Assembly: GCF_006345805.1 (NCBI RefSeq) | Contig: NC_043026.1 | Coordinates: forward strand, 7,998,001-8,062,000 | Reading direction: 5' to 3' | DNA from: Octopus sinensis | Lineage: Eukaryota | DNA length: 64,000 bases | Shown here: positions 1-64,000 of the stretch, piece after piece | Position numbering within the stretch: position 1 is the stretch's first letter | Layout: each line of letters opens with the position of its first letter | The notes under the pieces: generated by a model | Database searches by the model: none | What the model was told of the DNA's origin: nothing | What the model saw: only the letters and a program-made list of their open reading frames with translations | Made by a program: the position numbers and the translations under genes

Positions 1-580
1 GGGTATGACTCCTTCGTGAACAACTTGATATGAGTGAGTAGACCATTACCCACACACGCCAAGATATTTTAAGGATCTCAGCAGTGATTCCTGATGGGCT
101 GGGGCCTTTCCCTGTTTACATATTCTTAATTGCTTTCTCTATCAAGATACTGTCGCTTTGGATAGCTGGTCCCTCAGTTGGGTCAACATTTGGCAGAGTC
201 TCCTCCCATTCATTCTCCACGTCCAGCAGTCTTTCATAATGGAATTTCTAAGCCTCTTTCCTTGCCAAATCATTAAATGCTAGTGAACCATCATCCATGT
301 GGACACATTTCTCTCCTATGACATCACAAATCTCTCTCATACACTGTCTTGCATTCCAAAACACTTCAAGACTCTGGTTCTCATGTCGCTAAACATAGGC
401 AAACTTCTTTTCTGCTTCTCTCTTGGCTAGATAGACCTGTCCCCTAGCTTTCCTTCTGGTTATCTGATACGGTTTCCTCCTACCCCCAATCTTCTTTGCT
501 CTAATGGCCTTGTCAACAGCATTGTTCCTCTACCATGTCACCCTAGGTCTGGATGGGACTTTGCACCAGCAGCAGATTTG
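1..580 (-). mobile_element. RTE-clade LINE fragment (region upstream of the RT core), degraded
   Basis: The minus strand translates, with stops, to WWNNAVDKAIRAKK...GEKCVHMDDGSLAFND...PAIQSDSILIEKAIK...GITAEILKI...GVIP. It aligns by eye with the plus-strand RTE fragment at 42.1-42.8 kb. Confidence 0.85.
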
Positions 581-689
581 GTACGTACATATGTAAACAT
601 ATATATATATGTGTGTATGTATGTATATGTATATGTACAAATATATGTATGTATGTGTATACGTGTGTGTATTAAATTACTGGACCAGC

Positions 690-1608
690 TTATAAATGTC
701 CCTGCAAGAGCCGTAGCCCAGTTAATGAAGAAGACAGTTAACAATGAGTACAGCGAGATGAATTTAGTGTGCGAGTGCGAGTTCAATCCTGGGTCAGTCA
801 TGAGACCTCTCTTATTTTTCATAGTCGTCAAGGCCATAACGGAGGAATTTAAAACTGGTTACCCATGGGAACTCCTCTATGATGAAGATCTTGTTCTTAC
901 AGCTGAAACTTAGGAGAATTAATTTGAGAATTCCAAATGTGAAAACAAAACCAGGAATGAAAGGGTCTTAAAGTTAAGTTGGCAAAGACCCAAGTTCAAG
1001 TTAGCAGAAAAATAGGACAGTAATCCGTTTGGGTAAATGACCCTGTTCCATGTATAGACAAGGTGTAGGCAGAAATTGCTTACAATGTCCTCAGTGCAAA
1101 CCATGGACGCATAAGAGGTGTAGTGGTATGAGAGGAATGTAAAGAGAGAGAGAACAGAAGTTGTTTGTGGCAGATGTGCAGGAGCAATATGTAATAAGAG
1201 AACATGGGAAATAGATGTTGTGGAATACCTAGGAGGCTCCCTAGAAATAGTAGGCAGATTCTGTTATCTAGGTGAGCTAATTAACAGTGGAGGAGGATAG
1301 ACTGAAAGGATAGTTAGTGGAATAAGATGTGAGTGGAGAAAGCTTAGAGAACTTTTATGTAAGTTGGTAATGAAAGACTTTTCTCTCAGAGTGAAAGGTA
1401 GGTTGTACGATGCCTATATACAAACAGCAAAGCTACACAGTTGTGAAAGTTAAGTGTTGAATGCAGAAGATATAGAAAGAGAAGAAACTAGCATGCTCCA
1501 CTGGATGTGCAATACCAGGGTGCTTTTAGGACAAAGAAATGTGCTGAGAAAATTGGAGACATCGGATGTGGTGTACAAGATAGATGACTGCGCTGGCATG
1601 GTCATGTA
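690..1608 (+). mobile_element. RTE-clade LINE fragment (RT core C-half plus thumb), degraded
   Basis: PGSVMRPLLF..AITEEFKTGYPWELLYDEDL (a degenerate QGSxLSPLLF/YADD), then a Cys-rich segment, FCYLG, VKGRLY and LRWHGHV. It is cut at ~1608 by a CR1-like element. Confidence 0.85.
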
Positions 1609-2185
1609 AGGTGGACAGAGGTGGAGGAAATGGTCTGATGACATTTTGGCACCTTGGACTGGCAGGTTCTAAGGATCGAGGAGCTCATTCTGTGAACCAT
1701 ATTGACTTTAGTGTTGATGAGAACACTCCAGTCGAGACTGTTTCCAACAGCTACTCCTAAGTCTCTACTTTTGGATGCTGTGAGTAGTTCCTCTGATGGA
1801 AGAGAATATGGTCGGCTGAGGGCATTCTCTTTTGCAAACTGCACGTGTTCAGTTTGGTCTTCTTTGCTGCTTCAGTGTGTGAGACAGTTATGGTCGAGAT
1901 AATATGCTGAGGGTTGACCCCGTTCACATCCCTTGCATCAATATCAGTGGGATCGCTAAAGGCAGGACAGTATTGTTTCTGTAGTACTTGAGCCATGTCT
2001 TTAGCGTTGTGGTGGAGAATCCTGTTATTGTCTCTCAATGGACCTACGGGTGGGGCAGCGGTCTTATGCTTGCTATGCATCAACAATGAAGTCAATATAG
2101 CTTGCAGGACGAGCTCCTGGATCCTCGGAACTTTCCAGTCTGGAGAGCAAGATGCAATTGTTCCCACACTCTCCTCTTTTGAGCA
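1609..2185 (-). mobile_element. CR1/L2-like LINE, inverted 5' part with the RT core deleted
   Basis: Minus ORFs give VGPLRDNNRILHHNAKDMAQVLQKQY (pre-RT), joined near 1865 to YSLPS..SRDLGVAVGNSLDWS..ILRT (post-RT). Confidence 0.75.
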
Positions 2186-2760
2186 GCCACACCTAAAATG
2201 ATGCTGCCCCCTACGGTCCCCAACCCCTGCCCCACACCACACAAAACATTAAGAGAAATGAGTCACTCCAGAGAGCAATCATTAAAGAAATACAAAGTAT
2301 GACTCGTCTTGATTATTGGGACCACATTAAAGCATTGAAACTTTATTCTCTCCAAAGCCATCTTGCACGATGTGGCGAATACATGACCAGCATTGCTGAA
2401 ACAACATTAATATTTGATTCAGAATACATCCAGGGCTAGGGTGGCCACGTGCCACATGGCCCCTACACAATTCAGGATCACAACAAATAAATCCACAGCA
2501 ATATAATTCTTTTCCTCAACAGGACCCTATTCCATATAATGTTATCCAAAAACAAATCAAAGAAAAAAAAAAACTATCCCATTCCCTTTAAATGAAACCT
2601 GGACAAATTTCCTCAGGGGATACCAGAGAAACCCCCAATACCTGGGTACATCTCACTCAACAACTCCTTACATGATTGGGGCTCAATACCACCAAATATG
2701 ACTTGAAAACGATTTAATAGATCCTATCAGGGGATGCTATTAAGTCAGACATGGTTGGGG
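2186..2760 (+). mobile_element. CR1/L2-like LINE 3' end (same element as 1609-2185, opposite orientation)
   Basis: The plus strand gives PHLK*CCPLRSP..TQNI..QRAI..RLDYWDHIKALKLYSLQ..LDKF..IPEKPPIPGY..NNSL, the typical CR1/L2 ORF2 C-terminus. Confidence 0.75.
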
Positions 2761-2899
2761 CTAGTCTTTGGCCAAAATGTATTTCAGTTTTTAAATTGAT
2801 ACATACATATATAGACATACGTACGTACATATGTATGTATGTATCATAATCATCATCTAACATAGCTTGTTTCCAGTTTATGTGTGTGTGTGTGTACTA

Positions 2900-3240
2900 T
2901 ACTAGTTTCAGTCATTAAACTACGCCCATGATGGAGCAATGCCCTGATGACATTTAGTCAAACGAATCAACTCCTGTACTTACTATGTTTTAAGACTAGA
3001 ACCTATTCTGTCGATCTCGTTTTGCCAAGTCGCTAAGTTACAGGAACATGAACACACCAATACTGGTTGTCAAGCAGTGGGAGGGGAGAGACAAACACAC
3101 ACTTGGAGATGATGGGCTTCTTTCAGTTTCCGTTTACCACATCCTCTCACAAGGTTTTTCTCAGCCTGTGGCTGTAGTCGATGACAATTGCCCAAGGTGC
3201 CATGCAATGGGACTGAACCCAGAACCATGTGGCTTTACAA
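2900..3240 (-). mobile_element. tRNA-derived SINE, family A (diverged)
   Basis: Reverse-complement match to the intact family A copies at 60550-60945 and 61605-62005 (GGGTTCAGTCCCA B box, GGCACCTTGGGCAAG core). Confidence 0.75.
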
Positions 3241-3658
3241 AGTGATACTACACACACACATACACAGTTATCATAGCTGTTGCTCTTGTATACACACACC
3301 GTACACCCATTAACGCCCCCTTACCTACCCCCAACTCCTCTTTATATATCTTCTGTGATATTGCACCCCTATCAGCTCTTATCCTGTTTGCAGACCCTCC
3401 TCCCTGCCACCTGCCATCATTTATTGTGAAATTCTCTTCAACTTTGAGATTTGCCAAAGAAATAAGAGATTGCAATATCAGAGGAAACAATGACTCCTTG
3501 CCATTATCTCCTTCACCTCAACTACCAACACCACTGCATTGCACACACGCCCTTGCCTACACATCCATCTAGCTAATAGTCTCTTTCTGTCCTTCTCTCT
3601 TTCTGTCTGTCTCTCTTTCACTCCCCTCTCTCTCTCTCTCTCTCTGTCTATCTCTCTC

Positions 3659-3729
<71 letters not shown>

Positions 3730-3733
<4 letters not shown>

Positions 3734-3880
3734 GTTAGGGAGCTTGCTTCCTAGCTACATGGTTTCGGGTTCAGTCCCCCTGCGTGGCACATTGGGCAGG
3801 TGTCTTCCACTATGGCCCCGAGCCAACCGAAGCTTTGTGATTGAATTCGGTAGGCGGGAGTTACTGCCCTGTGTGTATGT
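3730..3880 (+). mobile_element. SINE family A head fragment
   Basis: TGGTTAGGGAGCTTGCTT..GGGTTCAGTCCC..GGCACATTGGGCAGGTGTCTT matches the family A 5' region. Confidence 0.7.
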
Positions 3881-3994
3881 GTGTGTATAGCTGCTCAGTG
3901 CCACTCCGAAAGAGAGAGAGGGATATATATATATATATATATATATCATAAATCTCTGAGCAAGGTATGAACTGTAACTGCACAACATTGTGTA

Positions 3995-4372
3995 GTATAT
4001 TTGCCACCTAAATGTGGCTAACCCTTAAGGGTTGATGCTACTGTAGCTTGTAGCCCCAGGAAGACATCTCCTCCAGCTGGCTATTGACACACTTTCTGTG
4101 CCCTATCAGTATTTGCAAAGGGAAGCTGTCCTTCCCATCTTCAACCTGACGTGATACACACGGACCCGAGTTTCTGGACATTGACCTGTCCAGAAACTCC
4201 GGTCCATGTGTATAATGTCAGACTGGAGAAGGGAACGATGGCTTCCCTTTGCAAATACTGATAGGGCACAGAAAGTGTTTCCATAGCCAGCTGGAGGAGA
4301 TGTCGTCCTGGGGCTACAAGCTACAGTAGCATCAACCCTTAAAGGTTAGCCACATTTAGGTGGCAAATATAC
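3995..4372. mobile_element. Foldback (palindromic) MITE, ~378 bp
   Basis: GTATATTTGCCACCTAAATGTGGCTAACC...GGTTAGCCACATTTAGGTGGCAAATATAC. The arms stay complementary, with scattered mismatches, up to the centre near 4183. Confidence 0.85.
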
Positions 4373-4419
4373 CTCACGGTATATATATATGTATATTTAT
4401 ATATATTTTAGTGGGGTAG

Positions 4420-5090
4420 GTCGACTTCATTGACCCTGCTGCCTCACTGGTACTTTCTTTATCGACCCTGAAAGAATTAAAAGCAATGTCAACTTTGGCA
4501 GAATGTGAACTGAGAGCGCAAAGATGGACGGAATGGCGCTAAGCATCTTGTCCGATTTGCTCACGACTCTCCAAGCTTGCCCCGGCAGAATCGCTAGCAC
4601 ACCGGGAGAAATGATTAGCAGTATTTCGTTTGCCTTCACATTCTGAGTTCAAATTCCGTCTACCAAATCCACTCAGAAGGCTTTGGTTGGCCCGAGGCTA
4701 TGGTACAAGACACTTACCCAAGGTGCCATGCAGTGGGATTGAACCCAGAACCACACAGTTGGGAAGCAATCTATACAGATATACACATGTATTCTTTTAT
4801 TCTTTTACTTGTTTCAGTCATTTGACTGCGGCCATGCTGGGGCTTCACCTTGAAGCGTTTTTGTCAAACAATTCGACCCCCCCCCAGGTAAGTATTCTAT
4901 CAGTTGCTTTGCCGAACCGCTGAGTTATGCAGACATCAATACACCGACTCCTGTTCTCAAGCGCTGATGAGTGGACAAACGCAGACACACACACACGTTT
5001 ATATTTGTGTGTGTGTCTGTGTTTGTCCTCCGACCAGCGCTTGATAGCCGATGTTGGTTTGTTTATATCCCCATAACTTAGCAGCTCTGC
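4420..5090. mobile_element. Cluster of nested SINE fragments (family B on both strands, family A on minus)
   Basis: Family B motifs (TTCTGAGTTCAAATTCC, GTCGACTT) and family A motifs (CCAAGGTGCCA, CAGTCATTTGACTGCGGCCATGCTGG). Confidence 0.65.
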
Positions 5091-5469
5091 CTGTAAACAT
5101 TCAGTGATGCTCTACATATCGCCAATAGCTTACCGGCTGCTATTTCTAGCAATGATCGTACTTCGTGTACGCCTGCTTTCTATATTTATAATTCTACCTT
5201 TTATGGTGCTTTATTCTTGCTGAGCAATAAAATTATTTTTAATAATATTTATATTTGTATATATATACACACATGTGTATGCATACCACTTCTACATACA
5301 CTCATTTATGTGTGTACGCATATATACATATATGCATTTACGCGTGTAGAATCATACATCTCCCTCTCTCTGTATCTATCAACTCACTGAAAATGTTCAA
5401 CACTTGATATTTCCTTTATAGTGAATTCTTGTGTAGTAAATACACACACACACACACACACACACTTTA

Positions 5470-5790
5470 TCGGTTGCATATTGATAGTGTATGTGTTTTG
5501 TTTATCCGCCAGTTTGTTGCGGGATAGCATTCTGGGGAGACTCCCTACATAACGACAGGTGTTAAAGAACACTGAATGTATGATACCCAGGATCTACAAT
5601 AATGGGGAAATATCGATATCTACCATTCCAGCTCATGTAGGGGACAGTTCTCTGTCCTGCTCGGAGACATTCAGTGTTTTTTAACACTTGGGGTCGGGTA
5701 AGGAGATTTCCCTCAATGCTATTCCGTGATAAATGTGTGTATAAAGATAATATATACACTATGCATGTACAGCCGAGAATGTTTGTATAT
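5470..5790. repeat. Diverged inverted-repeat element (MITE-like)
   Basis: GTGTTAAAGAACACTGAATGT (~5560-5580) versus ACATTCAGTGTTTTTTAACAC (~5668-5688). Imperfect complementarity extends outward (ATAGCATT/AATGCTAT). Confidence 0.55.
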
Positions 5791-5799
5791 ACAAGTACC

Positions 5800-7010
5800 T
5801 GGATGTCTGGGTCATATTTGACGATCTGCTATGTCTTGTTTCTTAAGGAACCACTTGATATGTTGGCGATCAGTGAAAGGTATCGTTGAGAAAAACAAAG
5901 TTAGCTGAGATGGAGGTGTGGCAGGCATCTGCATATTAGAAACGAGTTACCTGTATCATTATGATTCAACCCAGGTACCCAAATGCCAACATCCTGACTG
6001 GTGCTCAACGCTTTGTGAACATTTTTAAGGCTGTAACACGTGACATGGAGAACTGCAATGGAGACTACGACACCATGGCCAGAAGGAAAGGGTACATCAG
6101 TGGTCCTGACTGGATCTGAATGCCAAGGTTCATCCCACAACGGCAGGGGAAGGGGATGTAAGACCCAAACAAAGGAATGTGGGCTTTGGTGAGCGGGATG
6201 GGTGTCAGAGTTGCCACTGTGAAGCTGATCCTGAAGAAGGACCTGTGCTACCACTACACGAGTGGTAGCAAAGGACAAATTCTGATAGCCAGTTCAAGGA
6301 GGACCTCCTGACCAAGGCCAAAAGATCTCCTGAACAAGGTAAGGCATCCCGTGAACCAAGAATTGTCTGGTTATTCACAGTTGTAAGAAAACAAATCCAC
6401 GTGATATGCTGTGTATCATGAAAAACAAAGTTTCCCAAAACAGTGACTGTTTTTGAGGGTATCTTGAGTGAGGGTGACATCATGCTACCCCTCAGGGCTT
6501 TTGGGTCAATTCTAATGGTTATGTGGAGACTCTGTTGAAACCCTGGCTGGAGAAATTTCTGCTGGAATGCCATATGTGTGGCAGCAGGATTACTATGTCT
6601 CCATACTTCCAGAAATAATCAAAAGTGGTTGTCGGAGAATTTCTTTGACTTCACCAGCCCCCATTTCTGAATTTCTAAACCCCCTGATTGCAAATCCATG
6701 GATTATTATGTGTGTGGCGCAGTTGGGAAAGACATGAACCGCTCTCTCTGCAACACAAAGTCTGAGCTGATGGCCAAGATGAAGAAGGCATTCGAAGATC
6801 ATCTGAGGAACTCAATGAGGAACACAAGTGCTTGGTTCCAGAGACACCTTGAGGCCCTGGTGGCAGTTGGGGGTGGCTACTTTGATTAAACTCTTTTATC
6901 CCAACCGTAACATGGTTGATTTTTCATTATTTAAAAATACTTTTACTTTTGGATGGGATATGGTCCTTTCATTTCCATTTGTGCAAACTGTCAAATATCA
7001 CCCCAAGATG
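5800..7010 (+). mobile_element. Tc1/mariner-superfamily (maT/mori DD37D-like) transposon fossil
   Basis: Degenerate transposase: GVRVATVKLILKKDL, KTKFPKTVTVF..SEGDIM, KPWLEK..YVWQQD, NPMDYYVCGAVGKDMN..GGYFD*. Confidence 0.75.
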
Positions 7011-7192
7011 AAGGATGAGCCCCTAAGTGGCTTTTCAATCCCAAAAAACTGTTTGAAATTTGCATCACAAACAATGCAAATAAGTTTCACATCAAGTGGT
7101 ACAGTGTTGTTTGTCTTGTCTGATTTATGGATATTTAAATGCCTTTTTAGACCAAGGCAGGACTTAAATGTCTTATTACAAATATGACACAT
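7010..7192 (-). pseudogene. Two C2H2 zinc-finger motifs, probably the C-terminus of an RTE-type LINE
   Basis: CHICNKTFKSCLGLKRHLNIH is a perfect C2H2 motif. The second, CIVCDANFK..GLKSHLGAH, is restored by removing 1 nt from a T run. The LINE origin is inferred. Confidence 0.55.
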
Positions 7193-7194
7193 GA

Positions 7195-7405
7195 AAGGCG
7201 GTGAGTTGGCAGAAACGTTAGCACACCAGGCGAAGTGCTTAGGGGTATTTCGTCTTTACGTTCTGAGTTCAAATTCCGCCGAGGTCGACTTTGCTTTTCA
7301 TTCTTTCGGGGTCGATAAATTAAGTACTAGTTGCATACTGGGGTCGATCTAATCGACTAGCCCTGTCCCCCAAAATTTCGGGCCTTGTGCCTAGAGTAGA
7401 AGAGA
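7195..7405 (+). mobile_element. tRNA-derived SINE, family B
   Basis: AAGGCGGTGAGTTGGCAGAAACGTTAGC...TTCTGAGTTCAAATTCCGCCGAGGTCGACTTTGC...GGGGTCGAT, same family as 57390-57621. Confidence 0.85.
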
Positions 7406-7593
7406 GCATGTTTGCTAGAATGATCTTACAGCCAGTTTCATGAAGATGAGTTCTCAGATGTGAAGTTAAGCAACTGAGGGATGACACAGTTTCTATGTTT
7501 AGCAAGGGCTTTCTTTGCTGTACTTCTCTTTTTATTTGTCCCTAGTTTTGCTTATTTTCTATAAAATCTTTCCAATTGGTATACACACACGTT

Positions 7594-7625
<32 letters not shown>

Positions 7626-7849
7626 CAAGCGTGCCTGCGTGTGTATTATTCAGATTAATTTGTTTCTTATTTTCCAACATTATTTCAATTCTCCTCAAAA
7701 TATATTTATCCAGACTTTTACGAGTGTTTAGTATGTCTATTTTTCTCTTCAGTTTATGTTTGTCATTTTGAGAGTTCAATAAACTTGACCACCTATCAGG
7801 AAAATGAGGTTGGAGTGTCAAAGAGGATCGATAGAAGGAGCGCATCCAT

Positions 7850-8630
7850 GAGGATTCATGCCAGTTCTTTAGGGAATTGAACCAGCAGATGGGAGGTTCT
7901 CATGGTACCGTCGCGAATCACCTGCACTCGATGGGTAAGGTCCTAAATCTTGTTGCATGGGTACCATACGGTCTGAACAAAAGGGACACACTCCAGGCTA
8001 CCCGTGGACACAGGCCGAGGTTTCTTTACCCCCGATGCCACCGGTGGCTAAAAACGGTGTCTTTACGTGAATATGATGCAGGGGAAAGAATGGCTGGGTT
8101 CCGGCAAGCAAGTAAAGGGCTGCATCCATGCAAAAACAACGATCTGCGTTAGGTGTGATTGGGAGGGGATAATCCACGACGAAATACTGGGGAATAATCC
8201 TACGATCAATGCAGAGCTTTACGTTCGGCAAATGCAGCAGATGAATGAGGCAATCCACCCGAAACAAGGTGATCGCACGCCCCCACTTCACTAATTTAAA
8301 GAAAAAATTCTATTCAAGAGCTCGGTTGGCAAGTTCTAGCACATCCACCACATTCTCCTGATATAGCATCTTCAGATTATCACCTTTTCTTTCAGTCGCT
8401 CTCCGACAGTCTACAAGGCATTTCGTTCAACTACGACATGAAGTTGAAAACATGGCTCGATGAATTCTTCGATTGCAAGACCAGGAAATTTCTACCGTCA
8501 GGGCATTGAGAAGCTAATAAAATATTGGTAAGGATGTGATCAATGAAGGAAAATATTTTATTGACTGATTTGGTAAAAATTATGGATGAAAAAATATGGA
8601 TTAGAATAAATGGGTGGAAAAATGAAAGAA
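7850..8630 (+). mobile_element. mariner (DD34D) transposon fossil
   Basis: SHGTVANHLHSMGKV..AWVPYGL, TTICVRCDWEGIIH..TINAELYVRQ and LAHPPHSPDIASSDYHLF (the YSPDLAPxD motif); frameshifted. Confidence 0.85.
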
Positions 8631-8675
8631 TTTATCTGAGAATGCGATGTGTGTATCTATTATACACGTTGTCTA

Positions 8676-9215
8676 ATCAAGGGCTGTCGCTAAGCCACTG
8701 CAACCCTTGCGGTCGCAGGAAGCCTTCGCGGCTGAGGGGCCCATGTTAAGATCAAAGTACGTAGATGAGTCATCTGTTTACTTTGGTTAAGATATTGAAC
8801 AAGAATTAAACTATGGTAATCCATTGTACCTGCAGAAGTTCTTGTAGAAATATTACATTGTACCACGAACGTGTAGCAGATTTTGTGGATTGTCTATGGC
8901 ATCTATTGAACACGAACCTAGCTCTCAGCTTGATTAATCTGAACTGATCGATGATTTCACGAAGGAAAAGTGCGCCGTATTTGTCTTTGAAAGTTACCTG
9001 GATTATAAAAGTGCCCTTTTATTCATACCTGGAAGTTTTACTGATTGAAATGTGTGACAGACCTGAATAAATTTAACTTTTCGTGTTTTTTAAAGAATGT
9101 TCTTTAGGATAACGCGAGATATTGAACAATGAATTTTGATTGAAGGGATGGGACCTCGAAAGAAAATGTTGCAGGGGTTGGCCTCTTAAACTCATGCAAC
9201 GGAACTTCAGCTAGC
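8676..9215 (+). mobile_element. Probable non-autonomous hAT remnant
   Basis: GC-rich start (AGGGCTGTCGCTAAG..GGGGCCC) and the internal peptide SIEHE..SQLD*SELIDDFTKEKCA, resembling the hAT C-terminal dimerisation region. Confidence 0.4.
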
Positions 9216-9889
9216 GAGATAAATATATGTGTATATATATAAAGTGTGTGTGTGTGTAAACATCAATGTTAATATCGAAGGTGCATCGAAACACACACGC
9301 ATACACACACTGGAACGGGCACACATACCAGTATTAAGGTAAGGGAGATAATTCTATACATATATTCTTAGAGTGATTTCCCCTGGCAATAAGATTTCCT
9401 GCCTCGCAACATTGCACGGAATCATTTTTCCTTTCGTTCTGACAGTGTCTTTCCGTGTTTCTCTCCGATCTTAAACCAATAATAATGATCCCCTCCTACA
9501 TGCTGTCTATCAGTGGGATTTTATGAAACCCCATCTTTTGATAAGCTTTCCATATTAATAAATGTATGGATTAATAAATGTGTGGATTATATTGAAATGA
9601 GATTTACAGCATTTGTCAGGTTAAGAACAGTTTCATCTCCAGCTTCATCGATATCTCCTGATCTAGATAAATATGATGGAAACCAAGCCAGCCATGACTG
9701 TCCCATCATTTCCAGTACATATAATCATTAGTTGTCTAACTGCACAACTTTCCACCATCAATTATTTTTCAGTCAAAACAGATAATTGTGTATTGATGTC
9801 CTCAAGTTTTATTTCTAATGATTATTCTGTAATTTAAATGTTGATCTTAAATTGTAAAATAAACAATCTGTCTTAATATCAGTTTTTGT

Positions 9890-10226
9890 GAAGGCGCATG
9901 GCTCAGTGGTTAGAGCATCGAGCTTACGATCGTGAGGTTGTGAGCTCGAATCCCGGACCGGGCTGCGTGTTGTGTTCTTGAGCAAGGCACTTTATTTCAC
10001 GTTGCTCCAGTTCACTCAGCTGTAGAAATGAGTTGCGACGTCACTGGTGCCAAGCTGTATCGACCTTTGTCTTTCCCTTGGATAACACTGGTGACGTGGA
10101 GAGGGGAGGCCGGTATGCATGGGCGACTGCTGGTCTTCCATAAACAACCTTGCCCGGACTTGTGTCTAGGAGGGTAACTTTCTAGGTGCAATCCCATGGT
10201 CATTCATGACCGAAGGTGGTCTTCTT
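9890..10226 (+). mobile_element. tRNA-derived SINE, family D, near full length
   Basis: A box TGGCTCAGTGG, B-box-like GCTCGAATCC, then GTGTTCTTGAGCAAGGCACTT. Related heads lie at ~48620, ~61290 and ~62200. Confidence 0.8.
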
Positions 10227-13143
10227 CATAGTTGTGAATATATTTTGTAAATTTAAGCTTAATTAATCAGTATTGCTGTGATTATCTTTTCAGTTCCTAA
10301 CAAACATTACTATGTATTGTGACATACACATACTATAACACTTCATAGTATATAACATATAGTGAGATGTCGAATGAAACACAGAAGATGTTTGTGAAAT
10401 TATCACCAAAATATATTTCTGAGTGAATGGGTCAATGGCTTCTCTATGAATCAATGTGAGAGTTTGTGACTGAGTTATGTTACACCTAGAAATAAAAGAC
10501 CGTCCACTTGCTGTCAGAACACATTCTCGTCTCTCATCAGTTTGCCACCGCCAATGTTTATATCTTGTCCATATTCATATAGACTATATATTAGACATGA
10601 AGACATAAGGTAGACCACTAGACCCGACAACAGTCTTCCTGTTACACGTTCATATCTATGTGTATGCGTAGATATACGCATATATGAATACATCCCCACT
10701 ATTAGTACTATTTTGTTAAGCGCATCTAGTAAACAGTATGAACTGTGTCTAAGGCGGATACGCACAGTGTGTATCACTCCGCTGTACATTTACAGTTTGT
10801 GAACATGCCAAGTAAAGAAACGGGTAGAATCATAAAAATGCCTTCAGTGAGTTGTTTATATCTCCCAACATGACGAACCAAAAGAATACATAACACACTG
10901 GTTGTCATTAACAACAAGGTCCACATCAAATCTAATACTTTCTATACACAAAACTATATTACATCACATAATGTCGTATGGTGACTTGTATGTTTTAGGT
11001 TTGTTTGAATAGATTTTGCTTTTGATCACTGAGGTGGCTTTGCTTTCCTTTTTCCTCCTGAAATACTTCTGAACAGTTTTCGATACGATTCTGCCGTGTC
11101 TGCTGTGTTTAAACGATAGAAAGAAGACGGCAGGCGATAAAATATATACACCAGGAAAATGGAGACGTTAAGAAATAGGTGACGATATTAAGTAAAGAAT
11201 ATTGATTCACTGTTGTGTGAATTCTTAGAAAATGAGCATTTTTCGTTGCCTTTTGGAGCTGGCAAACCAGTCTGAGTTGGTCAGATATAGACTGCTGTTT
11301 CCAGACGTTCACTTGTGTCTTTTAGGTGAGTCCTAACCTCTGCCTCAAGGGACGAAGTCAAGAATTGCAGGGGAGCTGGTTCTGAAAGACTTGAATCGCC
11401 TCTCGCAAGTGGAATAGGAAATCTCTTAGGAGAGCTGTTTGTTGCTAGAGGCACAAAAACTGCAGTCGACAAGACTAGATTTAAATGCTGACTAAACTTT
11501 TTAAAATGTTTACTGGTTGCACATGTAAGAATTCAGGAGAGATGCAACGCATAAAAGGAAGGCATTTTCTGTTGTGCGTGTGTGTGTATTTATGTGTAAT
11601 GTTGTGTGTGTGTGTGTATCCGACAGTCAGACAGAGAGAGAGAGGCAGAAAGTGACGTTCCCGGATACACACACACACACACAACATCACACATAAATAC
11701 ACACACACGCACAAACATAAACAGGCGTGTATACACAGACACACAGACACACCGATACACACCCCAGACATCATTCGTCTTATGTGTATACATGTGTAAT
11801 ACTCCACCCTGTCTCTCCCCCTTTCTCTGTCTATAGACTTATGTAAATATTCATACACACTTACATATATAAATATTTACCTGCTTATGTACATACATAA
11901 ATACATACATATACACACATCCGTTAGTTTTCCTTTCTTTTTCACGTCCAAATTAATTATAATTCCTAATTAATGACTTAATTGTGACACATTTTAAGTC
12001 ATTTAACATTAATTAATTCATAAAAATACTGACAATGTCTCTTTGATTTTAAATAAATAATTTAGACTGAGATTTTAAACTCGGTTTTCCCGCTTTTTTT
12101 CCCCACGTTTTTGTCATTCAAATTGTCGCTGCTAGGCAACGGATAGAAACAATTGAACGGGAAGCGGCAGAAGTTATAGAGAGACTCCAGACTGGGCGGT
12201 TTGTGTGATACCAGACCCGAAATATCACCAGACACCCTTAAGCATGGGTGATCACAGATGGATTTTACCCGTCGTCTTTCCTACGAGGTATGCTTATGCG
12301 TGTGCAAGAAGGCTACGTATAATAATGTATAATTATATCTATATATATCTGAGTTTATATATGAATAAGCATGTATGTATAATATTCTGCTTTATATTCC
12401 TATATAAATGTATCGGCAATCCTATACAATAGAGTCGGAAATTATCCAATACCTCAAATATTCCAACATCTTTTGATATTTCTTTTTTAAACTTGTACAT
12501 ATACATAAACACACATACACATAATATATATATATACACACCTACATTTCTACAGTTATACTATATATACATCCTGTGGTATAACTACAGATGTATACCC
12601 CATCGACTTTGTTTCCTCATAACTTCCAGGAAAATGGATATTTTTAATGAAACTTCCACTTTCATTTTCTAAGAGAAAAGGATGCTCTCAAAAGAAATCC
12701 TCTTTTATAAAGCTCTTATTTAAATCCCTGTGGATAAATCCCAGCAAGAATCTTCTCAGGCTCTCCAATATTTTACAATTATATAAAGAGAAAGAATCGG
12801 GGGCCAGGAAGTGGGGCTAAAAATAATCATAGATTTTAAAAATATTCTTTTTATATTTTTATAACATAAATGTGTTTCTGAGGGAAAAATATTGAAAAAC
12901 ATCAAAAACATTGTATGAGGAAAAAAAGAAGACAAGGAAGGAGGTGTGCTAGAAACAACAGCCAAATCTCCCTTAAATCACACACTTTTTCCCTCGACCC
13001 CTTACAAAACATTTTGCCAACAAATTTCTTTTTAATCGTAATCTCCATCGTTTGAAAGTTATTTCTACCAAATTTCATTCAAAAATACCCATTTTTATAC
13101 AAAAATACCTTTATACACATGTATATACCTACATATACCTCCA

Positions 13144-14747
13144 TATGCAACCAGCAATGCTGCAACGCCACCTAAAGAATAAACGCAATTAGGCCTCTCC
13201 TTCTCGATGGTGTTACGTACCTACTTCTAAAGCGCGGTGGGTACTTTCTTCTAAGCCAACTTTCTATTATTCTTTCTTCCAATTCTGTCTTGACAATGGT
13301 GTTACTCCAGAAAGTGGAAACTGCCAGTGTCTCCCTCTGTTCAAAAAAGGCGACCGCACATCGCCTGTCACTATCGCCCCGTCAGTCTACCAGCTGCATC
13401 GCCAAACTGATGGAATCTGTATCAGAGAAACCCTCTGGAACTTCTGGAAGTCTCACAAGCCTCATCCAGCCGTCACAATTCGGATTTATTCCTAACTCCA
13501 ACTGCTGTAATCAACTCATCGAGTTTCTGAGACGTTACCCAAATCACTGATCGTGGATCCTGGGTGGATGTTGTTTACCTGGACTTTGCTAGGCTTAACT
13601 CTGTGCCACACAAAAGACTTATGGTGAAGCTTTTCTGCGTTGGGTGTAAGAGACGAACTCTATACTGTAAAGTCCTTTATTTTCGCGAAAAGAGGTTGTC
13701 ACAGTTCTAGGACAGCACTCTTCGCCCTCTGAGATGACACTGGTGTGCCGCAGGGATCTGTTCTTGGCCCCCTTTTATTTGTTGCATATGTTAATGACAT
13801 AGATGCCAACTTAAAGAATGCCACAGTGCTGAAATATGCAGATGACATCAAGCTGTACCTCGAAATAAAGAGGTCAAATCCTATACACTATGGATCTCTA
13901 TTACAAGCAGACCTGGACACAATGCAGCAGTGGATCATGGACTGGCAACTCAAGCTGGCTGTGGACAAATGTACCACCATGCATTTTGGGAGGAGAAACC
14001 CAGCGTCCACCTGCTCCCTCCACAACACTAGTCTCAAAAAGTCTTCATGTGAACGTGACCTGGGTGTTATTGTCGACAGTGATTTGCGTTGGACAAAACA
14101 CATCGCTAAAATTGTCAAGAAGGCTGAGGGTGTCTTGGCATCACTCACTAAATCCTTTGTGAGCTGCTCTCCGGCTATCTATCTGCGGCTTTATATAGCT
14201 ATGGTAAGACCTCACCTGGAGTTTGCATCGCCGGTCTGGAGCCCCTATCTTGCCCAGGACATCAATCGTCTGGAAGCTGTTCAGCGACGTGCAACCAAAA
14301 GAATACCCTCCATCAGGCATTTGCCATATCCTGAACGCCTTACCTCCCTGGGCATGGACACATTGAAACTCCGACGTCTGGCAGCTGACTTGGCAGACAC
14401 CCATAAAATTATCAACCATCGTACAAACAATAACTCTGAGCACCTCTTCAAACTCCACCCATCTAACACCCGTGGACATATTTACAAAGTAAGAAAACAG
14501 CACAGCTCCCATGACTTCAGGAAACATTTTTTCACGCTGAGAGTTGCTGAAGCGTGGAATAAACTGCCGACATCGGTGTTAGTTGTCGGAGCACTGCTTC
14601 CTTCAAGACTTCCATGCTTCCTGAGATTCGCCAACACTACACTTGATTTTCCCCCCTCCATACCCCAGACATTTCTACACTACTGCATGTACTTTATATG
14701 CACTTTCTGACAAGTTGTGGTGCACCTGAGCACTGTATACAATAATT

Positions 14748-14778
<31 letters not shown>
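13144..14778 (+). mobile_element. 5'-truncated CR1-like LINE (RT), young copy 1, (ATT)n tail
   Basis: ORF 13745-14710 contains PQGSVLGPLLF, YADD, ERDLGV and RPHLEF. It is near-identical to 44100-45810 and ends in (TTA)n at ~14746-14778. Confidence 0.95.
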
Positions 14779-15179
14779 ACACACATGTTTTGCTATGTTT
14801 TTTAAACACATAAAACTCATAGATGCATACTTTTATAATATTTTACACTTAAACCGCCGCAGGACAATATTTTCAGAGTTGCTTCTTAAAGTGTCCTTCA
14901 CTTTTTTTTAAGAAAAACGATACAAATTTCAGAGTATTTGGCTGTTATTTCTAACATGATGTTAGGCCATCTATTGGACAATATTTGACATGGATGCTTT
15001 GTAAGTTGTCCTTCGATTTTTATTTGTGATGAAACAAAAATGTGAAGGTTTTTGTGGCTCTTTCTAGCATGAAATGAGACCATATACAGATCAATTTTAT
15101 TTATGAATGCTTCTTATCTGTCCTTCAAATTTTATATGAAAAATAAAGTGGTTCTATTTCTAGCATGAAAAATGACAGC

Positions 15180-15367
15180 TATGATGATGATGATGACGAT
15201 GATGGAGGCGTCGGTGGTGATGATGATGACGATGACGATGATGATGGAGGCGGCGGTGGTGGTGGTCGTCGTCTGTCGTTGTTGTTGTTGGTCGTCTGCC
15301 TTTTAATGGAGAATCAATGATTATGAAAGTCTCTGGTTTCGGACCAGACATTCCTATAATACATGCA

Positions 15368-15420
<53 letters not shown>
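15180..15420. repeat. Compound (GAT/GGT/GTT)n repeats and (TA)n array
   Basis: Directly visible. Confidence 0.9.
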
Positions 15421-15422
<2 letters not shown>

Positions 15423-18082
15423 TAGATAATATCTTACCCCAAATAACCCCACTTCTTCCCTTAAGCCTGTGGATAAATACCGATGAGGTCCTTAAATGGT
15501 TTAATTCCCTAACTAATACGAATAATTTAGCCTTCATTCAATTCGATATAAAAACTACTACTCTAGCATTTCCCCTATCCTACTAAATAAATCGCTTATA
15601 TTCGCGATGAATCGCTCCCTCATATCTAGAGAAGAAATAGACATTATACTTTTAGCTAGGAAAGCATTATTGAATTTGAGGGAAAATTATGGACCAGAGC
15701 TGATACCCCTAACTTTTTCGATATTCCTATGGGCTCAAGTGATTCGGCTGAGGTAACCAATTTAGTAGGAGCATATCTACTGAAATGCATTAATAAAGAG
15801 ATCCCTGAATTGCAAGGTGGTCTATATAGAGATGATGCTTTGTTTGTTGTAAATACCAATAATAAATCACACATAGAAAGAATTAAAAAGAAGATTAATA
15901 GGTTCTTTAAAGATTTCAACCTTAGCATAACCTATGAACCAAACATTAAAATAGCTAATTTTCTAGATATTACTTTAGACCTTAACTCCAAACTACATTA
16001 TCCATTTAGAAAGGAAGGGGAAATCACTAGTTACGTAAATAAATTATCTAATCATCCCCCAAATATAATAAATTCCTTAGTTAGAAATATTTCCATAAGA
16101 ATATCCAAATTATCATCCAATTTTAATATATTTAACTCTCACTCAGGACATTACAATGAGGCGTTATCTAGAGCAGGATTTAACCAGAAAATTACTTTTG
16201 AAGATACGGAAAAACTAGGAACTCATCATAATATTTTAAGTAAATTAAACAGCAATAACCACATAAATAACAAAAATGATCAAGTCGAAAAGATACATAG
16301 ATGTGGATCTAATACAACATCTAATCGTAATGATAAGTATAAGGATAAATACATAGACCATAACACAGATAGCCCTGATAAGGCAACCTTAAATAAAATT
16401 AAAATTAAGAAACACACTATTAGTAACATAGACAACAACAATGACCATACCAGAAAGGTTAGTAGAAATAGATTTACAACGGCAAAGTACCCTAATGATA
16501 TTAAGAATATTAATAAAAACATAACAGAGAATACTTATAATAAGGGTAAAATAAACTTGGATAAAACTAGCAAACATGCTAACAGGAACATTAATAAATA
16601 CAAGGAATCTGATGATGGGACGATTAATTCTAATAACCCTAACTCTAGTGGGAAAAATTCTAGCAGCCCTAACTCTAATTCTAAGAAATTTAATAAGAAA
16701 GACATAATATGGCTAAACATCCCTTTTAACTGTGCGGTTTCATCAGATATTCAGGGTAGATTCAAAACAATTCTAGAAAATAATTTCCCATCCTCTCATA
16801 GATATCATAAAATATTTCTAAAAAAACAGTCAGAATTTCTTATTCAACTCTCCCAAATATGTCCACTTTAATAGCTAAGATCAATATTAATAACATAAAA
16901 CTAGCCAGAAATAATTTAATAAATAAAAATAAAAATACAACGGAAAATTGTAATAACAGTACGAAAAGTAATAATTGCAACAATAATAATAATAATAACA
17001 ATAATGAATGTCATAAAATAAATATAACCAAAAGCCATGGAATTGTTAATAACAATAATAACATAAATAGAAATGATTATGTTAGTAATAGGAATAATAC
17101 CATGAATGTAAGTACAGTGAATGAGAGTAACAACATTATCAGCAACAACACTACACATCTGGATAACAATATCGACAACAATACTAATAGCATCAACAAT
17201 ATCGGCAATAATAGTAGAGTTATAGAACCAAACGATAGTGTAGGAATACCGACAAATGATAATACTACTTTAGAAGATAACATCAACTGCAATAATGATA
17301 ACATTATTTTAGATAGCAGCACCAATAATAATAATAATAATGAAAGTAGGGCTTTAGAACCAAATGAAAATGTAGGAATACCTATAAATGATAATACTGT
17401 TTTAGATAATAATATTAACTACAATAATGATAGAGTTTTTTTAGATAATAACAATAATCAAAATCATGATAAATTTACCCGCTCTGCTTCGAGCAACAGT
17501 ATTATAAGACTTCTATCCTCAAGGTATTCCACCTCTAATTATAATGCCCCTAGATGTAACTGCAGAATTAAATCAAAATGCCCGGCCCCTGATTTATGCG
17601 GGTTAATTAACATAATCTATAAGTGCTCCGTTACCACAGATAATAATAAGTTCTCTTATGTTGGATGCACTGTAAATTTTAAACAGAGATTGAATAACCA
17701 TCTCTCATCTTTTAAATTACGTCATAAGGCTGATAGCACTACTCTTTCTAGTAAAATTTGGGAACTAAAAAACAATAACATCAAATATAACCTTAATTGG
17801 GAATTAGTCAGAAGAGCAAAACCCTATAAAAATAGCAGAGTAGGCTGCCAACTTTGCTCCATGGAAGCATTTGAAATACTAATGTATAAAAATAATGGAG
17901 AAATTCAATTAAACAGCAGAATTGAACTTGGAAATTCTTGTATACATGCTCGGTTAAGACTCTTAAATATTTTAAATGATATTTTAAATTATATCTCAAT
18001 TGATAACTGTATACTGGAATCATTTTACATAAAATTCATTTTGACTTACATATCACTCCTACATAGTATATTATATATTTAA
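15421..18082 (+). pseudogene. PLE reverse transcriptase - GIY-YIG endonuclease ORF, broken by about three frameshifts
   Basis: FIQFDIK, PMGSSDSAEV..GLYRDD, NFLDITLDL, SNHPP, IIWLNIPF; then CNCRIKSKCPAPDLC (CxCx5Cx5C), IIYKC..SYVGCT..FKQRLNNH, CQLCSME and SCIH. Frameshifts at ~15555, ~15662 and ~16820 fall in or next to A runs. Confidence 0.9.
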
Positions 18083-19277
18083 CTGGAAAGATAAGTTCTA
18101 ACTAGCTATGATTATAATTTTTTCTCTCTCTGATGGTACTATTTAATACTTATTGACTTAAATTATTTGATTTATTTCTATTGGACCATATTATTAATAA
18201 TTAAATTTTGCTCTATTTTTATCTCCATTTCTTAGTCTATTTTTTATCCCATTACAAATATTAGTTAGTTAATTCTCTTAATTTCTTTTTTTTTATTTAA
18301 AAAAAAAATTTTTTTTTAAATTAATTCTGCTAATACCAGACCTATCGTAGTGTATTGTGATGTGATATAATATATCAAAATAATATAATATAATATAGTG
18401 TAGTGTATTATAGTTTAGTATAATAATAATATAATTGTTTAATTTCATTTAAAAACATTATGTATGTATTATAGTTTAGTGTAATAATAATATAAAAGTT
18501 TAATTTCATTTAAAAACAACCCCATTTTTCTTTCCTTTCTAATGACCTCTTTGTAACCTGACAATCTATTAATAGTAACATTTATAAATAAAGAAATAAA
18601 TTGTTGACCTCAGTTCGAATTTGTTCCAAACAAACTTAGACTCTTTTGTTAGTATCAAATTGTGCCCATCCCCTTAGCTTCCCCTTTCCTTTCTCTTTGA
18701 CAGCTTAAATAGCAGTAACTGATTAAATTCCTACCCCCTTCCTCCTCTTTCTGTGATTCTTGAAAATTTCATTAACAACCTGAACCACTACAATATAAGA
18801 CTGCCATTTTTGCTTCTCATTCGGACTCCCTGATATTTTCGCATGATTGTACCCTAAATCTCTCCACAAAACTGGATTACGAACTATAAGGACATACACA
18901 AATTTTGTAAGTTCGAGACTTTTTCATCGGATCTCCAAAAAATCGAACTTATCTGCGATTCTTGTAAATTTCAATAACAATCTGTTCCTCTACACGATAT
19001 GACAGTCACTATGTTTTTACTCAGACTTTCCTCTACATGATGTGGCAGTCATTTTGCCTCTTACTCGGATTTTCAGAAATTTTGCATGACTGTACCCGAA
19101 AATTTCTTCATACAACTTGATCAAATATCCAATATGAGCTATATGTAGACATGCATAAATTCTATAGGTTTAAAACCTTTCATCGGATCTCCATGAATCG
19201 AACTTTCTTCAATGCAGTTAATCCTACAACCTCTTTTGTATCTACCCCTTTTGATGTTTGGGAATTCTCTGATGTTT

Positions 19278-19365
19278 TTTCGGCTGACGAGTACGAGCCA
19301 TCTGTATTCACTGCATTTTTTGTAGCTTATTAAAGATGTCCTCGTACGAAACGATCGTACCGAGA
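19278..19365 (+). ncRNA. Type I hammerhead ribozyme with palindromic stem III and extended stem II
   Basis: Stem I TTTCGG/CCGAGA, core CTGACGA (19284-19290), stem II GTACGAG/CTCGTAC, GAAA, stem III ACGATCGT, cleavage triplet GUA (cut after 19359). Confidence 0.88.
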
Positions 19366-19393
19366 TTTTAATCCATTCTTGTTGCTTTTTTTC

Positions 19394-19434
<41 letters not shown>

Positions 19435-19569
19435 AACATACATACTTATAGCCTTATGTCTATACATACATTCCTAAATATGTGTGTATATATATATAAA
19501 CACATTTATATATACTGTATATAAATATATACACACGCACAAAGAGAGAGTGTTGAAGAATGTTACAAC

Positions 19570-19631
19570 GATAAGTGTTAGTGTGTAGAATGCAATGTAT
19601 GCGATGCAGGTTCGATTCCCGGGCGAAGCCA
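19570..19631 (+). other. tRNA-like 3' fragment (B box plus terminal CCA), not a complete tRNA
   Basis: GGTTCGATTCCCGGGCGAAGCCA; no matching 5' acceptor strand or proper D arm. Confidence 0.35.
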
Positions 19632-19681
19632 TTTACAATAATAATAAGAAGAAGATTGAAGTTTAATATTTCTGGAAATAT

Positions 19682-22600
19682 TTATTTGTCAAAATAAAAG
19701 AAAGCAAAAGATTGACGTCCAGGAATAATTCCAAAAACCATAAAAGAATTTTCTGAAACATCCAAACCAAGAACTTCAAAGACTTCATTATCATCCTCAC
19801 TGAGGAGTAAATATTTTCGATTATCTTCAGATGTTTCCTCTTCAATATGTCGAGGTATTTCGTAAATATTGTTTCTTCTATCTGTTATATAAACACATTC
19901 ACCAATTATTGTCAGATGAGGTCTTGGAATATAATATTCCCGACCAAAAATTATTTCTTCTTTTATTCTTATCCTCCTCACCAAAGACTTTTCACTGAAC
20001 GATTCCACAAAACAAAAACTTCCTTCCATCCAGACACCTTCTCCTTCATCTCCCTCCCCAAAACAACAACATCACCAAAAGATGTGACTCCCACATCTAC
20101 CACCCCTTCCTCTCCCTCCAACCTTCCCGATCTCCCCATCTTCCCACGACACACTTCATCTTTACATTTCCCATCGCTGATATCAACCACATCCACATAA
20201 TAAGAGTCAAAGATGTCGGGGTCTTTGCAATAATAGTAATCCTTGTTGTTCTCCCATATTCTTCCGTATTTCTTGTCTCTCTCTTCTTGTGTTATGTCTC
20301 TAATATAATGACCACCACACACGAGTTGATTGTCGTTGTATTTATAAATCCTGTTGTAGTATTTCTCAGTTCTGATGGTTTTTAAACGACGGAGATCCCT
20401 GTTGAAGACCCTCATTTCTCTCCCAAAGGCGACAATGAAACATTCCTCTGTCCACCGACATATGTCCAGTGGTGGTCGTTGTTGTTGTTCATGTTGAAGT
20501 ATGTCCACTGTTGTTGTTGTTGTTCTGATTAATGTGACACTTTCTCGAAACATCAACACACTCACATTCTCATCTAACTTAATTAGTTTACTGTTCCGGT
20601 CCCTAATGTCCCTCAAATCATAATCAACAGGTTCCTCGAATGCAGGAATGGAAAAAGGGACCATTGCTGTCCTATATGGAAGTCTCCTCACTGATATTTC
20701 ATCAATTCCTGAATTATTAATCTCCGCTATGTAATTACCACATCTCACCTTTAATCTACCTTTACCAATTATTTCACCTGATTTACCTCTTCTTCTTCCT
20801 CCTCCATCTCCATCTCCTCTTCTGTATTTCAATTTATTAATTAATTCATTACTGAATATTTCCTTGTTCGTTTCAGATGTAATGGAAGGGAAACGAAGAC
20901 CAGAATCAAGATTTGATAACGACACAGAATCCAGAATGTTCACTTGGTCCCCATCAATCTTTATGCAATGACATTCAATCAATTCATTATGTACACACAA
21001 GTAAATATTTCCCACTTTTCTCCATATTACACCATAAGGGATGAGACTCGACCAAACTTGAGATGTCTGCAAATCTTCTCCATTCAGTTGAAATATTTCT
21101 TTCCTTTTAGGAACCGTGGCCATTATGTGTGATTCATGTGTAAAACACACACCACCAACTAAACTTGCAACTTTTCTGTGACGTAGCAACTGGCCGTCTT
21201 CATCGAATATTTTAACATTTCCATTATTGGCTTTTTCACACACAACTGTCTTTCCTTCCTCAGAGACATCAAAATCTTTTACTTGAACAGGACATTCGTC
21301 TGTTTGTAAACGAACAACCGGGAAGCTGTCTCGATTCACCATAAACAACCCTTCAACATACAATTCATTCCTCCATCCCCTCCTATGGCTTCCAACAAAC
21401 CTTGGTCCTTTACAGTCTATACTGGAGAAATCTAATTTATGTTTAAAAATTCTTTTGTTTAAAAATATTCTCTCGTATTCCCCATTCTGGGTCAAACACA
21501 AAATTTTTTTATATCCAGATAAACGAAAACATTTCTCCCACCGACCATAAATGTACAAAAAACTGTCATCAATTGTCATCCTGTCATCATCACCAAAATA
21601 CTTCATGTAGTGTCTGACTGAATGTAAATATTGACCACCACTGTTGAAGAAAATGATGAATTCTTGTTTAAGACAATGATGACATCTTCATCAGTAACTT
21701 TAATATCCTGGATTCTATCATAATACTTTCCATCTTCGTTTCTCTCTATTAATGGTTCAGGTATGTCTATTTTGTTTGTTTCCTTCACACTCGAACGTAT
21801 TTCATCAATTTCAACAAAATACAAATGTCTTACATCTCTCCATTCACTCAAAACCAGTTGATTATTTGATAAAGAAGCTATACAATCATAATTATTTCTC
21901 GTTTGGTAAATTAGCAACGACAATGGATATTCCACTTTTAATGTCAACAGTTGGTGTTTATTAGGATCTTTATAATCCCCATTCGTAATGACCAGTGTGT
22001 TTGACTGCCATCGACACATTTTAGTATTGTCATAAACATTCACTTTGATTAAATCCAATAGGTGACCATCCAGTGTGAATATCTTAATGTTTCCATTCTT
22101 CCTGTCACATCCTGCAATCAGATTATTTTCTGTAATAACCAAACGTTCAATCCACACTGGTTCTTTGTCTCCCAAATGTTTAGGGAGAGGAATATGTCTG
22201 GCTTTATCAGAAACTTTCAGGTCCTGTAGATATAAAGTGGAAGACAACATTTCGCTGAGAGAAATGTGTCTGGAAAATACATCCACCAGGTCGATATAAT
22301 AATTAAGATGATTATTAGTAACAAGATCATTAACCAACAAATTATGACCTCTATGACCACCACCACCTATTCTAGTGTTGTACTGAAAAGCTTTTCCCCT
22401 AGTAACAATCAATAGCTTTAGTGTTTCCTTGTCTATTGATAATGATTTCACAAACACAGGGATATTAATTGTCTTAATTACTTCGACTTGATTATAATAA
22501 TTAATAGTTAAAATGTCTAAATGTGATGGTTTATCACAATAACAAACAATTTCACGTTCACCCATCTTACACACCCGTACATAAGGCTGCCTTAATAATA

Positions 22601-24830
22601 CACTTCTCACTGTATTTGATAGGTTTCCGATGACCCTTAATTGTTTCTGTAGGGGTAATGTGACCCCTATATGATCAGAACCCCATCGACATATATCTGT
22701 GGCTGTAGACGGCAGAGATAATCTGGACACAATGTCTCCTTCCTCAGAAATGTACAACAAGCAATCATGGTTGATGTCGAACACCACCAACTGTCCATTG
22801 GACAGATTACATATTTCGCCAATGACAAGTTTTTGGTCATTCTCCTTTTCTTTGAGTCGTAGATTTAGATTTCTGATATAAGGATTTTTAATGGGTAAAA
22901 GGCAGCCAGACGACCGGTCTTGATACTTGTAAAGAAGAACCCTGTTGAGTTGAGTGTCCGGGACATAAAGAGTTCCTTGGAAAACAGCAATGTGAGGGTG
23001 AACAGGGAAAGGCAGTTCCCACTGCCATTTCATTTGTCCATATAGATCGTAACATCTGAGAATACAGTGTCTTCTGAAGAGGACATAGAAATAAACATTA
23101 TCAGAGTAGATGTGATGAGGGTGGCCATAGAATGGAAGGTATTTTTGAAAAAGTTCTTCACCACATGTGGAATAAAATACCATTTTATTTTCGTTTCCAT
23201 CTATGACTACAAAATTAATTGGAGTTGCAGCAATGCTGACATTATGATGTCCCAGAGAAATTCTTTCTGCAATGTCAACTTTATCTTCGTGGATCAAGAG
23301 GATATGGACCTCGCTTTTGTTTCCACTTGTGGTTAGAGCTAAACACTTATTTGATACAACATGACATAGTGTAATGTAATCAGTATGGACTTTCATTAAA
23401 GGGCCTTTTCTTAGTTCAGGACAGGTGATATACTGAAATCCTTTCATTTCACGATAAAATACCAGGAATCTGTTTGCGTTTATTCTACAACAGAAAGAAG
23501 GAAGCTCAAGGAAAACTGAATTATTTTGGTTAATTATTTCCCCATTATCAGTGAATAATTTAGCTTTCTTGTTTTTGTAAATTATTAATATAGAAGATGT
23601 AGACATAGGTAGAATATTTGTAATGTTGTAGCAATCCTCAATATCAATATAGTCTTTTAAACTGGGGGTATGTAGCTGGTGGTTGTATGACAGTTTGGGC
23701 CAAAAGTCTTTATTCATTTGAATACCATGTGGTCTGCCGCAATAATCTGTTACCAAAATGGTATCTTTACCAACAGAAATAGAGCGGCATTTCTTGCCAA
23801 TGTCCCTCCTTGTTACACCACCTTTAGCTGAAATCCTATAAATTATTTGTCCCTGGAGGACATAGAAATAATTTTGGTACAGAGAGATTTTACTAGGGAG
23901 ATGCAGAGAATGGGTCTCTACCTCCCATAACTGTTGGCCATCCAGTTTAAAACAGATTACTCTTTTAATACTGGGAAATGATATTAAAAGAATATTCTGG
24001 ACCCCTACAGCAATATCTGTAGGGGTTTCTTTGGTAATAAATTGATAGTTAATAGTGTTATCCTCCCAATCAAATTGGTAAACTGTTTTACCAAACATTT
24101 CTACACCTATTAGTGTAGAATCTTCCAAGTAACTCACCATATATAACCCCAACTTTATCCTTTTGATCTTAAAGGTTTTGGGGCTGATAATAAGAATCAT
24201 TTCTTGGAAGGGGAGGGTTGCCAGAACCATGTCTTCACTGATTCTGGTGAAATTGGTGACAGAAGATGGACAATGGACATCAATTCTGTCACCATTTCTT
24301 GACAAACAACATATTGTCATAAAATGGTGGGAATATGTTACCATTCCCTCACGTATGACAATGACATTGGATATTATGCTTTTCTCCAATTCTTCTCCAG
24401 ATTCCTCGATCTTTGCTTCTCTTGTCACAACCGGGCAAAGAGGCCGGAATTTTGTGGGTAATTTTGATGGCTCAATGGTTTTGTGTTTGTCTTGTAAATT
24501 ATTTCTCTGTAAATAGTGTTCCAGGAACAATTCTAGTTTTCCAGAAATTATTAATTCTTGATTGTAAACATTTTCTTTTTGTAAAGTAATTGTATCCATT
24601 CCTATATTTTTAAAAAAAGTACATTCTTCTTCCTGAGAATTTATCAACAAATTAATTTTGTCCTCATAGGCATTGAATCTTGTATAAGATATGTGTTTGT
24701 CCAAAACATCTTGTTTTCTAATTATTTCCCAGTTTTTAGGGTCTCCTTTATTGTCACCTCCTTCTTCATCCCATTTTGGTGTCGAGCCCCTTAAAGCTCT
24801 TTTCTGAGTATTTTCAGTCTGGTCTTCCAT
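19682..24830 (-). CDS. Uncharacterised ~1716-aa multi-beta-propeller (NHL/WD-like) protein in one exon; apparent 1-nt deletions near 21660 and 19990
   Basis: ORFs of 1075, 542 and 115 aa overlap and join into one frame if 2 nt are added (5149+2=5151 nt). Repeated blade motifs include PTDIAV, ATDICRW, PLDICRW, KIFTLDG and KIFDEDG. A splice acceptor (TTTCCTTATATTTCTTTACAG) ends at 24838, and AATAAA overlaps the stop codon (19681-19686). Confidence 0.85.
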
Positions 24831-26934
24831 AGTGAATCTGTAAAGAAATATAAGGAAAACATTTAGCTTTGTGAAAATATTAAAGTTTCAGGGAGATGAT
24901 GTTTGCTTCATCATTTGAAAAACACAAACAAAACATTTATGTATTTCTGTCAGTGAATTAATCTTGTCTAATTAATATTTAAACAACTAATTACAATCTA
25001 TTCTAAGATGTATTAATAAGTTTTATTAATTACATGGAGTCTAAATATTAGAAATAATTATTTTCACTGGAAATGATATTTGCTCTCAACATCACAAAGA
25101 AATAGTCATGTGTGGCTTAGATTTATTAAACGATAGTTAGTCAAAGAGATTCCCCTGCTCCAAAAGCACTCAATAACGAGACACTCTAAGCTGTAGAGAA
25201 AATTAACTTTAATTGGTGTACATGCTATATTATGTCCCAACACACAGCAATCATGTTCAAACTTCGTTAACATGGAACAATTAGCAAAAGATAGACTTTA
25301 TTAGGTTTCATAGACATTTGTCAGATACAAGTATTACTAATGATGGGACAGTCATCGTTGGCTTGGTTTCCATCATATTTACCTGGATTAACAGATACGA
25401 ATAAAGCTGGAGATGAAACTGTTCTTAACCTGACAAATGCTGTAAATCTCTCAACATTTCAATATAATCCACACAATTATCATACACAACATTGATTAAA
25501 CTGGGAAAGCTTATCCAAAGATAGGCTTTCATATAATCACACTGATAGACAGCATGTTGAGAGGATCGTTATTATTTGTTGCTGATTGAGATCATAAAGA
25601 TTGGTTAATGAATAAGCCCAATTAATGAAAGGTAGGTTCATCTTAATTATCTTTATATAAGGGACAATGTTGGGTAGCAATGAGAAAGATGTGTTTGTAT
25701 GAAAAAGGGGTTTGACAGGTGAAGTGTGTTTTGTTTTGTGTCAGGTGAGGAGTTATAACTTGGTGTAGTTTATTATGAAGTATTGGGGGTTTTATGAGGT
25801 GGATTAGGAAATATTGGTGGGGGTGTTTAATGACATTGTGGTATCCCATCATCATCAGAATGATCCTCCACCGCCTCCTTGGTCTATGAAATAATGACTG
25901 TTAATCTGTTGACCCCAGGGGGAATGAAAAGTAAAAGAGACCTTCTTCAGGATGTCAGCTCTTTGAATAAACATGGACTAAACAACAACATATTTTGGAG
26001 AAAAGCTGGATAAGGCTATGTTGTTGTTATTGCTGTTGTTGACAACAAAGTTTATAAAGAGAAAAGCAGATAATTGCCAATATTTCTATTGTAAAATTAA
26101 ATTGGAATTAATGTTTATGTTTCATTTGTGCCATTCTACTTGGTTTATTTTGGGGAAGAAAAACCTACAAAACCCCTCATAATAATTAGACTTTAATCTA
26201 ATCGTAGATGTATTTATATACACATGCATACATATATATGAATGAATGTGTATAATATATACACAAGGATGCACATATGTATATTTATACATCCATACGT
26301 CTGTATGTATGTATGATGATCATCATTTTACCCCCACTTTCCATGTTGGATGGTTCAAAGAATATCTTGCCTGAAGTTACATTTTCTGGTTATCTTTCCA
26401 CAGCTGGATGCTCTTCCTGACACCAACCACTGCACAATGTGCACTGGGTGCATCTTATGGCACCATCACTAGAGACGATCACCATGTCCTTGACAAAACT
26501 AAAGGGTCCCCTCAATCTCTGGGTGTGACATATACCTTGGGATGGGTGAGAGATCTAGGGTAATAAATATATGAAAAGGAGTGGCTGAGTGTTGGGGAGA
26601 GACTCAGGTAGGTCCAGTAACATCCCCAGTTTCATTGGAAGAATGGTGAAGAGAAGAGATTTACTGCAAATCTTTGTCACAGCAGTAAGATAGAGTAAAA
26701 AGAAGAAGAGAGAGTGATTGAGAGATGAAAGATAGAGGTGGGGGTGATAGGGGCATGGCAGTAGGGACTCAAGGTCCGAGAGTTGACACTCATCAAACTG
26801 GGTTTTGGAGGTCTGGGAATACACCTCCAAAGAACCAGTTTGATAAATGCTAATAAACGAAAATTTCGGATCTTGGGTCAGTTTGTTACTTCTGCTAAAT
26901 ATTTATATATATATATATATATATAAATCAAAAT

Positions 26935-27222
26935 CAAAATCCAAGTCGATCAACATCAATGGAAATTGTAGCTGTGATACCAGTGCCGGTGGCACATAAA
27001 AAGCACCATCTGATTGTGCAGCCTCGTCTGGCACCTGTGTCGGTGGCATGTAAAAAGCACCCACTACACTCACGGAGTGGTTGGCGTTAGGAAGGGCATC
27101 CAGCCGTAGAAACTTTGCCAGATCAGACTGGGCCTGGTGCAGCCTTCTGGCTTCCCAGACCCCAGTTGAACTGTCCAACCCATGCTAGCATGGAAAGCGG
27201 ACGCTAAATGATGATGATGATA
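26935..27222 (+). mobile_element. SINE-like family C, (GAT)n tail
   Basis: GGAGTGGTTGGCGTTAGGAAGGGCATCCAGC...CCAACCCATGCTAGCATGGAAAGCGGACG..ATGATGATG; multiple copies in the window. Confidence 0.85.
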
Positions 27223-28139
27223 TATATATACATATATATACCTTCACATACCCATGTATAAATATTTGTGTCCATGTATGTTTATAGCTATGAATCAATG
27301 AATGACAAAAGAACAAGAGTTACGTAGACACCTTCATTAGCTTCCAGCTGTTTCTGCTACAGGAAGCAGTGAACTCGAGCTGAGTGTGTGTGCGCGTAGG
27401 TGTCTGTGCATTTGTTTATGTTTGCAATCTCTTTTAAGTTGCTCCAGGCAGAAACATCTGTCAACCAATCACCCCCACCTTGGAAGACATGGGAAATAAG
27501 AACTTTTGTTCTTGCAAAATGGTTTTGGGTGAGCAATAGGAAGGCTGTCTGTCTGTAAAACAAGGCTACAATAATATATTCATCTAACCCATGCTAGCAT
27601 ACAAAGTCAGATGTGCAATCAAACATAAGTAAACCCATGTTTATTCATTCATATACTCTTATGCATGCATAAACACACACACACACGTGTATGTGTGCAT
27701 CTGGTGTTAAGAAGATCATCCAGCTGTAGAAATCTTGCCAAATCTTTCATTGGAGCTCAGCAATGTCCTCTGGTTCACTGCTTCCTCGTCAACTGTCCTA
27801 CCCATGCCAGTTAGGGAAAATGGATGTCAAAACCTTTATAATACATCAGGTGGTGTATTTTCTTTTCTGTATTTTCCTTCTAATAATTTTGTTTTGTTTC
27901 TTGCCAGGTTCTTGTGAGTGCCACTCAGTCAAGTCTATGACTATACTCGATGAGGGTCACCAATCTTCAGCTGGTTTCAAGCAAGAGAATATTTCCCCAA
28001 GTTCTTCCAACATGAACAGCACAATGGTTGGATATGTTTTCTGGTGGAACACTGCAAACAAACGACTCTGTTTGTGTGACGTGACATTTGTTTATAATTC
28101 GCAGCAGATGTCAAAACAAGGAGACATGAGCAGACATAT

Positions 28140-28182
<43 letters not shown>

Positions 28183-28669
28183 CATACACATACATGTACA
28201 AATGTAGATATGCATACATGAATATACACACACATGTATATACCATAGGCTTTATCAGTTCCATGTATGAAACCCATTCACAAGGCTTGAGTCGACCTGG
28301 AACATTAGAAGAAGTTAATTCTTTAAGGTGCTGCAAAGTGGGACTGAACCTGAGACCACAAGGTTCTGAAGTGAATTTCTTAACCATACAGCCATGCCCC
28401 CAAATTTTTTTGGTAATATTTTGAAGATAATAATAATCCTTTCTACTATAGGCATAAGGCCTGAAATTTTGGGTGTGGGGGGTTAACTGATTATGTCACC
28501 CCCCAGCCCCTAACTGGTTCTTATTTTATCAATCCCAAAAGGACGAGGGGCAAAATCAACCTTGGTGGAATTTGAACTCAAAATGTAAACTTGGAAGAAA
28601 TGATGCAAAGTATTTTGTCTGGCATTTTGTAACAATTCTGCTTGTTCATCACATTAATAATAATAATAA

Positions 28670-29056
28670 TATTAATAATATAATAATAATAATAATAATA
28701 AGAAGAAGAAGAAGAAGAAGAGAAGAATATCAATAACTATAACAATAACAACATCAATAATAATAATATTAGCAGCAGCAGCAAAAACAACAACAACAAC
28801 AGCAATGATTTCTTTTATTTTTTTTTTATATAATAAAAATGATTTCAAGTTTTGGCACAAGGCCAGCAAGTTCAAGGAAGGGTCCAGTCTATTACACTGA
28901 CCCCAGTACTCAACTAGTACTTAATTCATCGATCCCAAAAGGATGAGAGGCTAAGTCAACCTTGGTGGAATTTGAACTCAGAATGTAAAGATGGACAAAA
29001 TGCCGCTCAACATTTTGCTTTGCATCCTCACAATTCTGCCAGCTCGTCACAGTAAT

Positions 29057-29100
<44 letters not shown>

Positions 29101-29515
29101 GAAGAAGAAGAAGAAGAAGAAGAATATCGATAACTATAACAATAACAACATCAATAATAATAATATTAGCAGCAGCAGCAAAAACAACAACAACAACAGC
29201 AATGATTTCTTTTATGTTTTTTTTAATATAATAAAAATGATTTCAAGTTTTGGCACAAGGCCAGCAAGTTCAAGGAAGGGTCCAGTCTATTACACTGACC
29301 CCAGTACTCAACTAGTACTTAATTTATCGATCCGAAAAGGATGAGAGGCTAAGTCAACCTTGGTGGAATTTGAACTCAGAATGTAAAGATGGACAAAATG
29401 CCGCTCAACATTTTGCTTTGCATCCTCACAATTCTGCCAGCTCGTCACAGTAATTATAATAATAATAATATAATAATAATAATAATAATAATATAAGAAG
29501 AAGAAGAAGAAGAAT
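28670..29515. repeat. Tandem duplication of a ~400-bp unit (microsatellites plus SINE B, minus strand)
   Basis: Units at ~28700-29099 and ~29100-29495 are nearly identical; a third unit starts at ~29496. Confidence 0.9.
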
Positions 29516-29519
29516 ACTT

Positions 29520-29678
29520 TCTTACTATAGGCACAAGGCCTGAAATTTGCAGTCAGGGGACTAGTAAATTACATCACCTCCAGTGCATAGCTGGAACTTA
29601 TTGAATCGACCCCAAAAGGATGAAAGGCAAAGTTGACCTTGGTGGAATTTGAACTCAGAATGTAGTAGCAGATGAGTC

Positions 29679-29714
<36 letters not shown>

Positions 29715-29920
29715 GCTTCAAATTTTAACAGAAGGCCAGCTTGTTCTGGAGAGCAGGTAAATTGATTACATCTACCCCAGAAGTCAAAAGGTACTTATTT
29801 TATTGACCCCGAAAGGATAAAGGTTGATGCCGACAAAATTTGAACTCAGAACGTAAAGGCAAACAAATAGCTGCCGAGCATTTTGCCCAGCATGCTAACG
29901 ATTCTGCCAGGTCACCACCC
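29520..29920 (-). mobile_element. Two SINE family B copies
   Basis: GGAATTTGAACTCAGAA, GACCCCAAAAGGATGAAAGGCAAAG and GCATGCTAACGATTCTGCCAG motifs. Confidence 0.7.
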
Positions 29921-30036
29921 AAATAATAGTAATAGTAATTAATAATAATAATGGTAATAGTAATTAATAATAATGATAACAACCCTTCCTTTCCTATTTT
30001 ATATCCTTCATATGTCCTTCTCTTCTTTTACTTTCT

Positions 30037-30070
<34 letters not shown>

Positions 30071-30702
30071 ATTCCCTCTCTCCTTTTCAATATCAACTTC
30101 AACATTTTATTTCCCTTTTACATAAACATGTATATATTATGTGTGTGTGTGTATTTATATAGTGTACGTGTATATATGTATATATATATATTCTTTTATT
30201 CTTGTACTTGTTTCAGTCATTTCACTGTGGCCATGCTGGAGCACTGCCTTTAGTCAAACAAATTGACCCTGGGACCTATTCTTTGTAAGCCTAGTACTTA
30301 TTTTATTGGTGTCTTTTGCTGAACTTTTAAGATACAGGGATGTAAACACACCAAAATCGGTTGTCAAGCAATGTTAGTGGGACAAAAATAAAGACACAAT
30401 TACGTACCTATTTCATTTCTTAGCTTATATTTCTGTAAAATTGATTTACAAACTTTGAATTTTCCATGCAAAATAAAATCTAAAACCTTTTGTCATTAAA
30501 TATAATTTACATTTTCTTTCTTTAGAATTCATCAAATATTTTTGAAATTGTTCAAAAAAATATAAACTTTCTCTTCTTGTAAAAGTATTTGAAATCCTGG
30601 ACACATTTTTTATAGTTTATAAAATGGTAGGAGGAAATTAGCACAAACGTGAAGAGTGTGTGTATATATGTATGTATACAAGTGTGTATCTCTCTCTCTC
30701 TC

Positions 30703-30732
<30 letters not shown>

Positions 30733-30737
<5 letters not shown>

Positions 30738-31771
30738 TATTATAAAAGGCAGATTTTATCTGCCTCCCTTTGGGAGTTATACAAATCTACAATATAGGAT
30801 TTCTTCAATTACAATTTACCTAGCAGTTTTAAGAGTACAATGCATCGCGTCATGCCAGGTCCAGTTTTTAAAATTTAAACTCCAATTAAGCAAAATTTAC
30901 AGAAAACTCACATTCTGGTGTGTGTGTCAAATGCTTTTCTTAGTTTGGTTTACACCACACGCAAACGCACACACACACAAAGGGAGCGAATTGTTTCACT
31001 GACGCTATCACCCTTCTCCTCCTTTGTCTTTGCAAGTTGGCAGCTATTAAAGTGAAAACAGTGAATCCGACAGCGATTAAGAACACGAATTAGCACCTGA
31101 ATGGAGTGAAAATTTAAAAACTGTTTCTTTCGGTGATTTTTCTGAAGAAACTGCACCAAGCCACAGACTTTCCCAGAAGAGTAAAGCCTTACACTATTTC
31201 TATTTACTTTTTCGAATGAGCCTATTTGAAATCATTACGGCAGAAACGAACTGTTACGCTAAACGTAAACAAAACGAAAGAAACGATAGTTTGTTATTTC
31301 CCACAACCTTAAATGAAATTAAGGCCTATTTTGCCATAAATATTATTATGGGTATCAGAAAGTTACCCAGAATAACAAATTCTATCGTAAAATTTTGTTG
31401 TATACCCAATTGAATATTAGCTAATAACCATTTTCTATAGCGATGTCTGAACAAAATTTTAATAATTTTACAGAAAGTTACCCAGAATAACAAACGAGCC
31501 CTTCTGGGTATTAGCGCGCGTCTACGATGAGTCTACGATTTAAAAAAAAATTACGATCATATTTTTCCATTTTAATGCATTTTTTTCGCTTTTATATAAG
31601 GAAGTAACTCTCTAAAAATATCTACGATGTGTCAACGATTTAAAGAAAAGTTTACCTTAATTTTTTTTCAATTTTTAATGCATTTTTTTGCTATTTTTTG
31701 GCTATAACTCTAAAAATGCTTATATAGTTATTTCCCTTACAAACCCGAGCAACGCCGGGCGATACTGCTAG
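30733..31771 (+). mobile_element. Non-autonomous Helitron, copy 1
   Basis: 5' TC start after (TA)n; 3' hairpin CCCGAGCAACGCCGGG (31744-31759), 8 nt before a terminal CTAG. Confidence 0.85.
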
Positions 31772-32810
31772 TCTTATTATAAAAGGCAGATTTTATCTGC
31801 CTCCGTTTGGGAGTTATACAAATCTACAATATAGGATTTCTTCAATTACAATTTACCTAGCAGTTTTAAGAGTACAATGCATCGCGTCATGCCAGGTCCA
31901 GTTTTTAAAATTTAAACTCCAATTAAGCAAAATTTACAGAAAACTCACATTCTGGTGTGTGTGTCAAATGCTTTTCTTAGTCTGGTTTACACCACACGCA
32001 AACGCACACACACACAAAGGGAGCGAATTGTTTCACTCACGCTATCACCCTTCTCCTCCTTTGTCTTTGCAAGTTGGCAGCTATTAAAGTGAAAACAGTG
32101 AATCCGACAGCGATAAAGAAAACGAATTGGTACCTGAATGGAGTGAAAATTTAAAAACTGTTTCTTTCGGTGAGTTTTCTGAAGAAACTGCACCAAGCCA
32201 CAGACTTTCCCAGAAGAGTAAAGCCTTACACTATTTCTATTTACTTTTTCGAATGAGCCTATTTGAAATCATTACGGCAGAAACGAACTGTTACGCTAAA
32301 CGTAAACAAAACGAAAGAAAGGATAGTTTGTTATTTCCCACAACCTTAAATGAAATTAAGGCCTATTTTGCCATAAATATTATTATGGGTATCAGAAAGT
32401 TACCCAGAATAACAAATTCTATCGTAAAATTTTGTTGTATACCCAATTGAATATTAGCTAATAACCCATTTTCTATAGCGATGTTTGAACAAAATTTTAA
32501 TAATTTTACAGAAAGTTACCCAGAATAACAAACGAGCCCTTCTGGGTATTAGCGCGCGTCTACGATGAGTCTACGATTTAAAAAAAAATTACCATCATAT
32601 TTTTCCATTTTAATGCATTTTTTTCGCTTTTATATAAGGGAAGTAACTCTCTAAAAATATCTACGATGTGTCAACGATTTAAAGAAAAATTTACCTTAAT
32701 TTTTTTTCAATTTTTAATGCATTTTTTTGCTATTTTTTGGCTATAACTCTCTAAAATGCTTATATAGTTATTTCCCTTACAACCCGAGCAACGCCGGGCG
32801 ATACTGCTAG
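31772..32810 (+). mobile_element. Non-autonomous Helitron, copy 2 (head-to-tail with copy 1)
   Basis: Junction CTAG|TCTTATTATAAAAGG; same 3' hairpin (32783-32798), ending CTAG|T into (TA)n. Confidence 0.85.
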
Positions 32811-33229
32811 TATATATATATTCTTTCCATCATTTAATCATTAGTACTTGCTGTTTAATTAAAATATTAACTCCATTTCCTAATTTAGCTGATCCACAAA
32901 TAGATTCGGTTAAAATATTTACCGGACTTAAAAAGAAATACCGATGCTAATACAATCAGTTAAATACATCAAGGCAATGCTCCAGCATGGCCGTGGTTCA
33001 ATAACTAAAGGAGTAAAACACATCAGCCTCACATTACATACATAACTGGAAATCTTTCTACCACCACGACCACCACCATTTAGTCTGTTAACCTATCTCT
33101 ATAAATGACACACCCTCTCTTCAATTATTATTCATGTCTTTCTCATCCACAAATCTACACTTTAAAAAAAACACCCATCACTATTCTATTTCTCAACCAA
33201 GCTGATAATTCCACAGAAATCTCCAAGAA

Positions 33230-34357
33230 TATTTCTAAATTTACCAAATTATAACATAGATTATTCCTTCAAATACAATATTTAAATGTAATTTATAAAA
33301 ATATATCAAAACTGCCTGAAAATAAAACAAATTCCAATATAAAAGTTTATGCTTCAAATAGTTCTAATGAAGCTTTAACGAAGTGTATTGGTAAATTGCG
33401 TATTAAATAAAATAATTACCTGGATTACTTGTGTTGAGGTGTTTATTCTAGCCTGAAGACTGTCTCTCTCTCAGAAATATTTTGCAAGAGTGGCAATGGT
33501 TTGGCTAGTGTACTGCACTTAAAGCTATATTTATAATCTACCAGGAAGAAGTTTCTAGACACTTGGTGGGTGTTACCTTGTCAAACCATGTCGAAGCTGA
33601 TCATCTAGAGCACCTGACAGTTTACGAGTACCACTACCACCAGAAAATATTTCATCTGAAGAGTCAACAAGTAGCAGAAGCCAAGAAATGGCAGAAGCTT
33701 TCGTACCATGAACGACTTCAGAGCCTCACTTTCCAAATCAGAGTGAGCTAGATGATTTAATCAGGGATCTGGGTCTTACTAAGTCAGGAGTTGAACTTGT
33801 TTCATCAAGGTTGAAGGAATGGAATCTACTGGGGGAAGACTGCAAGACATCTGTGAACTGGAAATGCCATGAAGTGGGGATCATGGTGAGAGATTTCATC
33901 AGGACGTTGCAACTATGGAAAGAAGATACCAAGGACGATGGGATACTGCTATGATGGGAGATTATATATGGTCTCTAGTCAGAAGAGATGAAGGTATACA
34001 CTCTAGAAAATCTCGATCGTCAAAGCACTTCTCATCTTAAGAAAGAGTTATCAAGGCATTTACAGTGCAGAGTTTTATTGTTTCTTTTTGTTGTAACTAA
34101 TATTATACTTCCTAAATACTTTTCAATCAATGAAAAATTACTAAATGTTGTGTAATTATCCTTACAATACTAAAATAGATTGAACTAACAAAGTGCTGTA
34201 GAGAAAAGTTACAAATAAACGAGCAAATATGAAATTAGGAATAAATAAATAACTATCGATGTTAGGTAAAAATGAATGTGATTTTTGAATTTAGTGGCAA
34301 AAAATGCTTATATGAACATTAAAAAATACAAATAAACAAAAATGTGTTTACATTGTG
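33230..34357 (+). mobile_element. DNA transposon fossil, probably CMC/Chapaev3-like; partial second copy at 35160-35430
   Basis: Peptide EPHFPNQSELDDLIRDLGLTKSGVELVSSRLKEWNLLG; right end TTACATTGTG. A ~270-bp segment is repeated at 35160-35430. The family name is from memory. Confidence 0.5.
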
Positions 34358-35949
34358 TTAATAGAGTCGTTAGAACGTTGGACTTAGACACAAACTTAAT
34401 CAGGCTATAAATTTGTTTTTTACTTATTTTGCTTTCTTTCTTTTTATGGAAAAATCCGATCCTCAATATTGAAATTGTATACATATATAGCTACACACAC
34501 ACACTACCTTGTGGTATTTATACGAACTCTTTGTCTGCTGAGTTCAAATCCTGCGAGATTAATTTTGATTTTTTATTATGCAAGGGTCGATAATTAAAAT
34601 GCCAGTCTGAGGTGGTGGTCTGATGGATTTATATATTTGACAAGATGCCTTGTAGTATTTAATGTGGTTCTTTGTGATCTGAGATCAAATCCTTTTGTTG
34701 CCTCCCTGGGTTGCAGACTTAATCTATCACCTTTTTTGACACCATCACCTGGCCCTTGAGATGCTTTTTAGGAGAGGATTTCTGTTGTATGTTAGGTCTC
34801 TTGTTTTGAGAATGTCTATCTTCCATTTACCACTTTTGAAGACCCTGGAAATATAAAGGACCATCGGCAGGGCCCTTCTTCCTTGCTAAGCTTTTAAAAA
34901 ATTAAGTTTACAAAAAACTAATAATTTAACAGCCATAAAATTAATTTACAAATTTTAAATTTCACTTGAGAATTAGAAATCCACTGTAAACTACCTAAAA
35001 TTGTGTATCCTTAGATGAACATATCCATTCCTCTAATTTCCATTAAATAGTTTTGACATAGTCATAACCAAACTATACTTTATTTTATATTCTGGAAATG
35101 AAAATTTTTACTTGTAATGTAACAGTGTAAAATCTTTGAAAAGTTTCTAGACTTTAAAATACTGCCTGAAAATAAAACAAATTCCAATATAAAAGTTTAT
35201 GTTTGAAATAGTTCTAATGAAGCTTTAACGAAGTGTATTGGTAAATTGCGTATTAAATAAAATAATTACCTGGATTACTTGTGCTGAGGTGTTTATTCTA
35301 GCCTGAAGACCGTCTCTCTCAGAAATATCATGCAAAAGTGGCAATGGTTTGGCTAGTGTGCTGCACTTACAGCTATATTTATAATCTACCAGGAAGAAGT
35401 TTCTGGACACCTGGTGGGTGTTACCTTGTCATGGGTATGTATCTTGGTTTAAAAGTATGTCTGTTGTAGTGTATAGGTATGTGTGTGTATATGTTGGTGT
35501 GTTGTAGTATATGTTAGCCAGATTGCATCGACACGCCTATCTCAGATTACCACAGACTGTATAAATGACACCCTCTCCCCACCTCCCATCCAATCCTATA
35601 TTCTTTCTTTCTCTCTTTACATCCTCTCCAACATGGCCACCACCACCACCTCCCATGCATTTCCATTCAAGTGTTTCATGTTTCTGAACCAATCATATTC
35701 ACTTATTTTGCCTTCTTTCTTTATATGGAAAAATCCCATCCTCAACATTTAAATTTGTATACATGCTTATATAGCTACACACACACACCACCACACACAC
35801 ACACAATACATATATATACATATAAACATGTACCTACAAACACACCCATATACATACACACATACAGGCATACCTTTTCCAATGAGTTGTAGTGACCCTA
35901 ACATTGTATACAATAAGCCCATTATAGTTATTATTATTATTATAATTAA

Positions 35950-36150
35950 TAAGAATCGTTAGCATGCTGGGCGAAATGCTTAGTGGTATTTCACTTGTCG
36001 CTACGTTCCAAGTTCAAATTCCACCGAGGTCGACTATTGTTTCATCTTCCCAGGGTCAATAAAACAAGTATCATTTGAGTAGTGAGGCCGATGTAGTCGA
36101 CCGTCCGCTTCCCTACAAAATGTCAGGCCTTGTGCCTTTAGAAGAAAGGA
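35950..36150 (+). mobile_element. SINE family B
   Basis: GAATCGTTAGCATGCTGGGCGAAATGCTTAG...AGTTCAAATTCCACCGAGGTCGAC. Confidence 0.75.
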
Positions 36151-36399
36151 CTATTATTTATGCAGTGAATGACTTCATCGTTAATGTGTCGGACATTGAA
36201 CGAAGCAAGGAAGGAGAATGCTTTAGAGTAGCTAACCCTGCTAGAAATAACAGCCAAATCTCCTTCTAGTCAGATTCTATTGTTATAGGAATGTATATAT
36301 GTATGTATTGAGCCAATGACCGAGAGCTCTGTATGGCTCGGTGCATCAGCATGGCCGCAGCTCTGAGCTGAAACTAGAAAAAAAATATAAATATATATG

Positions 36400-36430
<31 letters not shown>

Positions 36431-36799
36431 ATATATGTATGTATATCTGCTGAGCTGGCAGAATCGTTAGTACACCAGGCAAAATGCTTAGCAGTGTTTT
36501 CATCTGACTTTATGTTCTGAGTTCTAATTCCATGGAGACTCACATTCAGGGACGATGGCCACTGGGACTGATGCAATCAAAACTGGAGCATTCCACGAAC
36601 CTGCTGGCCTTGTGCCAAAATTTGAATCCAATATTTATAGATATAAATATAATTGTGCACATATTTATACACAAAAGAGGTGACCTTTAACAGGACACCT
36701 TACGTGCTAGAGAGGGCAGTTAAAGCCCAAACCACAAGAGTAATTTCAAAGGGAACTCAAGTTTCTCTATTACTGTGCAAATAAATTAATTTGCCCAAA

Positions 36800-37142
36800 T
36801 GGAAATTGTTGTTAAGATACCTGTGCCGGTGACATGTTAAAAGTACCGTCCGAACGTGGCAGATGCCAGCGTGGCCTGACTGTCGTTCGTGTCGGTGACA
36901 CGTAAAAGCACCAACAATCGTGGCCGTTTGCCAGCCTCCCCTCTTGCCCCTGTGCGGTGGCACGTAAAAGCACCCACTACACTCACAGAGTGGTTGGCGT
37001 TAGGAAGGGCATCCAGCCGTAGAAACGCTGCCAGATCAGACTGGAGCTTGGTGAAGTCTTCTGGCTTCCCAGACCCTGGTCAAACTGTCCAACCCATGCT
37101 AGCATGGAAAATGGACGTTAAACGATGATGATGATGATGATG
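36800..37142 (+). mobile_element. SINE-like family C, near full length
   Basis: Same body and (GAT)n tail as 26935-27222. Confidence 0.85.
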
Positions 37143-37799
37143 ATTTGTGGTTGTGTATATATATATGTGTGTGTGTATATGTATATATGTGTGTGTATAT
37201 CTATATATATATGATGTATATAATATATATATATATATATATATACACATACACACACATACATACAGTCACACACTTTACACTCATGCCTTCCCCCAAT
37301 ACAATCTGGTCCTCCACCCCTTCTCAACAACACTTTCCTTTCCTCCTACTTCATGCCCCTCCACTCTCCCTCATATGCCTCCTCACACACATTCACTCTC
37401 AATGCCCTCACAGACGTACCATTGTCCCCTTAGACACTCCTGTATCTCTCACCCTCTTAGGGATCACCCCTCTCTCTTCTCTCTATCCACACACCCTGTC
37501 CAGTCTTCTGAACCCCTTCATTATGCAGGTGCTCCTACTTCTTTGTGCATTCACTCTGCCTATTCCGAATATGATCCTATTTAATAAGAGAGGAGGGGAG
37601 TGAAAAGTAACGCTCTCTTTCTGTAGAGAGACTGTCCAACTGTCTGTCTCTGCGTCCGTCCGTCTGTCCATGCATCCAATCACACAAACAGGTATATGGT
37701 TCAAATTTACAGGAAACAAAAGACAGGTGTAGGAACAAGGAACACATGTTTTAGTTAAAAGCTCGAGAATGGAAAGTTTATTTCATATTATTTACATAA

Positions 37800-37832
<33 letters not shown>

Positions 37833-37945
37833 ATATATTATATTATATATATATATTTACCTATATATGATTGTTTGCATGTATATATACATATGTGTAT
37901 ATATATATATATGTACATATATATGTGTGTATATATATATATATA

Positions 37946-37998
<53 letters not shown>

Positions 37999-38699
37999 AA
38001 TTGAGATAGGGGTTGTAAATGCAACCCTCCATGGGATAACCATATCCAATATACTGCTATTTACTTATATTTATATTCTCTTATACATATTATACTTATT
38101 GTATCACATTACTCCTTTATGTACACTGTTTTGTTCTATATTATTATGTTTGACCTTAAAGTTTCTTATGTGGTGGTTTAATAAAGTATGTGATTGGGTA
38201 TTATCTGGAAATTAATATTTGATTTGGATGTATTCTCCATTTTCTTATTTTGTATATATATATTTACCTATATATGATTTTTGTATGTATATGTACATTA
38301 TGCACATAATGCAAGCTAATTAATTAGTGAGAGAATGTAACGCAGTCCCCATAACTTACTCAGTGCCCCAAAACCTAATAATTACGTGAGCAGAATGGTA
38401 ACAATGTATTACTGGTATTTAATGTTTTTCACTGTCTGGCGAGATGCTGTGTAAAGTTAGTCCAAATAGTATGTCTTGGCTTCTAGATTTGATGGATCAG
38501 GGCTGAGTTGGGGCTAAACTGCTATAACTACACTAATACGATCCTCTCCCTCCGACAGGCACCATGACCACCACCACTAGCATGGACTATTAGAGAAAGT
38601 AGGTAAACCTCACCCAAATCACATGTGGAACAATAAATTTGTAGCTGGCATTCACTGACTTGATCAACAAGCTTGGGAGAAATGACATGACAGCAACAA

Positions 38700-38935
38700 C
38701 AACACCAACAATATCACACCACCACCACCACCACACCACACCACACCACACCACCACACCACACCACACCACACCACCACACCACCACCACCACAACAAC
38801 CACCACCACAAAACCAACAACAACACAACAACACACACCAACACACACACAACCACACACCACCACCACCAAACCACCACCACCACCACCACCACCACCA
38901 CCACACCACAACACCACCACACCACCACAACCATC
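38700..38935. repeat. (CAC/CACAC)n compound microsatellite
   Basis: Directly visible. Confidence 0.9.
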
Positions 38936-40955
38936 AAGACCAAAGAAAGAAATAAATTCATGATGTATAAAAGTTAAGAATGTTAGAGCTGTTAGAAATA
39001 GCAGCCAAATCCCCTTCTAACAACACCATTTTGTCTTAACATAACTTCATACATATTTATGTATGTGACCAGTGACAGTTGAATTGTACATGAGGGCTAG
39101 AGCTGTTAGAAATAGCAGCCAAATGCCCCTCCAACCTACTGAAATTAACTGCAGCTTATAAATTCTATGGCTGTCTTTCAACAAATGAACAACAGGTCCA
39201 TTTAACTGCAGCACTTCATATGCTAGAAACAACAGCAAGATTTTAGCAAACATGTATATGAAGACAGAGAAAGAGAAGGAGCAATTTTGATGTAATCACC
39301 CCAAACAACCCCTCAAAACTTTTTCCTTTTTGTGAATTTTTAGAAGAGTTTTGTAAATTTGTTCTAAACACAGGAATTGATACAGTTATGCAAAAGTGAA
39401 AAGAAAAGATAGTTTTTGTGTTTTTTAAGGGCTATTTAGCTGTTATTTTTAGCATATCGCATGACCACTTGATACCCTCCTTGTTTGTTTCTCACTCTTA
39501 CGTATTGATGTTTTCATTATCTTTCAATAAATTCATTTAATGGTCTTTTGATGGGATTTAAGCACAAAGTCCAGACTGTCCATTTTTTTAATTTCAAAAT
39601 ATTAAAACAAAATTTCCTGGAAACTGAAAAAAAACAAAACTGTTATGAGTGATTATATGGGATGCTTCAATCAGAATTCCGACATGGACAAAATATAGAA
39701 AGAAGCAGAAAGAAAAATATTTAAATATCTCATGTATCAATGCTTAATGGACACTAGACCTGCTGCAAGAAATAGCAGCCAAGTCTCCCTAAATCACAGA
39801 CCTGTCTCTCTGTGTGTCTGTCTATCTATTATCAGCTCTTCTTCACAGCATTTTAGGATCAGATACCTTCCTTGCAACCCTCCTCCGTTAGACATTCAGT
39901 CCCAGGGCACCATTTTCTACCATACACATATATGATTATTCTTTGTCTGTTGGCACAAGGCCTGGAATTCTAGTAGAGGCAGCTAATTGACTCCATCGAC
40001 CCTGCGTGTGAACGATTCTTCCACCTCACCGGCTTATACACATACACATACTGTAACGTCTCTCTCTCTCTCTGTCACTCTCTCCTTCTCTATCTTTCTA
40101 TTCATCTATTAATTATGTAATAATTCTCATTTTACATTTAGCACAAGGACTGCAATTATTGTGGGCACCTAATCGATTACATTGACCCTATTACTTGATT
40201 TGTGCTCAATTCATGACCCTGGAACGATTGGATGCAAAGCAACCCTCACCAGAATTTGAACTCACAATGTGAAACTACGAAACGGCGTGAAGCATTTCCT
40301 CTGGCATGTGAGGGATTCTGCCAACACGCTGCCTTATGAACACACACACACACACACACACACATACTATAACTACAATAATATATATCATATATAGTTA
40401 TATTAATACATATATGCTTCTAGAAATAGCAGTCAAATCTCCTAAAATCACACATCATGCTGTGTTATGTCTGAGGAAATTAACTGCATTGTAGGAAGGC
40501 TCGTTGGAATTACCAGCCAATTAAAGCTCTAATTACAGTGTAATTTCTAATGCATGTATATATGAGGTCATACAGGATCTCTATCTGGTAGCTAGATCAA
40601 TGTTGATTCAACCCCTCCCCTTAAAATTTCTAGCATTCTCCATAAATCAGGAAAAAAAAATCTATTCTTTCTGAGGGCAGGGAGTCGCTTTTTGTATATC
40701 TGTGTTATAGTTGTATTGATATTTTCTCTTGTAGAAATAGCAGTCAAATCCCTTTAAATCACACATTATACTGAAATATTAGCATTGTGACTCGGCTTGT
40801 TAGAAATAACATCCAAATCTCCCTCTGAAATTAAACATAGGAGATGAAGAGAGAGCAGAATGAGAGAGAAAACAGTGAGAGAGGAGGGAGGACATATAAT
40901 GATTGAGTGAGAAAGAAGGAGGGATCGCTGGAATAAATACAAGGCTTAACAAAAA

Positions 40956-42115
40956 TATGAGGGGTGTTCATTAAAGATGTTCCCTCACCCACCCACTTCC
41001 AGTTATTGCAGGAAACGGAACTTGTACAGGTATAGTCATACCTGTCTCTCCATGTCACATTGTAAATTGCAGCTTTCCACTCGGATTCGTTTGTCTTTTG
41101 CGGCTGCTGAAGTGGACTAAGCTGTTATAATGGAGGCAGTTGAATGCAGATCAGGGATCAGGTTCTTATACTTGGAAGGTCGTACACCAAATGATGAGAT
41201 GAAAGAAGCACTTATGGTGACGATGCACCATCATACAACATAGTCAAGCACTGGCATCACCTGTTCAAATGGGGCTGGACATTGGTGGAAACTGTTGGAC
41301 AACCACATTCTGCCATTGATGATGATGCCATCCATAAAGTGGAAGCTGCATTTTGGAGGATCACCACAGAACTTTATGGCAACTAACCCAAAAAGTGAAG
41401 ATAAGCTTAGGATCTGTGGAAAAAAACTCATTTACAACCATTTGTACATGTTATCAGCACAATGGATTCCCCAGATGCTCACATCTTTTCAAAAGCAGGA
41501 ATGGGTCAATTGTTCCAAGGCCCTTTTGGCAATGTGTCAAGAAAATGAGGAGGTTTTTTTTTGGCAGACTTATCCACAGGATGAAGCATGGGTCCATCAC
41601 AATGGTCCTGAGACTAAAGTCCAGTCAAAACAATGGAAGTATGATAACTCATCACCTCCAAAGAAGGGTCGTGTCCAGCCCTGACCAGGCAAGGTGATGC
41701 TCAATCTTTTTGGACCAGCACAGATTAGTGATGATGGATTTTCTGGCAAAGGGCTCCACAATTAATGGGGCACATCATGCTTCTCTGCCGCAGAAATTGC
41801 AGGATGCCATCAAAGCAGAGAAGCATGGCATGCTGACCAAAGGAGTCTGCTTCCTCAAAGACAACAACTCAGTTCACAAAACACATGTTGCCCAGATGGA
41901 AGCACACTCCTGTGGCTATGAAATCCTTACTCTCCTGACCTCGCACCATCTGACTTCCACCTCTTTCCGACCATGAAATCTTTTTTGAAGGGGAAGAAAT
42001 TTTCAGATGACAAACTTATTTCTGAGGTAAAGCCTTGACTCTAGATGCAGCCTACCAACTTCTACAGATGAGGGATACACAACTGCATAAAAGAGACAGG
42101 AGAAGTGTGACACCA
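40956..42115 (+). mobile_element. mariner (DD34D) transposon fossil, near full length
   Basis: Starts TATGAGGGG; ATG at 41130. Motifs SAQWIPQML, QDEAWVHH, KVMLNLF, DNNSVH and PDLAPSDFHLF; several frameshifts. Confidence 0.9.
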
Positions 42116-42119
42116 CTTC

Positions 42120-43040
42120 TGGAGGACAATTGAAGGTTCCTATGGGACAACATGTTGCGGGCTACTGACCAGATCTGTGGCTGATGCAAAGGCCCACTTG
42201 ATCTAAGGTGGCATGGTGGTGGAACAATGTAGTTGACAAGGTCATTAGGGAAAAGAAACAGGCATGGAAGGACTGGAAGTGTGGTGGAAGCAGGGAACTG
42301 TATCAGATCGCCCAGAGGAAGCTAGGAGACAGGTTTACTAGCCAGAAGGGAAGCAGGTAAGAAAAAAAATTTGCCAATGTTCTTTCTTGTGTGGACCAGA
42401 AACTCAAAGTGTTTCATATTGCAAGACAGTGTGTGAGAGAGAATTGTGATGTCAAAAGAGAGAAATGTGTCTGCATGGATGATGGGTCACTTGCATTTAA
42501 TGATGCTGCAAAGAGAGAGACTTGGAGATGCCACTATAAATGGTTCCTGAATGGGAGAAAGTGTGCCAAATGTTGACCTAACAGAGGGATCAGCTATTCA
42601 AATTGACAGTACCTTGGTAGATAAAGCAATTAAGGGTATGGAAGCAGGGAAAGCTCCTGCCTCATTAGGAATCACTGCTGTGATGCTTAAAATATCTGGT
42701 GGTGTAGGCTGTAGTCTAGTCACATGTATAGTCAAGCAGGTGATGTGCAAAGGGGTCATACCCAATGACTGGTGTTGCAGCACCATAATCAATTGCTACA
42801 AAGGTAAAGGTGATGCATTAGACAAAACTAATTACAGAGGTATGAAATTGTTGGACCAGGTGATGAAAGCCACGGAGAGGGACATAGCCCAACTAAATAG
42901 GGAGTGAGTTAGTTTAGATGAGATGCAGTTTGGGTTTGTGCCAGGGAGAAGCACTATTGATGCTATATTTCTGGTAAAGCAACTGCAGGAGAAATACCTA
43001 GTCAAAGATAAGTCTCCATACTTGGCATTCATTGACATTT
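42120..43040 (+). mobile_element. RTE-clade LINE fragment (N-terminal part of RT)
   Basis: WWWNNVVDKVIREKK, GKAPASLGITAVMLK, IPNDWCCSTIINCYKGKGDALDKTNYRGMKLL, QFGFVPGRSTIDAIF, LAFID. Confidence 0.9.
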
Positions 43041-43307
43041 TTTATTGAACTTAAACATTTGACCCTTTAAATTAACTTTGGTACACGCAGCTATCAGGTG
43101 ACATTTTTGTCACCTGGTCATAGTTTTCAGGGGTCCTTATGCCTCTGATCCACCTGTCCATAAGGGTATTCTTGGCCATTGAGGTGGTGGTAGGGTGTCT
43201 ACCTGTTTTCAGTTGACTGGGCCAGAAACATGGATAATCTTGCGAAAACAAACTCATAAACCTAAAAAATAGGTTGTGCTTTATTGACTGAAATGACTAA
43301 ATCTTTT

Positions 43308-43528
43308 TGAATAGAGAAACATCAGGTGAGTTTTATTTCAAACAATTGTTTTCGGGTAAGGTCATAAATATATCTGTATTTATGTATAAGTAAATGTGCA
43401 CCCAAGCACATCTGCCCACACACACACTCACTCTTATGTATGTTTTTACTTAGACATAAACACAGGTGACATTGTAGCTGGCCTAAATCTCATCTTTTCA
43501 AATAAAACTCACCTGATTCTTCTATTCA
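43308..43528. repeat. Short MITE-like element with ~30-bp imperfect terminal inverted repeats
   Basis: TCAGGTGAGTTTTATTT and its reverse complement AAATAAAACTCACCTGA lie ~180 bp apart. Confidence 0.45.
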
Positions 43529-43840
43529 GCAGGTATTAAATCCTTTCATTCAATAATGCACAACAACCGGTTTTTTTTCCTTTTTCACTTATTTTTTTTT
43601 TTTTTGCTTATTATTTTGACCTCTTGCAATTTCTATTCATGTGTATGTGTGTGCATATATGTATGCGTGTGTGCAACCACCTGCATGCTAATGTGTGTGC
43701 GTAGGGATGTGCCACACCCATCAAGACCTGGGCAGACATGAAGACTGCATGAAAAGAAATCTGATACCCTCCACCCCCCACCCCACCGAAGAAAGGAGAA
43801 GACTTTGGAAATTGCTTTTAAGTAAGAAACTCTGTCTGTC

Positions 43841-43871
<31 letters not shown>

Positions 43872-44004
43872 GGTGGTGCTGCAGCATGACCACAGCTGCA
43901 TGACGGAAATGAGTAAAAGAAAACAATAAAACAATAGTATATATGCATACATATATGACACAGACAATACATATACATACATACATACAAATATTATAAC
44001 ACAC

Positions 44005-44035
<31 letters not shown>

Positions 44036-44066
44036 CATCATATATCATATGAAATATATATATATA

Positions 44067-44081
<15 letters not shown>

Positions 44082-44105
<24 letters not shown>

Positions 44106-45810
44106 AATTATTGTATACAGTGCTCAAGTGCACCACAACTTGTCAGAAAGTGCATATAAAGTATATGCAGTAATGTAAAAATGTCTGGAAAGTGAACAAT
44201 GTATGAGTCAGATACATGCTTGTGTGTGTATGGAGGGGAGAAAATCAAGTGTAGTGTTGGCGAATCTCAGGAAGCATGGAAGTTTTGAAGATGCAGTGCT
44301 CCGACAACTAACAACTGATGCCGGCAGTTTATTCCATGCTTCAGCAACTCTCAGCGTGAAAAAATGTTTCCTGAAGTCATGGGAGCTGTGCTGTTTTCTT
44401 ACTTTGTAAATATGTCCACGGGTGTTAGATGGGTGGAGTTTGAAAAGGTGCTCAGAGTTATTGTTTGTACGATGGTTGATAATTTTATGGATGTCTGCCA
44501 AGTCAGCTTCCAGACGTCGGAGTTTCAATGTGTCTATGCCCAGGGAAGTAAGGCGTTCAGGATATGGCAAATGCCTGATGGAGGGTATTCTTTTGGTTGC
44601 ACGTCGCTGAACAGCTTTCAGACGATTGATATCCTGGGCAAGATAGGGGTTCTAGACCGGTGATGCAAATTCCAGGTGAGGTCTTACCATAGCTATATAA
44701 AGCCGCAGATAGATAGCCGGAGAGCGGCTCACAAAGGATTTGGTGAGTGATGCCAAGACACCCTCAGCCTTCTTGACAATTTCAGCGATGTGTTTTGTCC
44801 AACGCAAATCACTGTCGACAATAACACCCAGGTCACGTTCACATGAAGACTTTTTGAGACTAGTGTTGTGGAGGGAGTAGGTGGACGCTGGGTTTCTACT
44901 CCCAAAATGCATGGTGGTACATTTGTCCACAGCCAGCTTGAGTTGCCAGTCCATGATCCACTGCTGCATTGTGTCCAGGTCTGCTTGCAATAGAGATCTA
45001 TAGTTTACAGGATTTGACCTCTTTATTTCGAGGTACAGCTTGATGTCATCTGCATATTTCAGCACTGTGGCATTCTTTAAGTAGGCATCTATGTCATTAA
45101 CATATGCAACAAATAAAAGGGGGCCAAGAACAGATCCCTGTGGTACACCAGATGTCATCTCATAGGGCGAAGAGTGCTGTCCTAGAACTGTGACAACCTC
45201 TTTTCGGCTGAAAATAAAGGACTTCAACCAGTTATAGAGTTCGTCTCTTACACCCAACGCAGAAAGCTTCACCATAAGTCTTTTGTGTGGCACAGAGTTA
45301 AAAGCCTTAGCGAAGTCCAGGTAAACAACATCCACCCAGGATCCACGATCAGTGATTTGGGTAACGTCCTCAAGAAACTCGATGAGTTGATTACAGCAGC
45401 TGGAGTTAGGAATAAATCCGAATTGTGACGGCTGGATGAGGCTGTGAGACTTCCAGAAGTTCCAGAGGGTTTCTCTGATACAGGATTCCATCAGTTTGGC
45501 GATGCAGCTAGTAAGACTGATGGGGCAATAGTTGACAGGCGATGTGCGGTCGCCTTTTTTTAACAGAGGGATGACACTGGCAGTTTTCCACTGTTCTGGA
45601 GTAACACCATTGTCGAGACAGAATTGGAAGAATAGAAAAAGTTGGCTTAGAAGAAAGTACCCACCGCGTTTGAGAAGTAGGTATGTAACACCATCGAGAC
45701 CAGGAGAGGCATAATTGCGTTTATTCTTAAGGTGGCGTTGCAGCATTGCTGGTGTAAATTGCATAGTAGATATAGAGTCCGATGTCAGTGGTGATGAAGA
45801 TGGAATTACA
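44082..45810 (-). mobile_element. 5'-truncated CR1-like LINE, young copy 2
   Basis: A 370-aa RT ORF (LDFAKAF, PQGSVLGP, YADD) stops at one TGG>TAG change (44652-44654) and continues in frame. It has a (TTA)n tail and TA-rich flanks. Confidence 0.95.
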
Positions 45811-45989
45811 TATATATATATATATATATAATTAAATTAGGGATAAAAGCACTATTAGGCAAATCAAACAGTGTAAAACATAAACCAAGACATAATTAAA
45901 ATTATTAATATGATATACAAAATATATAAAATATAAAATTTATATATATGTATACACTATATATATACATATATATATATACATACATA

Positions 45990-46106
<117 letters not shown>

Positions 46107-46117
46107 CGTATATATAT

Positions 46118-46149
<32 letters not shown>

Positions 46150-46154
46150 GTATA

Positions 46155-46194
<40 letters not shown>

Positions 46195-46195
<1 letters not shown>

Positions 46196-46332
46196 TGAAG
46201 TAGATAAGTGAATTATCTTATTACGGATAATTCAAATGATAACCGATACCTGGGTAGCCTTTGAAACATATGTAGAAAATAATAAAAAGGAATTTTGTTA
46301 AATCTTCGTTCAGCTCCATTTCTTCCTACACT
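46195..46332 (+). mobile_element. Remnant of a probable PLE terminal repeat containing a hammerhead 3' half (GAAACATATGTA)
   Basis: Shares sequence with the 56.1-56.5 kb element (GATACCTGGG; AATCTTCGTTCA.CTCCATT). No CTGANGA is found upstream. Confidence 0.45.
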
Positions 46333-46427
46333 AAATATATATATATATATATTATATATATATATATATATTATATATATACATATATGTATATATATAT
46401 ACATATATATATATGTGTGTGTGTATG

Positions 46428-46459
<32 letters not shown>

Positions 46460-46489
46460 TATATATATATATATATATATTGTATATAT

Positions 46490-46918
46490 ATAATAATAAT
46501 AATAATGAAATTAATTGTATACAATGCTCAAGTGCACCACAACTTGTCAGAAAGTGCATATAAAGTATATGCAGTAATGTAGAAATGTCTGGAAAGCGAA
46601 CAATGTATGAGTCAGATACATGCTTGTGTGTGTATGGAGGGGAGAAAATCAAGTGTAGTGTTGGCGAATCTCAGGAAGCATGGAAGTTTTGAAGGATGCA
46701 GTGCTCCGACAACTAACAACTGATGCCGGCAGTTTGTTCCACGCTTCAGCAACTCTCAGCGTGAAAAAATGTTTCCTGAAGTCATGGGAGCTGTGCTGTT
46801 TTCTTACTTTGTAAATATGTCCACGGGTGTTAGATGGGTGGAGTTTGAAAAGGTGCTCAGAGTTATTGTTTGTACAATGGTTGATATTTTTATGGGTGTC
46901 TGCCAAGTCAGCTGCCAA
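46490..46918 (-). mobile_element. CR1-like LINE, short 3' copy 3
   Basis: LADTHK..HDFRKHFFTLRVAEAWNKLP..HYT*, 3' UTR and (TTA)n tail; both ends lie in (TA)n. Confidence 0.95.
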
Positions 46919-47047
46919 TATATATATATATATATGTATATATATAATATATATATATATCTATATATATATATATTATATATACACATATATATATACA
47001 TATATATGTATATATATATATACACATATATGTATTTATATATATAT

Positions 47048-47097
<50 letters not shown>

Positions 47098-47103
47098 TGT
47101 GTG

Positions 47104-47183
<80 letters not shown>

Positions 47184-47239
47184 TATATATACGTATATAT
47201 ATATGTATGTATATATACATATATATATATATATACACA

Positions 47240-47277
<38 letters not shown>

Positions 47278-47299
47278 CATATATATATATATGTGTGTG

Positions 47300-47341
<42 letters not shown>

Positions 47342-47357
47342 ACATATATATATACAT

Positions 47358-48603
47358 AAAGGAGTTTCACCTTTACCAGTATTATATTACTCTTCAAAAA
47401 ACAGGTGGATGAATGAACACTTGTTCACAGAATGGTTCATCCAAGAATTTGTGCCAGCTGAACAAAAGCGCTCTCACAAATGTGGTAAACCTGATTCAAA
47501 GTGCCTGCAGCTATTACACAATTGCAGAGCACATCCTCACGACACAAAACTAGTGTCATCGTGTGGGAATGTTTTTACGTGCTACTTACCACCGAATGTG
47601 ACATCTCTCATTCAACCTCTGGAGCAAGGGATTATTTGGAGCTTAAAACGTTTCTACAGAAATGATTTCAAGATGAATATGATAAATAGCAATGTTAGTA
47701 TAGGCAATTTCCAGTGCAATTTTACCATCAAAGATGCCATTTTTTCCCTTGCAAGTGCATGGAATCAGGTTTGAGCAGGCACATTAACAGAAGCGTGGGG
47801 GAAATTATACCCAGTGTCTTGTGCTCCTAAAGTGAAAGAAGCAGAAAATGTATCTGGAGTACAAAATATTCTTGAAAGTAGAGGATTTCCAACCAAACAC
47901 ACCGTTCTTCAATCACTTGATGCAAATGGAATTGAAATGTGGGTTTGACAAGATGAAGAAAACACTGAACAATGTCCTGAAGACAATATTGGTCATGAAA
48001 TTAGTGACAGCAATGGCTCCCATTCGAGTGAATCTTATGTAAATGGCCAAGAACACTCTAATGAGGAAATATCATGGGATAAGATGACAGAAAAGTCTAT
48101 GGAGATAGTGATAAAATTTCTAGAAAGAAATCCTTACTTTAGTGACAACTATTTTTGGCAAGCAATGTCACTTTGAAAGGATATGATCATAAAGAGACTA
48201 CAGCACGAGGAAATAGTGGAGTTTGGTGATCGCTTGAGGAATGCAATGGCAGACCCCGTCAGTTTGATAAATGAAGACAGAAACAAAAGTGAAGAAGCTC
48301 ATTCAATGAACGCATAAAAGTATTCTACATTGGTGATTGGTTGTTAAATGCAGATAATTTATGTAATAAATACCTAACAATTAACATTTATTTAATTAGA
48401 AAAAAAATTTGAAAGTAAATTAACATTATTTAATATTAATTTATTTTCAAATTTTTTCCCCCCAAGCAATGATATTTAACAATTCTTTAAAATATATAAT
48501 GTGCTCATCTTAATATATACATTAAATACTAGAAGGGGTACCCGGAAATGTAAGAGGAAATATTTTCAACATAGCACACGTTCGAATTAGAGGAGTTCTA
48601 CTG
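47358..48603 (+). mobile_element. pogo/Tigger-like transposon, 3' half
   Basis: [37 protein letters not shown]; the right terminus reverse-complements to CAGTAGAACTCCTCTAATTCGAAC and is followed by TA. Confidence 0.85.
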
Positions 48604-48839
48604 TATATACATACAGGTGGAGGTGCATGGCTTAGTGGTTAGGGTGTTGGACTCATGATCGTAAGACTGCTGTTTCGATTCTTGTACCAGGTGATGCTTT
48701 GTGTTCTTGACCAAAACACTTCATTTCACTCAAAAATGAATTACCATAAAAACCCATGTAATTTGCGCACCTGTGTAATTTACGCAGGTGATTTTTAGGA
48801 TAAAATTTGTTAGAAAAAGCTTCTGCTCATGTAAAATTC

Positions 48840-48960
48840 TCACCCAAAAGTTTTCAGAATTTCTGGCGAGACAGCTGCAGGAGAAATGCCCAGCCAAAGA
48901 TAAGCCCCTGTAAATTGGCTTTCGTTGACATGGAGAAAGCCTTTGACAGGGTCCCCTTGT
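48840..48960 (+). mobile_element. Small RTE LINE RT fragment
   Basis: RQLQEK..KDKPL..LAFVDMEKAFDRVP. Confidence 0.7.
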
Positions 48961-49206
48961 GTATAATACACACCCCTTTTCTAAATTGAGTCGTGCATAA
49001 TTAAGCCAGCAGCACCTAGTCAAACAAACACTTCCGCGCATGCGTAATACAATAATGGTGATGTTCTTAACTGTTATATGGAATGTAAATATGTTTGCAA
49101 ATTGTTTTTGTTATGGATTATTCTGTGTTCTGAATACTTTTATTTTAATAAATGTTGCTTATTGCAAGTTATAGATGATTCTTCATTGCTTTCAGGCTTA
49201 GCTTAA

Positions 49207-50279
49207 CCCTTTCGTTACTATATTTCTGACCAAAATACACCCCTTATGTGTTTCAATTAATTTCTAACGTAATCATAAATTTAGTCTGGTTTCATCAAAC
49301 AACTATAACTTTTTTATTTATCAATATATTAACATGAATTTTGGAAGATAATTTAATGAAATGTTCTCAACCAATTCTATACTATAATTTTTGTCACAAA
49401 GTGACTCTAATTGCAGGTAAATACAGGTAAATTCAACAATATATAAAATTATTAAAATTTTGTTCAAACATCGCTATAGAAAATGGGTTTTTAGCTAATA
49501 TTCAATTGGGTATACAACAAAATTTTACGATAGAATTTGTTATTCTTGGTAACTTTCTGATACCCATAATAATATTTATGGCAAAATAGGCCTTAATTTC
49601 ATTTTAGGTTGTGGGAAATAACAAACTATCCTTTCTTTCGCTTTGTTTACGTTTAGCGTAACGGTTCGTTTCCGCCGTAATGATTTCAAATAGGCTCATT
49701 CGAAAAAGTAAAAAGAAATAGTTTAAGGCTTTACTCTTCTGGGAAAGTCTGTGGCTTGGTCCAGTTTCTTCAGAAAAATCACCGAAAGAAACAGTTTTTA
49801 AATTTTCACTCCATTCAGGTGCCAATTCATTTTCTTTATCGCTGTCGGAGCTCTCAAATTCACTGTTTTCACTTTCGGAAAATGAAACAGATTCATTATC
49901 AAATACCACATGCTTTTTTTTTCAGTCATAGAATTAGATTTATGAAGGTCTTCAGTAGAAAATCCTTCGAATTCTGACTCGCTGCTTGATATAATGAAAT
50001 TCGTATCCATTTTTTGTCAGAATTACAAATTTTGAAAACACAATAGGAAGAAATTTCGGAAAAAAATCTCCCATAATTCACGGAATTAAAATTACACTTC
50101 GATTATTGTTCAAAACTGTAGTTGAACTCTTTACGAAGTATAATACGTGTTTTCACGAATGTACTAAAGAGATTTGCTCTGATATTCTCATTTAAATATG
50201 AATAGGTAAATTCGGGCGGTTTGGGGCGGCTTGGTCACATTAACCAAAATTTTTTTCGGGCGGTTTGGTAACGAAAGGG
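49207..50279 (-). mobile_element. Non-autonomous piggyBac (internal deletion derivative), 1073 bp
   Basis: TTAA|CCCTTTCGTTAC...GTAACGAAAGGG|TTAA. The minus strand retains the acidic N-terminus and YFFLLFRMSLFEIITAETNRYA..IKAYFAINIIMGI, typical of piggyBac/PGBD transposases. Confidence 0.92.
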
Positions 50280-50479
50280 TTAAGGCATTTTCATGCCCGA
50301 CATCACAAAATGCGTCTGAATAAACATTGCCAGACAGCAAATAGAGACTCGGACATTGCTTGGAAAATAGTTTTCAATTTTAACCTCGTATATAGTACGC
50401 ACTAGGGATTTTGACCTTTATGTTTTGGGAAAAAAAAGGGGATTATAGTCGAGGATTTACGGTTTATATATATATATAT

Positions 50480-50870
50480 GCAGAAGTGGCTCTGTAGTAA
50501 GAAACTTGAATGTGGTTGCTTCTCAACCACATTATTGTAGGTTCAGTCCCATTGCTTGGTACCTTGGGCAAGTGTTTTCTACTAAAGCATTGGGCTAATT
50601 AAATATGTGTGAGTGGATTTGGTAGACTGAACTGAAAGAAGACCAACCCTAAACCTAATTTTTGTATTTGTGCCTTGCCACTGCTTGACAATCCATGGCA
50701 GTGTGTTCATGTCCCCGTAACTTAGTGGTTTGTCAAAAGGGACCAATAGAATAAGTACTGCACTGACAAAGAAAATAAGTGTAGGGTGAATCGATTTGAC
50801 AAGCAAAGAATACCCCAAGGCAGTGCCCCAGCATGGCCACAATCTAATGACTGAATCAAGTAAAATATTG
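50480..50870 (+). mobile_element. SINE family A (diverged)
   Basis: GGTTCAGTCCCATTGC..CCTTGGGCAAGTG...CAGCATGGCCAC..ATGACTGAA. Confidence 0.75.
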
Positions 50871-51023
50871 AAATATACACACATATACATAAATACATAC
50901 ATAAGTACATGCTTATATATATATACATACATACTTATATATAAATATGTATATATATATGTATATGTACATATACATGTTTATGTATATATATATATAT
51001 ATACATATATATGTATATATATA

Positions 51024-51123
51024 NNNNNNNNNNNNNNNNNNNNNNNNNNNNNNNNNNNNNNNNNNNNNNNNNNNNNNNNNNNNNNNNNNNNNNNNNNNNN
51101 NNNNNNNNNNNNNNNNNNNNNNN
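51024..51123. other. Assembly gap (100 N)
   Basis: Run of N between microsatellites; the round length suggests a placeholder of unknown true size. Confidence 0.97.
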
Positions 51124-51269
51124 GTATGTGTGTGTGTGCATGTATGTGAGTATGTATGTATGTATGTATGTGTGTGTGTGTATGTATGTATGTGTGTATG
51201 TATGTGTGTATGTATGTGTGTATGTATGTATGTATGTATGTATGTATGTATGTGTGTGTATGTGTGTAT

Positions 51270-51750
51270 GATTAATCCAATGAGAGACTTCTACATGGTA
51301 GCTAGACTTGTTAGAAACAGCAGCCAAATCTCCCCAGATCACACCTTACTGTATTATGTATGTGTGAGCCAATGAGGGAGGTTTCAACAGAGAAACGATT
51401 ACTGGTAGAAATAGCAGCCAAATCTCCCTCAAATCCCACCCTGTCTTGTGTCTGTAAGTATGTATGTGTCAATGAAAGAGAGCTCTACATGGTAGTTAAA
51501 ACTGCTAGAAACATCAGCCAAATTTCCTTCAAATCACATCCTACTGTTTTATCTATGAATATATGTATGTATGAGTCAATGAGGGAGACCTCTATGTGGA
51601 AGATAGGTCTGTTAGAAATAGCAGCCAAATCTCCCTTAAAGCACACCCTACTGACTTATGTATGTATGTATATATGTATGTATGAGTCAATGAGGGAGAC
51701 TTCTACATGGTAGCTAGAGTTCTTAGAAATACCAGCCAGAGCTCCCTCAA
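51270..51750 (+). repeat. Tandem array of about five ~100-130-bp units carrying TAGAAATAGCAGCCAAATCTCC
   Basis: Repeated GT..ATGAG..AGAC..CTACATGGTAG...TAGAAA.AGCAGCCAAATCTCC units. Confidence 0.8.
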
Positions 51751-51999
51751 AACATGGAACTTTCTTTAAAAAAAAGAAGACACAAATTTAATAATGTTGC
51801 ATAATGTCTGCAAAAACAAAAAAAATTCAATGGATGATCGTGGATTGAATGTCTGATTATAGGTCTGCTCAATCGGGGTTGACCTGGGGCTAAAAAACAA
51901 CAACTACTTCTACAAATACTACAGCAAATACCATCAGACTACTACTACTACTACAACAACAAAACATTACTACTATAATTACTACCACAATCCACACAG

Positions 52000-52226
52000 G
52001 TGTGTACACACACACATATATATCTATACATATATAGATACACGCATATACATACATCTCTACACATGTATATATATATATACACACTCACACACATACA
52101 TACACACTCACACACATACATACACACTCACACACATATGCACACACATATAAACACATGCACACACGTATACACACACACATACGCACACACATACACA
52201 CAGATCATATATCATATATCTATATA

Positions 52227-52268
<42 letters not shown>

Positions 52269-52848
52269 ATATATATAAATACAAACACACACATATCTAT
52301 ACATATATAGATACACACATATACATACATCTCTACACATGTATATATATATATACACACTCACACACATACATACACACTCACACACATATAAACACAC
52401 ACATACGCACACACATATACACACACACGCACACACATACACACACACACACAGATCATATATCATATATCTATATATATATATACATACATATATATAT
52501 ATACATATATACACACACATATATATAAATACACACACACACACACACATATATCTATACATATATAGATACACACACATATACATCTCTACACATGTAT
52601 ATACATACACACTCACACATATACACACACATATGCACACACATATACACACACACATATGCACACACATATACACACACACATACACACACACATATAC
52701 ACACACATACACACACACATATACACACACACATACGCACACACATATGCACACACATACGCACACACATATACACACACATACGCACACACATATACAC
52801 ACACACATACACACACACAGATCATATATCTATATATATAATATATAT
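52000..52848. repeat. (CA/TA)n field with a higher-order ~250-bp repeat (three copies)
   Basis: The anchors TATCTATACATATATAGATAC, CATCTCTACACATGT and CAGATCATATATC each recur three times in the same order. Confidence 0.8.
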
Positions 52849-52968
52849 GTATATTTAAAGGGCAAAACCACTAGGTGGTTGGCCGTATGCTAGAAGTAGA
52901 TCACCTACATAGGTGATCTGCTTCTAGCATACGGCTGACCACCTAGTGGTTTTGCCCTTTAAATATAC
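52849..52968. repeat. 120-bp near-perfect palindrome (59-bp arms)
   Basis: GTATATTTAAAGGGCAAAACCACTAGG...CCTAGTGGTTTTGCCCTTTAAATATAC, 2-nt loop, 3 mismatches. Confidence 0.9.
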
Positions 52969-53519
52969 ACATGTATTAGAATTTTCTCTGATTTTTCAAA
53001 TTTTTGTATGCTAGGCTACTGGTTTAAAATTGATATTAATTAAATTAATATTCAATTTATCTCCCTCCTTATTTAAATATATATACATATATATATACAT
53101 ATGTATGTATAATATATTTTGTGTGTACAGTGAGATGTACAACTGCTACTGTTGAGTTTAAAACTCCACATCGATCATCTTCGTCCAGTCAGCTTCCAGT
53201 TTAGTGCTTAAGTTTACCTACTTTGTAATTGATGTCACTGGTTGTGATAATCAGAGCAAATGGATAAGCGATCAGGATAGTCACAAGCTTATTTCGTTTA
53301 TTCCCAACATCTACATTTCACTACTGCAGTTTCTTGCAAACAGACGTTTCCAATGGAGAAGACGTCATCGCAGGATGCTCCAAACGCTGAACCACAATTG
53401 ATCATCGGAGAAACACTTCATCGCAGAATGTTACACAGATCATGTGATTTGTGTGCCTCAGGCATGCACAATACACAAACCATATCCATTTCATTTCTAT
53501 TGTTTACCATTGAAGTGGT

Positions 53520-53941
53520 TGAGTAGGTGCAGGAGTGGCTGTGTGGTAAGTACCTTGTTTACCAACCACATGGTTCCGGGTTCAGTCCCACTGCGTGGCA
53601 CCTTGGGCAAGTGTCTTCTACTATAGACTAGGGCTGACCAAAGCCTTGTGAGTGGATTTCATCATCATCATCGTTTAACATCCGTTCTCCATGCTAGCAT
53701 GGGTTGGACGGTTCGACCGGGGATCTGGGAAGCCAGAAGGCTGCACCAGGCTTCAATCTTGATCTGGCAGTGTTTCTACAGCTGGATGCCCTTCCTAACG
53801 CCAACCACTCCGAGAGTGTAGTGGGTGCTTTTTACGTGCCACCAGCACAGGTGCCAGGCTAGGCTGGCAACGGCCACCGGCATAGAAGCCAGTCAAGGCG
53901 GCGCTGTACACAGAAACTGAAAGAAGCCCATCGTATATATG

Positions 53942-53974
<33 letters not shown>

Positions 53975-54190
53975 TTGTGTGTCTGTGTTTGTCCCCCTAG
54001 CATTGCTTGACAACCAATGCTGGTGTGTTTATGTCCCCGTCACTTAGTGGTTCGGCAAAAGAGACCGATAGAATAAGTACTGGGCTTACAAAAGAATAAA
54101 TCCCCGGGTCGAGTTGCTCGATTAAAGGCGGTGCTCCAGCATGGCCGCAGTTAAATGACTGAAGCAAGTAAAAGAGTAAAGAGTAAGAGA
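53520..54190 (+). mobile_element. SINE family A interrupted by a family C copy (53662-53880, minus)
   Basis: The family A head stops at GTGAGTGGATTT and resumes at GAAACTGAAAGAAG after the inverted family C sequence. Confidence 0.8.
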
Positions 54191-54689
54191 GTATTCCTAA
54201 GGCATTATACATGTTCCAGAATATGTGGCTGAGTAAACCACAGACATGAGTACCCCTCATATTTATATCCATTTTATCGTTTTTCTGTTTCCTTTTCACC
54301 TCTCCCCACACCATATCGAATTAGATAAATTAGTATAAAGTAATTAGCACAAAACTTTGTCTAAATCATCAACACACACTAACGATGTACTAATAATTAA
54401 TGAAAGTAACAACTACAAAGACCAAGGGGTTTTACTTGAGGAGGGGTTGTCATCAGAAAAAACTACAAAGTTCAGTTCAACGTGTTAAGCAACTTCTGAT
54501 TAATTTAATATACTTCACCTAATTGATTAATTAATAAAAACTGATTATAGTCATTTGGTTTTGATTGTGTAATTGTCTGCATCCCACTTTTAAAAAATTA
54601 TCCCATGGATTACTATTATTATTATTATTATAGGGCCCACTTATGCATACCTTTCCTTCCTGTGACACAAACCCTACTTATGAAGACCT

Positions 54690-55020
54690 GCTGAGGCAAG
54701 TGAAAATCAAAATCGAAATCGATCGACATCAATGGAAATTGTAGCTGTGATATCAGTGCCACTGGCACATAAGAGAACCATCCGAACGTGGCCGTTGCCA
54801 GCGCCGCCCCGACTGGCCTCCGTACTGGTGGCACGTAAAAAGCACCATCCGAACATGGCCGTTGCTAGCGCCGCCCCGACTGGCCTCCGTACTGGTGGCA
54901 CGTAAAAAGCACCATCCAATCATGGCTGTTTTCCAGCCTCGTCTGGCACCTGTGCCAGTGGCACATAAAAGGGACCAACTACACTCTCGGAGTGGTTGGC
55001 GTTAGGAAGGGCATCCAGCT
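54690..55020 (+). mobile_element. SINE-like family C with an internal ~67-bp tandem duplication
   Basis: ACCATCCGAAC.TGGCCGTTGC.AGCGCCGCCCCGACTGGCCTCCGTACTGGTGGCACGTAAAAAGC occurs twice. Confidence 0.8.
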
Positions 55021-56244
55021 GGAATGGAAGAAATGCTGCTAAGCCTTTTTTCTGACATGCTAACAAATCTACGAGCTAAATAATAATAATAATAATAATG
55101 ATAATAATAATCCTTTCTTATAAAGACACAAGGCCTGAAATTTGATGAAAGGGAGTCGATTAAATTGACACATCCCCCAGTGTTTCACTGGTACTTAATT
55201 TGTTGACCCCTGAAAGGATGTAAAGGAAAGTCGACCTCAGTGGAATTTGAACTCAGAATGCAAAGATGGACGAAATACTACTAAGCATTTCATTAAATAA
55301 AATGAATTTTTCGTTTTCTTTTTAGTGGAAAAGTAGATTATTATTATTATTATTAACTGTAAATTAAGTAGTGAAAGTGTGCTTGGTTGGTCAAGAAACT
55401 CAAAGTAACAAATAACTAAAGTAAATAATAAGAAAACACAAAAACAAAAAGAAAACTCGAACATTTGAGGGGGTTAGTTATTTTTTTTTAAAAAGATAAA
55501 CAAAAGAAGAGGGGGGGGGCGTGGAATTCATGCCACAAAGAAGTCACTCCAACATGCAGCGCCCTTACATACACACGCGTGCACACACACATGCATATGT
55601 GTGTGTGTGTGAGTGTGTATTTGCATGTGTGTGTGTGTGTGTGTGTTGTGTGTGTTTGGACATGGATTTGTGTACCGGAAGGGGATCATTTGGGGGTTTT
55701 TTTTTTATATTGTTGTTATTTAACCCTAGGTCGGCCCCTGAGTGAGCAGACAAGCAAATATCTACTGAAGGCAAAAGAAAGTGTTGAAGCCATGATCATC
55801 CGTGTCTTCTTCAGTAATTCTAGTAAGGCACAGTCCATCTAGGATTACATTATTACGTTAACCTCATTACATATACCTCATTCGTTATGATTTTTAAGAC
55901 AGTAGGACAAATGTGTGATTTGAATAGAGAGTTGCCTGCTATTTCTAGCAGGCAGACTACCTAGATAAACACTTGGTCAAAAAGTAATTATATATTTATG
56001 TATGTGAATTTGAGTATATGTTTGACTATGTATGAATGTGTGTGTGTGTGTGTGTTGTGTGTGGTGTGTGTATGGGTGTGTGTATATATATATATATATA
56101 TATAAGTAAATGAATGAATTATCCTAGTATGGATAATTTGGTTAATCGATACCTGGGCAGCAAATTCACGTCAGTAAAACACGGTTGAAGTTACATGCCA
56201 AGGGCCGAACCCCGTGTTCATGTGTAGAAATTTGTGTGTTTTTT

Positions 56245-56460
56245 TATATGAATAAATGAAAAGAATGGAGTTGAACGAAGATTTTAAGAAAATTCCTTTA
56301 CTTTCGACATATGTTTCGAAGACTGCATACTCTTAATTCCGAAGGAAGACGGCATAATGCAACCTTCATTCCTTCGGAATTAAGAGTATGCAGTCTTCGA
56401 AACTATGTCGAAAGTAAAGAATTTGTTAAAATCTTCGTTCAACTCCATTCTTTTCATTTA

Positions 56461-56468
<8 letters not shown>
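56245..56468. repeat. 224-bp palindrome (~103-bp arms, 21-nt spacer), probably PLE-terminus derived
   Basis: TATATGAATAAATGAAAAGAATGGAG...TTCCGAAGGAA / TTCCTTCGGAA...CTCCATTCTTTTCATTTATTCATATA, with few mismatches. Confidence 0.9.
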
Positions 56469-56509
<41 letters not shown>

Positions 56510-57077
56510 GCATATATACACAAATATGCATATATACACAAATTCATGTAAGTGTATTTTTAAATACATGTGTGTGTGTATATATATGTATATTATATAT
56601 ATATTATATATACAAATTATAAATTTGAAGTAGTGGTACACAAAGTACCATTATTTGCTGGAAATAGCAGTCGATAACCGTTTGGCACTAGGTAAAACTT
56701 CATTGAATGTAAAGAGGCAGAGATGTAAAGTTACATTGTTTATTGAAAATGTAGTGTTCTCTCACAGCTAAAGTTTCATGTCACAGTGATCTTCAGGTGA
56801 GAACTGTCACAACTCACTTTTGGTTGGATATTGACATTCAGTGATGTGATTCATATTTCTGTTCGTTTAATAGGCAGCAGTTTATGTTTCTTTCTGATTG
56901 GGTGTTATTTTTTCCCATGTTCATTGGTTATTTTTTTGATAAGTATATATTATTAATTTGCTTATTTCTTCTAGATTTTTCTGCTTAATCTAGTTGAGGC
57001 TATACACACACTCACACATACACATGTGTGTGTATATATATATATATATAGATATATAGATATATATATATATATGG

Positions 57078-57328
57078 CCGAAGCCAGTGCCACCTCGACT
57101 GGCTTCCGTGCCGGTGGCACATAAAATGCACCAATCCGACTGTGGCCGATGCCAGCCTCAAGCACCCACTACACTCACGGAGTGATTGGCGTTAGGAATG
57201 GCATCCAGCTGTAGAAACATTGCCAGATAAGATCGGAGCCTGGTGCAGCCTTTCTGGCTTCCCAGATCCCCGGTCGAACCGTCCAACCCATGCTAGCATG
57301 GAGAACGGACGTTAAACAATGATGATGA
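57078..57328 (+). mobile_element. SINE-like family C
   Basis: Body and (GAT)n tail as in the other family C copies. Confidence 0.85.
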
Positions 57329-57389
57329 TATATATATCTATATATATATATATAGATATAGATATATATATAGATATATATATATATTT

Positions 57390-57621
57390 GTTTCTTTATT
57401 GCCCACAAGGGGCTAAACATAGAGGGGACAAACAAGGACAGACAAACGGATTAAGTCGATTACATCGACCCCAGTGCGTAACTGGTACTTAATTTATCGA
57501 CCCCGAAAGGATGAAAGGCAAAGTCGACCTCGGCGGAATTTGAACTCAGAACGCAACGACAGACGCAATACCGCTAAGCATTTCGCCCGGTGTGCTAACG
57601 TTTCTGCCAGCTCGCCGCCTT
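57390..57621 (-). mobile_element. SINE family B, full length
   Basis: AAGGCGGCGAGCTGGCAGAAACGTTAGC...TTCTGAGTTCAAATTCCGCCGAGGTCGAC...AATAAAGAAA on the minus strand. Confidence 0.9.
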
Positions 57622-57660
<39 letters not shown>

Positions 57661-57973
57661 CTTATACACATATGTAACGATGTGTATAAATATACACAAA
57701 CTAACATTTGTTTTTTTTTTTATAAGTGCCAGAATGTGTATATAGATACAAAGAAGGTGAAATATTGGGTAAATTACCCAGTCTTTCTGCTGTTCTGACA
57801 GTCTCTCTGCATTCAGAAATAAATTATCTTATTTGTATCTTCCTACACACATTTTGGTGCTTATAAAAGAAACAGATGTTAGTTCGCTTAGGTTTATATA
57901 CATGTGGCTGTACATTTAAGCTTTAGAAGCATCTAAAAAGTGGACTGATTTGTCAGCGGGCTGTTTAGCTTAA

Positions 57974-58194
57974 CCCTTTAGTGTTTAAACTGGCCAAATC
58001 CGGCCCAATATATTCTACATGTTTTATATTTGAACTAGCCATATCTAGCCTCTCACACCTAACCTACAGTGACATTCTAAAAATAAATATTCACATCATT
58101 GAAACCTCAAAGCTATAAGATAATGCATGATTAATTCAAAACAATTTAAATAAATAAGCATTACATTTAACAGAGTAATCTGAACACTAAAGGG
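57974..58194. mobile_element. piggyBac-type MITE, 221 bp
   Basis: TTAA|CCCTTTAGTGTT...AACACTAAAGGG|TTAA. Confidence 0.85.
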
Positions 58195-58745
58195 TTAATA
58201 GTAAAGCACTTGGCTGGAGTGTTCAAGAGATATGGATTCAAGTCCCATAGCTAGTTGTTGACAAATTTTTCTGCTTTATAAGGAATAATTACCAACGTTT
58301 CTGCTGTTCCAACAGCGTCTCTGCATTCAAAAATAAATTATTGTCTATTTGTGTCTATATACATGTATTATCATCATCATCATCGTTTAACGTCTGCCTT
58401 CCATGCTGGCATGGGTTGGACGGTTTGACTGAGGGGTGGCAAGCCACAAGGCTGCACCTGGCTCCAATCTGAGAGTGGAGCTGCTAGAATAAGAATAGCC
58501 TGGGCAAAGTTCAGAGAGCTCCTACTTCTGCTGGTGATAAAGAGATTCTCGCTCAGAATAAAAGGTATATAATTACCTGAAATTACCTGATCAAGGTCAC
58601 ATCTACATATGTATGTGTGTCCATCTACATATGCGTTTGTGTGTGTGTGTGTAAACACATACACACACACAAAAGCATGTGTGATTTTGCATGTAAATGA
58701 ACGCATATATAAGCAGACATATAAGCATGTGCGTGTGTGTGTGTG

Positions 58746-58778
<33 letters not shown>

Positions 58779-58913
58779 TTGTGGTGTGTGTGTGTGACTA
58801 TGACTCTGTACCTAAATGTGTTTGTGTATGTGTATATGTGGTTGTACTGCATATGTTTAAATATATTCCAACAGAAGAACATAAAAATAGAGAATACATT
58901 TGCAAAAATAATA

Positions 58914-58947
<34 letters not shown>

Positions 58948-59055
58948 CACAAATGGATGAAGTTGACATGGATAATCTTTCTTTCAAAAACAATCTTAAA
59001 CAAAAATCGAACTAAGACTTCAAATTTTTACTGTTAAAAACAAAAAAGAAAGTGC

Positions 59056-59056
<1 letters not shown>

Positions 59057-59099
<43 letters not shown>

Positions 59100-59177
59100 T
59101 ATAATAATAATAATAATAATAATAATAAAATAATAATAATTAATAATATATATAAATAATAATAATAATTAATAATA

Positions 59178-59210
<33 letters not shown>

Positions 59211-59466
59211 TAATAAATATAAATTAATAATAATATAATAATAATAATAATAAAATTAATAATAATAATATAAATAATAATAATAATAAAATAATAATAA
59301 TAATAATAATATAAATAATAATAATAATCATAATAATAATAATAATAATAATAATATAAATAAAATTAATAATATAATAAAATAATAATAATATAATATA
59401 ATAATAATAATAATAAAATTAATAATATAATAATAAAATAATAATAATAAAATAATAATAATCAAT

Positions 59467-59497
<31 letters not shown>

Positions 59498-59515
59498 ATT
59501 AATAATAATAATATA

Positions 59516-59549
<34 letters not shown>

Positions 59550-59690
59550 TAATAATTAAAATAATAATATAAATAATAATAATAATAAGAATAATAATAA
59601 TAATTAATAATTAATAATAATAATATAAATAAAATAATAATAATAATAATAATAATAAATAATAATAATATAAATAAAATAATAATAATA

Positions 59691-59721
<31 letters not shown>

Positions 59722-59737
59722 TAATAATAATAATATA

Positions 59738-59771
<34 letters not shown>

Positions 59772-59843
59772 TTAATAATAATATAATAATTAAATTAATA
59801 ATAATAATAATAATAATAAAAAAATAATAATAATAATATAATA

Positions 59844-59876
<33 letters not shown>

Positions 59877-59933
59877 AATAATAATAAAATAATAATAATA
59901 ATAATAATAATAATAATTAATAATAATAATATA

Positions 59934-59967
<34 letters not shown>

Positions 59968-59987
59968 TATAATAATAATATAATAAT
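59057..59987. repeat. ~930-bp imperfect (AAT)n microsatellite
   Basis: Directly visible. Confidence 0.95.
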
Positions 59988-60549
59988 TTCTAATTTTAGT
60001 CAGACAGACTGCCACCAACTACATTAAGGATGAACAGTTAGTTAAATTGACCCCTGCAGAACATTACTAGTAATTTATTTAATCAACCCCTAGAGAGGGA
60101 TGAAAGGAGTTGACCGTGGCAAGATTTGAACTCAGAATATAAAATCCCAGAAAAAACACCACAAGGTATTTTTGTTTGATGTTCCTAAAAATCTGCGAAC
60201 CTGGGACCTTTAATTTGTATGTTAGTGACAAGTCCAGCAATGTCTGTTGGAAGGGATTGGTCAATGTCACTGACAAACCCCAATAAGTGACTGGTACTTC
60301 ATATTATCAGCCGTCACTGGGGGATGAAAGAAAGGCAAAGTTGAGCATAGTGGGGTTTGAACTCAGAACACTGCAGTCACTGTTATGGAAACTTATTTGC
60401 TAACCAATCACATGGTTCCAGGTTCAGTCCCACTGCGTGGCACCTTGGGCAAGTGTCTTCTGCTATAGCCTCAGGCCAACCAAAGCCTTGTGAGTGGATT
60501 TGGTAGACGGAAACTGAAAGAAGCCCGTCGTATATATGTATATATATAT

Positions 60550-60945
60550 AGGCACAGGAGTGGCTGTGTGGTAAGTAGCTTGCTAACCAACCACATGGTT
60601 CCAGGTTCAGTCCCACTGCGTGGCACCTTGGGCAAGTGTCTTCCGCTATAAGCCTCGGGCCGACCAAAGCCTTGTGAGTGGATTTGGTAGACGGAAACTG
60701 AAAGAAGCCTGTCGTATATATGTATATATATATGTTTGTGTGTTTGTCCCCCTAGCATTGCTTGATGACCGATGCTGGTGTGTTTACGTCCCCGTCACTT
60801 AGCGGTTCGGCAAAAGAGACTGATAGCATAAGTACTGGGCTTACAAAGAATAAGTCCCGGGGTCGATTTGCTCGACTGAAAAAAGGCGGTGCTCCAGCAT
60901 GGCCGCAGTCAAATGACTGAAACAAGTAAAAGAGTAAAGAGTATC
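60550..60945 (+). mobile_element. SINE family A, full length (preceded by a truncated copy at 60385-60545)
   Basis: tRNA-like head GGAGTGGCTGTGTGG..GGTTCAGTCCCA, core, internal (TA/TG)n, tail GACTGAAACAAGTAAAAGAG. Confidence 0.9.
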
Positions 60946-61604
60946 CAACCCAACCTTAAATTCCAATTTAGGCACAAGGCCAGCATCAGTCACCGTTAAG
61001 ATAGTAGCCCCTTGCTGTCAGAGAAAGAACAAACGATTTGTTTATAGGGATCAAATGTATCTGTCGTACATTAACTCACTCCCTCCATGAAATCGTTGTT
61101 GCCTGAACAGGTGCACAGGTGTGCCACATGTCAGGTGTTGAGGTGATCGCAGAGCAACACGAGATGAAGTGGTTTACTCAAAAGCACAATGCACCACCAA
61201 CTCTAGGAATTGAAACCACAATCTTATGATCCTGAGTGCAACAGCCCAATCCCTGGGCCACACACTACTATACCACACTGCTATAACACATGGCTCAGTG
61301 GTTAGGGTACTGCACTCCTAATCGTTGGATTACAGTTTCAATTCCTGGACCTGACAATGCATTATATTCTTCAGCATAACACTTCATTTCACATTGCTCC
61401 AGTTCACTTTCCAGGCAAAAGTGAGTAATCCTAAAATGGACTGGCATCCTTTCCAGGGGGGAAATATATATACCAGGAAATCAGCAATAGAATTCTAGGG
61501 CTTGGGAAGAACCTATCTGCCCCACCTTTTTTCTTTTCTTACAATATCACACTTTACTACACTAATAGCTGTGTGGTTAGAAAGTTTGCTTCTCAAGGCG
61601 CAGG

Positions 61605-62005
61605 AGTGGCTGTGTGGTAAGTAGCTTGTTACAACCACATGGTCTGGGTTCAGTCCCACTGCGTGGCATCTTGGGCAAGTGTCTTCTACTATAGCCTCAG
61701 GCCGACAAAAGCCTTGTGAGTGGATTTGGTAGACGGAAACTGAAAGAGCCTGTCGTCTATATATGTATATATATATGTAGTGTGGTGTGGTTGTGTGTCT
61801 GTGTTTGTCCCCCTAGCATTGCTTGACAACCGATGCTGGTGTGTTTACGTCCCCGTCACTTAGCGGTTCGGCAAAAGAGACCGATAGAATAAGTACTGGG
61901 CTTACAAAGAATAAGTCCCGGGGTCGATTTGCTCGACTGAAAAAAGGCGGTGCTCCAGCATGGCCGCAGTCAAATGACTGAAACAAGTAAAAAGAGTAAA
62001 GAGTA
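61605..62005 (+). mobile_element. SINE family A, full length
   Basis: Near-identical to 60550-60945, including the variant GACTGAAAAAAGGCGG. Confidence 0.9.
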
Positions 62006-62489
62006 ACCATCTAGTTCCAGGTTCAGTCCCACTGTGTGGCACCTTGGGCATGTGTCCTCTACTATAACCTTGGACCACCAAAGCCTCATGATTGAACTCT
62101 GTAGGTGGAAATTCCCATCGAGAGTGTATGTGCATGTGAAAGTGCTTGTGCCATCTTTAGTAGATAGGGAAACTAGTATAACATATTATGTGGAAGCACA
62201 TGGCCTAGTGGTTAGGGTCCCGCACACCTGATCGTAAGATTGTAGTTTCAATTCCTGGACCAGACAATGCCTTGTATTCTTGAGCAAAACAGTTCATTTC
62301 ATGTCGCTCCAACTACTTTGATGGTAAAAGTGAGTAACCCTGAAATGAACTAGCATCCTATCCAGGGGGGAAATATATACACCACAGAATCAAGGAAACA
62401 GGCCTTGTAATTCTGTGGCTTGGGAAGGACCTTTGTACCTTCTTGGTTTTACAATAACATTACATATTGTAACATTACAATAACATTAG

Positions 62490-62630
62490 TGGTTGGCGTT
62501 AGAAAGGGCATCCAGCTGTAGAAACATTGCCAGATCAGACTGGAGCTTGGCGCAGCCTTCTGGCTTCCCAGATCCCCGGTCGAACCATCCAACCCATGCT
62601 AGCATGGAGAACGGACGTTAAACGATGATG
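62490..62630 (+). mobile_element. SINE-like family C, 3' part
   Basis: GTGGTTGGCGTTAG...GGACGTTAAACGATGATG. Confidence 0.8.
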
Positions 62631-63270
62631 GTGTGTGTGTGTGTGGTGTGTGTGTGTGTGTGTGTGGCAAGGCTGTGTCTTTTCAATATCAGGGACAATC
62701 CATGTGGTGGGCATCTATACAGTTTCCATCGATTCAATTTCAGTCATATTAATGGAATCAGCATCAAGGCTATGATTAAAATTGAATTAAAAGAAAATCC
62801 TGTCAGGTGTCCCAGATGAACCAACTTCACGGCCGGAGGTGCAGATGAGGGCAGCTGCATCGAACTCTCTCATGCACCAAATGGCATTTTGCTAAAAAGC
62901 ATCCGTGAAGTAAAATCATGTAGGAACACCGAATGTCGGTGCCCCAGCATGGCCACAACTCGTGAGCTGAAACTAGATAAAATCAAATAAATAAAAATAA
63001 TAAATAAACTGCCTAAAATGCCATGCAGTGGGACTGAACCCAGGATCCTGTGGTTACAAAGCAAACTCCTTAACCATTGAGTTATGAGACAACATAATGC
63101 ATGCCTCTGAAACCTTAACTACCCCTCCCCACCCGATACCAACATCCCCATCACCGACCCCACCTAATCACGCTGACTGCTAATCAATAAACTATGTAAA
63201 TTAAAACTCAAAATAAATGAAATAGCCAATCAACCATGACCATCACTGCAGAACAGTGGCAAATACTTAC

Positions 63271-63456
63271 ATTTCTAACACAAGTTTCAACTGCTCCAGT
63301 TTGGCCTTCTTCTCCTCTATGACACTGTTCTTCTTCACTTTGTTCTCGTTCAACAAAAACCTAACGATATCCAACACCTCCTGTAGCTGTTTGGGCTTCT
63401 TCAGTTTCAGGTGGCCCTTCCTGTAGCCCTGGTATTTTTGAAACAGCTCGAAAAAC
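63271..63456 (-). CDS. PPIP5K: Internal exon of inositol hexakisphosphate/diphosphoinositol-pentakisphosphate kinase (PPIP5K/Vip1), phosphatase-like domain
   Basis: [51 protein letters not shown] matches the recalled vertebrate PPIP5K segment [39 protein letters not shown]. Acceptor TTTCCAG, donor GTAAGT, 186 nt, phase 2-2. Confidence 0.92.
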
Positions 63457-63549
63457 CTGGAAACCACAACGACAACAGCAGATAGAAGACATGTAGCGGA
63501 AAAGACAGAAGATTGAAGATTGATCTCTTGAAGACAGAAGATCACTGTC

Positions 63550-64000
63550 ATAAGATTAAAGACAAAACATTAAAGACATATGGTCAAAGGCATAAGACTA
63601 AAGGCATATGACTAAAGGCATATGACTAAAGGCATAAGATTAAAGGCATAAGATTAAAGACATAAGACTAAAGACATAAGATTAAAGACATAAGATTAAA
63701 GACATAAGATTAAAGACATAAGATTAAAGATATAAGATTAAAGACAGAAAATCAAAGACAAAAACATCAACATCAGAAGATTGAAGACAAGATTAAAGTC
63801 AGATGATTAAGAACAGAAGATTAGATACAGGAAATTAAACACAGAAACAGAACACAAGTCTGAATTCAGAAGACAGAAGATTAAAGATAGAAGACAGAAA
63901 TGAGAAGATTCAAGACAAAGATTAGAAGTTTAAAAGCAGAAGATTAAAGACTAAGAAGGCAGAAGTTGACACAAGACTGATGAAGGAAGAAGACGAAAGA
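63550..64000. repeat. 14-bp minisatellite (AAGACATAAGATTA variants) decaying into a 7-mer-periodic tract
   Basis: Clear units at ~63588-63745; intronic to PPIP5K. Confidence 0.85.

What the first reader, a model, noticed from the sequence alone, without database searches (positions are those of the whole stretch)
19682..24830. Giant single-exon protein made of about six tandem, highly diverged beta-propellers
Seen: a 5.15-kb uninterrupted exon in an otherwise repeat-saturated region, free of transposon insertions. It has about six ~250-aa modules of beta-strand-rich blades with NHL-like DI(C/A)x motifs and no visible signal peptide, TM segment, RING or B-box. Established: NHL-like propellers in molluscs usually occur singly at the C-terminus of TRIM-like proteins. 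Inference: a lineage-specific cytosolic multi-propeller scaffold or sensor family, possibly immune or RNA-binding, with no described function known to me.
Basis: partly seen in the sequence, partly recalled or inferred. Interest (0 to 1): 0.72.

Follow-up and report, generated by a model that had tools for sequence, protein, structure and literature searches.

The report
Frameshifted octopus six-NHL-propeller giant gene
This is one copy, broken by two single-base deletions in the assembly, of an undescribed octopus-only family of intronless genes that encode about 1,800-residue proteins built from six tandem NHL-type beta-propellers; the family is unusual, but this copy is probably a young pseudogene or carries assembly errors.

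Summary
The coordinates are right: minus strand, ATG at 24830, stop at 19682-19684. But the region is not one uninterrupted exon. It reads as three ORFs in three frames (1075, 542 and 115 aa), separated by two 1-nt deletions that no compared paralogue shares.

Bridging both deletions gives 1,716 codons with no stop. There are no transposon insertions, no signal peptide or TM-like segment, and no RING or B-box.

The gene belongs to a family found only in Octopus sinensis, O. vulgaris, O. bimaculoides and Argonauta hians. Every member is named "uncharacterized". All seven intact members whose gene ranges I checked are single coding exons of 4,989-5,742 nt, and an eighth locus holds an intact 1,811-aa ORF.

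AlphaFold2 with Foldseek, profile self-comparison and domain profiles against PDB sequences support a variable helical N-terminus followed by six roughly 265-aa beta-propellers. Four modules give E <= 0.01 to TRIM-NHL domains; modules 4 and 5 do so clearly (Brat 6e-6, TRIM3 1e-6), modules 1 and 3 marginally.

The family has slowly evolving 1:1:1 orthologues and a young, fast-evolving cluster on one small chromosome, with many truncated or fragmentary gene models. The window copy sits in that cluster and also lacks a conserved 41-aa segment. Function is unknown; a multivalent cytosolic binding platform is my inference.

The parts
19682..24830 (-). Whole coding region of the family member. The conceptual product is 1,716 aa when the two frame changes are bridged with X.
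   Evidence: ORF list, tblastn with P0007, bridged translation without stops.
21603..24830 (-). ORF 1, 1075 aa. It holds the N-terminal region, propellers 1-3 and most of propeller 4, and ends at a TGA created by frameshift 1.
   Evidence: The AF2 model has confident all-beta domains at residues 150-380, 393-636, 670-820 and 890-1056.
24390..24830 (-). Variable helical or disordered N-terminal region, about 147 aa, shortened by deletions relative to paralogues.
   Evidence: pLDDT below 50 with three helices. N-terminal alignment has 29% mean column identity. No PDB match.
23667..24389 (-). Propeller 1 (residues 148-388), six blades.
   Evidence: 23-24 strands of 4-8 residues at pLDDT about 80-88. 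Profile hit to the Brat NHL domain, E = 0.007.
22911..23663 (-). Propeller 2 (residues 390-640).
   Evidence: AF2 strands at pLDDT about 70-83. Profile hits to designed 'Bagel' propeller blades (E = 6e-4) and TRIM3 (E = 0.1).
22365..22847 (-). Propeller 3, N-terminal four blades (residues 662-822). This is the family's most conserved stretch (NGQLVV.D, TDICRW, G.TLPL).
   Evidence: Alignment A5. Near-invariant columns. Profile hits to TRIM2 (E = 0.007) and TRIM3 (E = 0.04) NHL domains only.
22347..22353 (-). Site of an in-frame deletion: 123 nt missing relative to L004 and 267 nt relative to L005. It removes the conserved MVPSVL...FVYLID.SRMFAIND segment.
   Evidence: blastn break, indel tables, paralogue sequences.
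21382..22178 (-). Propeller 4 (conceptual residues 885-1150), split by frameshift 1.
   Evidence: AF2 strands 894-1065. Profile hits to Brat (E = 5.9e-6), Thin (4.5e-4), TRIM3, TRIM2 and TRIM71.
21661..21664 (-). Frameshift 1: one base missing relative to L001, L003, L004 and L005.
   Evidence: Multiple alignment.
19978..21606 (-). ORF 2, 542 aa, second frame. It holds the end of propeller 4, propeller 5 and most of propeller 6.
   Evidence: The AF2 model is beta-rich but of low confidence.
20572..21381 (-). Propeller 5 (conceptual residues 1151-1420), with the NNGNVKIFDEDGQLL blade.
   Evidence: Profile hits to TRIM3 (1e-6), TRIM2 (2e-6), TRIM71 (2.5e-6), Thin, Brat and Mei-P26, and to designed WD40-like WRAP-T proteins (5e-15). 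hhalign links it to module 4 at 93% probability.
19685..20571 (-). Module 6 (conceptual residues 1421-1716), split by frameshift 2. Its propeller nature is inferred only.
   Evidence: hhalign matches P0007 731-796 to 1517-1580 at 88% probability. No PDB sequence hit. Beta-rich, with pLDDT 70-85 over ORF2 residues 380-500.
20014..20019 (-). Frameshift 2: one base missing at the edge of a T run. The window has G followed by five T; L004 has six T and L005 has A followed by five T.
   Evidence: Multiple alignment.
19682..20029 (-). ORF 3, 115 aa, third frame. It holds the conserved C-terminal end (...FGIIPGRQSFAFFYFDK) and the family's normal stop.
19681..19686 (-). AATAAA hexamer overlapping the stop codon; a possible polyadenylation signal (inference).
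   Evidence: Sequence.
24838..24860 (-). Pyrimidine tract followed by CAG, 8 nt upstream of the ATG. It looks like a splice acceptor, which would imply a separate 5'-UTR exon (inference).
   Evidence: Sequence. The upstream 120 nt still align to the O. bimaculoides paralogue L003.

Best explanation
Window 19682-24830 (minus strand) is a member of an octopod-restricted, undescribed gene family. The window probably comes from Octopus sinensis chromosome CM016888.1.

Shown. Intact members are single coding exons of 4,989-5,742 nt encoding 1,662-1,913 aa. The protein has a poorly conserved helical N-terminus of about 110-240 aa, followed by six tandem modules of about 265 aa. Modules 1-4 fold as separate small beta-propellers, and modules 1-2 are six-bladed. 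Modules 4 and 5 are significantly similar, and modules 1 and 3 marginally similar, to the NHL propellers of TRIM-NHL proteins. RING, B-box, signal peptide and TM segment are absent. The family has slowly evolving lineages kept 1:1:1 in three Octopus species. It also has a young clade amplified by segmental duplication on one small chromosome, with weak constraint and many truncated or fragmentary gene models. The window copy belongs to that clade. As assembled, it carries two private 1-nt deletions and a private 41-aa deletion of a conserved segment.

Inferred. This copy is a recently disabled duplicate. It could make at most a 1075-aa product with three and a half propellers. Intact family members act in the cytoplasm as multivalent binding platforms, with each NHL-type propeller offering a ligand-binding face for protein or RNA, as in Brat, TRIM71 and TRIM2/3. 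The fast-turnover clade reflects selection for changing ligand specificity, such as recognition of non-self or of selfish elements.
For: Frames and deletions.

Family range and names.

Single-exon CDS: seven members from four species have a gene range equal to 3 x residues + 3. L005 holds an intact 1,811-aa ORF.

Fold: the AF2 model of ORF1 has four all-beta domains at pLDDT 70-88. Foldseek gives 1,550 PDB hits at E <= 1e-3; the listed top 50 are all multi-propeller proteins (IFT-A, LRP2, Trm734, DDB1, SF3B3).

Internal repeats: hhalign 93%, 88% and 60% probability at offsets of about 265-290 aa or a multiple (786 aa).

NHL type: module profiles against PDB sequences. The weak outside hits of the family profile are themselves NHL or RING + B-box proteins.

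Evolution: the NJ tree and identities show P0050/P0073 at 99.5%, P0054/P0077 at 93.9%, and the window copy at 83% to its nearest relatives. dN/dS is 0.45-0.55 between the four distantly related intact copies (L001-L004) and 0.82-0.94 within the young clade. The C-terminal part shows an N:S excess of 69:12 over three lineages.

Segmental duplication: the gene is about 92% identical, and more than 10 kb of flanks 88-96% identical, to L005 on the same chromosome.

Decay: the window has the most lineage-specific changes (113, against 69 and 65) and private deletions. L009 in O. vulgaris has five frame-breaking indels, including one of 88 nt.
Against: Both frameshifts are single-base deletions, and one lies at a T homopolymer. 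The remaining 1,716 codons contain no stop. Most other indels are multiples of three. That pattern also fits residual indel errors in a long-read assembly of a multi-copy region, so the copy may be intact.

No read, transcript or independent assembly of this locus could be found. No experiment or expression datum bears on function. The Pfam NHL model does not reach its threshold on any single family sequence. The 3D model of the C-terminal third is poor, at pLDDT 47, so modules 5-6 rest on profile evidence.
Confidence: 0.6

Rival explanations
1. The gene is intact in the animal. The two 1-nt deletions are consensus errors of the long-read assembly, and the locus encodes a 1,716-aa six-propeller protein that is a functional member of the young clade.
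For: Both breaks are 1-nt deletions, one beside a T run. No stop occurs in the ancestral frame over 1,716 codons, although about 113 lineage-specific substitutions would be expected to create several stops if they were all neutral (my estimate). Other indels are in frame. N:S in the 5' two-thirds of the window lineage is 53:30, similar to the intact copies. The O. sinensis model P0013 at L005 is annotated as 859 aa, yet the locus holds an intact 1,811-aa ORF, so annotation there is unreliable.
Against: The copy also carries a private 123-nt deletion of a conserved segment and N-terminal deletions that cannot be base-calling errors. It is the most diverged of the four close copies. Truly decayed copies exist in the family: L009 has 2-nt and 88-nt deletions.
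Confidence: 0.38
2. The ORF is cargo of, or derived from, a mobile element. That would explain its lack of introns, its many copies and its repeat-rich setting.
For: The CDS is intronless and the family has dozens of copies and fragments. RT, GIY-YIG and DDE ORFs lie nearby.
Against: The family has no transposase, RT or integrase domain. No terminal direct or inverted repeats flank the gene apart from (TA)n. Copies are duplicated together with more than 10 kb of unrelated flanks. Some lineages are single-copy and 92-99.5% conserved across three species on large chromosomes. dN/dS of about 0.5 indicates host-level constraint. The neighbouring 4-kb block holding the GIY-YIG ORF is absent from the paralogous locus, so it is a later insertion.
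Confidence: 0.03
3. The propellers are WD40-type or YWTD-type rather than NHL-type. The protein would then resemble DDB1-like or EML-like scaffolds, or LRP-like receptors.
For: Foldseek's best matches are WD40 and YWTD multi-propeller proteins. The module 5 profile scores highest against designed WD40-like WRAP-T proteins, at 5e-15.
Against: No Pfam WD40 or Ldl_recept_b hit was found. Modules 1-2 have about 24 strands, which is six blades rather than seven. Natural proteins hit by four module profiles (E <= 0.01) are almost only TRIM-NHL domains. There is no signal peptide, EGF or TM segment. The Foldseek ranking is driven by multi-domain length, at about 10% identity and TM 0.15-0.22.
Confidence: 0.1

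Closest known systems
TRIM-NHL proteins (Drosophila Brat, Thin, Mei-P26; vertebrate TRIM2, TRIM3, TRIM71/LIN-41)
   Same: The blade motif is shared: hydrophobic strand, D..N, hydrophobic strand, then (D/E)G. Module profiles reach E = 6e-6 (Brat), 1e-6 (TRIM3) and 2.5e-6 (TRIM71). The propellers are six-bladed, about 240-280 aa. The proteins are cytosolic, with no signal peptide.
   Different: There is no RING, B-box or recognisable coiled coil. There are six propellers in tandem instead of one at the C-terminus. The Pfam NHL model stays below threshold on single sequences. The CDS is intronless and the family is restricted to octopods.
Molluscan TRIM-like RING + B-box + six-bladed-propeller proteins (for example Potamilus streckersoni KAK3588083.1, P0070) and unnamed NHL-repeat proteins P0067 and P0071
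   Same: These are the only non-octopod proteins reached by the family profile, at E = 1.7e-7 to 1e-3, over propeller 3.
   Different: They are 300-560 aa with one propeller. P0070 keeps RING and B-box. Identity is about 25% over 85 columns.
Multi-propeller scaffolds (DDB1/SF3B3/CPSF160 type, EML TAPE domain, IFT-A subunits, Trm734)
   Same: Several beta-propellers sit on one chain and serve as docking platforms. These are the best Foldseek matches, at E = 1e-17 to 5e-20.
   Different: They have two or three seven-bladed WD40-like propellers, often interdigitated. Sequence identity is about 10% and there is no profile-level sequence link. They are ancient, single-copy and intron-rich genes.
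LRP1/2/4/5/6 YWTD propeller arrays
   Same: They carry many six-bladed propellers in tandem and give Foldseek E of about 1e-18.
   Different: They are extracellular receptors with a signal peptide, EGF and LDL-A modules and a TM helix. None of these features is present here.

Membership tests
NHL-repeat beta-propeller (Pfam PF01436, propeller clan) | A single sequence reaches the Pfam NHL gathering score (20 bits). | tested here: not met
   No NHL hit for the window ORFs or P0007. The best family member, P0054, scores 18.5 bits. Module 5 sequences give E of about 0.1.
NHL-repeat beta-propeller (Pfam PF01436, propeller clan) | Significant profile-level sequence similarity to experimentally solved NHL domains. 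| tested here: met
   Module 4: Brat 5.9e-6, Thin 4.5e-4, TRIM3 4e-3. Module 5: TRIM3 1e-6, TRIM2 2e-6, TRIM71 2.5e-6. Modules 1 and 3: 0.007. Module 2: 0.1 only. Module 6: none.
NHL-repeat beta-propeller (Pfam PF01436, propeller clan) | Six four-stranded blades of about 40 residues closing into one propeller. | tested here: inconclusive
   The strand count in the AF2 model fits six blades for modules 1 (23-24 strands) and 2 (about 22). Coordinates could not be inspected. Modules 3-4 are cut by the deletion and the frameshift, and modules 5-6 are poorly modelled.
TRIM-NHL (RING, B-box, coiled coil, NHL) | N-terminal RING and B-box zinc-binding domains. | tested here: not met
   No RING or B-box in the window ORFs, P0007, P0024, P0050, P0051 or P0054.
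TRIM-NHL (RING, B-box, coiled coil, NHL) | Coiled coil preceding a single C-terminal NHL domain. | tested here: not met
   There are six modules, not one. The N-terminal helices have pLDDT below 50 and no PDB match.
WD40 multi-propeller scaffolds (DDB1-like, EML-like) | WD40 repeats detectable by Pfam; seven-bladed propellers. | tested here: not met
   No WD40 Pfam hit and about six blades per module. Only fold-level similarity and a module 5 hit to designed WD40-like proteins.
LDL-receptor class B (YWTD) arrays | Signal peptide, EGF spacers, a TM helix and the Ldl_recept_b repeat. | tested here: not met
   None found by Pfam. The N-terminus is hydrophilic and no TM-like segment is present.
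Pseudogene (unitary or duplicated, non-processed) | Frame-breaking lesions relative to intact paralogues that are real in the genome. | tested here: inconclusive
   Two private 1-nt deletions and a 41-aa deletion are present in the assembly. Reads are not available, there are no in-frame stops, and no independent assembly of the locus exists.
Transposable-element gene | Element termini (TIR or LTR with target-site duplication) and a transposition enzyme in the unit. | tested here: not met
   Only (TA)n repeats flank the gene. No TE domain in the protein. Copies duplicate together with long flanks.

The most novel reading that the evidence does not exclude
Octopods evolved, from a TRIM-NHL-like propeller, a new class of intronless giant proteins carrying six ligand-binding NHL propellers. 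The young, clustered, near-neutrally or positively evolving copies would form a birth-and-death repertoire of cytosolic recognition proteins, for example for viral or transposon RNA or protein. This would be a previously unrecognised arm of cephalopod innate defence. The conserved single-copy lineages would carry a housekeeping scaffold role.
Probability: 0.15. Interest if true: 0.7.

Novelty: new variant of a known kind. Interest (0 to 1): 0.45.

Why it matters
NHL propellers are known as single C-terminal ligand-binding domains for RNA or protein. To my knowledge, a chain of six in one intronless, octopod-only protein is an architecture that has not been described. The sequences sit in databases only as 'uncharacterized protein'.

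The family shows conserved 1:1:1 lineages beside one chromosome-bound cluster of dozens of full and fragmentary gene models, with dN/dS near 1 among the young copies examined. That makes it a candidate lineage-specific recognition system in animals whose immunity and genome defence are poorly understood. It also adds a gene family to the short list of large octopus expansions (protocadherins, C2H2 zinc fingers, GPCRs).

For annotation, the result shows that many models in this family are truncated or mis-spliced. One example is P0013, annotated as 859 aa over an intact 1,811-aa ORF. The window copy itself is of limited interest, because it is a broken or mis-assembled member.

Tried and rejected
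- **blastp self-comparison.** P0007 against itself (BLOSUM45, E <= 10) found no internal repeats.
- **hhalign self mode.** It returned nothing. Segment-against-segment hhalign was needed.
- **Whole-protein Pfam and PDB searches.** Both gave nothing useful. Only module-level profiles from eight loci worked.
- **First profile search.** It failed because the profile exceeded 1,200 positions. I repeated it with DNA-referenced trimmed sequences.
- **Locus look-ups.** P0001 and P0029 were not on record.
- **AF2 of ORF2.** The model was poor (pLDDT 47), probably because the ORF starts and ends inside propellers. Its Foldseek hits are all propellers but carry little weight.
- **Independent assembly or orthologue spanning the frameshifts.** None was at least 96% identical. 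L009 in O. vulgaris looked like an orthologue but is closer to L005 and has different lesions.
- **Assembly technology.** I first assumed from memory that the O. vulgaris assembly was HiFi-based. The paper says ONT plus 10x with Hypo polishing (PMC10700109). Broken O. vulgaris models therefore cannot be taken as error-free evidence.
- **Literature.** Searches by topic, LOC ids, XP ids and UniProt ids found no description.
- **tRNA scan.** It found none.
- **N-terminal profile.** No death-fold, TIR or coiled-coil match.
- **TE-type terminal repeats.** None found.


Full report
**1. Observation**

The finding lies on the minus strand. The ORF listing gives three consecutive ORFs in three different frames: 24830..21603 (1075 aa), 21606..19978 (542 aa) and 20029..19682 (115 aa) (sequence). 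The region is therefore not an uninterrupted exon.

tblastn with a full-length paralogue (P0007, 1,798 aa) gives three abutting HSPs that switch frame at about 21665 and about 20015. It finds nothing else in the 64-kb window.

Alignment with paralogous loci shows that each frame change is a single missing base, private to the window copy. One lies at 21661-21664. The other lies at the edge of the T run at 20014-20019.

Bridging both gaps gives 1,716 codons with no stop. No insertion longer than 14 nt is present relative to paralogues, so the gene is free of transposon insertions. It does lack 123 nt (41 conserved residues) near 22347-22353, as well as parts of the N-terminal region.

The DI(C/A) motifs are real. 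Pfam finds no RING or B-box. Hydropathy shows a hydrophilic N-terminus and no TM-like segment.

**2. Family**

The 1075-aa ORF finds 48 protein clusters. All are from Octopus sinensis, O. vulgaris or O. bimaculoides, and all are named 'uncharacterized' or 'hypothetical'. The query's own cluster sits on a 15,106,159-bp contig, which is the length of O. sinensis CM016888.1. I infer that this chromosome is the window's source.

A profile of the N-terminal 984 positions was searched against 1.84 billion representative proteins. Only 30 hits reached E <= 0.001. Every strong hit I looked up is from Octopus or Argonauta hians, apart from one unnamed MetaClust fragment, P0060. The family is therefore at least as old as the Octopus-Argonauta ancestor and was not detected outside octopods. 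This is absence of evidence and depends on which proteomes are in the library.

Intact members have 1,662-1,913 residues. All seven whose gene ranges I checked are single coding exons, with gene length equal to 3 x residues + 3. They are P0026, P0041, P0017, P0003, P0050, P0051 and P0054. An eighth locus, L005, holds an intact 1,811-aa ORF, although its annotated product is 859 aa. Literature searches by topic and by identifiers found no description.

**3. Architecture**

AlphaFold2 on ORF1 with a 48-sequence alignment gives a mean pLDDT of 64. Four separate all-beta domains reach pLDDT 70-88, at residues 150-380, 393-636, 670-820 and 890-1056. They follow a low-confidence helical N-terminus.

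Domain 1 has 23-24 short strands and domain 2 about 22, which is six four-stranded blades each. Foldseek against the PDB returns 1,550 hits at E <= 1e-3. The top hits are multi-propeller proteins: IFT-A, LRP2, Trm734, DDB1 and SF3B3. Identity is about 10% and TM-scores are low because inter-domain orientation differs. This result gives the fold class only.

Plain self-comparison finds no repeats. Segment-wise profile-profile comparison does. In P0007 numbering, 931-999 matches 1222-1290 (93% probability), 731-796 matches 1517-1580 (88%), 696-827 matches 961-1099 (60%) and 452-559 matches 720-823 (29%). The offsets are about 265-290 aa, or three times that.

Together with the length (about 1,630 aa after the N-terminus), this supports six modules. 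The model of ORF2 is poor, at pLDDT 47. Modules 5-6 therefore rest on profile evidence and on weak Foldseek support.

**4. Kind of propeller**

Single sequences do not reach the Pfam NHL threshold. The best is 18.5 bits, in P0054.

I built module profiles from eight loci, plus the window where its frame allowed (not for modules 4 and 6). They span the oldest lineages (alignments A5-A10). Searched against all PDB sequences, they gave:

| Module | Best PDB sequence hits |
|---|---|
| 1 | Brat 0.007 |
| 2 | designed 'Bagel' blades 6e-4; TRIM3 0.1 |
| 3 | TRIM2 0.007; TRIM3 0.04; almost nothing else |
| 4 | Brat 5.9e-6; Thin 4.5e-4; TRIM3, TRIM2, TRIM71 at 0.004-0.017 |
| 5 | TRIM3 1e-6; TRIM2 2e-6; TRIM71 2.5e-6; Thin, Brat, Mei-P26; designed WD40-like proteins 5e-15 |
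| 6 | nothing |

The weak non-octopod hits of the family profile point the same way. P0067 and P0071 reach the Pfam NHL threshold, and the mussel protein P0070 has RING + B-box + propeller. The N-terminal region is poorly conserved and matches nothing.

Conclusion: these are diverged NHL-type propellers, six in tandem, without the TRIM N-terminal module.

**5. Evolution and status of the window copy**

A neighbour-joining tree shows old lineages kept one-to-one across species:

- P0050 (O. vulgaris) and P0073 (O. sinensis) are 99.5% identical; P0050 and P0074 (O. bimaculoides) are 91.6%.
- P0054 and P0077 are 93.9% identical.

The tree also shows a crown clade with many O. vulgaris and O. sinensis copies, which contains the window copy. 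Most crown-clade models lie on O. vulgaris OX597841.1 (29.2 Mb) and O. sinensis CM016888.1 (15.1 Mb). Many are N-terminal or C-terminal fragments.

The window gene and more than 10 kb of its flanks match L005, at 4.40 Mb on the same chromosome. Identity is about 92% in the gene and 88-96% in the flanks, which indicates a segmental duplication.

NG86 dN/dS values are:

- 0.45-0.55 between the four distantly related intact copies, L001-L004. By region, this is 0.30-0.41 over propellers 1-3 and 0.50-0.75 further 3'.
- 0.82-0.94 among the window, L005 and L004.

In the last 40% of the gene, the three young lineages together show 69 nonsynonymous and 12 synonymous single changes. That exceeds the roughly 3:1 expected without selection, which is a hint of relaxed or diversifying selection. 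It is not a formal test.

The window lineage has the most private changes, 113 against 69 and 65, and is the most diverged of four close copies. On the other hand, its N:S ratio in the 5' two-thirds is 53:30. It has no in-frame stops, and most of its indels are multiples of three. This means that it kept an open frame for most of its history.

The two frameshifts are therefore either very recent or errors. The O. vulgaris assembly is ONT-based with short-read polishing (PMC10700109), so broken models there are not clean evidence either. L009, however, has 2-nt and 88-nt deletions that are hard to attribute to base-calling. No independent assembly or transcript of the window locus could be found. 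I put a real, recent pseudogene at about 0.55-0.6 and an assembly artefact at about 0.4.

**6. Mechanism**

Shown: the architecture, the NHL-type relationship, the absence of targeting signals by simple tests, the intronless structure, and the two-speed evolution with a clustered birth-and-death clade.

Inferred from established knowledge of NHL domains: Brat and LIN-41/TRIM71 bind RNA on the propeller's top face, and TRIM2/3/32 bind proteins. By analogy, intact members would be cytosolic multivalent binding platforms. The rapid turnover of the young clade would reflect changing ligands. Immune or anti-selfish-element recognition is the most attractive guess, but it is untested.

As assembled, the window copy would yield at most the N-terminal 1075 residues. 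Propeller 3 would lack a conserved segment and propeller 4 would be cut.

**7. Rivals**

- **Mobile-element origin.** This is unlikely. There are no element ends and no TE domains. Copies duplicate with long flanks, and conserved single-copy orthologues exist.
- **WD40 or YWTD identity.** This is not supported by Pfam, by blade number, or by which natural proteins the module profiles hit.
- **Secreted LRP-like receptor.** This is excluded by the lack of a signal peptide, EGF modules and a TM segment.

**8. Verdict**

Its interpretation is largely supported at the level of family and architecture, and untested at the level of function.

The family is a new architectural variant of a known domain class, and it is undescribed. 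The window copy is a defective or mis-assembled member. Interest is moderate.

Noticed in passing
window 15408-19394 (+): A block of about 4 kb directly 3' of the propeller gene is absent from the paralogous blocks L005 and L009. It holds ORF 15729-16871 and the Asn-rich ORF 16859-18082, which has a borderline GIY-YIG hit (21.8 bits against a cut-off of 22.6). It looks like a later insertion, possibly a Penelope-like or other GIY-YIG element.
   Followed up: partly
window 13745-14710 (+), 44655-45764 (-), 46827-47771 (+): Transposon-derived ORFs: two reverse-transcriptase fragments (RVT_1, E = 5e-15 and 3e-34) and a DDE_1 transposase fragment (3.5e-25). The DDE_1 fragment lies next to long (AT)n arrays at 45922-47358.
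   Followed up: no
window 19609-19630 (+): An exact tRNA T-arm/acceptor-like string (GGTTCGATTCCCGGGCGAAGCC) lies about 50 nt beyond the gene's stop codon. ARAGORN calls no tRNA, so it is probably a tRNA-derived SINE fragment.
   Followed up: partly
window 24482-24807 (-) compared with L004, L005 and L003: The first 110 or so codons of the family come in two versions that look unrelated (MEDQTENT... and MEKINEENKMLA...). The window carries the first version, although the rest of the gene is closest to copies with a different N-terminus. The DNA on both sides of this segment aligns to L005 while the segment itself does not. This looks like cassette-like exchange or gene conversion among paralogues.
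   Followed up: partly
L005 9512-14947 (O. sinensis CM016888.1, about 4.40 Mb): The annotated product at this locus (P0013, LOC118768491) has 859 aa from a spliced model. The locus actually contains an intact 1,811-aa single ORF, so the family is under-annotated.
   Followed up: yes
L009 6458-11500 (O. vulgaris OX597841.1, about 8.32 Mb): This copy is annotated as three separate genes (384, 359 and 499 aa). It has five frame-breaking indels, including 2-nt and 88-nt deletions, so it is a real decayed copy. A C2H2 zinc-finger gene lies next to it.
   Followed up: yes
L001 1-18460 (-) and 10001-15406 (+): The intact member P0026 lies antisense inside the span of another gene model (1,956-aa product). 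It is apparently nested in that gene's intron.
   Followed up: no
P0064 and P0093 (O. vulgaris, 12.0-Mb record): Gene models named 'E3 ubiquitin-protein ligase MIB2-like' contain a stretch matching the start of propeller 1 of this family. This is either a chimeric annotation or a real fusion of a fragment to an E3 ligase gene.
   Followed up: no
P0038 and P0041 C-termini; P0026 near residue 1040; P0051 (Argonauta) N-terminus: Lineage-specific low-complexity insertions occur within family members: long (ESEDQIS)n acidic repeats before the last blades, a D/N/G-rich acidic insert, and (ADNTRMV)n repeats.
   Followed up: no
window 59056-59987 and 28512-29514: An (ATA)n array of about 930 bp explains the GC dip to 0.18. 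There is also a 398-bp tandem repeat with 2.5 copies.
   Followed up: no
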